This document shows, piece by piece, positions 1-64,000 of a stretch of 64,000 nt of DNA. Position numbers and translations under genes: made by a program. The notes under the pieces are model-generated. The model searched no databases. It had not been told where the DNA came from and worked only from the letters and a program-made list of their open reading frames with translations. This DNA comes from Paraspadella gotoi (lineage: Eukaryota; Animalia; Chaetognatha). Where the stretch lies: positions 7,376,103-7,440,102 of the forward strand of contig CM119264.1 of the NCBI GenBank assembly GCA_051294375.1, written 5' to 3'. The stretch's first letter is position 1, and each line of letters starts with the position of its first letter.

Positions 1-940
1 AGTGAATTTTTTGAACAATTGTTGGGTTTAAAATTCCTTTAGCTATATCAGCTTTAGGCTGCATTGGATACCTTCTTGACATCTTTGTAAAACTGGCTTT
101 GAAAAAAATTTTTGTCATTACCAAAGGTGGTGTTTCTTTACATTTGTCAATAGTTCTGCCGCTTTTGTGATGTTGGAATCATCGTGCATCTTCCAGTTTG
201 ACATTTTTCTGTGAGTATTATTTTGGACGAGTTTTCTTACCTTTTTTTCCATCATTTTTTCATTTTTTTAATGTAAGGTTACCAGTATTTGGTGGGGGGC
301 TCTCTATGCCTAAGGGTGGGGATGAGTTGGTGGGGATCCGAGGTGAATGAGGTATGGATTAAAGGGCTTTGCTTTCTTGCTTAATAATTTTTTTCCCTTT
401 TTTAAACAACTGCAATTAATTGTAAAAATTATGTTAATTTTAGTATTATGCACCTAGATATTAATGTTAAGGTTATTTTTTAGTTTCTAGCTCATGTTCT
501 AATATGGATTTTTATATACCAACAAATTGCTGTATTTTAGTGTTTTATTATGTAGATCTCGAGTAAATAGTACTGTAGGTTTTTGTAGCATGTTGAAGCA
601 CGAACGGCTCAATCTGCCAGAGATGATGATAAAAAGAATATATAATATATAAAAGATAAATTATCAATTATTAAAAATATAAAAATTGATAATTAAGAAT
701 CCAGAATTAAGAATAACATTTCTGAACTAACTATCCAAGATTAATAATCAGAGATTGATAAGTTGATTGACAGTACAAGATTGATAAAATAAAATATTTA
801 TTAACTTATTCAATGGCTTATTAAAATTAACTTGTATCCAAATCAATCGCGAATCCTGCAGTAGATCCTTTTATTAGTCTAAAATTTTTCTTTTGATTTT
901 CTCCGCTTCTGATCTTAACTCGCTACAACATTTTTTTTTA

Positions 941-1280
941 TTTCAATGACACAAATTTATTGTCGCTATTTGTTCATTAATTATCATTGCTCAAATGATA
1001 TTTGTAATGACGTTTTCAATTTAACAAAGTATGTTATGATAGTTGTAATTTTGTAAACTTGTATGTTTTTGTTAAGTTTTTGTTTGTTTATTTGTTTTTT
1101 TTAAATTTTTGTTAATTTTTTTACTGCCTTTCAATGATACTCATTTATTGTCGCTGCTTCATTAGTTATCATTGCTCAAAGATATTTGTAAAGACGTTTT
1201 AAATTTAACAACATATGTGGTGATATTTGTAATTTTTAACGTTATTTGTAAATACATAAACTTGTATGTTTTTGTTTATG
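941..1280. repeat. Degenerate tandem duplication of a ~190-bp AT-rich unit
   Basis: tttcaatga..atttattgtcgct..ttcatta.ttatcattgctcaaa..gatatttgta..gacgtttt..aaacttgtatgtttttgtt occurs starting at ~941 and again at ~1129. Confidence 0.6.
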
Positions 1281-1996
1281 TTTAGATTATGTTAATATTT
1301 CAGTTGAGGTAATTTTTACTTGCTACCTTCTAGCTATTTATTTTTATTCAACTGTTATCGTTGCGTCGTATAAATTTGTATGAATAAAATTCGAATTTGT
1401 TTTATTTTCAATGGTTTATTCAGGAACCCTACTGGTTAAAGATAACGAAATATAACAAATTGAATAAGATACATAGTTATTTTAGTATAATCATGTCTGT
1501 TGAATTCGATGTTGATAACCATTTTTTTTGTATAGTTTTATCTTCTTTATCAAAAATAGCGATTTTTGCGGCATTTAAGATACTATTCAAATGGAACAAA
1601 TATTGTAAAGTATAAGAAATTTAAATTATTAAAAATTTATAAAAGCCATATTTAGCTTACATAATAAAAAAATAAAGACCTATATAAATATTTTGGTTAG
1701 TTTATAAATTTTATATTATATTAACTGTTTGTAAACTATAATTATTAATAAATATTAAAAAAAATAAGCTAAGTGTAAAAAATTAAAATTTAAAACTGGA
1801 TTTAAATTTTTTACAAAAAGTTGATAAAAAAAGTATAATCTATTTTAACAAATTCTTTCATTAAGTTGGTTAAAAATATTAAAATTATAGTTTTTCTAAA
1901 TTTTGACCAAATTTTGATATAATTTTAGAATAAAATAATTGTTTTTTATGATAATTTTTTATATATTAAAAATCATCATTTTCGACGAGAAAGATA

Positions 1997-2351
1997 TTCA
2001 TGCTAAGACCGGGGGGGGCCCAGCTCATTTTGAGCTCTTTCTTAATTCTTATATTTCACTACAATCTTTACTTATCTATCCCTCTAAAATCTCAATTTTC
2101 AACTTCTTAATTTTAATTTTCAACTTTTCAATTTCAAAAATTAATTTATTTCAATTTGTTATTAAACAGTTTCCATTATCTTTATCTATGTTGTACATTG
2201 CTCAAATGTAATTATTTATTTATTTCTCTCTCTCTCTGTCTCTCTCACCAATTTTCACTTCTTTTCAAAACTTATTCAAACTAGCCACTTCTAAAAATCT
2301 GTCCTCACCACTGATCACTGTCCTTACTCAATTCTTTGTTGGAAACCTTTA

Positions 2352-2432
<81 letters not shown>

Positions 2433-2553
2433 AACTAAAAACTTGTATCAAGTTCACAACTCATATGCGCTGATGAGGGCTCGTATTGTGAGCCGAAACA
2501 TGTCTGCTCTTGTAAAATAAAATTCGTTGCAAAAATAAAATCAAACTTTGTTA
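1997..2553 (+). mobile_element. Non-autonomous Penelope-like (pLTR-type) element carrying a hammerhead ribozyme, copy 1
   Basis: Flanked by a 13-bp direct repeat GACGAGAAAGATA (1984-1996 and 2554-2566), a likely TSD. Colinear with 4495-4996 from ggggccagctcattttgagctctttctt through the (CT)n tract and hammerhead to aaaataaaattcgttgcaaa..aaactttgt. Confidence 0.7.
2466..2507 (+). ncRNA. Minimal type I hammerhead ribozyme
   Basis: CTGATGA (2470-2476) + G, stem II GGCTC/GAGCC, GAAA (2495-2498), palindromic stem III ACATGT, cleavage triplet GTC (2502-2504), short stem I GCG/TGC. Matches the minimal hammerhead known from Penelope-like elements. Confidence 0.85.
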
Positions 2554-3280
2554 GACGAGAAAGATAAAATTATACAAATAAATTGTCATCACCATCGAAT
2601 TCTACAGACTTGTTCACACTGAAATAGCTATGTACCTTATTCAATCTGTTATATTTTGCTATTTTTAAACGCCCTACTAACCAGCCTTATCCTCACTATA
2701 AGAGCTTAATAGGAACAGTAATAATAGGGTGTATAACGGAAACTATCACAGGGCCTCGCTATCAAGCCCGAAGTTACCCGTTTTTTTTGGTTTTTTTTCT
2801 GTAAAAAACAAAGAATCGCCCTTATTTATTTCGTTTGAAACGCAAATTTTTTTTTTTTCGGAATTTGTTTCGTCTCAACTATTGGCCTTCGAAAGTTAAG
2901 AGAGAGAGAGATGCACATACACACACATAAAGCTTCTATCAGATTTTGGAAAGGATATTGGTTCGGTTGTGAGGTCAGCTGAAGATGAGAACAGATAAGA
3001 TTGAGTTAGAGGGAATAAGACATGAAAAATAGTCAATTACCGTGAGAACATTTAAATTAACTTTTGTTATATATAATAAAGACAAACATAAATTGGTTGT
3101 ACCAATTTTAGGCCCATATTTATATATACAGGGAGGTCCGGTTCTAATGGGACTAACTAGTTTGATAAAAAAAAGTGATTATATTTTAAAATTAGGGTTT
3201 TTTTTATCGATATTAAAAACGTTTGGAAAATCTCATAACTGTAATAGATTATTTTTATGATCTTATTTTTTTTGTAATGT

Positions 3281-4040
3281 TTTTAGTCGGATCTGCTTGT
3301 CAGCAGATCCCGATTCTATACTTCACTTTGTCGGACCGTCGGTCCGCCCCCTCAATCTTGTTGGGCACTAACTTATATCATGTCAGAACATTGAATTATG
3401 ATAAAATATACAAAAAAAAATGCTGTCTGTCCGTCCGTCCGTCCCACCTTAGCAAAAAATACTAATTACTCGTGATTGGATGGATGGATTGGAATGTAAT
3501 TTTGTCTGCGAGTAGGGAAGTGTGTGATTGAGCTGTATTTTAAGTTTGGATAGAATCGTCCAAGTGCAAATGATTTTAAATGGAAAAAACAAAAAATATA
3601 TTTCACTATTTGAATACCAATTGCTCATGAGTGGATGGGGCGATTTTAAAAAAAAATTGTATGTGGATAGGAAAGTGTGTGATTAAGCTGGAAATCAAGT
3701 TTCGATGGAATCGTTTGAATGGAAGTGAGTTTAAATGGAAAAGACAAAAATCCTGTTTCATTAATTGATTATGCTTCTTTTTTTATATTAAATGTAAATG
3801 TAAGATTTATTAATTAATCAATATTTATTAATCAGTCAATCAATCAAGTCAGTCGTTATTGGCATCATTCTCATTGTTGTCATTGCTTTTGTCGTGGTTA
3901 GTGACCTAAAAACAAATATTTGGGATTTAATTAATTAATTGCCTAATTAATTAATTCATTAACTTAAATTATTCAAGTATTAATTAATTATCATTAATGA
4001 GCGTTGGCAGGTCCAACATTGTTTGCTCAAACTTGTTTTT
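3281..4040 (+). mobile_element. Non-autonomous Helentron/DINE-1-like element (HINE), copy 1
   Basis: T-run, 5' subTIR GTCGGATCTGC (3286-3296) with adjacent inverted repeat AGCAGATCC, (GTCC)n microsatellite at ~3425-3443, 3' subTIR GCAGGTCCAAC (4007-4017), stem-loop GTTTG-CT-CAAAC (4021-4032), T-run. Reverse-complement copies at 5494-6178 and 29366-30470. Confidence 0.75.
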
Positions 4041-4494
4041 ATAAATTTTAGTAAGATTCGCTTATCAAAAGCGTGGTGGAGGCCCCGCCGCCACCACGCC
4101 CGCACAATGATTCCCCCGTCTCCACTCAACGAGACAGGCGGAGACCCTTACGCAGGCAATGGGCAAACGATGCCACTCCTTCAAATGCAGCAACTCAGTC
4201 CCTCTCTCTGTGGACTGAGCGTCGCCCAAAACGACGGCTTCAGGAGGAAGGAGAGGAGTCTATCATCCCTGTCGCAAAAGCGGCAAAAATAGACAATCGC
4301 CCACCTCGCCAGCAGGCGAGAAGAGGGCAGCCGGCAGGCGTATCAGGTCAGAGAGAAATAAGAGTGGCATTGGGAATTTTTCCGCCTGGTACAATCCCCG
4401 GTGCAGAATTTACCGGTTCAGTCGCACTCTCCTCTCAGCCACTGACGCGCCAATGACCCGTCACCATCGTCCATGCCCTTCATTTGCATAAACC

Positions 4495-4849
4495 AAGGGG
4501 GCCAGCTCATTTTGAGCTCTTTCTTACTCCTTAAATTTCATTTTAATCATTTACTTAACACTTAAAATTCTCATATTTCATTTTTCACAAATTTCATTTC
4601 ATTTTTACTTTCTATCCCTTAACTATTTATCCACTATACAATTGTTAAATTTACTAATTTTAGTTTCAAAGCATTTATCTTTGTTGTACATTGCACAATG
4701 TATCATTATTATTTTATTTTATCCCTGTTCTCTCTCTCTCTCTCTAAGTTTCACTTCTTTTCACAACTTATTCAATCTGTCCTCACCTTGACCTGTCCTC
4801 TCATCTGACCACTATTCTGTCTCACCACTTTGTTGGAAAACTTTTACCC

Positions 4850-4886
<37 letters not shown>

Positions 4887-4996
4887 TATGCACAAATTTT
4901 AAACCATTCTGTCAACCGCTGATGAAGACTTGTAAAACAAGTCGAAACATGTCTGTTCAACTAAAATAAAATTCGTTGCAAACAAAAACTTTGTCA
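4495..4996 (+). mobile_element. Penelope-like pLTR-type repeat with hammerhead, copy 2
   Basis: Diverged but colinear with 1997-2553: shared AGCTCA-TTT-TGAGCT hairpin, T-rich body, (CT)n tract, hammerhead and 3' tail. No TSD identified. Confidence 0.65.
4914..4957 (+). ncRNA. Minimal type I hammerhead ribozyme
   Basis: CTGATGA (4919-4925) + A, 7-bp stem II GACTTGT/ACAAGTC, GAAA (4944-4947), stem III palindrome ACATGT, GTC triplet (4951-4953). Stem II differs in sequence from copy 1 but is still fully paired. Confidence 0.85.
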
Positions 4997-5493
4997 ATTC
5001 TCTAAGTTAAATTTAAAAAAAAGCATAATAATTCTTAATATTTCCTCTTGATTAATGAAATTATAGGATAGAAAAGCGGAATGTCTTACGATCTTTTCAA
5101 TAATTGTAAATTTTTTAATAGTAATAAAAGTTGTAGGAATGGTAGCTTTCTTAAAGGCTTGGTTGTAAAAGCATATCTCTAAACATTTTGAGAAGGTTAT
5201 GGTTGTTAAAGGTAAAGTATTTAATAGATTATATTCTTTTATTATTTTTTTATAAATATATTAATTTTTATATTATTATTGTTATATTCATATGTCCAAA
5301 CGGTTTTTTAAATTTAGTTCCAAAAAGATCGACCTCCCTGTATATATATGAAATTGGTACAACCAATATATTTAAACTTAGAAGGCTACAACTATTTTAA
5401 GTTAAATTGCAATAAATTTATTTCAAAATGACGTGAATTTTTAAGAATATCCTCGAAAAAATTACAGTAAAAGATTTAGTCATAAGAATAAAT

Positions 5494-6178
5494 AAGTTTG
5501 AGCAAACAATGTCGGATCTGCCCACGATCATTATTGGTAATTAAATAATAATTAAATAATTCAAGTTAATTAATTAATTAGTCAATTAATAAATTAACTT
5601 TATCCAATATCTTTGTTTTGATAGATTGACTGATTAATTAATAATTGATTAATTAATTGATTAATTATTTAATTTATACATCTTGCATTTACATTTAATA
5701 TAAAAAGAAAAAGAAGCATAATCAATTAGTGAAACAGGTTTTTGGTTTTTTCCATTTAAACTCATTTCCACTCAAACGATTCCATCGAAACTTGATTTCC
5801 AGCTTAATCACACACTTTCTTACCCACATACAAAACTTTAAGTCAATTGCCCCATTCACACATGAGTAATTGGGGTTCAAATAATGAAATATATATATTT
5901 TTTCCATTTAAACTAATTTCATTTCAGACGATTCCATCGAAACTTCATATCCAGCTCAATAACACCCTTCCCTACCCACACACAAAATTTCATTCCAATC
6001 CATCCATGCAATCATGAGTAATTGGTGTTTTTTGCTAAGGTGGGACGGACGGACATAGTTTTTTTGCATAATTTATCATAGTTTGATGTTCAGACTTGAT
6101 ATAAGTGAATGCCCGACAAGATTGAGGGGGCGGACCGACGGACCGACAAAGTGAATTATAGAGTCGGGATCTGCTGAT
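5494..6178 (-). mobile_element. Helentron/DINE-1-like element, copy 2 (5' end slightly truncated)
   Basis: Reverse complement of 3281-4040: GTTTGAGCAAAC hairpin (5496-5507), subTIR GTCGGATCTGC (5511-5521), (GGAC)n at ~6041-6054, ends at gggatctgctga. Confidence 0.7.
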
Positions 6179-6950
6179 AAAAAGCGTTAAGCAGGGGCGA
6201 GAAGAGGAGCTTTCTCTTCCTTTTTAACCTCAGGGGCGGGGAGACTTTTCAGGTTAGGCGATATCAACGAACTCGTCACACGACCGTTTGACAAGAATAC
6301 TAATTCAAAGTAAACCCGTTTCCTTCTTTAACCAGCTCGACTTTTAAAAGCTAATTGATTAATACGACTCGACCGTCTAATCACACTCTCGTTAATCGAG
6401 GAGTTTCATCTTTTTTTCCTCATTTCACTTCTTTTAATTTAAAACTTGTACTTTTTTCTTTCAATAAATTTAAGAAGGTAAGTGTACATTTTATTTACTC
6501 GTAAAAAACTTTTTTTTCTCTTTTTTTTTTTCCTTTATTCCTTTTTTCTTTCTTTCTAATCATTTCTTGCTTTTTCATACTAAACCATTTTACAATTAAA
6601 TTTTTGATATATGAAGTACCTATATGATGTACGAAGGAACTTTTTTCAGAGTAATTTAGAAATAGAATAAACATCATTAAATAAAATCTCCCGAAGTGGA
6701 GTATCAATTTAAAATCGTTTTTAAACGAAAGAGGTGAAACCAAAAAAAAAAAAAAGCTGCTAATGGCAATAACGCTTATTTTGGAGTCGAGTGCTGAGTA
6801 AGTATATTTACATTTTATTTTCTAGGCAGGCAAATGATGTTTTCATTGTTTAAAGGACAATATGTGAGATAAGTTAGGGACTCAATATGTGATGGACATA
6901 CTTTCTATGAAATCTTAGGATCGGATTATCTTGAGGTTACGCTGACAACA

Positions 6951-9521
6951 ATGGAATCAGAAAAAGAGAAAGGTAAACCAAATTGGGGGGGAAAAAGCAA
7001 ATAAAAAGGCAAAGAACCAACAGATGACCAAGGACAATGGGGTTGCAATTTCTGTAGATGGTCATGATCTGGAAAGTTTATATACTATCGACGTTGATCT
7101 CAAACATGAAGCCAACGAACCATAACAACAATAATAGAAGAAAAGGGTTATCAGTGCCGCGAATACGCTGTCTCTTTCATCCAACCACTCGATTTAAAGC
7201 CCGAGATAAATTTATTTAACTTTATAACCCTAAATTTTGTTCATCGCAATTTCATTTTTTCCATAACAGACGTACAGTAATTTGATTTTCTGTTAGTAAT
7301 GGGTTTTAACGGTTGTTTAAATTAATAATCACTAAAACAAAGGACTTTTTTTTTCGCCTGATTATTCAAGCAATCGAACAGTCTTCTCTCTCACTCCGCC
7401 TGTTCAACACTTAGTTTTCCACGTCTCACAGAATGGCATGCGGCCTTCTGCCTGTTCGACATCAATGGCGACGGAAAGATTTCCATGGAGGAACTTTCGA
7501 TAGGAATGAGAAAACTGGGCCACTTCCCTTCTCAGCGCGAGGTGGAGACGATGCTGGCCGAAAACGATTTGGACGGTCAGAGTGGCGGAAGGGGGGCGGA
7601 GTGTGATTGGGTGGAACTGGTGGCCTTGATAGTGAGGGGCTGAGATTGCTGGGTGGAGAATTGTATATAAGTATCTAAAGTAGAATAGCGTCGAATTTTT
7701 TTTTTACTAAGATACTCTTTTCTTTTTATTTCGTATTTTATATTTTTTTTTCAATTCAGTTAATGAATTGAAATTGAAATCATTGCCTAAATAAAGTAAA
7801 ATGAATAGATAATATATTGGTTTCTAAAAAGCTGAATTGAAATTGAAATCATTGCTTAAATAAAGGAAAATGAATAGATAATATGTTGGTTTCTAAAAGG
7901 CTGAATTGAAATTGAAATCGTTGCCTAAATAAAGGAAAATGAATAGATAATATATTGGTTTCTAAAAAGCTGAATTCTAAAGGCTAATTGAATTTGAAAT
8001 CATGACTAAATAAAGTAAAATGAATAGATAATATATTGGTTTCTAAAAGGCTCACTGTTTCGTGACAACAAACAAATAACTCAAAAGTACAGTCTTCATC
8101 CTAGAAGGCACGAGTAAAAAAAATAAGGATATTAAACCAATAGCCATCCCAGGGATTTTTCTAAATGATGGTCCATTAAAAAAAAAGTTAAATTCAGGTG
8201 ACGGAAATTTGGACTTTAATGAGTTTATGAAATCATTGCTTAAATAAAGTAAAATGAATAGATAATATTATTGGTTTCTAAAAGGCTGAATTGAAATTGA
8301 AATCATTGCTTAAATAAAGTAAAATGAATAGATAATATATTGGTTTCTAAAAGGCTGAATTAAAATTGAAATCATTGCCTAAATAAAGTAAAATGAATAG
8401 ATAATATTTGGGTTTCTAAAAGGATGAATTGAAATGGAAATCATTGCCTAAATAAAGTAAAATGAATAGATAATATTTGGGTTTCTAAAAGGCTGAATTG
8501 AAATTGAAATCATTGACTAAATAAAGTAAAATGAATAGATATATATGTTGTTTCTAAAAGGCTGAATTTGAAATTGAAATCATTGCCTAAATAAGTAAAA
8601 TGAATAGATAATATATTGGTTTCTAAAAGGCTGAATTGAAATTGAAATCATTGCTAAAAAGTAAAATGAATAGATAATATATTGGTTTCTAAAAGGCTGA
8701 ATTGAAATTGAAATCATTGCTTAAATAAAGTAAAATGAATAGATAATATATTAGTTTTCTAAAAGGCTGAATTGAAATTGAAATCATTGACTAAATAAAG
8801 TAAAATGAATAGATAATATATTGGTTCTAACGTGACAACAAACAAATAACTCAAAAAAAATTTAAATTCAGGTGACGGAAATTTGGACTTTAATGAGTTC
8901 ATGTATTTGATGGATTCCTCCGACAATCCGGGTGAGGACGACCGCGACGAAGCCAGGGCCCTCTACCTCGCCTTCAGGGTGGGTCCTTTAACGAAACCAA
9001 TTGCTTTTGAAGGAACTCAAAACCTCCACTATCCCTCGGACGCAGATGTTCGACAAGTCCGGATCCGGATTCATCTCGGCCACGGATATTCAAGCCTTAT
9101 TCGAACGGATCGGTATCGAAGTTACCATTTATGAAGGTGAGGCACGATTTTACCCATGGCATCCGTTGGCTACTCCAGCACAAACATGTCGATTGGCCGT
9201 TCAATCATGCTCCAAAAATATATATTTAAATTAAACGAGATAATGGTTTAGAAAAGTATTATTTTTTAAAAACATACATCCACATTAAGTCTGTTAAACT
9301 TATCTTCCAATTAAAGTTGACCAAATGATGGACGAAGTCGATCTGGATGGCGATGGAAGAATCGATTTTGAAGGTCAGTATTTATTTAAAACCCGATTAT
9401 ATGTTGTACAAAACATATATGCTGTACAAACCAGCGTCAAACTGTTATGTATGAAATATAAAAAATATTTTCAACAGAATTTCGCGTCTACCTGGAGAGC
9501 AACGATTACAACATTTTGTAA
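6951..9521 (+). CDS. Calmodulin-like four-EF-hand calcium-binding protein (~155 aa, 6 exons)
   Basis: Exons 6951-6972, 7432-7575, 8872-8978, 9046-9136, 9317-9373, 9478-9521, all GT-AG and phase-consistent. Protein: MESEKEKEWHAAFCLF-DINGDGKISMEE-LSIGMRKLGHFPSQREVETMLAEN-DLDGDGNLDFNE-F...AFRMF-DKSGSGFISATD-...MMDEV-DLDGDGRIDFEE-FRVYLESNDYNIL*. The start is uncertain because the frame is open upstream to an acceptor at ~6918. Confidence 0.9.
7763..8830. repeat. Intronic minisatellite, ~69-bp unit, ~13 copies
   Basis: Unit gctgaattgaaattgaaatcattgc(t/c)taaataaagtaaaatgaatagataatatattggtttctaaaag, with period 69 (e.g. 7831->7900). Interrupted at ~8055-8230. Confidence 0.95.
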
Positions 9522-10089
9522 TGAAGCATTACATTTTTTGTATACATGTTATTTTCTCAAACTAAGTAAGGGTTACTAGTTACTAGTTTTTTTATAGTTT
9601 TTTAATAGTTCTGATAATTTTCGATTACATATCCGTCATTAGAAGCAATCCAATTCGACCTCACTCTTTATTTAAACGAAATAGTTGTCTGGTGTGCTGA
9701 GAGCATATCTTTAATTTCTAATAGATTAAGTAATTAAAGACCTTGGAATAAGCAGACATCTTTTATCATTTACCTTTAATTTTTAGTAAAGCAGAAGTGA
9801 ATTGACAAATTGTTGGCAGTATTGATAACCAATTAGTAGAGGTTGCGCCAGCTTAAAGCTAAGAGGAATAAAAAATTTTAATGCATTTCTATGAAAAAGT
9901 AAAAAATTTAATCAAATAGTACTATATCTTTTGGTTCTTGAAACGCCTTATATTACTGTAGTCGGGCATTGCCTAGGTTCACCCCGCTATAAGCATGACA
10001 CCTTCAGTCCTGACCCGGTGGCTCATTGAGTAAAGCCATCAGCTCATGACCACTAGGTACCGGTTCAATACCAACCTGGTACCTACCCT

Positions 10090-10168
10090 GCGGGGAAGCT
10101 GAGGACGGCCGTAAGCCGCCTTGGGGGCGTGGCAACCCCTCAAGCCTGGTTCCAAGCCCAGGACCCGT
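10090..10168 (+). ncRNA. Twister ribozyme, type-P5 permutation (LTR1)
   Basis: P5 GCGGG(10090-10094)/CCCGT(10164-10168); GA-GGA (10101-10105); P1 palindrome CGGCCG; TAA (10112-10114); T2 GC (10118-10119); P3 CTTGGGGG/CCCTCAAG; P4 CCTG/CAGG closing L4 GTTCCAAGCC (10149-10158); T1 UCC:GGA. P2 is short and imperfect (GCC vs GCT). Confidence 0.75.
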
Positions 10169-10239
10169 TCCATGGCTACTAAGGGGGTTATAGAAGTTAC
10201 GGATAGTCATCTTCAGCCCACTTAGCGCCTTATCCACAC

Positions 10240-10250
10240 TGGTGAGCCCA
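10240..10250 (+). promoter_or_regulatory. Primer-binding-site-like motif
   Basis: TGGTGAGCCCA begins 1 nt after the LTR's terminal CA; TGG is complementary to the tRNA 3' CCA. Cognate tRNA not assigned. Confidence 0.6.
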
Positions 10251-10351
10251 TCCTGTCGAGCGTATTCCAACCTTCTGATTCCAGGTCCATGGACGTGCTG
10301 AAGATTGCTCCCCTCCCTCCACTGGAAGCAGTGCAGGGTGGGTGACAATCT

Positions 10352-10359
10352 GGGGGGCA
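10352..10359 (+). promoter_or_regulatory. Polypurine-tract-like motif
   Basis: GGGGGGCA immediately precedes the TG start of LTR2 at 10360. Confidence 0.55.
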
Positions 10360-10492
10360 TGTAGTCGGGCATTGCCTAGGTTCACCCCGCCTATAAGCAT
10401 GACACCTTCAGTCCTGACCCGGTGGCTATTGAGTAAAGCCATCAGCTATGACCACTAGGTACCGGGTTCAATCCCAACCTGGTACCTACCCT

Positions 10493-10570
10493 GCGGGAAG
10501 CGTGAGGATGGCCGTAAGCCGCCTTGGGGCGTGGCAACCCCTCAAGCCTGGTTCCAAGCCCAGGACCCGT
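10493..10570 (+). ncRNA. Twister ribozyme, type-P5 permutation (LTR2)
   Basis: GCGGG-AA-GCGT-GAGGA-TGGCCG-TAA(10515-10517)-GCC-GC-CTTGGGG..CCCTCAAG-CCTG-GTTCCAAGCC-CAGG-A-CCCGT. Same elements as the LTR1 copy. Confidence 0.75.
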
Positions 10571-10838
10571 TCCATGGCTACTAAAGGGGTTATAGAAGTT
10601 ACGGATACTAAAGGGGGTTATAGAAGTTACGGATAGTCATCTTCAGCCCACTTACGCCTTATTCCCAAAGAGAAAAAAAAATGTTTCTTTTTATACTATT
10701 GCTGTAACAATCGGGAACTCGTGTTGAAAATAGAATTTAAAATTGACCAGGAATAAGTTTCTATACACTCGATCGTTGTTTACTAGGACATATTTTTTTA
10801 GCTATTCATTTCTTCTAACAAATAGCAATTAAACGGAA

Positions 10839-10978
10839 TTTTGATGCTGTGCATGTCATAAATACACGCCGTGTATTACACGGGCTAAGAAAGTTAATGT
10901 AGTCATGTCATGTCACGTCATGTCTTGTCATGTCACGAGACATACACGTGATAAGGCAGTCACTGTGGCGCAACACAT
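10839..10978 (+). repeat. Short interspersed repeat with (TGTCA)n core
   Basis: ttttgatgc.gtgcatgtcataaatacacg..gggct.agaaagtt..tagtcatgtcatgtca..atacacgtga..agtcac.g.ggcgcaacaca recurs at 27282-27409. Confidence 0.7.
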
Positions 10979-11831
10979 TTGAACTACCGTTCTTGTTTTT
11001 ATCAATCTTAATAAAACTCTTAATAAAACTCTTAATAAAACTAGATAACGGGCAATCATCAATTCACATTGATAGGCAATCTAAAAATCATTTCTACAAG
11101 ACATAAGAAATGAAAAATACGAGATCGAATCGTCTCCTATTTTTTCTATTTTTATTTCTTTGCTTCTTTTTCTTTCATTATCGACGAAACGCATTCATCC
11201 CCCTGGGGCGATTCGATTCGTTTTAATCTCCACAACAAAAGATAATTTTTTTCGATCGGTCGTTCGCTATCATTTTTAATTTAATTTCGTTCTCTTTGTT
11301 ACTGGATGTGAAAACGGTTAAAGTTATCGAAACTCGCCCGTTATTTATAATCATTATTAAGTGTCAATTATTTGGCGTTTTAGTTGCTAGCTCTCAGCAA
11401 ACAAAGTGATTTTGTTCGGTCGTGGTTGGGATGCGAGACGTTGAAAGGCTTTATTTTCCAGTTCCACGAAACTCAAAAAAATAAACAGACGAGAATTATT
11501 TTTTTAATTTTTAAGATTTCAACTTAATTCAATAACTCGCATCTTATTTATTTCTTCGTTTAAATGGTTCGTTAACTCGAGTTTCAACTCATGTCGCCCA
11601 CGCCGTTGAGTTCTACGATCGGTACTAAAACAAAACTTTAATTGATGCGCGAAAAAAAAAAAAAGAAAAAACTAAACTAATTTAAAACTCGTTTTCATTT
11701 TTATTATTTTCTAAAACAGTTCACTTTTCCAATAAAAGGTTTGGATATTTTTAGGAGGCTGCTATTTTTGAAATATTATTATTTTAAATGTGAAATTTTT
11801 GAAAATTCTTAAAACAGCGCTGGAAACCAAC

Positions 11832-15919
<4,088 letters not shown>

Positions 15920-16492
15920 ATTTTGAGACATGGCACGACATGGCACAAAGGATAGCCTCCGAGTGTAGGATTTTTGACGTGTATCACTTGTTATGATGAC
16001 TTTTTTTAAAATTCCGCTTAAATCTAACTGTAATCTTTGCGAATTGCAATTTATTCCTTGCGACTTTAATTAAAAACTAGAAATTTTGGTCGATGATTTG
16101 CCGGAATGTGGATACATGTTATTAAGCCATGTTATTAATATGTTGTTAAGCCATGTTATTAACATGTTTTTAAGCCAAAGCTGAAACAATCCGTTTTGAC
16201 CTTAAATTTTCGTTTTGGTTTGTTTAACTGTTTTTGAATTCTAAATGCTTGTTAAATCCACTGCAAAATATTATCAGGGTTTCTCATTAGATTTAGTATA
16301 TTTAAATAAAATTAGTTTATTGCTTAAATACCATTTTGTATTTCTCAGAAGGCAATGATTGATATATCAGTAACAGATGAACACCAGAAAATCGTTTTAA
16401 TTTCATTCGATCTTCATATCCTTTTCGCTTTTATTTTCTCGTTCCTTCCACTTCTTCAGGTTCAAACTTTATTCCCCCTCTTCCAATTTTTT

Positions 16493-16800
16493 ATCTTCTT
16501 CTTCTTCTTTTTCCTCGTCTTCTTCTTCTTCCTCGTCTTCTTCAACTTCCTCGTCTTTTTCTTCTTCCTCGTCTTCTTCTACTTCTACTTCCTCTTCTTC
16601 TTCTTCCTCGTCTTCTTATTCTTCCTCGTCTTCTTCTACTTCTACTTCCTCTTCTTCTTCTTCCTCTTCTTCTTCCTCCTCGTCTTCTTCTACTTCCTCT
16701 TCTTCTACTTCTTCTTCCTCATCTTCTTCCTCATCTTCTTCCTCGTCTTCTTCTTCCTCGTCTTCTTCTTCTTCCTCGTCTTCTTCTACTTCCTCTTCCG
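16493..16800. repeat. (TTC/CTC/GTC)n low-complexity tract (poly-Glu/Asp on the minus strand)
   Basis: Triplet-periodic repeat. The minus-strand acidic frame is broken by a stop at ~16616, and no splice or domain context was found. Confidence 0.7.
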
Positions 16801-16930
16801 CTCCCATTTGCACCCGATTTTCGCACATAATTTCTTCGGGTTCAAAGTTTAAGCTTCTTTTCCATTAAAAGGCGAAAAATTTGCCGAGTTTGTTGCGCCA
16901 TAAATTCGCAGCGATTATGGGATAGAAAAA

Positions 16931-17013
<83 letters not shown>

Positions 17014-17467
17014 CTAAATAGAAAGCTTACATTCCCGAAATTTCCATTCAATTGACCTTCATGGTTTGATACCATTTATCCGATTTGTCTTATCCATTTG
17101 TTCTCAGCTCTGTATCTTTGTTCCATACATTTAACTCCTGTATTCCTTACTATTCCAAAATTCCCTTCTTTTTCCGTCCCTTCTCTCATCGTCGTTCATC
17201 TCTGACGATTCTAGTGAATCAACATTCATTCCGTCTTTTTGCTTTAAATTCATCTTCTACTCCATATTCATTGTTTTCTCTTTCGTCTTCTCATTCGTTT
17301 CTCTCCTTCTTTTTTTTTCTGCTTCGTCTCTTTAACTTCGTCCGGACAGTTTTTATTGCGATAAATTGCAAAGAATTTTATGTAGGAATTTCCCGAATAC
17401 ATTAGCGGGTTCGACGACGCGAGCGACAGCGGCGGGTGCGGCTGCGACGACCGCAGCGGCGGCGGGT

Positions 17468-17510
<43 letters not shown>

Positions 17511-19750
17511 TGGCGGCGGCGGCGGCGTTTTTGAAATCAAGAGGTCGAAGAAATGGTTTATTCACCCTCTTCTTCCTTTCATTTTTTCGCATATATTTGC
17601 TATTCCATTTTTTTTTACGAGGCAGACGACCCGAGCGAGAGATAAGAAATCATGATTTCCCTACAATCGCGAAATTGTGGAGTTTTAAAATGACGAAATA
17701 TCCGATTGTCTTTTCTTTTTTCGAAAGTTGAAAATCCTTTTGATGTTTGTTGATTCGATTTATTTCATTTTCTCGTTTTTCACTTTTCTTTCGTCTCTTG
17801 GGTTAATGCCTCTACATTTTTACGAGTTACAAAAGGCGAAATTTTTTAAAAAACTTTACATTTGAATAATATCCCTACAGCTTGAACGATGATGTCTGTC
17901 ATAATATTGTCACACGACTAAAAACATTGTTTGAGCCAGAGTAATGTGTCGACAAAAAAACCAAGATTTCGAAAAAACAAACAGAGGAACGATTTGAAAA
18001 TTGAAAGGAAAGAAATTTGAAAAATGGATTAATGTCATTCGTTGATATCAGCAATGGGAACTTTTTGTGATTTCATAGTGTATGCATAGTTTTAAAAATA
18101 CAAAAAAATATATTTGTAAATATTGGGTCATTAAAACAAATTGATTCATTCTAAAAGTTTTTGAACAAAACTAAATAGCGTCTGGAAGATCAAATTTCGT
18201 TTTGCTTTGCATGNNNNNNNNNNNNNNNNNNNNNNNNNNNNNNNNNNNNNNNNNNNNNNNNNNNNNNNNNNNNNNNNNNNNNNNNNNNNNNNNNNNNNNN
18301 NNNNNNNNNNNNNNNNNNNNNNNNNNNNNNNNNNNNNNNNNNNNNNNNNNNNNNNNNNNNNNNNNNNNNNNNNNNNNNNNNNNNNNNNNNNNNNNNNNNN
18401 NNNNNNNNNNNNNNNNNNNNNNNNNNNNNNNNNNNNNNNNNNNNNNNNNNNNNNNNNNNNNNNNNNNNNNNNNNNNNNNNNNNNNNNNNNNNNNNNNNNN
18501 NNNNNNNNNNNNNNNNNNNNNNNNNNNNNNNNNNNNNNNNNNNNNNNNNNNNNNNNNNNNNNNNNNNNNNNCTCTCCCTTTTTTCAAATATTGTTTTCTG
18601 TTGTATTTATTTCATTATATCTCAAATACCTTTTTTAATCCACTTTTTTACTTAGATTCTCTCTTTATTTTTTTTTTCCTTCTTTCCTTGTCTCTGACCG
18701 GACCCTTCCTTTTCCCCCTATCACGTGACGGGGCGCGGCGCGTCGTGCGTCGCATAGCAACGCGCGCGAATCCGACGCACCCGTCGTCGTCATGGAAACT
18801 AAGTTGGGACGCGAGCGACGAAAGACGCCCTCTCTTCCGTTTTTTTTTAGTCTTCGTCGTTTTCGTCGTCGTCGTCGTCGCCATTGTTATTCGTGTCATT
18901 AACTGGTCAAGAATATTATTAGCGAAATGTAAAAAAAAACATTGAAAAAGAAGTAGGTTTTTGAATCGTCGCTTTCGTCTTCGTCTTCGTCGTCGTCGTC
19001 GTCGTTGTATTTTTCTCTTTTTATCCTTCCTCTCACTCTCTGTCTGTCTTTCTTTCTTTCCTTNNNNNNNNNNNNNNNNNNNNNNNNNNNNNNNNNNNNN
19101 NNNNNNNNNNNNNNNNNNNNNNNNNNNNNNNNNNNNNNNNNNNNNNNNNNNNNNNNNNNNNNNNNNNNNNNNNNNNNNNNNNNNNNNNNNNNNNNNNNNN
19201 NNNNNNNNNNNNNNNNNNNNNNNNNNNNNNNNNNNNNNNNNNNNNNNNNNNNNNNNNNNNNNNNNNNNNNNNNNNTTCTTTTCTTTTCTTTCCTTCCTTC
19301 CTCCCTCGGCTCCCGACATCTCCGTCTGCATCTTCGTCCTCAGTCCCATCGTTGACATTTTTCTCCCAGATTTAATCGTCGTCGCGTAAACAACATCAAC
19401 GAACAACATCAACTACATCAACAACATCATCCTTCCGTCCGCGTAAATCATTCCGGCTCTCCGCAATCGTCATCGGCGTCTCTTCGCGTCAAGACTTCAA
19501 TTGTCGCTTAATATGCAAATTCGATGAGAACCGAAGTCGCGCGTCGTCCTGAGATTGAGTCACGTGACTTGGCCGTCCTCAAGATTTGAAAAAAAAATCT
19601 AGCGTTCAGCACTTTTTCCATTTTTTTTAGTATCTATACTCTTTTCTCTTTTTCTTATTCTGATCTTCTAATTTTTTTATACCTTATCTTAATCTCATTC
19701 TTATCTTAGTTATTTATTTCGAGTANNNNNNNNNNNNNNNNNNNNNNNNN

Positions 19751-22700
19751 CCTAGCAAAGAGAATTTTATGTAGGAAATTATCCACGACCATTACAAAAT
19801 GTCAAAGCGGGTTCGGTATCGTACAGCGAGCCGATCCCTTAATGCGGCGTGCGGAGATTGCCGGCATCAGCGTAACGAAAACGACGCATTGAGAACAAAC
19901 CATGGCGAAGCGGGTGCCACCATGAGGCACGCTATTTCAAGGGTGGAGCATTGGAGCAGACTCGTATTAGTCCTTAGTGAGCGTTTGGAAAAACAAGAGA
20001 CTGTCAGAGGGTATGAAAATGTCTATTGATATCATCACACTCTCGAGCCTCCCTGTCTTCGCCTCTTCCTTTCATTTTTGTGACGACCAATACTATCGGT
20101 TGCCCGTGGTTCTTTGAATTCCAATGTCTAATTCCTATTTCGATATTTTGTTATTCCTTACGTACCGGTTTTCTTACGACGTACCCTAAGACTGTCTGAG
20201 GATATGAGAAAAATCGTGGACCCACGAGGACAGTAAGCGAGAACCGAAATCAATTCACATTCCTACACCATATAATTCCTAACAGAATCCCTAATGGACT
20301 GACCATTCTCCGATGACTTGGACGTATGTGGTCTTTAAATAAGATGTTTAAAAAGATTACTAGCTCAATACTTACATATCCGCCCATGTCCGATATGTCT
20401 TCTGTTTTTTTTTTCCCCGAGCATAGAGTAATTACTTATTAACATAGACCAGTATGAAAAATTGTCCTTATATAATAATAAGCACTCAAATAACTGCGAT
20501 TTAGACTTGAATTCGATCTTGAGATTTCTGAACATTTTACATCGATTTAACTACGAATTCTTTTCGATCTCCTTGTATAGGTGGTTATAAGCCTCGTGAC
20601 ACTCATATTCGAAACCAGAGATATTAAATGAACAAAAGGTCGGATATACGAGTATTCATTTTTTCAAATAATAAAAGCACTGTTACATTTGAATAAACTT
20701 AAAGTATCTTCGCCTCCTACTAGAACTTGTGGAACAGGATAGAATGAACATGGCAGTGTATCAGTGGGCATGTGCTATTTACTCGTAATATGATGCACAA
20801 AGACATTTTTAACAATTATAGTAATTATTAATCGCCTGTAGGCAAGAGCGTTCATCAAACTTCAAGACTCTCACAGTCTAGTATATTTAAGGACACATTG
20901 TGTTTGCGTAAGAATACCACGGCTTTTCTATCAAATGAAGTTTGGTATACCAAATGTGTTAAAGCAATTGTTCGTCAGAAATGTATCAGGGCAAATTACA
21001 ATTCTTGGGAATACTAACGTGTAACTATCGTAAGCAGTATCATATTGTAAAATTAACTCTCATTGTTTTGAGATTATCCAAATTGCATAAGATCGGATAA
21101 GCTTATTCAATTAATGAATATATAAAAATAATTCCAAAATAAAACCAATATCTATAAGAAATATTACGAGAGAACTATAACATAATTCCAATGTTATACA
21201 ACGAGTGACAATTTATCTCGACGTATGTAACCAAAAAGAATTTGAAAATTGAAAGGAAAGAATTAGCCGACCTAATTTTGAATGAAAAAAAAATGAGACC
21301 TTAATAGTCATTCGGTGTATGATATCTCAGTTTCGGTGCAATGGTGAACTTTGTTTTGTAATGATTTTATCATAGGTATAGCCATACTTCTTAAAAGATA
21401 GGACGACCTTAAAGAAACTATTACTACTGGTGGTAAAAATTGGGAATCAATTAAAGCAAATTGAGATTCATATCTTGGATTGTTGGAAGACAAAACTGAA
21501 TAGCAAGTTCTGGAGAAAGAGTACAAATCTAATATCGGTGATACTTCATAGAGAGACAATATACACTCTCGCCATAGAGCATTTGAGAAAACAACATTAA
21601 TTGATTATGGGCCATAACCTGAGAATATACAACGGAAAACACCGAAAGAGAAGCGAAATAACAAAACTGATGGAGCTTAGAGAAACGTTGAGGACCAACG
21701 AAGATGAATAGAGTTTGAGTAGCGATGTATGACGCACAGAAGAAGAAGAGAGAAGATGGATGGAGAGGGCAGGGGTAAATGGGCAAGGCACTTGCAAGAC
21801 TTCAATCTTCTACACTGTGAATCTTGATTGTCAATATAGGCAGTAGAGGAGAGAGCCGAATTGCGAAACATTGAGGAGATAGCACAAGTAAGCCAGACAC
21901 TCAGGACGAGGTTGTAAATGAGAGAAAATTAAAAATAAGTATCCTTTTAATAAAGAGGACGCGAGAAATCTCCGAGGACGAACAAATAAGTCGAGGTACG
22001 TGACTTCTTGACGAACGCTTGTGAATATGCTTCTCAGTCCCGGAGCACCAGAGCGAGAAGGAAGCGATCAGCCGTACGTCTGTACTACACGATCGCGATC
22101 ATCCTACACGTCGCATTATCGGTTAGCGACGCATCCTCATAGCTGGTTAGTTTATCTGTCAATTAGTCCGAATCATCGTAGACTCGCACTGTTTCCGTCA
22201 CCACTGGTCAGATCAGTGTGTCACAGGAGTTATCACGCATACAGATGAGGTTTTACAAATACGAATTCATCCTTGTATCATTATGTATAATAGATATGCT
22301 GTAGATCCTCAAGAGTCAGCCCTAATTAGACTCACCAAGAGAGTTCTTGGTCGTGATCATTACCTTTGAATCCCATCTGTGCGGGTTGGGACACATCTCT
22401 CATCTCATTCTGAACTCATCACAACTAGTTACTTGACTTCTCTTTCTTAGAAGACTTTGGCTCGTCTCTTGTTTTTCTCGCTTCTCTTCCATCTACGTAG
22501 CAAAAGCAAGGACTTTCAATTACCGTTTTATTCTTCTCTCCTAATCTAGCTACTCTCACTTAAGCGTCTCGCGAGCGCGGCCTCACAATCCTATCACTCG
22601 CTCTCTTTCTTCTTCTAATACTCTCTCTTTCTGTTTATCCACTGCATTGCGGAGACACATGCTAAGTTTACGAATATTTCTCTTTCTTACCTCTTTTTAT

Positions 22701-24735
22701 ATTTTCCGTTCAAATAGTCGTTTCATGATCTGTTGATAGGGAATTTTCTAGGTAACGTATAAGCTCATCAAACATAAAACCCTTTTATTTAAATCCCACT
22801 TTTTAATAAACATTTAGATAATATTGTTTATCGTTCTCCTTATATTATTTTTTAAACTGCCTTCTTTCTCTCTTGTCTTCGGTTAAACCAGTGTATCTCT
22901 CAACCACTCTTTTGTCACTCCTTTTCCCCTAATCACAGTTGATTCGGGGCGCGGCGGCGTCGTGCGTCGCATAGCACGTCGCCGCGAATAGCACTCTATC
23001 CGCGTCGCGCGCTCGTCATGGAACACTGAGAATTGGGACGGCGAGCTGATCCGAAGAGAACGTAAAGTCACCTTTTCCCGCAAAATATTCATATCCGTTT
23101 TTTTTATTTGATCTCCAGAGACTCCGTATTTTTACAGTTCGTCACATGTACTGGCGAGCGCGCCTGGATATATGAGTTAGACCGAGTAGTCCATATAATC
23201 TATTGGAGTCAAGAATAATTTATTTCAGGGCATGAGAAATGTATTAAATCCCAAAACATTGCAGCACTCAATGTAATTGTCAGGCTCATTTTGAACTCTC
23301 GTCTCTGCCTTCTCTGTGACTTCTCGTCTTCGTCGTTCCGCGTCGCGCGAGAGTCGGATGACATTTTTCTCTTTTGGATTGGCGCTCCCATCCCCAGCTC
23401 TGTTCCTTGACTTTTCGTCTATTTTCTCTCTGTCGTCTCTATCACTTTGCCTGAACTTGCTTCGTTCCATCCTATTCTCTCTCCTCTGTTCTACCCTGAC
23501 AATCTTCCTTTCGACTTTTCTTCTTCTACTCTCTGTGATTCTTTCTTTCATTCTTTGTCTTGTCTGTCTTTCTTTCCCTATTTCTCTATCTTCACGTTTC
23601 TTTTCTCTCTTTCTTTCACCCTTTCTTTAGTAAAATCTCTTTCCTAGTGCTTCACTTTCTCTATCTCTATTCTAAAATTTCTTTTCATGTTATCTGTATG
23701 TCGCGTTTTCAATATTTTACTTATCACATAATATATTTATAATTATTAAATCTTGCGCTTTTGCGTTTTAACTTTCCATTCCTTTATACTTCACCTTTTA
23801 ATTCTACACTTTATATTCTTTAGATTCTTTATACACTATTGTTGATTTCGTCTAAATTATACCCTTCTCCTCTTCTTCTCTCTCTATTCAGTAATAATTC
23901 TCATATATTCAATCTTCTTTTCCTCAGCGCACTATACGACTCCCCTGAATTCTGACACGTCATCCTATCTATATATCGTCCTCAAGTCTCCTCACTCTAG
24001 TGCCCATACTGTTCCGCAGTTACCTTTATATGTACTTTTTCCGGTTAAATACTCCCTCAAGTATTGAAATCGGAGGCACAACATATCGGATACTGTATTT
24101 TACTCCCGTCACTGCATCAAGAGTGTAGATCCTCACGAACTAAGACCCTTTCATGAACATTTGGTCAATCGACATTGGTCCAGCGACAACGGAGTATAAG
24201 GTCCGTCACGCCCAGATTTAATCGCACCGACGGAGAGAACATCAATACACAGAGATCGGTAACACTATCTCAACTATACACAACTGACATCAACAATCAC
24301 TACCATCCGCTTACCCGAGACATCCGCGTAATGCGAGTCTCCGAGGCTCTGGGAGTGCGACATCGTCATTCGGCGTCTCTTTTGTCCGCGGACAGACTTC
24401 AATTATCAGTCGCGCACGTTAATATTGCCAAGATTCGAGTGAGAAGCGGTATATATGATACGAGCGCGAGCGCTCACGACTCCGGAGATTAGACTGTGTT
24501 CATCAGCTGCACTAACGGCGCGTCCTTCAGAAGAGTTGGTGAAATAATAATCATGATCTCACACGGAGAGTCAGGACAGAACTTTCGTTTCCCTTTTTTT
24601 GGTTAAGTATCCGTAGTAGCTCTTTCTGTATCTCTTTCTTCTTATTTCATTATTCTTACACTAATTTTTATTTATTCTTATTCAAATCCTTATCTCTATT
24701 TCTATATCTTAGTTTATATTTTGATTTTCGAGTAA
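19751..24735 (+). other. Probable assembly artefact: insertion-rich raw-read copy of ~17370-19725
   Basis: Follows a 25-N gap. 19755+ matches 17368+ (gcaaag..aattttatgtagga), 22945+ matches 18730+ (gcgcggcg.cgtcgtgcgtcgcatagca), and 24300-24735 matches 19420-19725, all with dense single-base insertions. Confidence 0.8.
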
Positions 24736-25959
24736 TCTACGTTTAAGGACTTTGTTTCATAACGTTACATTTCTTTGTGTTATAGTATTAATACCTCGTT
24801 ATCCTCTTCTTGAGACGAGAGAATCGTCTTTGGTTCTCTTTCTTTCACTCAACACGTTGTTTCCTCTCAACAGAGAGTACGAGCCTCATAGAGACGAGAG
24901 TACAGAGGAGAGATGAGAGAGGCTAGACAGAGAGAGGAGAGCACGGAGAGAGGACGAGGAGACGCGGAGAGAGACGAGAGACGGAAAGAGAGAGAGAAAG
25001 GAGAGAAGAAGAGAGCAGAGAAGAAAGAAAAGAGAGAAGGAGAGTGCACGAGAGCCAGATCAGCGACTGAGAGAGTACGAGAGAGTACACGCGATGCACA
25101 GAGGAAACAGCAGAGACGAGAAGAGAGCAGAGAGAGAGAGATAGAGAGAGAGAGTCTTTCCTCTTTTTGTCACGTGAGAGTCGTTAAACTGTTTCTTTGC
25201 CTTTCTCACACTGCGAGGGATTATCTCTCTCCTCGGTCTCTCTCTCTCTCTTCTCTCTCCGATCCTCTCTCTATCTCTCTCTCATTCTCTCTTAGTCATC
25301 TCTGCATCCGTCTCTTCTCTCTCTCCATGCAATCCCTATCTCCTTTGTTTCCTAGTCCTTCCAATTCTCTGCTCTACTTCATATAAGATATTTTCCCATT
25401 AAATGGAAAAAAAAAAAAAAAAAACGGTGGAAAAAAAACTCTTATACAAAATTTTTGTCGATAACATTTTTCCTTCATTTCACATTGGTTCACTCAGATT
25501 GGTTTTTCGATTCAAACCATCTGCCCAACGAATTTTGCGATTTTTAACCTATTACCCGATTTATCAACAAATATGCGCTTCAAACTTGAGCTGTGAAGTT
25601 CTCTGGATAAAATCGGTGCGCTCACCAGATATCCAGGAATTTTTCAACATCTCTCTCTCTCTACAATAGGTCAGATACCCAACAAAATTTCAAAGCCACG
25701 ACATTCTTATATTACTAGTTATTAATTTTTGATTTTTAATTTTTTATATGAAATAAACTACTCATTAGTTAACCTCCGATCCTCGAAAAAAGGATATTAT
25801 TAACACTATTAACACTATTAGTAACAAGGGTGTTTTTCATTTTTCTCCCCATTTCATCCAAACAGATCTTTTTCAATGTTACTGATTTTTTTTAATATTG
25901 TTATTGAAATGAATGTAACGTAAAGAAATTCTATTATTGTTTGATCTCCTCTTATTGGA

Positions 25960-25996
<37 letters not shown>

Positions 25997-27035
25997 TATA
26001 TATTTGTTCTACCAATTTCATAAATAAATTCTATCAATTGTTTGATCTGGTCTTATTGGAGTGACAGCTTCCTCCCATTTACAGATTAAAATGACAGTTT
26101 TACAATTTTCCTCCTATTATTTCCTCATTACAGAGAGCTTGCAAGCTGTCACCGTTTTCAAAGGTTATCCCAAGCTTTTTATCAATCTTTACGGCTTTCT
26201 AGGGGGTTTTAATGCTCTTTATATTCTCGGCTTTCTTCTGGATTTAAGGAATTTTCACTGGTTGGCAGTGCTTACCACCGCTAAGCTCTATTCGCCTTGC
26301 CCAGCTTTCCACCGCCATCCCAAGTATTGCCCTCGCGAGGCGTCGACCAAGAAGGCAAATGAACTCGATATTTTTTTTTTATTGTCTCCTCATTTCTTTC
26401 CGATAAGTCGCCTCCTGGCTTCTCCTTCTCCTTCTTCTTCTTCTTCTTCTTCTTCTTCTTTTCTCCTTCTTCTCTTTCTCTGGTTCCTACCCCGGTTCAA
26501 TATACCTCCTTCAGCCCTTCCTCTCTTACTCCTTTGGTCGTCTTCTTTATTTTTTATCTCCTTTTTTCCTTCCTCGTACATCCTAACTTAGTTTTCACTT
26601 CCTTTTTTCCCCCCAAATACTTTATTTTTTCTTTGATCATGTTTCTTTTTTCCCTATTCTTACTTCTTTCTTGACAACTTTCCCACTTCCTACTTTCCCA
26701 TGTTATTCCCTTTATCCTTTCATTTCCTCCTCTCCATACTCATTATAATACCAAATTATCCCATTTCGATATTTCTACTCCTTTTTTCCTTCTCCATCTC
26801 TTTTTCCTTCCCTCCTTCCTCCTTTCCCTCCTTTTCCTCCCTTTTCTTCCTTTCCTCCCTTTTGATTCCATTGAATTTTCTTTCTATTTGCGTCGCCCAG
26901 AGACGCCTCAGGTGAGATGTTCACCTTTTGTTTTCATTTTCCTTTTTCTCCCTTCTCCAATATTTCTTTTTTTTTTCCTTCCTTACCTTTTTTGAGTGAT
27001 TTTCTCCATTTACCTTTCTCTATTTTTTCCCTTTT

Positions 27036-27150
27036 TTTTTAGGTGCGCCGCGAGTACTCGCGGAGCAACTTTATAAGTCACTTTTCGGTCGATCTGTCGG
27101 TCCATCGGTATGTCAATCCGTCGGTTTGTCTCCCCGTCGGTCTGTCACAC
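27036..27150 (+). mobile_element. 5' part of another HINE-like short element
   Basis: T-run, then ag + hairpin CCGCGAG-TA-CTCGCGG, then tataag and degenerate (GTCG/GTCY)n repeats. Same layout as the Helentron-derived element above. Confidence 0.4.
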
Positions 27151-27281
27151 TTTTGTTAAAAATACATATAATTTGCCTATAGTTGGTTGCTCATTTGTTA
27201 AGACAGAAAAAAAACTCAAATCTAAGGTACTGCTAGCGCCGCCTTCAGGATATCCTAAACTATAAGAAATAAAAGACGGTA

Positions 27282-27409
27282 TTTTGATGCAGTGCATGTC
27301 ATAAATACACGGGCTGAGAAAGTTTTTTAGTCATGTCATGTCATGTAAGGTCATATCATGTGATCATAGGGAAATACACGTGAAAATAAAGTCACAGCGG
27401 CGCAACACA
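27282..27409 (+). repeat. Second copy of the (TGTCA)n-core interspersed repeat
   Basis: Colinear with 10839-10978. Confidence 0.7.
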
Positions 27410-27770
27410 GTAGATGAGCCGATCTTGTTCGTTTCTGTTTTAGTTTTCAGCGAAACCTCCTTTTTCGCTTTTCCCATCGTTGCCATGGGTTGGATTCATT
27501 TAAAGAAGTTTAAAGATTCCTGATGCTGATCGATCCATCTGCTAAGCTTTTTTTTTGTAAAGAAGACCGATTGTTGAACTTGCTTAACTAATGTCTGTAG
27601 TCTTTGCCAAATTATTTGTTATTTTCTGGTCTGCCCCTCCCGTGGCCAGCAATGACTTCGGCATAAAGACTGATTGATGGTAAACACTAAACAAGACTTC
27701 CCTGTTTATCTTATTTAGCGAAAAAAAAGTAGTCTGGAACTCTGATGGTCTTTTTACCTACGAGTCCATT

Positions 27771-27805
<35 letters not shown>

Positions 27806-29179
27806 NNNNNNNNNNNNNNNNNNNNNNNNNCATCGAGAGAGACCGGAGAGAGGGAGAGAAAAAAGGAGAGGAAGAGGGGAGAGCGAGAGAAGGAGGAGAG
27901 AGAGCAGAGAGACGAGGAGAGGCAGAGAGCAGAGACGGAGGGAGAGGAGACGACGAGAGAGGGCAGAGAAGATGGAAGAGACGAGAGAGAGAGGAGAGAG
28001 AGAGAGGAGGAGAGATCGAGAGAGAGCAGAGAGAAGAGAGAGAGTGAGAGAGGGATGCACGAGATGAGAGGAGGAGAGAGAGAGAGAGAGAGAGAAGAGA
28101 GACAGAGAGATAGAGAGATGAGAGGAGAACGGGGAGGAGAGGACGAGAAGATGGAGAGAGAGAGAGAAGAGATTGCCCGTAGAAACAGTGTAGAAAGGCA
28201 AGGACAGGAGTTCAATTACGGGGAAGGAAGGCGCTGACTCGCGAATTCTTCTTTTATCTCTCTTTTATTTTTATTCGAGTAAGATGAAGACGTTTGTGCT
28301 GTTGCTAGGATGTTTACGCTCGGAACAAAAGTGTGCAGAAGGAGAGTTTAAGGTCGACAGGTTTTCATCCAGTGCTTCTACCACGGATTCAACAACGAGT
28401 TTAAAATAAAGGTTTGATATAATTCAAAATTAGTAGTGATTTAAAACTTAATTGTTAATTACATTGTTATGTTAAACGAAAAACCAAGCTTCACAGAATG
28501 ACAAAACGACTCGCGCTGATTCGCAGAGAGAGTTTGCAGAAAAGTGGCCCATCCTAATTTTCCACTCGTGGATTTTCTCCAGTGGACCTCGATGATATCT
28601 TCGCTTGATTAGAGGGAGGGACTGGGAGGGCGACCGCCTACTGGAATCCATTCCAGGCTGAGACTGGGATTCCACACTCTCTTGGTGGAGATTTGCATTC
28701 AAACAATCATCGCTCAGGGGCGATTATGTTAATAGCGGACCGGCTGGACCGCTCTCTGTCGTTGGGTCTATGAGTCGGTCAGTCGGTCTGTGAGTTATAA
28801 AATATATCATTAATTATAAAATTTGGTCAGGTTGTTATGGAACCATTTGATCTTTTTCTCTCCGAGTTTACGCGGTCAATTTTGTGGTCATATTCTTCCT
28901 CTCAACTCAGAGGTCAAGGGGGCGACCATAGAGTACAGGGAACGAGTGGGTGAAGAAACTTGGCTAAAAAAATTTGACCTCTGAACCTCATTGCGACGGA
29001 GAAGGGGGAGCCGGGGGCGTGGAGGCTGACAATAACGATGACAAAGACGAATATGATGATAGTAAAGACAACACAGCTATGATGTTCCAACTTCCCGGTA
29101 AATAAATATAATAATATGTGGGTGAGTAATACTTATAATAATGGCAGATGGGGATAATTTATCAAAATCAAGAGAGAGG

Positions 29180-29227
<48 letters not shown>

Positions 29228-29590
29228 AAGATATTGTTAATAATAACAGATGTTAATATCATATATCATATATATTCAAAAGAGGAAAAGAAGGAGAGAG
29301 AGAGAAAAGAGAGAGTTATTGTTCAAATTGTAATAGTATCCTTAGCTGCAGAAAAAATCTCTTAGAAAAAAAAAAGTTTGAGCAAACAATGTCGAATCTG
29401 CCCACAATCATTATCGGTAATTAATTAATTAATAATTAAATAATTAATAATTAATTAATTAATTTATTTTTTTTTAATTAGGCAATTAATTAATTAATTT
29501 GATCCCAAATGTTTGTTTTTAGGTCTTTTCGTCACTAACCACGACAAAAGCAATGACGACGATGAGAATAATACAGATAATGATTGACTT

Positions 29591-29875
29591 TGTGGCTAAG
29601 GCGCTAAGTGGGCTGAAGATGACTATCCGTAACTTCTATAACCCCCTCTAGCAGCCATGGAACGGGTCCTGGGCTTGGAACCAGGCGTGAGGGTTTTCCA
29701 CGCCCCCAAGGCGGCTTACGGCCGTCCTCAACAATTCCCGCAGGGTAGGTACCGGGTTGGTACTGAACCCGGTACCTAGTGGTCATGAGCTGATGGCTTT
29801 ACTCAATGAGCCACCAGGTCACAACTGAAGGTGTCATGCTTAAAGGCGGGGTGAACTTTGCTATGCCCGACTACA
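29591..29875 (-). mobile_element. Solo LTR of family 1 with 4-bp TSD
   Basis: Reverse complement of 9957-10238. Begins TGTGG and ends CTACA. ACTT lies on both sides (29587-29590 and 29876-29879), while the homologous site in HINE copy 1 (~3846-3849) has a single AAGT. Confidence 0.9.
29662..29741 (-). ncRNA. Twister ribozyme, type-P5 permutation (solo LTR copy)
   Basis: Minus strand: GCGGG-AATTGTT-GAGGA-CGGCCG-TAA-GCC-GC-CTTGGGGG..CCCTCACG-CCTG-GTTCCAAGCC-CAGG-A-CCCGT. P2 is weak and P3 has one mismatch. Confidence 0.65.
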
Positions 29876-30579
29876 ACTTAATTGATTGACTGATTATTTA
29901 ATTATTGATTAATTATTTGTCTAATTGATTAATTAACTGATTAACTATTTTATTAATTAATACATCTGCATTTACATTTAATATAAAAAGAAAAAGAAGC
30001 ATAATCAATTTCATTTAAACTCATTTCCACTCAGACGATTCCATCGAAACTTGATTTCCAGCTTAATCACACACTTTCTTACCCACATACAAAATTTCAG
30101 GTCAATCGCCCCATCCACTCATGAGCAATTGCTTTTCAAATAGTGAAATATAATTTTTTTTCCATTTAAACTCATTTACGCTTGGACGATTCCATCGAAA
30201 CATAATATCCAGCTCAATCACACACTTCCCTACCCACAAACAAAATTTCATTCCAATTCATCCATCCAATCACTAGTAATTGGTGTTTTTTGCAAAGGTG
30301 GGACGGACAGACAGATGGACGGACGGACATCTTTTTTTGCATAATGTATCATAATTCGTTGTTTTGACATGATATAAGTGAGTGCCCGACAAGATTGAGG
30401 GGGCGGACCGACGGACCGACAAAGTGAATTATAGAGTCTGGATCTGCTGAAAAGCAGATCCGACTAAAAACTACATTTAATTTCCGCTTTCGTCTCGGGT
30501 TTACACGTTTTTGTTACTTACAACAAATGTTGACAAAATCGATTAATTCTTCATTTCGCTGCGATGAATTTTACTGAGG

Positions 30580-31519
30580 ATGCTGCGGACAACGTTGTCG
30601 GCTGCGCTGCTGAGAAGGTTGACGGGGATGCTGCTGGCCATGGGGTCGTGGTCACAAAATGTACAGACAGCGATTCAGAAATCGGCCATGGCGTTTTTGC
30701 AATGCGAACGAGGTACTGTTTACATTTTACTGCTAAATTCAAAGTTGTAAATTTATAGTCAATTTTAAAATAATAAGTTTGATATTTCGCTGATTCCTCT
30801 AACGTTTATTTTCGCTTTTGACGTTCAATATCTTTGATATTATTCAAGACTGTTTAAACTCTGTGTTATCAACTTTCTATCGATGGTTTCAAAGTATTTT
30901 TAATCACTCTATTCCCTGTCATCAGGGGATCTGATCAATTTAACCAACACGACCGCGACAGCGACGTCCCAGTATAACCATGTATTAACTGCATCTGCTC
31001 TGCCGTGCCACAACAACCGCTACGGCTGGCACAGCGCTCTCCATCCCCCGCCGCAGTCGGTCTTCTTCCGTCTGCCCCGGGCGACCGTCGTGAGGAAAAT
31101 CGCCTTCAAGCCGGGAATGAATTGCGCGAGGAACTGGCTGGAAATCGCTCCTGGATCAAGTCTATCAATGGCACGATATCACTTCGTCCTTTGCCGACCG
31201 CAAGATCCAAATTGGCGAATCCCTGAATGACCTCAACGCGAGTCGTAGAGCGATTGCGCCAGTGACCACGTTGCCATCGTACCGGTCGCGAGAAGAGAGC
31301 AGCCTTCGCGTGCTTATCCATCGAAGTGGAACCGAGGTTCGTCTGAATCCCGGTAACCCTTTCGGCGCCACGTTTCTCGGCCGTATATTGACGAATGTGA
31401 CGCAGACGACCGTATGTGGAGAGCACTTGGATTATTTTAGGTGTGTAAATCATCAATGCTTTGCTGGTGAAACTAGAGCTTTGGGTTATGGACGAGCCAG
31501 CAAGTCAAAAATAATGTGA
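30580..31519 (+). CDS. Two-exon gene or pseudogene with a discoidin/F5-8 type C (galactose-binding-like) domain
   Basis: Exon 30580-30712 (MLRTTLSAALL...QCER) joins in phase to an exon from 30926: GDLINLTNTTATATSQYN...GWHSALHPPPQSVFFRLPRATVVRKIAFKP, resembling the ATASS..W.S..PQ.I.F.L....V..I.F pattern. This frame stops at ~31229; a shifted frame continues QWHDITS...SYR... to 31519. Confidence 0.5.
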
Positions 31520-32129
31520 GGTTCAGGCTGTTTTATCATGAGTTTCAAAAATATCATTGAATTCATGGTTTTCTTTAGTTTAATACTATATCGTTATATT
31601 TACAAGATACTAAGTATTTTACTCAGCCCTTACGCTGATACTTTCACTTGACGTTTTGTTCACAAAAAAAAATAAAAAAACCTTTTATAGTCCAATCCAT
31701 TGCGTAATGTGTAAACTCTTTTTCGTTTCAGTGGCGTTTGAGATAAAAATAGATAACACGAATTTGTTTTGGTCAACTCGACACAGATTTTATTTTTCTT
31801 ACAAAAATAAACATGTTCCGTATTATTTTGTACACAATAAAAGTCTTTAACCGTTGACAAAACAAAACTCGTTTATTCTATTAATCACTTAAAATCAATC
31901 GGCGTGCAAATAAACCTAAAAGATAATTATTGTCACAATCCTCTTCATGTAAATGATTCTATTTATAGCGACCAAAAAAATAGATAATTTCCTATACACA
32001 GAGGAAAAAAGAAAGTGACTATATGAAAATATAAGGACGAAATAAGAGCAACAAGAGATCGAAAATAGAAGCGAAATGAGTTCGTTTTCGGTGAATGATG
32101 GCGGAAGTTAATCTCCGCTATCGAGTCGT

Positions 32130-32189
<60 letters not shown>

Positions 32190-33533
32190 CGTAATAAAAA
32201 GGAGTCATTAAAGTTTCACTCTGATAAGCAAAACATTGTTCAAATAAAATCTCGTATCGGTACAAATTTTTTTTATCAAACGAAGAGGGAGTTTATGTGA
32301 AGGAAAGGGACGACTTGTGAGTTAGGCTGTGATTTCACAATTGAAGGGTGTGTTCGTGAAACGGAGAGCGGAATCAAAGTTAGTATTATGGAGATTGAGA
32401 GTCAGCTTAGCTAAACGGAATTTTAGATCAGAGCGTCCGAGGATGGAAAGAAGAACAGCTTCCGGTTGGACCGATCTGTTAGTTCGAGTCGAGTCAAGTG
32501 AATTTTCGAATAAGATAACATACTTATGAAACATCTCCTTATTATTGTCTCCGCGATGACTAATGATCAAAGGCCTAAGAATTGCCTTTGTTAAGTCTCC
32601 TCCACGGTTCACTTCCTCAATAGTACCACTCGACATCCAATGTGACCAGAAAATGACTTAGCCGACTTTCAAGTTCCTCTAGGATTCAAACGAGAGACGG
32701 ATTCTCTTGTATTAATCAGGCTTCGTTTTCCTTCGTTCTCTTCGCTTCGATGTACTTTTCGCCCCGAAGGGAAAGTGGGGGGGATTCNNNNNNNNNNNNN
32801 NNNNNNNNNNNNNNNNNNNNNNNNNNNNNNNNNNNNNNNNNNNNNNNNNNNNNNNNNNNNNNNNNNNNNNNNNNNNNNNNNNNNNNNNNNNNNNNNNNNN
32901 NNNNNNNNNNNNNNNNNNNNNAAAAACGACGTCGTTTTTTCATAACCGAGAGGAACTCATAGAGCTCATTGGACGGGGCAGCTCGAGCCTGAGAGTAGAG
33001 AAAGGGGGATGATTGGACGGAAATAAATGGAAAGAAGAAATCGAAGACGAAAGAAAATATAAGGGAATTGTTNNNNNNNNNNNNNNNNNNNNNNNNNNNN
33101 NNNNNNNNNNNNNNNNNNNNNNNNNNNNNNNNNNNNNNNNNNNNNNNNNNNNNNNNNNNNNNNNNNNNNNNNNNNNNNNNNNNNNNNNNNNNNNNNNNNN
33201 NNNNNNNNNNNNNNNNNNNNNNNNNNNNNNNNNNNNNNNNNNNNNNNNNNNNNNNNNNNNNNNNNNNNNNNNNNNNNNNNNNNNNNNNNNNNNNNNNNNN
33301 NNNNNNNNNNNNNNNNNNNNNNNNNNNNNGAATAGAATAGAATGGAGCGAGGATTTCATCGCTGACCTCGAAACAAAGATTTGACTTTAGAACGAGGCCA
33401 TATCACGCCTTTTCTCAAGCTTAGCAAGAATCGAAAATTGACGCGCACCGGAGCGGTCAGCGTCACGAGNNNNNNNNNNNNNNNNNNNNNNNNNAAAGAA
33501 GAGATAAGAAATTAAGAATTAAATTTAGCCTTA

Positions 33534-33898
33534 TGTGGCGGGAAGCAGGGATGCCTGATAGCTCAGAGGTGAACCTCAGGCTATTGAGGGGTGGAGGAGG
33601 CTCTGATGATGCAGGCTAGGGTGTGGCATATATAAAAAGGAGGCCTTAGGGTAGGGTTAAGGGCTAAGGAAGTGGTCTTCTGCAGATTCACCACCAGGGA
33701 AACTGGTGGAGGTATAGGTTAAGGTTGAGCAAGAAGTTACACGAGCTTGGGTAAGGTTAGGGGAAAGGCTGCTCGGTAACAAAAAGCTCACGTTAGGTTA
33801 GGGCTTAGGTTAAGATATCCACACCAGGAAACTGATAAGATAAGGTTGTTTAAGGGCCATCGTTTAGGTAAGGGTTAGTGAGAGCTTTGCTAGCTGCA
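33534..33898 (+). mobile_element. Candidate solo LTR (third family)
   Basis: GC-richer 365-bp island beginning TGTGGC and ending GCTGCA, with TATATAAAAAGG at ~33629 and hairpins (CCACCAG-GGAAA-CTGGTGG). No TSD and no second copy in the window. Confidence 0.35.
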
Positions 33899-36128
33899 AA
33901 GATAAATTGCCTTCCATCTAATTTCGCACTTTGCAATCACTTGTAAGGCTTTAAAACAATATCTGGTTTAATTACGATTTAAAATCGCGCTTAGACAGTT
34001 ATTTTTTTAAACCAGATAAGTAAAAATTTTATTAAAAATTAGTAACTAGTTTGGATCGGCAATTTGCTTAAAAAATATGAAGTTTTAACTTGAACGCCTT
34101 TGTAATAAATTATAACGCTTATTTATAAACAATATAAAAATGTAATTTAGGTTATTGGTAACTTATTTTTGATTAATTAGTATGCTTGCTATATAATCAT
34201 CCTATAGCTATATATCAAAATGTCCGAATTTTTAAAATACCGAGTTGCTTTCAACTCAAAAACGGCGTGAATATCATAATGAGTCTAATCCGGAAACTTT
34301 TATTTGAATCTTTTCCTCCACTAAATGGAACAAGAAACTTCGCAGGTATCAGGAACTTTCATAAAATGTCTGATATTCGGGGACCTCTTGGGACGACGAG
34401 AATATGGAAAGAAGAATCGAAGACGAAAAGACAAATATAAGTAATTGTTGAAAAACAACGAAGAAATTCGGCTGATTCAGTGAATACCGGGTGGTATTTC
34501 AGTGGAGTGGTTGAAGTGGTGGTTTCGAAAAAAAGTAGATAAGAATAGGAAAATAGAAGAATAGATGAATAGAATGGACGGAGGGATTTTATCACTGACC
34601 TCGAAACAAAGATTCTTATTCTATTTTTTTAGAATCTTTATGTTATTATTACGTCTTTTTTTTTTTTCCCTTTTCTCAAGCTCTACGAAAGAAGTCGAAA
34701 ATTGACGCGCACCGGAGCGGTCAGCGTCACGAGGCGTGGCGCTGAGTGTGACAAGAATCGTCTCGCAGCGTGCAGCGCGTCGGTTTTGACTTAGGACGAT
34801 GGGATACGGTGACGGCGGAATCAGGGCGTGACGGTCAAGGGAATTTGGACTCGGAAGTGAATCTCAATGAAGGAAATTGGTTCGGCGACGGCCAAACCGC
34901 GAGGCCGTGACGACTGGCGATTGGCTAATGGCAAAGAGCGATTCGAGAATGACTATTGGCGATTGTGTAATGGCAAAGACCGACTCGTGAGTAGCAAATG
35001 AAGATTGACTAATGGCAAAGACCGAATATCGAATCGCCAACGACGGTTATCAAAAGACAAAGGAATAGTATCAATTCGTTTGGAAACAAAACGGCCGCGT
35101 TGTATTTTGGTAGCTGAAAAAAAAGTTATTACTTACTGTCATTTCCATCCAACTAAATTAACATTATTTACGTAATTCTCTCGGGCTTGGTCCTTGAAAA
35201 AGGATTCCAGTTGTGGCCTTGGGCGATTTTTACTCTTTAGTTTCTGGCGTAAATTTGAATTTGAATTTTTTTTCTCTTTTTTTTCCTTTTTCTTTTTGCT
35301 TTTGAACTTCTCCTTTTTCAGTTTGTTCTCGAGATATTTCCATTTTTCCTGTGGCATGTATTCTCTTCCGCGGTTTTTCATTTTTTAGTTTGTATTTTTT
35401 TTTCGCAACAATCACTCGATCCATTCTAACGCCACTGTAACTGTAACGATTTAAATCAAATTATATTTATGTTAGTAATTTGCTACCAAACGTTAGGCAT
35501 AGTGTAACGTTTTAATTATTTTAATTCCTATCGTTTTTCTACTCACGTTTTCTCTTCCAAGTTTACAAGGTTTTTAATTCGTTTTTTTTTCCTATTGTTT
35601 TTTTTATTTTCTCTTGTTTCTTTTTCCCCATTTTTTTTTCTTTCTTGATTTATTCTTCGAGTTTCGTCCTTTGTCGCTCGCGGCCTCTTCCGTCGGCGTC
35701 TGTCTCCGTCGTTTCCCCACCAGGGTTTCCCCGCCAGCGTCCTCTACCAGCGTCTCCCGCCATTAACTCCCCCCCCAGGGTCTCCTGGTCTCCCCGCCAA
35801 CGTCTTCCGGCACGCCTTCTTGCGGGTCGAAAGACGCATGTTCGTGGCGCGAGTTCTCCGTGAGACGCATCCATCACCACTACGCCCGTTGCGAAATGTC
35901 GGCGCTGAGTGGCGCCCCGCAGCTGTGTCGAGAAAAGGCGACGCGAGGGTGGAATCGAAGAAAGCGGAGTGGCGGGGACGTTTGAAAAAAAGGTGGTGTT
36001 TGGGTGAGGGAGAGCGGGCCAACAGTTGACGCCGTCGCGTTTTGTAACAGCCGGAAGCAGAACGAGTAGCTTTGATGAAACAAACGATATGGAATTGGGG
36101 AGGATGGAATCTCTCTCTCTCTGCTCTC

Positions 36129-36159
<31 letters not shown>

Positions 36160-39100
36160 TTTTTCAGGATTTAATACATAAGTGAAAAATCTATTCTAGT
36201 TGTCTTTGTTGAGTCGTCGTCGTCGTCGTCGTCGTCGTCGGCGTCGTCGTCCCCGACCTTTTCACCCAGCGCAACCCGTTTTCCTTCGAAAACTTTAAAG
36301 AACATATTTTTTTTCCCGTTTCGCGTCGCCGGTCTTGTTTTTTAACCCCTCGTTTGTTTATTTACTCGCAAAGTCATCATTTCTGCTACTTTTTTCACTC
36401 TTTTTTTTACCAACTTTTTTCTCCACTATATTTTATTTTACTTTTTTTTTCTTCTTCCTAACGACCTCGTTAAAATCGATGCGAGTTTTTTTGAGTTTCG
36501 CTTCGCCGACCGAGTCTTGCGCGCGTCAAGAGAGAGAAAAATCGTTAGGACTTTGCAATAAACATTTATATTTAAATTAGTTTTTAATCGACAAAAAAAA
36601 AAAAAACTCTCATTTTTGCGCCATTGATTGAAAATTTATGTACCGTGAAGTTTGGTTATAACGAGAGTTGGTGAAAAAAAAATAACGCTCAACGAGTATT
36701 GAATTAAAATTTGCGTTTTAAGCGCACTCCGGCATTCTTGTACTCCCTTTATCCCCCAGCGCTCTTAGCGCCGTGTCTTTTTCGAACACATACGTCATTC
36801 GAATATTCATTACAGTGGATTCAATCAAAAATGCACATTTGACTAATCAATAAATCAAATTTAAATAACTTCGGTATTTTAGGACTTTATGATTTCATAT
36901 TTAGACTGATTTTTTTTCCTTTCTTTTTTACCATCCTATTTCATTGATCATTCTTGTCTTTTAAAGTGACATTCTACATCCTCGCATCCCCGCTCTGACC
37001 CCATTATGCTTTTACCTTCGTCTCATCCTCTCCTTTCACTAACCTCCCCATTGCCACTCTCACCGCCCTTCTTATTCTTCCTTACCTTTTATCTCTTTTC
37101 TTTTTTCTTAGTCTGAAGACTAAACTCTCTTTATCTTTCCCATTTCATTTGCATTTACTAGTCCCTTTCCTCGTTTTTTCCCTTGTTATAACTAATTTTT
37201 GGCCTATTATTTATCATGTGTTTTTCTTAATATTTTTGGTTTTGGTTTTGTTTGACAAAAAGAAAAATATAAGTCATGATACAATACATAACAGAAACAA
37301 TGAAAAAAAACATACTATTATTACATAACCAAAAAAATTCATACCTAATTCATACATAAATCACGCTTGAAAGCATTAAAAAAAATAGTGATTTACCTCT
37401 TTACCAAATTCAAATACGCTAAAAGATAGAACTTTCTTATCGACTCGCAGTATTGACTGACAGACAGATTTAATGCCAGCGAAAGAAAAGATTAAAATAG
37501 AAAGAGAAGAATAGAAAGATTTAAAAAAAAAAAACTAAAAACGTGAAGGAAAAAGAAAGAAAGAGAAAGAAAAAATAAAGAGAAAAGAAGAGAAGAAAAA
37601 AAAATAAACGTACAAAAAAGTGAATGAAAGTAAATCTAAAAGAATAAGGAAAAGTGAAAAGTAAAAGGAGTAGTTTATTCAAATACAAAAGACGTCGTTT
37701 ATCGACCTCAACTTTCTTGGAAGCAAATTTCAAAACCAAAGTCACGTTTTTTTAATTTAAATTTTCTTTTTAATAGAGATGAAATTCAAGAATGGGAAGA
37801 TTGACGTCAAATGAGCAACTCGTTTTCAACGTTTTGGTAGTAATTAATTCCCCGGCAAAAAGAAAAAAAACAATTAAGAATAATTGAATGGTTTTGACGT
37901 CTGACTCAGATAATTTTTTTTTTTTAATCGGAGAGTTTTCGATGATAGATAACCAGTTTTACGTCATGACGGATGGGCTACGTTAAAAACCGGCTACAAA
38001 TGTTTCTCTCGAAAACGTGACCTCTTTCGCTGACGAGCCCATAGAAAAAATTGTTGCTTTGCTTAGTTAAAAAAAAAACACCTTTTCTCCTCAAAAGACA
38101 TACTACGTAGAATCAAAACAAAGGCTGACAAGGTCAAAAAGAACAGGTTTAAAATATTCGCGCTCTGTTCGAGGTTCCAGTTCCAGTCCGAGTGGCGATG
38201 TGAGCGGGTCTCGTCGTCCTCGCAATTTTCTAAAACCAGTCGGGGCGGAATATTTTTAAATTCGGTGATAAATTATGAGAAAATATTTAAGAAAACATAT
38301 TTTCATTTTCACAACGATATAAGAAAATAAAGAAATAAAGAAACAAAGAAACAAAGAAACAAAGAGACAAAGAAAGAAGGAGAGAAAGAAAGATTGAAAG
38401 AGAGAAGGAAGTACCAAAAAAAAAAAATAAATAAAAGAAAGTAGACGAGAGAATAAAAAGAAAGAAAAATAATAGGATAAAAAAAAGGAAAGATAAAAAC
38501 GATGGAGAGGCAAGCAATTAAATATAATAATATTCAGATACAACTAATACGATCTATCATTCTATGAATTCTCTGAAAACATTTCCGATGTCATTGAATC
38601 GAATAACCTCTGCCAATGACGACGAAATCTGGTTTTCAAGTCGGTCTCATCCACAACTGGAACACACGTCAAGTCACGTTTCAATCCAAACAGGAGTTTA
38701 ACGTCCGAACGGCGACGTCGAGTCGGGTCGACCATGACATTTCGACATTTTGAGAAAACGCGTGATAGATTTAATAGATTTAATTTATGCAGACGATGAT
38801 AATTTATGATGAAAATGTTGAAGGATTTTCCTTAAGGAAAAACATTAGCGACGTGAGCACTAGAGTGGAAAGATGAAAATATTGAGCGATGGTTTTTAGG
38901 TTAAAGCTGTCAAAAATGACCAAAACGTATTTTCACATAATAGTTTCAGAGCGTGAAAAGGTGAAGAATTTTGACCTTTTTTCAATTTTTGACGCTGAAG
39001 ACTTAAAAATTTTTGATAAAATATTTTAGATTTTTTATATAACTTTTTATGAAGAATCGGAATCTTTAATAACATTTTTTTAAAAATTATTTTGAAAATC

Positions 39101-40037
39101 TATTATTTTATAAGGATATTACTATAAATATATTGTGTATATACTCTCTTTTTGTTGTTTTTGAAGTATTAGGAGAAAAACAGTTTTGCTTTGACAACGA
39201 TTTATTTGACATAATTAGCCAATGGCTGATACTGTTAACCAAACAATATAAGTAAAATATTTTTTGTACTTTTTAAATATGCTATTTCACATGTAAATCT
39301 CCTTGTTTGTTGAGTCAAATAAATTTTTTGTTCCCCAGTGCTCCACTCTAGTGAGCACATCACTCAAATTTATTTTCATTTCATACGTAAATGAAACACT
39401 TTCGGAGTTTTCTTTCTTTAATTTTTCAATTTCTTCGGCTCTATCTTGCTGTCACTGTTGCTCGCGACAGTTTGACCCTTTATCCATTAACTTCAGATCG
39501 CACGATTGAAGAGAAATAAAGGAATGAATAAAATGGTAATATGAAGAGAAAAATAGATGTTATACATGTTCATCCATGTTTTATTCTCATATTCTCCTCT
39601 TTCCACTTCTCCCTTTTTCTTTTTTTTTGGGGGGGGTCAGTTTTATCCATATCTCCCTCTCCTCTTCCTCCTCCTTTCCTTTTTCATTCTTGCAGTTTTG
39701 AACTTGTTACTTGTTTGTCTTCTTTTTATTGCCAAGGTCTTCGTTTCTCTTAAGTCTTTCTCTTCCGCTTCCTCTTCCAGCCATCTCGATATAAAAACGC
39801 GATGATCCAGAATTCTTGAAATCTTTATCAAGAATCCAGAGGTGTATATTAAAAAAAAAAATAACAGAAAAATATTGAAAAGTAAAAAAACTTGTTCTTA
39901 GCAAATTCTATTATATACTTGATAATATTTATAATAATTTAAATTAAAGAAATACAAATTTCATCTAATAAAAGTATTATTTGGTAAAATATACATCTTT
40001 GAATTTTTTTTGACTGAAAAGCTTTACGAAAGCGGCA

Positions 40038-43000
40038 ATGAAGTCAGCACTCATCTTTTTATTCGTGGCCACCTGCCTGCTGTTGCAAGTCACTGGAGGC
40101 CTTGGCAAAAGAAGGAAAAGATCCTTGAAGAAACAACTATCCGAGTATCTACTGTCCAAAAGAAGGGCGGCGACGTTTGACAAGAGAGGCAAGTGCGACC
40201 ACGATATCGTGGGATTGCTGAAACGAGACTGTTGCGACAAGGTTTGCACGTTCGAAGAGAGGGCCGAGTATTCCGAAGATTGCGGCTGGACTCGCACCAA
40301 CGACGTCGTCTGCGAGTTATCAATCAGGGAAGGCAAGTCCTGCAAGTGCAAGACCTCAAAAGGCGTTTTATTCGAGTGCGCTTCATCCTCTGTCGATGTC
40401 AATCAGGCTTGCATCTGCGGCGAAAGTAAATTTTGGTGTGGGACGGGACGGAAATGTGTTCTCAATAGCCAAAAGTGCGACAGCAAAAACGACTGCGGAA
40501 ATTACAACGATGAAAAGGGATGCAAGATCCCAACCGGTCTCTCGATCACCCTCGAGAGCGGGCAGCCTAGATATTCGGGTAATGTTTTTATAGGAGGGCG
40601 GCCAGTGTGCCGAACTGACTGGGGCACCAACGACGCAAAGGTTGTGTGCAAGCAGTTGGGATTTTCCGACCACACCAAGGCAAGGTCTTTTCAGAATGGT
40701 TATTTTGGCGCCACAGGTCGAAATTACATAATTAGCGAAGTAGAATGCACTGGTAGCGAAACAAACTTGAGAAATTGCCCGCACAATACAATGCCGGACA
40801 GTTATTGCCTAAAATATGAAGGAGCCGGCGTTGAATGCATGGATCCTTTGACTTTGACTTTAAAAGAGGGGGCTAATACTAAAGAAGGCTTTGTTTATCT
40901 CAGCGATTACGCCGCATGCAGCGACAGGTGGTGGCCGGCGGCGAGCCAGGTCGTTTGCAATCAACTCTTTAAAAGCGAAATGCATGGCACGGGAAACGTT
41001 CCGGTTTTCACGACGAGAAGTTACTTTCTTGTCTCAACTGACCGCTTTGTCATAAACTACGCGCGCTGCAACGGCGACGAGGACTATTTAACTGATTGCT
41101 ATGACTTCATGACTTATTTCAAATCATCGTGCCGGAGCGGAAAAAGAGTCAAAGTTCAATGTGCAAAATGTTTCGCCTCTGAATTGGTGTCGATTATACA
41201 ATCGGTGGTGCTGTCCAATGACGCAGCCCAAACCCGAAATTCGGTAAATCAGGCGCTGACAACATTGACCACCACTTGCTACAACTGGGATTGCTCAAAA
41301 ACCACCGACACGCATCCAGATTACTGCCTGACAAAAGCCGCCTTGGAAGACCTGGCGATCATTTTGGAAAACAGGGAAAAAAAATTTTTACTCACTAACC
41401 GGTTCAACGTGAAGGATAAACTTCAGCACAACTTTATCAAGAGTCAATTCAGCGATTTGCAGAATTCATTGAACGGGTTGCAAACACACATCACGAGTTT
41501 CCAGACTCAACTCTCACAATATTTTGTTCAGACTTCCCAGTATCAAGAGACGAGACTCCAAGGTGAAATTCGTGATCTTATTTCACTGGTGCATGACCTT
41601 AACATTGAAAAACAAGAACAAGAAGACAAGTTCGAGTCTTTGGTCCAAACCTTAGTAGCGCACAGTACCGCCAGCGTTGCTGCTGAATTCGCCCATCGCA
41701 TGATCAGACTTGCTTTCAGAATAGTTCAGACTTATGTTCAAAAAGATCCCACAGTGCTTTTTGACGTTGACGACGAACTTGCGGCTGTCGCCAAAGCAGG
41801 TAATAACTTTGCTTCCATTGCCTTTTTGGTTCAGTTAGTTCCGAAATTTGTTGCCACTTCTCAAAATATAGTCGACAATACAAAGGCGAATAAGGATGCC
41901 TTTCTTGCTTTAGCCCAGTTGTTAGACGACGAAAATGTTATGACATATGACCAAGCAAAAAGTTATTCAAGAGTTTCTATCGTAAGCCCCTACGGCGTTA
42001 CTGACTTATCAGATATGCAAATTTATCTGGAGGACATTGTGGATGGATTGTGCGATGTGCTTGTTGATGGTGAAACTCTTTCGAGCCAATTGGCACAAAC
42101 GGGAGCGACTGTGTCCGGAATTTGTCATAAAACTAAATTGCAAGCAGGAAAGGTCATTGCTTACCATGAACAAATACACGACGTATATTTAGGCATGTCA
42201 AATTACGTGAAAGATATTGCTAAAAGTAAACTCGAAGTACACCTTGCTGAACAAATGGCGGGAACTTTGTCGCATAGTTTAGGAAATCAAGTAAAGATGG
42301 CAATTACAAGACTACAATCCATGATAGTTTTGCGAGTTGAAAAACGTAACCTGATTCAAGAGGCGTGTCAAACCATAACTTACATGAATCACAACGTCGA
42401 GCTCCCTGCCTGCGCGAGTTTGAGAGTCAACATTGACGGGAGTCTTTCTCCTCTTTTGTCATTCGATTATGAGCGTGACATGTGCAGTGATTTTAGTACC
42501 GTTCAAAAATACATCAACTTTCCTCTGGACATGCAAAATCCCGAATTTGACATTACGGATATTTTACCACAATCCAGCAGTGAAGAAGGCCAACTGTACT
42601 TTGAAATACCCAACAATCAATGGTTGGCCGACCACGGTTGGATCGATCAATATTCCACTCGGTATGGACCCTTCTATCTTAAGAGCGTGCAGATCATTCC
42701 TCCTCCTATGTTCCCCGAGCACAGCTTGACGATATCTTCCACTGTTGCTGTGGTGGAAAATATAGTCGCCAATCAAGATTGGAATTTCCAAGAGAATCTC
42801 TCGGCCATGTCAAGCGTCTTGATGAACGGTGTCTGCAGCGAAAGCACCCGACCCAACCCCTACAACCTGCCCGGTTGTCCAACTAACTTGCCCGTCTGCT
42901 TGACGTCGGAGGGCAAGTTCGGAGGCCCCATGTACCCTAGCCTCAAATCCAAATTCAGCATCAAGTTCCGCCACAACAAACCCATTGCTCTTAACTTTCC

Positions 43001-43229
43001 CTCTCCTAAGACCCCGTTGTTCCTTAAGGCAAGGGTAGAGTTCTGCTACAAAAGCCAATCAAAGCGTGGACTGAAGGTCGAGAATTTCGAGAAGAGAGGA
43101 ACCTGTTGCGCCTCCAATGGAAGCTCTTATTACAACATTGCCAACCAGTTGAAGGGTCTTCCGCCATGTCAGGCGTGCCCGGCAGGGACGAAGCCTGCTA
43201 TGCATGGTTATTACTGCGAAGAAGCTTGA
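40038..43229 (+). CDS. Intronless secreted 1063-aa protein: signal peptide, basic propeptide, Cys-rich motif, LDLa, 2x SRCR, long helical region, beta-rich domain, C-terminal CxxCPxG module
   Basis: Uninterrupted 3192-bp ORF. Hydrophobic N-terminus MKSALIFLFVATCLLLQVTG; LDLa CGESKFWCGTGRKCVLNSQKCDSKNDCGNYNDEKGC (aa ~127-162); SRCR GNVFIGGRPVCRTDWGTNDAKVVCKQLGF..VECTGSETNLRNC..AGVEC (~170-268); second SRCR EGFVYL..CSDRW..ASQVVCNQL..CNGDEDYLTDC (~274-376); terminal CQACPAGT..YYCE. Confidence 0.92.
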   Translation: MKSALIFLFVATCLLLQVTGGLGKRRKRSLKKQLSEYLLSKRRAATFDKRGKCDHDIVGLLKRDCCDKVCTFEERAEYSEDCGWTRTNDVVCELSIREGKSCKCKTSKGVLFECASSSVDVNQACICGESKFWCGTGRKCVLNSQKCDSKNDCGNYNDEKGCKIPTGLSITLESGQPRYSGNVFIGGRPVCRTDWGTNDAKVVCKQLGFSDHTKARSFQNGYFGATGRNYIISEVECTGSETNLRNCPHNTMPDSYCLKYEGAGVECMDPLTLTLKEGANTKEGFVYLSDYAACSDRWWPAASQVVCNQLFKSEMHGTGNVPVFTTRSYFLVSTDRFVINYARCNGDEDYLTDCYDFMTYFKSSCRSGKRVKVQCAKCFASELVSIIQSVVLSNDAAQTRNSVNQALTTLTTTCYNWDCSKTTDTHPDYCLTKAALEDLAIILENREKKFLLTNRFNVKDKLQHNFIKSQFSDLQNSLNGLQTHITSFQTQLSQYFVQTSQYQETRLQGEIRDLISLVHDLNIEKQEQEDKFESLVQTLVAHSTASVAAEFAHRMIRLAFRIVQTYVQKDPTVLFDVDDELAAVAKAGNNFASIAFLVQLVPKFVATSQNIVDNTKANKDAFLALAQLLDDENVMTYDQAKSYSRVSIVSPYGVTDLSDMQIYLEDIVDGLCDVLVDGETLSSQLAQTGATVSGICHKTKLQAGKVIAYHEQIHDVYLGMSNYVKDIAKSKLEVHLAEQMAGTLSHSLGNQVKMAITRLQSMIVLRVEKRNLIQEACQTITYMNHNVELPACASLRVNIDGSLSPLLSFDYERDMCSDFSTVQKYINFPLDMQNPEFDITDILPQSSSEEGQLYFEIPNNQWLADHGWIDQYSTRYGPFYLKSVQIIPPPMFPEHSLTISSTVAVVENIVANQDWNFQENLSAMSSVLMNGVCSESTRPNPYNLPGCPTNLPVCLTSEGKFGGPMYPSLKSKFSIKFRHNKPIALNFPSPKTPLFLKARVEFCYKSQSKRGLKVENFEKRGTCCASNGSSYYNIANQLKGLPPCQACPAGTKPAMHGYYCEEA

Positions 43230-43416
43230 TAATCAATTATGAAAATATGATGACAATCTTGAAACGAAATGGCGAAAAAAATATTTTTTAGACTTTTCAT
43301 CATCTTGTAATTAATTAATTAATTAATTAATTAATTTTTAATGTCTTAATAGGGGATTTGGATTTTTGCTCGAAAAACGCAATCCTTATTAAACTTTGTT
43401 AATTTTTTTATTATGT

Positions 43417-43691
43417 TGATATCGTGGTGGATATTATCCACACCACCTCACGTCCACGATCGTTTAGCCAATACCATTGGCTCAGAGGGGGAACACACCA
43501 TCCCAGGTGTAGTGTTCCATCCACACCCACAGTCCTAACGACTTCCCTCTGCGTTGGCAAAGCGAGACCGTCCTAGGGTAACCGCGCCAGTTACTGGATG
43601 CGTCATTGAGGGTCGGAAGCCCCCAAAGCTAACAATGAGATGCCCCATCCCAATGGGCATCACAGGCAACCCGGCTCTTACCATAATATCA
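43417..43691 (+). mobile_element. Solo LTR-like element, family 2 (275 bp)
   Basis: GC-rich island in AT-rich DNA. TG...CA ends with terminal inverted repeat TGATATcgTGGT / ACCAtaATATCA. ATGTT overlaps both junctions (TSD length ambiguous). Many internal hairpins. No obvious sequence identity with family 1 outside the ribozyme core. Confidence 0.65.
43553..43633 (+). ncRNA. Twister ribozyme, type-P5 permutation (family 2)
   Basis: P5 GTTGGC(43553-43558)/GCTAAC(43628-43633); P2 GCGA/CCGC (3 of 4 paired); GA-CCG (43566-43570); P1 TCC-TA-GGG; TAA (43579-43581); T2 GC (43586-43587); P3 CAG-TTA-CTG; L4 GTCGGAAGCC (43612-43621); T1 CGG:CCG. P4 has one mismatch. Confidence 0.8.
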
Positions 43692-45556
43692 TGTTTTATG
43701 ATATTTAATTTGGTATTGATAAGGTGCTTTGCCGTAATTTTTACTCACTTTTACTTACGTACTAGATCGGAATTCGATTAAAGTTTTTAAGACAATTTAT
43801 TTTCTTGCTCTAACGTTCATTGCTCACTAACATTAATTGCTCACTAATTGGTTTATGAAATAAACAAATCATCGATATTTGGTTACAAAAATATATTTTA
43901 TGTTAGAAAAACTGAGGAAATCGTCATCCAAGTTCGCATTCACGTTTATTTCATTTTTTTTGGTCTTTATGCGTGTCGCCTAATCATTTTCACGATTTCT
44001 CACACTTAGTCTTTTCACATTTATTTTTTGCAGATTATCTTTTTCATTGCTTACTTTTTGAAAAACCTTTATGAGTTAATGTCACTGAATTCCAAGCTTG
44101 ACTTTCCACATTTTAATCTTTAAATTTTCCTTTAATTCTTCCCGCGTCATACTTTCCATTACTGCTTTCTACTCTTTCCATTTCCTTCCCATGATTCTTC
44201 ATTTGCGCGACGCCATCCCGTCGCTTCCGGCGACGAGTAACGCCCGGCGCCCCTCGGCGCCGTTCGGCATCGGAGAGGGCATCGGAAAGTCATTTCGCAG
44301 CATCTGGGTTTCGCATAGTCTCATTGTGAATCGCCTTTAGGCACGAGATATTTTCAGCCATACTATTGGGTATGATGTTTCGGAAAGTAAATAATGACAT
44401 CATGTTCCCTGTTAGTTATAGAAAGATGATTACGATGAAAAAAAAAATTGACAAAGCTGAACGAAGGAAATATAGTATTAGAGAATATTAACTTTCTCAT
44501 ATTGGGAACACTACGCCAATCGTGTGACAAACGATTCGACATTCTTGTTATTGTCTAAATTCTTAAAATATTTTTTACCAAAGTAGGGAACAGCAAGAAG
44601 TGAACTGTCTTTACTGAGTGAGAAAGAGACGGAGAAAAATCCTCGACGGTGAACGAAAACGAAAACTGGTCGTTGTGCGACAGACTGAAAAATCGAGTCG
44701 AGACGTCAGACTGGGAGAGAATTCATTTTCTGTGGATTCGTGAGACACGAACGCGTAACACGTCGACGGACTCCCGTTTACGACTCGGATGTGGACGCCA
44801 ACCGTTGCTGGTGTCAAACAGTGAACATTGAACAAAGTAGCAATAATTATATTATTTTACGGGAAAATATGACATTTTTCAAATTCATGTCCACTAAATA
44901 ATCAATAATTAATCGATCAATTCTTAGAATAGCACCCCAATATAAAAATAGAAATTCAAATATCGGTGTTGGACCTAAAAAGGTACCTGAAACCTAAGAG
45001 CCATCCCTAGACATAACATTCCACTGTATAAGGAGATTGTGAACAAAATTTCCAAAAAAATATTGTACTGCCTCTGAAGTGTTATTGAAATATGTAAGGT
45101 CAACACCCTGCAGTCAAAAATACAGCGTCTGATTATATTGACCCTAACGGAGACAAACTAGAAACGCTTACGATACCATGAATTTAAATAACGACGATGC
45201 GATGAGGCCGAGATAAATGTAAAGGCAATTTCTTGAGGGGCGCGAAGGTCCGACGGGTTCGCCTTTGAAAAAAAGACGATTTAGTTGATTGAGTTCAGAG
45301 TCGAACAATGGGTCTCGGTTTTGGGGAGAAGAACGAAAGACGGCAACCAATGGCGAGAACTAAATGTCTGAGAGAAAACGACGTTGCCATAATCCAAAAA
45401 CATGTTTATTTTACTTTGTACAAATAGTATAAATATTATGAGTAGGTAACTTTGTTGGCTTTACTCTTTTACTCTTATGCTCTTATGCTCTTCCCTTATA
45501 TTGATTGACTCTTCAAAATATATTCTCTGTTTTCCGTTACTCACTGATCATTACGT

Positions 45557-45672
<116 letters not shown>

Positions 45673-45758
45673 CCCAGTGATAAATGGTCAGTTCCGTCGA
45701 GGAGGATCGATCGGTGATGAATGTTTAGACCCGTCGACTAACCACCTTCTTCGTCGAA

Positions 45759-45944
45759 CGTGAATTAGATGAACGAAATGAATGCGTCATTGATGAACGC
45801 GACCTCATAGATTGTTTTTCGTGAATTAGATGAACGAAATGAATGCGTCACTGATGAACGCCACCTCATAGATTGTTTCTCGTGAATTAGATGAACGAAA
45901 TGAATGCGTCACTGATGAACGCCACCTGAAAGATTGCTTCTCGT
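45759..45944. repeat. Three-copy 61-bp tandem repeat
   Basis: cgtgaattagatgaacgaaatgaatgcgtca(c/t)tgatgaacgc..cct.a.agattg starts at 45759, 45820 and 45881. Confidence 0.95.
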
Positions 45945-46273
45945 TCAGTTTGATCATTCTTGGCCTGCATGAAAGTCCGTAACGCTACTATTGAATGTTA
46001 GAATAAATAATATTATATTAACATTTATAGTAAAGGTAAAACAGAAAAGGTAAAACAAGGAACGTTCACATGTTTCCTTACTTGTGTCGTTGATAAATGA
46101 CTATTATATCATAACAAATATTATTGCCATAAGCAAAGGACTATGCTTATAAACGCCAACAAAGATGGCCAGCAAGGAACGAGACCGCTAATGTTTCGCC
46201 CGCCGAGCGTTTACGGCTCGCGATGGAACCAGATGGAATCGGCGCCGACGTAATTGTCGACGCCATTTTGGAA

Positions 46274-46305
<32 letters not shown>

Positions 46306-48150
46306 TGTCCACGCGGAACTAGACCCACATCGTCGTCATCGTCGTCGTCTTTTTCATTGTCGTGATATTCGCTCCGAATTCCACAACCGGTCTTCGTTTT
46401 TGTCGTTGTTGTTGTTGTTGTCATCCTGATCTTCAACGTTCTTCCTTTGGTTTTTACGATCGTCGTTTTCGTGGTTGTCGTTTTCATTGTGGGCGTCAGA
46501 ATTTCCTTGAGTTGTTCCTTTGTCGTCGTCGTTGTCTTTTAATCATTTGCCCTTATTATTGCTCGTGTGTTGCCTGTATGTCTCGATCGTCAAATGGACA
46601 AACTCTACCCGTTTTAGTTTGATTTCAAGGGTAACGTAATATCAGGTCAATTTGCTATGACAACAAATTAATCTTTTTTACAACTAATCGATCGAAAATT
46701 CTCGCAGAAACATCGAGTTCATCCTTATCCAATTCACACGCGGCATTTTTTTGAGTATTTATAAACCATGCAGCACGTTCAAAACCTGACCCATCACCCT
46801 GTGCCTGTCACATTTCCGTCGTCTTTCTCGTCGACTTCGTCATCATCATTCATCTTGGTCGTCGTCGTGGTCGTAGTCGTCCTCGTCGTCGTCGTCGTCA
46901 TCGTCGTCACCCCTAATGCTTCATTCGATAAAACTCCCTTTCATCAAAGGAAAACCTTCTGCAGAATGGATTTTACTGTCGCCATCGGATTCGTGAATCT
47001 CTCAGCGATTGGCAATCTTTTCTCCGAACGGAGAAGAAAGGAAAAATAGGGAAGAAAAAAGGAAGAGAAAGTGAAAATGATGGAAAGCGGAAGTGAGAAG
47101 AAAAGAAAAGGAAAATTTAAACAGGAAAAAAGGGAAGACGGAAGGAAAAGAAAATAAAAAAAAGAAATAAATAAACAAACGTAGTCAACAATTAATCAAA
47201 AATATGAAATAAAAAACCAGTTCTACTTATACTTTAAATTTATAAAAAGCTTTTTTGAAAAAAAGAGAGAAAAAAAAAAAGAAATAGAAAGAGAAAAAAA
47301 AACGCTGAGAAGACAATAATATAATGGAATTAAAAGGAGTAAGAAAAGAGATTAAAGATCTGACTTGAAAGGAAGGAAAAGAATGGCTTCGCATAAAAGT
47401 CTCTCATTAAGACACGCGAGCTCTTTGTGAGGTGAGATTCTCAAGGTGTTTCGTCGTCGCATTAAGACATCTCCGTCTCTGTCTCTCTCTGTCTCTCTCT
47501 CTCTCATTCTCTCGCACACACAAACGCGCACGCATCATTTTCCCCTCTATCAACCTTCTCCGATTCCTCTCCTCTTTTTATAGATCGCTCACTACCCCGT
47601 ATGTCAATATGCAAATGAGGCCATTTCCTCGACCTTCCTCCACCTCCCTCTTCCCTCCCTCCCCCCCTCCCGCGGCTCACCCCCCTTCGTGGATATCCCC
47701 CCCCCAACTACCCTCTTTCTCAACCCGAAGAAAATCCCATTTTTGGTTAAAATATTTGCCCCCCGAGTTCCCATATGGAACCGACGGAGGTGAATGGAAC
47801 CGAGTCTTGAATGTAGTGGAATTCTTTGTGGGCAAACGAACCGTGGAACGACGGCGAAAGCCCCGGGAAAGTTGGAAATGGAAAAAGAAGGGAGGCGGGG
47901 GGGGCGGGGCGGGGAGGGAGAGTAATGGGGAAGATAGAAGTGTTGGAAATGGGAAGAAGAGGGAAGCACCTTTCTTCTCTCCCTCCTTTACGCGACGGGC
48001 AAAGACTGAGAATCGTTCGGTTGACCTTTTGTCGACCTTTTTCACAAAAAAAACAAAAAAAAACCCTGAGCGATTTGACCTGGTTGTTAACGGGGGTGAG
48101 ACGATGGGAGAGGAGGAACGTGAGGGTCGGTTGTGTGTGAGTGAGTGAGT

Positions 48151-48227
<77 letters not shown>

Positions 48228-48771
48228 TAAAACTAAAAAAAGAACCGAGCCGTTTTTTTTTTTCGTTTAACGGAGCGAAAGTTAAATTCGCGTTTTCTCG
48301 TTTTCCAACCCAAGAAATGTTTACGATTCACGATTTTCAATACTTTTTATGTGATAAAACGTTTTAATCTTTAAATTTAAAAAAAAATAATTACAATTGT
48401 TCTGAACTTCTGACAGACCCCAAATAATTAAACGTTTCCTGTAATACAAACTCTCGAAATTGCCCGCTTACATCATTCTCGTCATGATTCCCATAAAAAA
48501 ATTTTCAATTCCTTGATTTTATAAAATTCACTTCACAAAATATTCCTTCAACAGTCAACACCCCACGGTTTCGTCGGTCCCGTCCACACCCCAAACTCAA
48601 ATCTATCGTTAAAATCCCATCGACGTTTTTTTTTTTCGCTTCGCAATTTCTGTCTCGATAAACTTTTTTTTTATAAATGTTTTTCTCTCTTTTTTTTCCT
48701 TTTCAGATTTTTCTTCGTTTTTTCGGTCATCGACGTCGAATTTTTCGGTCGACCGACTTTTCGCGCCAAAG

Positions 48772-51337
48772 ATGAGACTGGCGCCGAAAACTTTGTCTTC
48801 TTCTTCGTCTTCAACGTCGTCTTCATCGTCTTCTTCTTCATCGTCTTCGTTCCCTTTTCCCGGACGCTCCAGTCTTGGTCCCGTCCTCAATTCCCAGCGC
48901 ATGACTCTGAAATCACCCATCAATGCCGTCGCAGCCGATGACGCGGCCGACTCCGCCGCCGCCGCCGCCGCTGAAGCAGACGCCCACTCAGCCCAAAGTT
49001 CATTGGCTGACATTCGTGGATATCGAGATCGATTTTCGTCCAAGCGTCTTCAAACGAGATCCTGGTGTGAAGGCGATGACGACGACGACGACGACGACAA
49101 CTTCGACGACGACGCAAATATCGACATCTTGGATCCAACGTTCGTGACAACCGATGAAGGACGAAGTCGCTTTGATAGAAGAAAGATTAACGACGTCAGT
49201 GAGGAAGTTGCGATCAAGGACGATGCCTCCAATGACGGAGCGTACAAAAATAATACAGACGGAGAAGATGGAAACACAAATTGTAAGGAAAAAGAGATAA
49301 AGAATAGAAACCATACAAGCTTGAAATGTGTTCGCCAAAGTGCAGTGAAAAAGGATAGCACGAAAGAAATCCTAACTGACAAAAGAGAAATTTGTAAAAA
49401 TGAGAAGGAATCGAAAAATTATATCGATTTAACCGGAATTATTACAAATGAATATGACAACAGGTTTAAACAATATTCGATCAATAACGATACAAACAAA
49501 AAAGGTGCGAATAAGAATGATCCAAACAACAAAGATGCCAACGAAAACGAAGCGAAGAAATACATTAAAGATCCGATCGTTGAGAAAAGGGAAAGGAAGG
49601 AGAGCGAGAGGAGAAGCGTCGAGGGAATTCGCGGCGCCGACGGAAACGACGCGTTAAAGATTCTTTTCGCCGGGGAGTTAGAGAAATCTCGGGGGAACGG
49701 CGCCGGCTTGGAGGTCGGCGCCGTGAAAGGAGGGGTCGGCACCGGCTTGGAGGCCGGCGCCGTGGCTGAAAAGGTCGGCGCCGTCGCTGAAGGGATTGAC
49801 AACGGCGTGGAGATCGACGCCGTGGCTGGCACTGTCGGCGCCGCTGGCGGGACTGTTGGCACCGTGGCTATAAAAAGGGGTGTTGGATACGTGGTTGCAA
49901 CGACGCTTGACGGCGGGGAGATGCGCGCGCGTCGGCGACTCGCCATTTCTGCCGTTAGACCTCGAGGGATGAAGTTGGCGTCGGGGGAATTCGTCCGCGA
50001 CAAATCTGACAACAAAAACAACAACGACGACGACAACGACGACGCAGACGTCTTTAGTCACCGCGACTCGAACTTCGACGTCCGCGCTAACATCTCGAAG
50101 CCGAAATCTGTGGACGGGGGCGTCGATTTTGACGTCGTGGTATCAGAGCGAAGACGTGACGAAATGGACCTCGATGTCAGTGACAACGAAGCGACGAATG
50201 ATGACGCTCGACGCCGCTTCGTGCCGGAAACTCAGCTCCGGCGACGATCGGGAACCGGGCGACGAAAAATCGATGGTGCCAGAGAGTCACGTGACTTCTT
50301 TCGTCTCGTTGACGGATTCGGAATTCGTAAATCACGACGACGAAATTCGTTTTTTCGAACTCAATCCCCTAGGTTCCTGTTTCATTCGTCCGAAGTTGTT
50401 CTCGGTGTCTTCAGTTTTAAAACAGTGAATCAGAAACGATGCGATCGAATCTTGACAATTACCAAATCTTCAAATCGTAATAAACTGACTCGAGCTCCAT
50501 CCTTCCTTTCCCGAACTTGTTCCAATTTTGACCGAACCTCGTCCCTCATCGTCCGAACTCCAGTTTTAGAAACGACATCCAGTGAAACTCGCGTCTCAAC
50601 TTGCGAATCACATCTCGATTCATCATCACCAAATTTATGCTTTTTCTTTGGCACCGAATTTTCTACGCGCTTCTCACCGATTCACAATCCTTTATTTTTA
50701 TCCGCACCTCGTGATTCGTTATTCGCCGCACAAAGTCGAGATTCGTTCGCAGATTCATGGAGTAAGGCGTCACCTTTTGATTCATCCTCTCGCTATTCAT
50801 CTTTCGATTCATTGTCGCACGATTCATTCATCGCTTCGCCCCCTAAAGATTCATATTACGATTTATCTACGAAGGCTTCGTTCATTTCTTCGCCCACTCG
50901 AAATTCGTTCCTCTCTTCGTCGAAACGAGAAACGTTCAAAACTTCGGACGCGTCTTCCCATGTCCATTCATTCCCTCAGTCCTCCCGAAAAAGAACTCAA
51001 GAGAAACAACAACAACAACAACAACAACGACGACGACGACGACGACCAAAGAAACCCCTTTTAGTCTTCCATTCTCTCTCGACGGGAAGTGACGTCATCG
51101 AGAGAATCTTCGCGGCGCCGCGACGCTGCGCAGATGAGAAAATCCATGACGCCATTTGGCGTCGGGGGAAACTGTTGCGCCGCCAAAGCCGGCATGGCGC
51201 TCATTTCCGCGGCGCCGGTTTCGGCGCCATCGCTTATCCCTTCGGACTCTTGGCGTTTCTTGTCTTTTGCCTTCGACCGGAAGTAGGAATCGACGCCGTC
51301 GACGTCGTCTCCGTCTCCAAGACGCAGAGACTCGCGG
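48772..51337 (+). CDS. Long low-complexity coding exon ending in a hydrophobic segment; possible first exon of a membrane receptor
   Basis: 2.6-kb stop-free frame with Ser-, Asp-, Lys/Asn- and Gly/Ala/Val-rich blocks. Near its end is a hydrophobic stretch GFGAIAYPFGLLAFLVFCL, followed by a consensus donor G|GTGAGT at 51337/51338. No recognisable domain. Confidence 0.45.
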
Positions 51338-52322
51338 GTGAGTTGAAAGAGACGATTTCGGTTGTTTGGGTGAGTTCGATTTCGTCAGCAACGATGCGAG
51401 ATGCGTGGTAATGATGCAGCATTCTGTAAATTTTTTTCTTTAGGATTATTTGACAATTATATTCGTACAACCAGAGAGTATTATCAAGTACATTAGGTTA
51501 AAATTTACCAACGTTGACAAATCCAAACTACGTGACTATTGGCTAATTATTTCGTCCTCTTTCGATCCCGCGACTTTAGTTATTTTAATAGTAATATTTG
51601 ACGTCGTTATAAGTCTTTATTAATCAATTTGACTCTGCAACCGCAAGTGTTGGATGAATCTAATTTGATTTCGACTTCGTAAGAATATATAAAAAAATAT
51701 TTCCACTCGCTCCCTGGATCCCTCACCGAGTTCCAGCCTGCCCTCCCCTCGCCTCCCCTCCCATCCCCTCCCCTCCCCTCCCCTCCCCTCCTCCACCTAA
51801 CAACCGCGCCCACCGATTGGCGATTGTTATTCGGCGACGAACTCGAGACTCAACAATCGTGGGACGAGTTTGGGGGGCGTGGAGAGGCGCGCTCGATGGA
51901 CGCCTCCCGTTCGTTGAAGGCGGCGTCGGCGGTTTCGTCGTCGGCGGCGTCGCTGGCGCCATCGACGCCTTTTGTTCCATTCATTGGGACGCGATTTCGC
52001 TTTTGTCTTTATCCGTCCATTTGCATCCGTCGGTCTGGGTCTCCGGTCTCCCTTCTCCCTGTGTCCTCTTTCTGTCTGGGTCTCACTTTTTCTTTTTTTT
52101 TTCCTTTCTCTCTTTCTCTTTCAAAAAGAAGAAATAAAAAAAAGACAAAAAGAAAAAAAAAGAAAAAAGAAAGAAAGAAAGGAAGGAACAATAAAAGAAA
52201 TTAAAAAAAAAAGAAAAGAGAAAAATTAAAGTAAGAAAACTATGGAAAAAAGTCTTATCAAAAACATTGAAAAAAATCCCTCACTGTCTTAGATTCAAAT
52301 CGTCAGATATAACCTTCGCTAA

Positions 52323-52356
<34 letters not shown>

Positions 52357-52556
52357 GCTCTCTCTCTCTCTCTCAAAACCATTGGAGGCTAAATAAGCGA
52401 ATAAATCATCAGATTTTCAAGAGACGTTTTGTGGTCTTTTGCGCCATTTAGTTGCGATGAGAAACCCGGGCGGTCCGACTCCCGACTTTCCTAAATCCCC
52501 CATTCCTCTGGATACTATTCTTTCCATTCCCCTATACCTTCTCTTTCCCACCCTTA

Positions 52557-52642
<86 letters not shown>

Positions 52643-52934
52643 CGTCTCTCTCCCGCCCAGGAGATAAAACAAACAAAAGACTCGTCGATAAAACCGATAA
52701 AACCGATAAAACCTTTTCCCGTCAAATACATTCAGACATCAATTTCGAATTAAAATAAATTAAACGAAATTAAATAGTGAATTAGAGAGAATTAAAGTAA
52801 ACGAAAGGATAAACAGAAGAACAACGTTCATCTTAGACGACGTTTTTTCAGTTGTTTTTTGTTTTTTTTTAATTCGTTATGTATTTGTTTCATAAAGTTA
52901 ATTGTACTTTATCTATCGAAACAGTTAAAAAAAA

Positions 52935-53425
52935 AACATTATAAAACTTCATTGATAGGAAAGTCAAGCACTCCGGGAGTTCATAATCTTGATTGTGAGA
53001 GAGTGCTCATTAAAAACTTGGACGGTCTTGCTATGAGAGGGAAGGAGTCATAAACCGACCATCGCCTGTCGCAAGTCAGGGGCGAGATACGCTTTTTATA
53101 TGAAATTAGATGCAATAATTTTCATTTGGTTTTACCAATCTCGACAAGAGCGAGGATTTGTCTTGCCGTATATTGCAGTTGGACAGATAACTCTAGAACA
53201 GGAACAAGGAAAATACTGTTATGAAAATTAGTACAAACCAACTATAAGAAATCTATCCATTCAGTTTAATAAATAAGTTATCTTGCCCCTGATTTTCGGA
53301 CAGGCCTTTGACTAGGTTCAAGGCCTCCATTCACTCATGCCAAGTCCAAGACGTCTCACAGTCTCTTTATTCGACTCCCAGGAGTACTTTCGGCTTCCGC
53401 TTTCAATGAAGCTTTATAATATTTC
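52935..53425. mobile_element. Degenerate foldback/MITE-like element with ~155-bp inverted arms
   Basis: cattataaaacttcattga / tcaatgaagctttataata; gcactccgggagt / actcccaggagtac; ttggac..tgc.atgag / ctcatgccaagtccaa; cctgtcgcaagtcaggggcgagata / tatcttgcccctgattttcggacagg. These pair in nested order around a ~190-bp spacer. Confidence 0.6.
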
Positions 53426-54018
53426 CAAGACATTTTCAACTCGTATAAAAGACCATGTAAGCGGACAGACCGACCATGGATTGGCGGGAAAATCTATTCT
53501 CGTCTGGATTAATCGCGAAAAAAAAATTCATTGAAGAAAAAAAAACTTCATGAAGAAAAAAAGGAAGCGAGCTTTAATCGGAGATCGTTCCAGGATTTGT
53601 CGTTGTTGTTTGTCGTCGTCGTTCGTCGGTCCTTGTCGTTGTCACTGTCGGTCTCGTCGTCCAAGGCTTATCTGTCGTCGTCGTCATCAGATGCTCACCT
53701 ATAACTGTGGTAGATTTTCTCTCTACTGTTTCTATTTGTCGTTTTATGACATTTGGTTATCGCGCGGAAAATAGAGTCACCTTTATTTATTTTTTTTTTG
53801 GCTTGATTTTTTTTCTCGTTTTTGTCACCAACCTCATCATCGTTGTCATCCGTCATCGTCATCATCGTCATCATCGTCATCTTAATCAGTTCGATTTTTT
53901 AAAAATGAAGAATATTCTGATTCTCTTCCGTCCGACAAATTCCAACGCCTTTTTTAATTTTCTTAATTCAGTTGTTAAATTTCTTCCGTTTTAATTTTCT
54001 TTATCGAGCTGGTCTCTC

Positions 54019-54100
<82 letters not shown>

Positions 54101-57100
54101 ACCGCCTGATAAATTGAAGATTTCTCTCCAATTTTTCCCTGTGAGGATAATTTAAAAGAGAGAGGAAAAGAAAGTACAATTTTTTTATTCCGAAATATTT
54201 AATTTTAAAAATCTTAACTAAAAATCTAAAAATGTTTTCGACTTGGTGATCTGCAAAGTCAAGACGAAATCAACTTTCTCATTCAACGACATTAAAAGTT
54301 AAACATCTCGAAAACCGACTCTAAGCCGAAGGATTTTTAACGAAATAAAAATTCATTGAAAAAAAAATAAAGTAAGAAAAGTAGGGAAAGACAAATGAGT
54401 AAAATTAATCTCAGTGGAGCAAAACCAACTGGATTTCCGAGAAAAGATAAGGAGCGTAGGAGTTAATCAAAGCAGAGTGCTTCACTTTTATGCCGCAGGA
54501 AACTTGGAAAGATTGTGATCGTGAAAAGGAAAGCTCAATGAATCTGGTTAAACATTGTTTGAAGCGTGTTACTTTTACAGAGAATCTAATGAAGTTAATA
54601 ATAATAAAATTAATATGATATTTTCTTTATCTCTCGTCCAAGATAATAACATTATTAGGGCCCTGCAATCTCTTAATCAAGACTTCACAGTCTACAATTC
54701 TTCATAGTCTAGTCTATGAACACTCAGAGCACCAGTCCTCCCCCTGCTGCCCTTCAATATTTTTATATACTGTTTCAATTTTATGAAAGGACAGTCGGTC
54801 CAGTCTACCGAGCCCTTTACAGTCAGAACAAAAAAAAAACCAATAAAAGTGAAAGACTAAGAGCACGAAACGAAAACGCTCTCGGGACTGATATATATAT
54901 ATATATATATATCAAACGTGGTTATATTTGAAGAAAATTACTTGAAAAAGTGAAACGGGTGACCCCGGCGAAAAAAAAGAAGAAAAAGGACAGAATTAAA
55001 AAAAAAAGGCTGAGATGGCAAGAAGGGGCTCGATGGCAAAATAGCGGACCCCGCGTCTCCTTTATTTTTTTCGGGGACTTAATGACTTTTTTTACGAGGC
55101 AAAGTCTTTCTTCTGATGGGCCTCACCATCAATTCGGACGCCGGTCGGAGGGAGAGGCTCCTCTCTCTTCCTATCACAGCAGCTCATGGGCGAAATATGA
55201 TGGATGTGATGTAGTTGAAATATTTTAAACTAAATATATNNNNNNNNNNNNNNNNNNNNNNNNNATATGGTTGTCTTTGTGAAATCTGTTTTACATAAAA
55301 AAAACAAATAGACGGAAAGACGGGGCGAGGAGAGAGGAGGAGATAGAGAGGAGATGAGGAGATGAGACAGCGATGAGATGGGGTGAGAATGAGGGGAGAG
55401 ACGGATGGAGCACCGAGATGGATGTTTCAATGGAGTTGTGTCGCGACAGAATCAGTATGGTTTGCAAGCGCATCGGGTTGAAGTGGAGTTTGGGTCAGAT
55501 AGATGGAGAGAATGATGGTGAGAGAGGATATAGAGAGTGATGGTTTTTGAAAGAGAAGTGAATGTGAATGTAAAAAGATAAAGAGCACGTATGAATGAAG
55601 GATGGAAGTAGTACGGAAAGGAAATAAGAAAAGTAGCATATAACAACGACTATATCAAGAAAGGAAAAGAGAAATAAGAAAGCAGAGAAAGGAGGTTGTG
55701 GAATGCGGTATTGATTATCAGTAGGTCAAGTGACGGCGCTGACATGAAAGAAAGAGAATTTGAAAGACGTGGGGTAGGTGAGAGGGAGGCGAGGAGACTG
55801 AGGATGGAGATGATGGAGGGTGCGTGGGCTTAACTAGTTGAAACTCAACCTTTTCCCCGTAAGGCGACATTAAGATCAGATGTAATCGAGTATCGAGAGA
55901 TCGATTTAAGGAGTAGGGTGCGTGGCGAGTATGGAGTAGCGAAGGTGTGGGGACGGATGGAACGGGGACTGACGGACGTCCGATGGTGTCTTCGATTAGT
56001 AGAGGCTGAACTCCGGTGCGGTTTGTCGTGAAGGGAGGCAGCGATGCCGGGTGTATTGTGGGAGATGGATTGGAGTCCGGACGAGGAGGGGAAGTGACAA
56101 CATAAGACTAAAATCAATACTTGTGAGCAATAAGTTTCAGTTATCAAACAAAGGGGATACCGAGGAGGAGAATCTAAATAAGATTTATATTAAAAGAATA
56201 CTAGTGGGTGAGAGGAAAGGAGTTATGTATGAAATGATTGGATGAATGAGATGAAGGAGGAGTGTGAAGGAAGATGAGGTGGGTGTCAGGTTAGGAATGA
56301 ATAACTGAGGGGGATGAATGAATAACTGAGTTAATGTGATAGTGTGATGAGCATGAGGAGATAGAGAAGGTGTATACTGAATGATAAATGACATGAATGA
56401 ATAATCTGATTATTAAATGAGGGTGGGAGGAGGGCTCAGGATGAATAAGTCTGATAGCGGATGAACGATATGAATGAGGAATGTAGGAGTGAGTTGCATG
56501 AGCCGATGGAAGTGGCGAATGAATGGAATATAATCCGTACGCTGTCGAGTCGAGTGAACATGTCCTAGAAGAGCGATCCAATGGGATTCGTATTAAATGA
56601 TAGTTGAGCGTCTTGGAGAATGCACGATGAATTTATGGTCATTGAAAGTTCACGAACTTGAGTCAAAAAGGTAGACGTTCTCTTTATAAGGAATGAATGA
56701 GAAATCTATAACGTCGCATACATTCAGGTGGAAGTAATTCATAAGAGTCCCAAGGAAGTTCTGCCCCCACTACCTATTCAGAAGGAATCGAGAGAGTTTA
56801 TGATGGAAAAGCTTTGCATCCACAAACAACGTATTTTTTTTAAAGTCCTAACTTGACCCGAGTATGTATACCTGAACGACGTGGCCTCTACCGTCTCCCT
56901 TCAGCAAATTTGTAGTCTTTGGAAGAGTCAACCCTGAAGCCCACATTTTCAACCACAAAAAAAAACAAAAAAGACTATTCCACAGTTTTATATGAATTGA
57001 AATAAGATTATGCAGTGTATCGGAACCTTAGACTTCACGCGATACCCTGATTTGCAGATTCCTCCAGAAGGCAGTATGGATCGTGCCTATATAAAAGAAA

Positions 57101-57777
57101 GGATTCGCGTGCCAAACGAAACGCGTCGTATCATAATTTCCTCGTCGGTCAAACGAGATTCGCCCGATCAAGCGCAGACCGACGACGAAACTGGAAAATG
57201 CTTGACGAACGTGGAGGCGCAGACCAGGGAAATGAGTCTATAAGTTTCAAGGAGCGATAAAAGCACGGACGAGGCGTTATCTTACGCCGAACAAAGGACG
57301 GTAAGGTTATAGAAGATGCGCGGGTTTAGCCGAGATGCCGACGCAGAATTATGAACTGAATGCGCGCGTCCATCGCGGTGTCCTAAAAGGAACAATAGAT
57401 CTAGGCGTCGTAGTGATACTGGTGGGTAAGTAATCGTCTTGGAGATTGAGTAACTATGGTGGTTTATTGTGGTCTAGTGTATTGTTGGCGTCTGAATCTT
57501 GGTTATTGAGCTATGTGGATTGTTTTTGACGAAATTACCAGTTTAAGTTTAGAGAATTTTAGAGATTTGGGCAGTTTAGTTTGTATGGGGGAGTAGGGGT
57601 AGGTTAATAGAATCTTAAACTAAAGTAACAGTATGTACCAGGATAGAGGATTAACTGTAGGGTATGATGAGGATTAGAGAAAAAAAACCACAATGGCAGG
57701 CAAATTCCGAAAAAGATTGATGTTTATGTGAAGTGAAGGAAAGAATGATTAGGAATCGGATGGAAAGGACTCTTCAG

Positions 57778-58012
57778 ACGAAACCAAATGAGAATGACTC
57801 GATGTTGCCGACATACGACAAGACGATCTGAGCGGACGGACGGAGCTTGTGTTCCGTGCTTACCCATCGTTGATGAGCCAAATCGAATGTCTGCTCCGAC
57901 GGAGACCGTCTTCGCATCTTCCTCATCGCGGCGCTCGCAGGCGATGAGAAGAGAGAGGACTGCTGCCGGTCTGCGGAGGCCGAGCTGCTGGCCGGCGCGC
58001 GCGCGATGGGCG
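57778..58012 (+). CDS. Candidate error-containing exon, possibly the start of a Venus-flytrap (GABA-B-like) ligand-binding domain
   Basis: GC-rich block between acceptor cttcag| and donor |gtgaac. Fragments in different frames read DSMLPTYDKTI..ADG / GACVPCL / DRLRIFLIAAL, loosely like GABA-B LYIGALFP..W.GG.AC.P. Several indels have to be assumed. Confidence 0.25.
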
Positions 58013-58237
58013 GTGAACTCAACCTTTTCCCCACGAATTCGATCAAATCGAAGGAAGAGACGAAAGGGGGACGAATGAGAAACGAAGGGGAGGGACGGAC
58101 TGACGGACTGACGGACTGACGGCTGACGGACTGAGGGACGACCGGATGGATTGATGGAAACGAAGGAAAGACAAAAGCTAAATCAACTTAGAGACAATTC
58201 AGTTAAAAATAGGTAACAACAAATAAATTTATATTAA

Positions 58238-58395
58238 AATGAATAAGTGAGAGAATAAATGAATGAATAACTGAATGAATAAATGAATGAATGAGTGAAT
58301 GAATGAATGAATGAATTAATAACTGAATGAATGAATGAATAACTGAATGAATGAGTGAATGAATGAATGAATGAATGTATGAATGAATGAATGAA
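58238..58395. repeat. (TGAA)n microsatellite with TAAC interruptions
   Basis: Direct reading; similar tract at 63690-63855. Confidence 0.9.
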
Positions 58396-58868
58396 GAGAA
58401 CGGACGGGCTTGCGTGTAGATTCATATTCTTATTTTCGCCTTGTGGGATTATTAGCAGATTTATTGCTTGGAGGTTGCATAGAAGTATTAGATTGATTGT
58501 CAACAAATTAGTAATGGAGAACAAGGTGGATGAAAGAAGAAATGTGATAAATTCATTAATACGTCCATAGGAGGATGTTTATTTACTAGAAAAAAGTTAG
58601 ATAATAACCTAAGGATAGGGATTTTTATTTTATTTTTATTTTAATATACACATAAAAATAAAATCGTTGATCGATTTGTGATTTTTTCTGATTTTTTCGA
58701 ATTACTGTTTTGGTATTAATAAAGACAAATTTAAAAAAAAAAAAACCTCAATCACGTTGATTCCATTTAAACGTTTATCTTTTGTTCAATAGTTTTTCGT
58801 TTTTACTTTGTTTCACCGTTTTCTAGACTTTAACCACTTACTGATTGTCAAAATAACCCTTTTTGGAA

Positions 58869-58933
<65 letters not shown>

Positions 58934-59593
58934 AAAAAACAATCTCTTTACGAAGGGGCACAAAGAATAAAAGAGAAAAAGTCAGGAAAAAGTGAATAGA
59001 GGAGGAAAGATGGAGAAGAAAATGAGACATGAAACATGGGAAGATAAGGAAAAAAGTAAGGTTACTAGTTCATTTTTATCATTTCCGAAAATCCATGAGT
59101 GAGCGTTAAATAGGTCGTCAACTCGACTTTGCAGAAACAATTGTGATTTTTTTTATTGTTGTTGAAATGCTCAATTTCACACGATATTCTTTTCAAAACA
59201 AAAAACGATTATGCAAATGAGGTTTTAACGAGGCTTTTATTTAGTTCTTAAAACAGTGATTCAATGCAGTATTCAATTCAGAAGCAATTGCCCCAAGAAA
59301 ATTAACCTTTTCTTTCTCTGTCTTTTACTTTGCTCGCTGCAGTCGTAAAAGACCCAACCCTCGCAAATCCCGCCCACTTGCGCCCTTACCTCTACTTTCC
59401 CCACTCTCTGCCTTGTACCTCTACCCTACCCTTACCCGTTTTCTTCCCTTCCGCAAATCTCCCTTCCTCACTCTAAGAAATTCTGAGGCCCCAACAAAAA
59501 CACATTTCTCCCCCTGATATTATTGTTTTGGTGCCAGAACAGCCTCAGAGCGACGATTGACCGTTTTAAAAAGTCTACTCTCTCTCTCTCTCT

Positions 59594-59634
<41 letters not shown>

Positions 59635-59693
59635 CTCTCTCTCTCTCGCCTCCTCGCTTTCTCCCTGCGAATTTCGAAGGAGTGGGTGAGGAT

Positions 59694-59726
<33 letters not shown>

Positions 59727-62700
59727 TGAAGAGAGGAGAGCACACAGAGAGAGAGAAAAGAGAGAGATTGATTTTGACGGAAAACAGACAAACAAAATAC
59801 TGGTAGCTCACTCGGAACACGCGGGGAGGTTTGAGAAAGAGAGAGAGCAGAGAGAGGAGCAGAGCAGACGAGAGATGGAAGACGAGAGACGAGAGAGAGA
59901 GAGGAGAGAGACGAGAGAGAGATAGGAGAGAGAGAGTGAGACCGACCGTCCGATCACCACATCCGTAGATAATTAGCGCATTGCTTCCGCAAGATTTTTG
60001 CGCTTCCATCGAGGAAAGAAAGGCCAGAGGAAAGAATTCCTTTTTATATTATGTATATATGTCGTCGTCTCAAAGCTTATTTGATTTTTTTTTACCGTTT
60101 GCTTCCGAACTCTTTTGTTTGAAGAGAAAAAATGAAAGCGTCGAAATTCGGTTGGAGCGACGGAGACTGGAGGTTGAGGAGAAGCTCCCCATTTGAGTCG
60201 GTCTGAAGGTGCACTAATCTAATTAGGTGAAGAGTTGAAAGTGGAATCAAAATTTAGCAGTTATTACTTGAAAACGTAATCATATTAGTGAATATTAATC
60301 TGTTATTATTTTTTTTTATAAATATAGTAGCCCAGGTCAAGCTTATTTTGTTATTTAATGTCAAAATTTCAATTTTTTTTTAAAATTATGCAGAACATAG
60401 TTAGGATTCCTCATTTAAAAGTTGATAAAAGAAATATGATTTTTTCCTAAAAATTATATCAATGTAGTAGGTTAAAATATTAAAAACTTAAATTTTTAAA
60501 CTCAAAAATTGAAAATTGGAATGTTAAATATAGATTGTTTAACCAACTTAATGAAATAATTTTAAAAAGAATATTACTTTCTATTATCAACTTTTTGCAA
60601 AGGAACCAAATCCGATATTAAAATTTAAAAGATTTTGCATTTATAATTTTAGCTTATTATTATTATGTATAAATTTAGCTCACTTGGTGACCCACTAATG
60701 TATTAAAATTTCAAAAAATTAATTTTACCAAAGTATTTTTATAGTTTTTATTCATGTTTAATATGCTAAATTTTCAATTTTCTAAAATTGTTATTCATTA
60801 TCAGTTATCCAATGGAACGGTTTAAAAGGCGTTTACGGCAACTTAGTTCGCACACTTGGGCTGGAACTCAGATGGAGTGGTTCATGATCTGAGGGATCTT
60901 ACTCACATGGAACCAGATGGTGACAATAAAATGATTTTGAAATTGGTTATTAGGTAAAATTTCTGGGCCAGAAAAGCCACTACAACTTAGGCATGGAATA
61001 AAAAGAATATTGTTTTATTAAGATAAATACTTCAAGTTTTTGCTTCCTTTCACTTTAATTTTTAATTTATTTATTTTTATAGACTTTTTTTAATTGTCAT
61101 TAAATTGACCTTTTGTTTTTCGTCGGCCTTCAACTTTTTTTTTCTGAGAATTCGCCAAAACTATTTTCCCCACCAAACCGCCTTGTCCTCGGTATAAAAA
61201 CGATCAAACAACAACAACAACAACAACAACGACGACGCGATAACAACAGACCATAACTTTAACTTGTTTTCCTCTCTCCATCTCCTCTCTTCTCTCTCTC
61301 TCTCTCTTCTCTCTGCTCCTTCTTCCTCTCTCTCTCTCTCTCATATCCTAAAATATCTCACTATTCAGACAGTTTAACTTGTTATTTTATTTATGAAAAT
61401 AAATCAGCGGAAATTAAATTGTCTGGCAAAAGAATGGCGCCGGATCGTAGATAACGCTCTCTCTCTCTGCTCTCTCTCTCGTCTCTCTTCTCTCTCCTCA
61501 TCTCTTCTCTCTGCTCTATCTGCTCTACATAATGAATACAAGAAGTTGGAAATCGTTGCTCCTGGAAATTTTTCGCAAGTCAGACAGTCTGCCGGCTTTT
61601 ACAATTGGCGATTTCTTACAAGCTCAAATCCGAACTTGGACACCGTACAACATATCCCTCCACTCTATAATTTTCGTCCCCAACATCACCCATTCTAATC
61701 CTGCTAATTCTATGTATCTTAGTTTTCTGCCATTATGACGTCTACGTAACTAGACTTCATTCATTACATTGTTCTTTCTGATCTCTTTTTCTCTCCCTTA
61801 TAATTAGATATATAGAGAAATTACTATATAACGTGCCAAGCATCAGAATGAAATACTATGAACTCTTCTTGGAAATGATGATAAGAGTAGTTATAACAGA
61901 ATTTAAAACTGCTGAGGCGATGTTCTAAATGAGAATGATTGGAAAAATATTATCAACTAGATAAGGCTAAAACCAAAGATCTTAGCCATAAATAAACGTC
62001 GCGAAAAAACTTCAAGAGGAAAACAATTTCAGTCGAGTACTTCACCTATACAGTCTTCGGTCCTTCCATATTTGAAATAACTCTGAAAGAAGTTCTGGGT
62101 CAACGAATATGTCAGAAATAAGAAAAGTAGAAAGATAAAGAGATAATATCATAGTAATATAAATAACTAGTAAAGTAACCAATGGGATAAAAAATTTGAA
62201 AAAATACACTAATCTGCTCAACTTATGTTATAAATAATTTCTATCTCCCTCCAACATTCAGCAGACTTATTGATATATTATGACAGAGCGGCTGATACAG
62301 ACTAAAATTCAAGATAATATCTAGAAAGCAAGTGTAATAATTAAAAGCCATTGTTTAAAATAACTTCTCTTTTCTCTATAGTATCAAAGACGAAGAAGAA
62401 AAATTCCAATAATCCCTATCAAATCGACGCTCACTATGCTACTAAAAGAAGATAGAACGAGACGTACTCAATGAATACTCTCTCAAATCTGGTTTTCTTG
62501 TAACAGACATGAAACCGTTTTCTTAAATTATCCGAACATTGATGATTTTGAATTATTATTGGGAATTGAGACTCCTAGGTTTACTATTATGAATACTGAT
62601 GGCTTACTCAATACACCGGTCAGATGAGGTTGCGATAGCTCTATAAGCGGGTCTAGAACCTGGCAATGCCCACGTACAATGAAGCCCAAAACCATGTACC

Positions 62701-63689
62701 CCGTTTTCTTCTTCAGAAATTCATTTTCAAGAACTTTCCATTCATCCTTAAACACAAACGAAAAGAAGCTCCTGTAAACCAAATAAAGTAACTCTATAAT
62801 TTAATTTAATAGCCTGACTGACATTATTCGTAAGACAAAGAGTGAAAGAACTCTTTCTTTCTTTCTTCTTCTCTCTCTCTATGATAAATGCCTAAATTGT
62901 AGACTCTAGAATGTAATGAAGTATTTGTGGCTATTGTTTTATTTGTGCCCTAAAGCCCCATGAATAAATACAAATTCAAAGAAATCTCTTTAGCAAGTAC
63001 ATTCATTCCGACGCCGTGCGTACTGTTAAGATTCTAACCCTGCCAAAATCTCTTCCTCGTTATGTTATGTATTCTTGCTATATTTGTTTTGTTTCTTAAG
63101 TAGTTAGATGCAACTTCGCGATTTCTCCATGTCGACTTAAACCGCAAGTCCAACACTAGGGCAGGCATAATTTATGATTTTGATAGCGGTATGGCTTTTA
63201 CAATGTTACCTGCGACTCTTTATAATATGGCGCCCTAATCGATCTTGTGGCGTAAGATAGGCGCACTCGTTTTCCGCGACTTTTAGGAATAGTAGTAATT
63301 GCCTATGCTTAATAGCCGTTCGTTTAAGTGCAGTTATAACATTAACTTCGTCCTAGGGAAAAACATAAAATAATTGATATGGTTTTCAAGCTCTAGAACC
63401 CGGGAAGAGAGCAAGATTCGGCACAAATGTTGGCGCACCTGTCTTTTTAGCGTAGACGAGCCAGACTCCATTGTAACGGAACCTGAGGAAGTTTAAATGT
63501 ACTTCCCAAATACTTGGTAAAAAGTTACGCGCAAAAATAAAAAAGAAGTATTATCACTTAATTGATGGGAGTGGGGTTATTAAATTATGATAATTTCCTT
63601 CATAATAATATAATAATAAGATATAATAATAAACAATGTAATAATAGTAGGTGTGTATTCTTTTNNNNNNNNNNNNNNNNNNNNNNNNN

Positions 63690-63855
63690 CTGAATGAATG
63701 AATGAATAAATGAATGGATAACTGAATGAATAACTGAATGAATTAATGAATGAATAACTGAATGAATAACTGAATGAATGAATGAATAACTGAATGAATG
63801 AATGAATAACTGAATGAATGAATGAATGAATGAATGAATGAATGAATGAATGAAT
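63690..63855. repeat. (TGAA)n microsatellite
   Basis: Direct reading, immediately after a 25-N gap. Confidence 0.9.
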
Positions 63856-64000
63856 TAACCTGAGCAGGAACTGTCCCTTGAATCAAGGGATCGTATTAAT
63901 GAAGTTAGCCCTTGAATGCTTGAATAAATGAATTATTCATTTGAGTCACGAACTCTGAGCCAAAAGGTAGACGTTCTTTTAAGGAATGAATTGAGAAATC

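What the first reader, a model, noticed from the sequence alone, without database searches (positions are those of the whole stretch)
9957..10667. Candidate twister-ribozyme LTR retrozyme: a non-coding LTR-PBS-PPT-LTR element with a self-cleaving motif in each LTR
Seen: two 282+ bp TG...CA direct repeats around a 121-bp internal region with a PBS-like TGG and a PPT-like G-run, and no credible ORF. Each LTR contains the twister core in P5-permuted order (P5-GA/GGA-P1-UAA-P2-GC-P3-P4/L4 GUUCCAAGCC-A-P5), with correct T1 (UCC:GGA) and T2 (GC:GC) pairings. Predicted cuts after U10112 and U10515 are 403 nt apart, exactly one LTR plus internal unit. The unit is rich in hairpins (TAGGTACC..GGTACCTA; GTGGCT..AGCCAT; CCCTCC-ACTG-GAAG-CAGT..AGGG; LTR TCTTCAGC pairing with internal GCTGAAGA). 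Established: plant LTR retrozymes have this architecture with hammerheads and yield circular RNAs mobilised in trans by Gypsy elements, and described animal retrozymes are non-LTR. Inference: this is an animal-like LTR retrozyme that uses twister instead. I am not aware of such a system being described, but I cannot check the literature. Weakness: P2 is only 3 nt and imperfect in these copies.
Basis: partly seen in the sequence, partly recalled or inferred. Interest (0 to 1): 0.92.

Follow-up and report, generated by a model that had tools for sequence, protein, structure and literature searches.

The report
Twister ribozyme in miniature LTR retrotransposon
A tiny non-coding jumping gene in what is likely an animal genome carries, in each of its two terminal repeats, the full core of a twister self-cutting RNA, so it likely spreads through a 403-base RNA circle like the hammerhead-bearing retrozymes of plants, although cutting and circles are untested.

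Summary
9957-10667 is LTR (282 bp) - 121-bp internal part with TGG primer site and G-run - LTR. A third, solo LTR (29591-29875) has a 4-bp target duplication and an empty site, so the family moved by integrase. All three LTRs keep the twister catalytic core and both pseudoknots in type-P5 order (16 of 250,000 shuffles match the descriptor); predicted cuts are 403 nt apart. Against: Rfam scores it far below threshold (16.4 vs 37.6 bits), P2 has one mismatch in every copy, P1 is only a 6-nt palindrome, a competing hairpin is predicted to block the core, the predicted circle folds no better than shuffles (z -1.2), and the full element has no 4-bp duplication. Single-base indels between the LTRs point to assembly noise. 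No genome, reads or outside relatives were available, so covariation, expression and a helper element are untested. Best reading: a TRIM-type LTR element likely working as a retrozyme with twister in place of hammerhead, possibly cutting as a dimer. Ten paper searches found no such element. The scan noted P5 twisters in Penelope repeats of other genomes, not in true LTRs.

The parts
9957..10238 (+). 5' LTR, 282 bp, TG...CA
9988..9992 (+). TATA-like TATAA about 30 nt into the LTR (one change in the solo copy); promoter role inferred only
10054..10085 (+). 12-13-bp hairpin just upstream of the ribozyme, kept in all three copies
   Evidence: (z -3.5 for 10050-10090)
10090..10168 (+). Twister-like motif, type-P5 order, with P3 and P5; predicted cut between 10112 and 10113
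10106..10111 (+). Minimal P1: 6-nt palindrome, could pair between two LTRs (dimer) or close a 1-bp hairpin; also feeds a competing hairpin
10240..10253 (+). PBS-like site beginning TGG, 1 nt after LTR1; tRNA not identified
10239..10359 (+). Internal domain, 121 bp, non-coding, single copy in the window
10352..10357 (+). PPT-like G6 run ending 2 nt before LTR2
10360..10667 (+). 3' LTR, 308 bp including a 28-bp tandem duplication; differs from LTR1 mainly by 1-nt indels
10493..10570 (+). Second twister-like motif; predicted cut between 10515 and 10516
9943..9951 (+). 9-mer in the left flank identical to 10654-10662 at the end of LTR2; possible microhomology-type duplication in place of a 4-bp TSD
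   Evidence: (18 of about 20,000 random window 30-mers match as well)
29591..29875 (-). Solo LTR of the same family (92% identical), with the twister core at 29662-29741
29587..29590 (+). 4-bp target-site duplication of the solo LTR (other copy 29876-29879); empty site with one copy at 3846-3849 in another copy of the host repeat

Best explanation
This is a miniature non-coding LTR retroelement whose repeats each hold a complete twister core, and it likely works as a retrozyme: its transcript would be cut in both LTRs, closed into a 403-nt circle and copied by a helper retrotransposon. Shown: LTR-PBS-internal-PPT-LTR layout, a solo LTR with 4-bp duplication and empty site (integrase-type movement of the family), and the twister core in all three LTRs. 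Inferred: (1) transcription from the 5' LTR or read-through; (2) cleavage at U^A 10112 and 10515, which removes the terminal redundancy a normal LTR cycle needs; (3) ligation into a circle that carries one whole LTR, the PBS and the PPT; (4) tRNA-primed reverse transcription round the circle and integration by a Gypsy-like helper (4-bp duplication). Most speculative step: the palindromic P1 pairs between the two LTRs, so the full transcript cuts as a dimer while the monomer circle is held in a blocking hairpin and survives.
For: Layout and TSD/empty site. Descriptor chance 28 of 60,000 (lenient) and 16 of 250,000 (P4 >=4 bp, P2 >=2 of 3). A model built from 6 unrelated metagenome twisters ranks the three LTRs 1-3 in the window (E 0.002-0.011; next 0.88; the score comes mostly from P4/L4). 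Natural P5 twisters with a 3-bp P2 exist: 6 of 6 fully paired. 0 of 31 variable LTR positions fall in the 39 core+P5 positions (8 of 282 circular shifts). T1 reads UCC:GGA, a compensated form also seen in natural twisters (L027). High-throughput tests of natural twisters found P1 and P2 imperfections tolerated and pseudoknot or catalytic changes harmful (PMC11662667 sections 32-34); those sensitive positions are intact here. Plant retrozymes share LTR, PBS, PPT, 4-bp TSD, solo LTRs and a ribozyme predicted in a blocked conformation (PMC4918200 passages). No AATAAA/ATTAAA in the element (weak).
Against: Rfam Twister-P5 only 16.4/15.1 bits vs 37.6. P2 has 1 mismatch of 3 in each copy, at different places. 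A competing hairpin has probability 0.93 in LTR1 and 0.98 in the solo copy; the twister-compatible fold costs 7.6 kcal/mol in LTR1, whereas 3 of 4 natural controls fold with P1, P2 and P4 in their minimum-energy structure. Cross-LTR P1 pairing has probability about 0 in the full-length fold and does not appear in co-folds; the isolated duplex is -9.8 kcal/mol. Circle z -1.2, 66% paired, against above 70% quoted for retrozyme RNAs. Another 43-nt invariant run lies outside the ribozyme, so the conservation signal is weak. The full element lacks a 4-6-bp TSD. One full copy only; no expression data, no helper, no tRNA match.
Confidence: 0.58

Rival explanations
1. Ordinary TRIM carrying a captured, now weak or dead twister (for example from a Penelope-like or RTE element) as a passenger; it moves by the normal R-to-R LTR cycle without circles.
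For: Defective P2, near-absent P1 and blocked fold in all three copies; unremarkable circle energy; TRIMs of this size with solo LTRs are known in animals (PMC6934838, PMC4558846, PMC10886601); small-RNA pieces are known passengers or promoters in TRIM LTRs; unchecked scan notes place P5 twisters in Penelope-type repeats.
Against: Every catalytic and pseudoknot position is intact in three copies up to 8% apart; an active ribozyme in both LTRs would destroy the R redundancy; the P2 3' strand lies in the stretch where LTR1 and LTR2 differ by two 1-nt indels, so its reading is unreliable.
Confidence: 0.25
2. The locus is an internally deleted or collapsed copy of a full-size autonomous Gypsy-type element whose own LTRs carry the twister; the ribozyme serves that element (5' end or translation), and the miniature is a by-product.
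For: Only one internal domain is seen; solo LTRs arise from either form; the assembly is gapped and indel-rich.
Against: No gag/pol remnant in the internal part or among 136 of 430 window frames scanned; PBS and PPT both sit correctly on a 121-bp domain, the usual TRIM layout.
Confidence: 0.09
3. The two-LTR structure is an assembly product (duplication or misjoin of solo LTRs).
For: 8 single-base indels and a 28-bp duplication against 2 clear substitutions between the LTRs; no 4-bp TSD; several 25-N gaps in the window, which by my recollection mark long-read gap filling.
Against: The spacer has TGG and a G-run exactly at the LTR borders (201 of 100,000 shuffles), which a misjoin would not create; the solo LTR defines the same ends independently.
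Confidence: 0.04
4. The twister match is chance in a GC-rich LTR.
For: Rfam E 1.1 over 4227 families; a lenient descriptor has one further hit in the window; the three copies are one event, not three.
Against: 16 of 250,000 shuffles; L4 and its closing pairs are identical to above-threshold natural twisters; abutting 8-bp P3, 5-bp P4 and 5-bp P5 are extra, uncounted matches.
Confidence: 0.04

Closest known systems
Plant LTR retrozymes (Cervera et al. 2016, PMC4918200; N. benthamiana NbRZ1, PMC9695139)
   Same: Non-coding; LTRs about 300 bp each with a self-cleaving motif; PBS, PPT, 4-bp TSD, solo LTRs; GC above 55%; cut-to-cut unit equals one LTR plus internal domain; ribozyme predicted blocked.
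   Different: Twister (type P5) instead of type III hammerhead; likely animal host instead of plant; unit 403 nt instead of about 600-1000; circle, cleavage and helper not shown here.
Animal TRIMs (PbTRIM, ta-TRIM PMC4558846, biv-TRIM PMC6934838, Helenus/Ajax PMC10886601)
   Same: Under 1 kb, two LTRs, PBS and PPT, solo LTRs, 4-bp TSD as in animal Helenus and Echinococcus ta-TRIM, which are assigned to Gypsy helpers.
   Different: No ribozyme is mentioned in the biv-TRIM or ta-TRIM texts (0 occurrences); Helenus/Ajax carry tRNA or 5S pieces, not a ribozyme.
Twister ribozyme, type P5 (Rfam RF02684)
   Same: Order P2-GA-T1-P1-N^AA-P2-GC-P4/L4; catalytic G and A, both pseudoknots, L4.
   Different: P1 cut to a 6-nt palindrome, P2 3 bp with a mismatch, an added P3; below the Rfam threshold.
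T-variant twisters of Perere-3/RTE elements (PMC8501958) and metazoan non-LTR retrozymes (PMC7229834; bioRxiv 10.64898/2026.07.22.740005)
   Same: Twister with poor P1 in an animal retroelement; small animal circles cut by ribozymes, some only as dimers.
   Different: Those are non-LTR: type-P1 twister at the 5' end of an autonomous LINE, or type I hammerheads in tandem repeats without LTR, PBS or PPT.

Membership tests
TRIM / non-autonomous LTR retrotransposon | Two terminal direct repeats TG...CA, total under 1 kb, non-coding | tested here: met
   711 bp
TRIM / non-autonomous LTR retrotransposon | PBS complementary to a host tRNA 3' end | tested here: inconclusive
   TGG 1 nt after LTR1; no host tRNA available (none in the window; no genome); self-priming no better than shuffles
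TRIM / non-autonomous LTR retrotransposon | PPT before the 3' LTR | tested here: met
   G6 run ending 2 nt before LTR2, short
TRIM / non-autonomous LTR retrotransposon | 4-6-bp target-site duplication | tested here: inconclusive
   Met for the solo LTR with empty site; not met for the full element
Twister ribozyme (type P5) | Catalytic G, N^AA, L4 consensus | tested here: met
   3 of 3 copies
Twister ribozyme (type P5) | Pseudoknots T1 and T2 can pair | tested here: met
   3 of 3 copies
Twister ribozyme (type P5) | Stem P4 | tested here: met
   5 bp, invariant
Twister ribozyme (type P5) | Stem P2 | tested here: inconclusive
   2 of 3 pairs in each copy; natural 3-bp P2 exists; mismatches often tolerated
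Twister ribozyme (type P5) | Stem P1 | tested here: inconclusive
   6-nt palindrome only; P1 reported dispensable
Twister ribozyme (type P5) | Rfam RF02684 gathering score | tested here: not met
   16.4 and 15.1 bits vs 37.6
Twister ribozyme (type P5) | Self-cleavage at N^A | not testable with these tools
   needs bench assay
LTR retrozyme | Hammerhead (type III) in each LTR | tested here: not met
   No hammerhead family among Rfam matches to E 10; a twister core sits there instead
LTR retrozyme | Cut-to-cut RNA accumulates as a circle | not testable with these tools
   no reads were available
LTR retrozyme | Highly self-paired unit RNA | tested here: not met
   z -1.2, 66% paired, 23 of 200 shuffles as stable; assembly indels may lower it
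LTR retrozyme | PBS/PPT/LTR-end boxes shared with an autonomous Gypsy element | not testable with these tools
   no genome held; viral scan for the LTR-end/PBS motif gave 3 hits limited to the motif
Penelope-like pLTR / non-LTR retrozyme | Tandem repeats without TG...CA ends, PBS or PPT | tested here: not met
   ends, PBS, PPT and 4-bp TSD are present

The most novel reading that the evidence does not exclude
An animal LTR retrozyme that arose independently of the plant family by loading a twister into a TRIM, and that switches it: the two LTRs activate each other through a palindromic P1 (a double twister), release a 403-nt RNA, and the closed circle then folds the ribozyme shut until a Gypsy enzyme copies it.
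Probability: 0.3. Interest if true: 0.9.

Novelty: new variant of a known kind. Interest (0 to 1): 0.72.

Why it matters
LTR retrozymes are described from plants and with hammerheads; animal retrozymes are described as non-LTR. An animal LTR element with twister would show that 'ribozyme in the LTR, circle as intermediate' is a general strategy that does not depend on ribozyme class or kingdom, give twister a defined job in eukaryotes, and add a viroid-sized genomic circle to the candidates for the origin of twister-bearing viroid-like RNAs. It escapes the Rfam threshold, so similar elements may be overlooked in repeat libraries. At 711 bp it is a cheap test system, including for a dimer-acting twister.

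Tried and rejected
Own genome not held. Rfam at gathering: 0 hits in 64 kb. Scan notes by sequence or place: none. Tf1-like self-priming: PBS-LTR duplex matched by 443-865 of 1000 shuffles, rejected. Coding or zeta-like endless ORF: stops in all frames, longest stretch at chance, rejected. 8-bp LTR/internal pairing: chance. An alternative register with a later AA as cut site (suggested by the solo alignment) lacks the T2 GC and fails P2 in LTR1/2; rejected. PBS look-ups in papers gave nothing usable. Host taxon: a transporter exon search found nothing; the SRCR ORF hits with names are animal proteins at about 30% identity. Bacterial promoter scan is not applicable. One search had a mis-indexed structure and is replaced; the core coordinates were off and are replaced.

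Full report
1. Observation. The stretch 9957-10667 stands out as a 57% GC island in AT-rich DNA and consists of LTR1 (9957-10238), a 121-bp internal domain and LTR2 (10360-10667, with a 28-bp tandem duplication). Both LTRs begin TGTAG; LTR1 ends ...CCACA, LTR2 ...CCCA. TGG begins 1 nt after LTR1 and a G6 run ends 2 nt before LTR2; 201 of 100,000 shuffles of the internal domain have both features. There is no credible ORF. This is direct evidence that the family moved by an integrase-type reaction and rules out a Penelope pseudo-LTR or a chance repeat.

2. The ribozyme motif. In each of the three LTRs the parts of a type-P5 twister occur in order (coordinates): P5, P2, GAGGA, P1, U^AA, P2, GC, P3, P4, L4, P4, A, P5. 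The features named as defining in PMC5408937 (passages), namely catalytic G and A, pseudoknots T1 and T2 and the L4/P4 architecture, are all present. A strict pattern finds these 3 sites and none in 100 shuffles of the window; a lenient descriptor matches 28 of 60,000 shuffled LTRs and one other place in the window; adding P4 of 4 bp and P2 of at least 2 pairs leaves 16 of 250,000. The three copies are one event. Rfam is not convinced: 0 hits at gathering, Twister-P5 at 16.4 and 15.1 bits, E 1.1 and 2.3 over 4227 families (about 3e-4 for that one family by my division); the model has no P3 and expects a long P1. From 120 loci fetched with a loose pattern I chose 20 by eye for Rfam; they hold 11 Twister-P5 matches above threshold and one just below. 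Six distinct ones have a 3-bp P2 that is fully paired, so a short P2 is natural. A model built from those six ranks the three LTRs first in the window (E 0.002, 0.011, 0.011; next 0.88), mostly through P4/L4.

3. Weak points. P2's 3' strand reads GCU, CGU and GUU in the three copies, one mismatch of three each time. P1 is a 6-nt palindrome. A hairpin that buries the cut site has probability 0.93 in LTR1, 0.98 in the solo copy and under 0.1 in LTR2; the twister-compatible secondary structure of LTR1 costs 7.6 kcal/mol before pseudoknots, while 3 of 4 natural controls fold correctly at minimum energy. On the other side, a test of about 2,600 natural twisters found P1 and P2 imperfections tolerated and changes in pseudoknots or catalytic bases harmful (PMC11662667, abstract and sections 32-34), and plant retrozyme hammerheads are also predicted in a blocked conformation. 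LTR1 and LTR2 differ by 8 single-base indels and the duplication against 2 clear substitutions (the multiple alignment counts 8 and 7 because it treats two compensating indels as substitutions), unlike LTR1 versus solo (17 substitutions, 5 indels). This pattern and the 25-N gaps suggest uncorrected long-read sequence (inference; the meaning of 25-N gaps is recalled), and two of the indels fall in the P2 3' strand. No variable position falls in the core or P5 (0 of 31; 8 of 282 circular shifts), but a 43-nt invariant run lies outside the ribozyme too, so this is weak. The 403-nt circle folds at z -1.2 with 66% pairing; only the 5' half of the LTR is significantly structured. The full element has no 4-6-bp duplication; instead a 9-mer in the left flank equals the end of LTR2 (18 of about 20,000 random 30-mers), which may mean microhomology-mediated insertion, recombination or assembly error. 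This is unexplained.

4. Mechanism. Cuts after 10112 and 10515 would release 403 nt that contain the 3' part of LTR1, PBS, internal domain, PPT and 5' part of LTR2, with no terminal redundancy. As modelled for plant retrozymes (PMC4918200 passages; PMC7761336 passages), such an RNA can be copied only if closed into a circle, on which a tRNA-primed reverse transcriptase can rebuild two LTRs or a solo LTR. A 4-bp duplication fits a Gypsy helper (PMC10886601 section 16; PMC4558846 passages). The palindromic P1 suggests a refinement: pairing between the two LTRs (-9.8 kcal/mol as an isolated duplex) could form two twisters in the full transcript, as dimeric hammerheads do in amphibian retrozymes (PMC7229834 passages), while the monomer circle stays blocked. 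Folding does not predict this pairing and a 6-nt palindrome arises by chance about 1 time in 64, so it remains a hypothesis. Shown: anatomy, movement, core sequence. Inferred: transcription, cleavage, ligation, helper, dimer. Confidence in the retrozyme-like cycle for the family is 0.58; the main rival is a TRIM with a decayed passenger twister (0.25).

5. Host and relatives. Intron-containing EF-hand and transporter genes flank the element, and an SRCR/LDLa ORF hits named animal proteins, so the host is likely an animal; the taxon is unknown. No genome or reads were available, and no relative was found in viral, metagenome or prokaryote collections, which are not built for animal repeats.

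6. Comparison with what is known. It works like a plant LTR retrozyme but is not a member in the strict sense, since the hammerhead is absent and circles are untested. It meets the TRIM definition (PMC6934838 passages; PMC10886601 abstract and section 3). Twisters in retroelements are reported at the 5' ends of non-LTR RTE/Perere-3 elements (PMC8501958 passages and sections 17, 19; PMC9695139 passages). A July 2026 preprint still divides retrozymes into LTR/type III hammerhead, mainly plant, and non-LTR/type I, mainly animal, with no mention of twister (10.64898/2026.07.22.740005 passages). Twister-bearing circles are known from metatranscriptomes (10.1101/2022.07.19.500677 passages) and tandem ribozymes in totiviruses (PMC13725137 abstract and passages). 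Also read as passages: PMC6765202, PMC5680766. Of ten searches, seven aimed at this combination (9, 22, 48, 49, 57, 84, 92) listed no twister-bearing LTR element; most listed papers were seen only as listings. Roth et al. 2014 and the 2017 paper on dimeric Penelope hammerheads were not held; Repbase/Dfam entries, subscription journals and bioRxiv supplements could not be seen and may hold such an element unannotated. Unchecked notes of this scan describe P5 twisters with a poor first helix in Naiad/Penelope repeats of other genomes, a possible source for capture; none describes a true LTR element.

7. Verdict. Real feature, new variant of a known kind: an LTR/TRIM element with a twister core, likely a retrozyme analogue in an animal. 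Interest 0.72; the dimer-switched version has probability about 0.3 and would merit 0.9.

Noticed in passing
L038 381-425 (-) and 28-294 (-): A P5 twister (34.8 bits) with 3-bp P2 and a short near-palindromic P1 lies about 90 nt upstream of a tyrosine-recombinase C-terminal fragment (Pfam Phage_integrase E 2e-4) whose motif recalls DIRS-type recombinases (recalled); a second natural case of a minimal P1.
   Followed up: partly
L027, L028, L054: Metagenome contigs with two to four twisters each; the ones printed lie just upstream of ribosome-binding sites and start codons.
   Followed up: no
window 40014-43229 (+): Intronless 1071-codon ORF with LDLa and two SRCR domains and about 700 C-terminal residues without a Pfam family; best near full-length relative 28% identical and unnamed.
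   Followed up: partly
window 7433-9520 (+) and about 11900-15500 (+): The element lies between an intron-containing EF-hand (calmodulin-like) gene, with AATAAA at 9867, and a sodium:dicarboxylate symporter gene.
   Followed up: partly
window 3279-4040, 5487-6180, 29367-30471: Three copies of an AT-rich dispersed repeat (about 80% alike) with internal 150-bp subrepeats; one hosts the solo LTR.
   Followed up: partly
window 7760-8056 and 8228-8856: 69-bp minisatellite arrays in introns of the EF-hand gene, with a duplicated stretch that repeats the start of the next exon (8179-8229 = 8853-8903); unit lengths 66-70 suggest noisy assembly.
   Followed up: no
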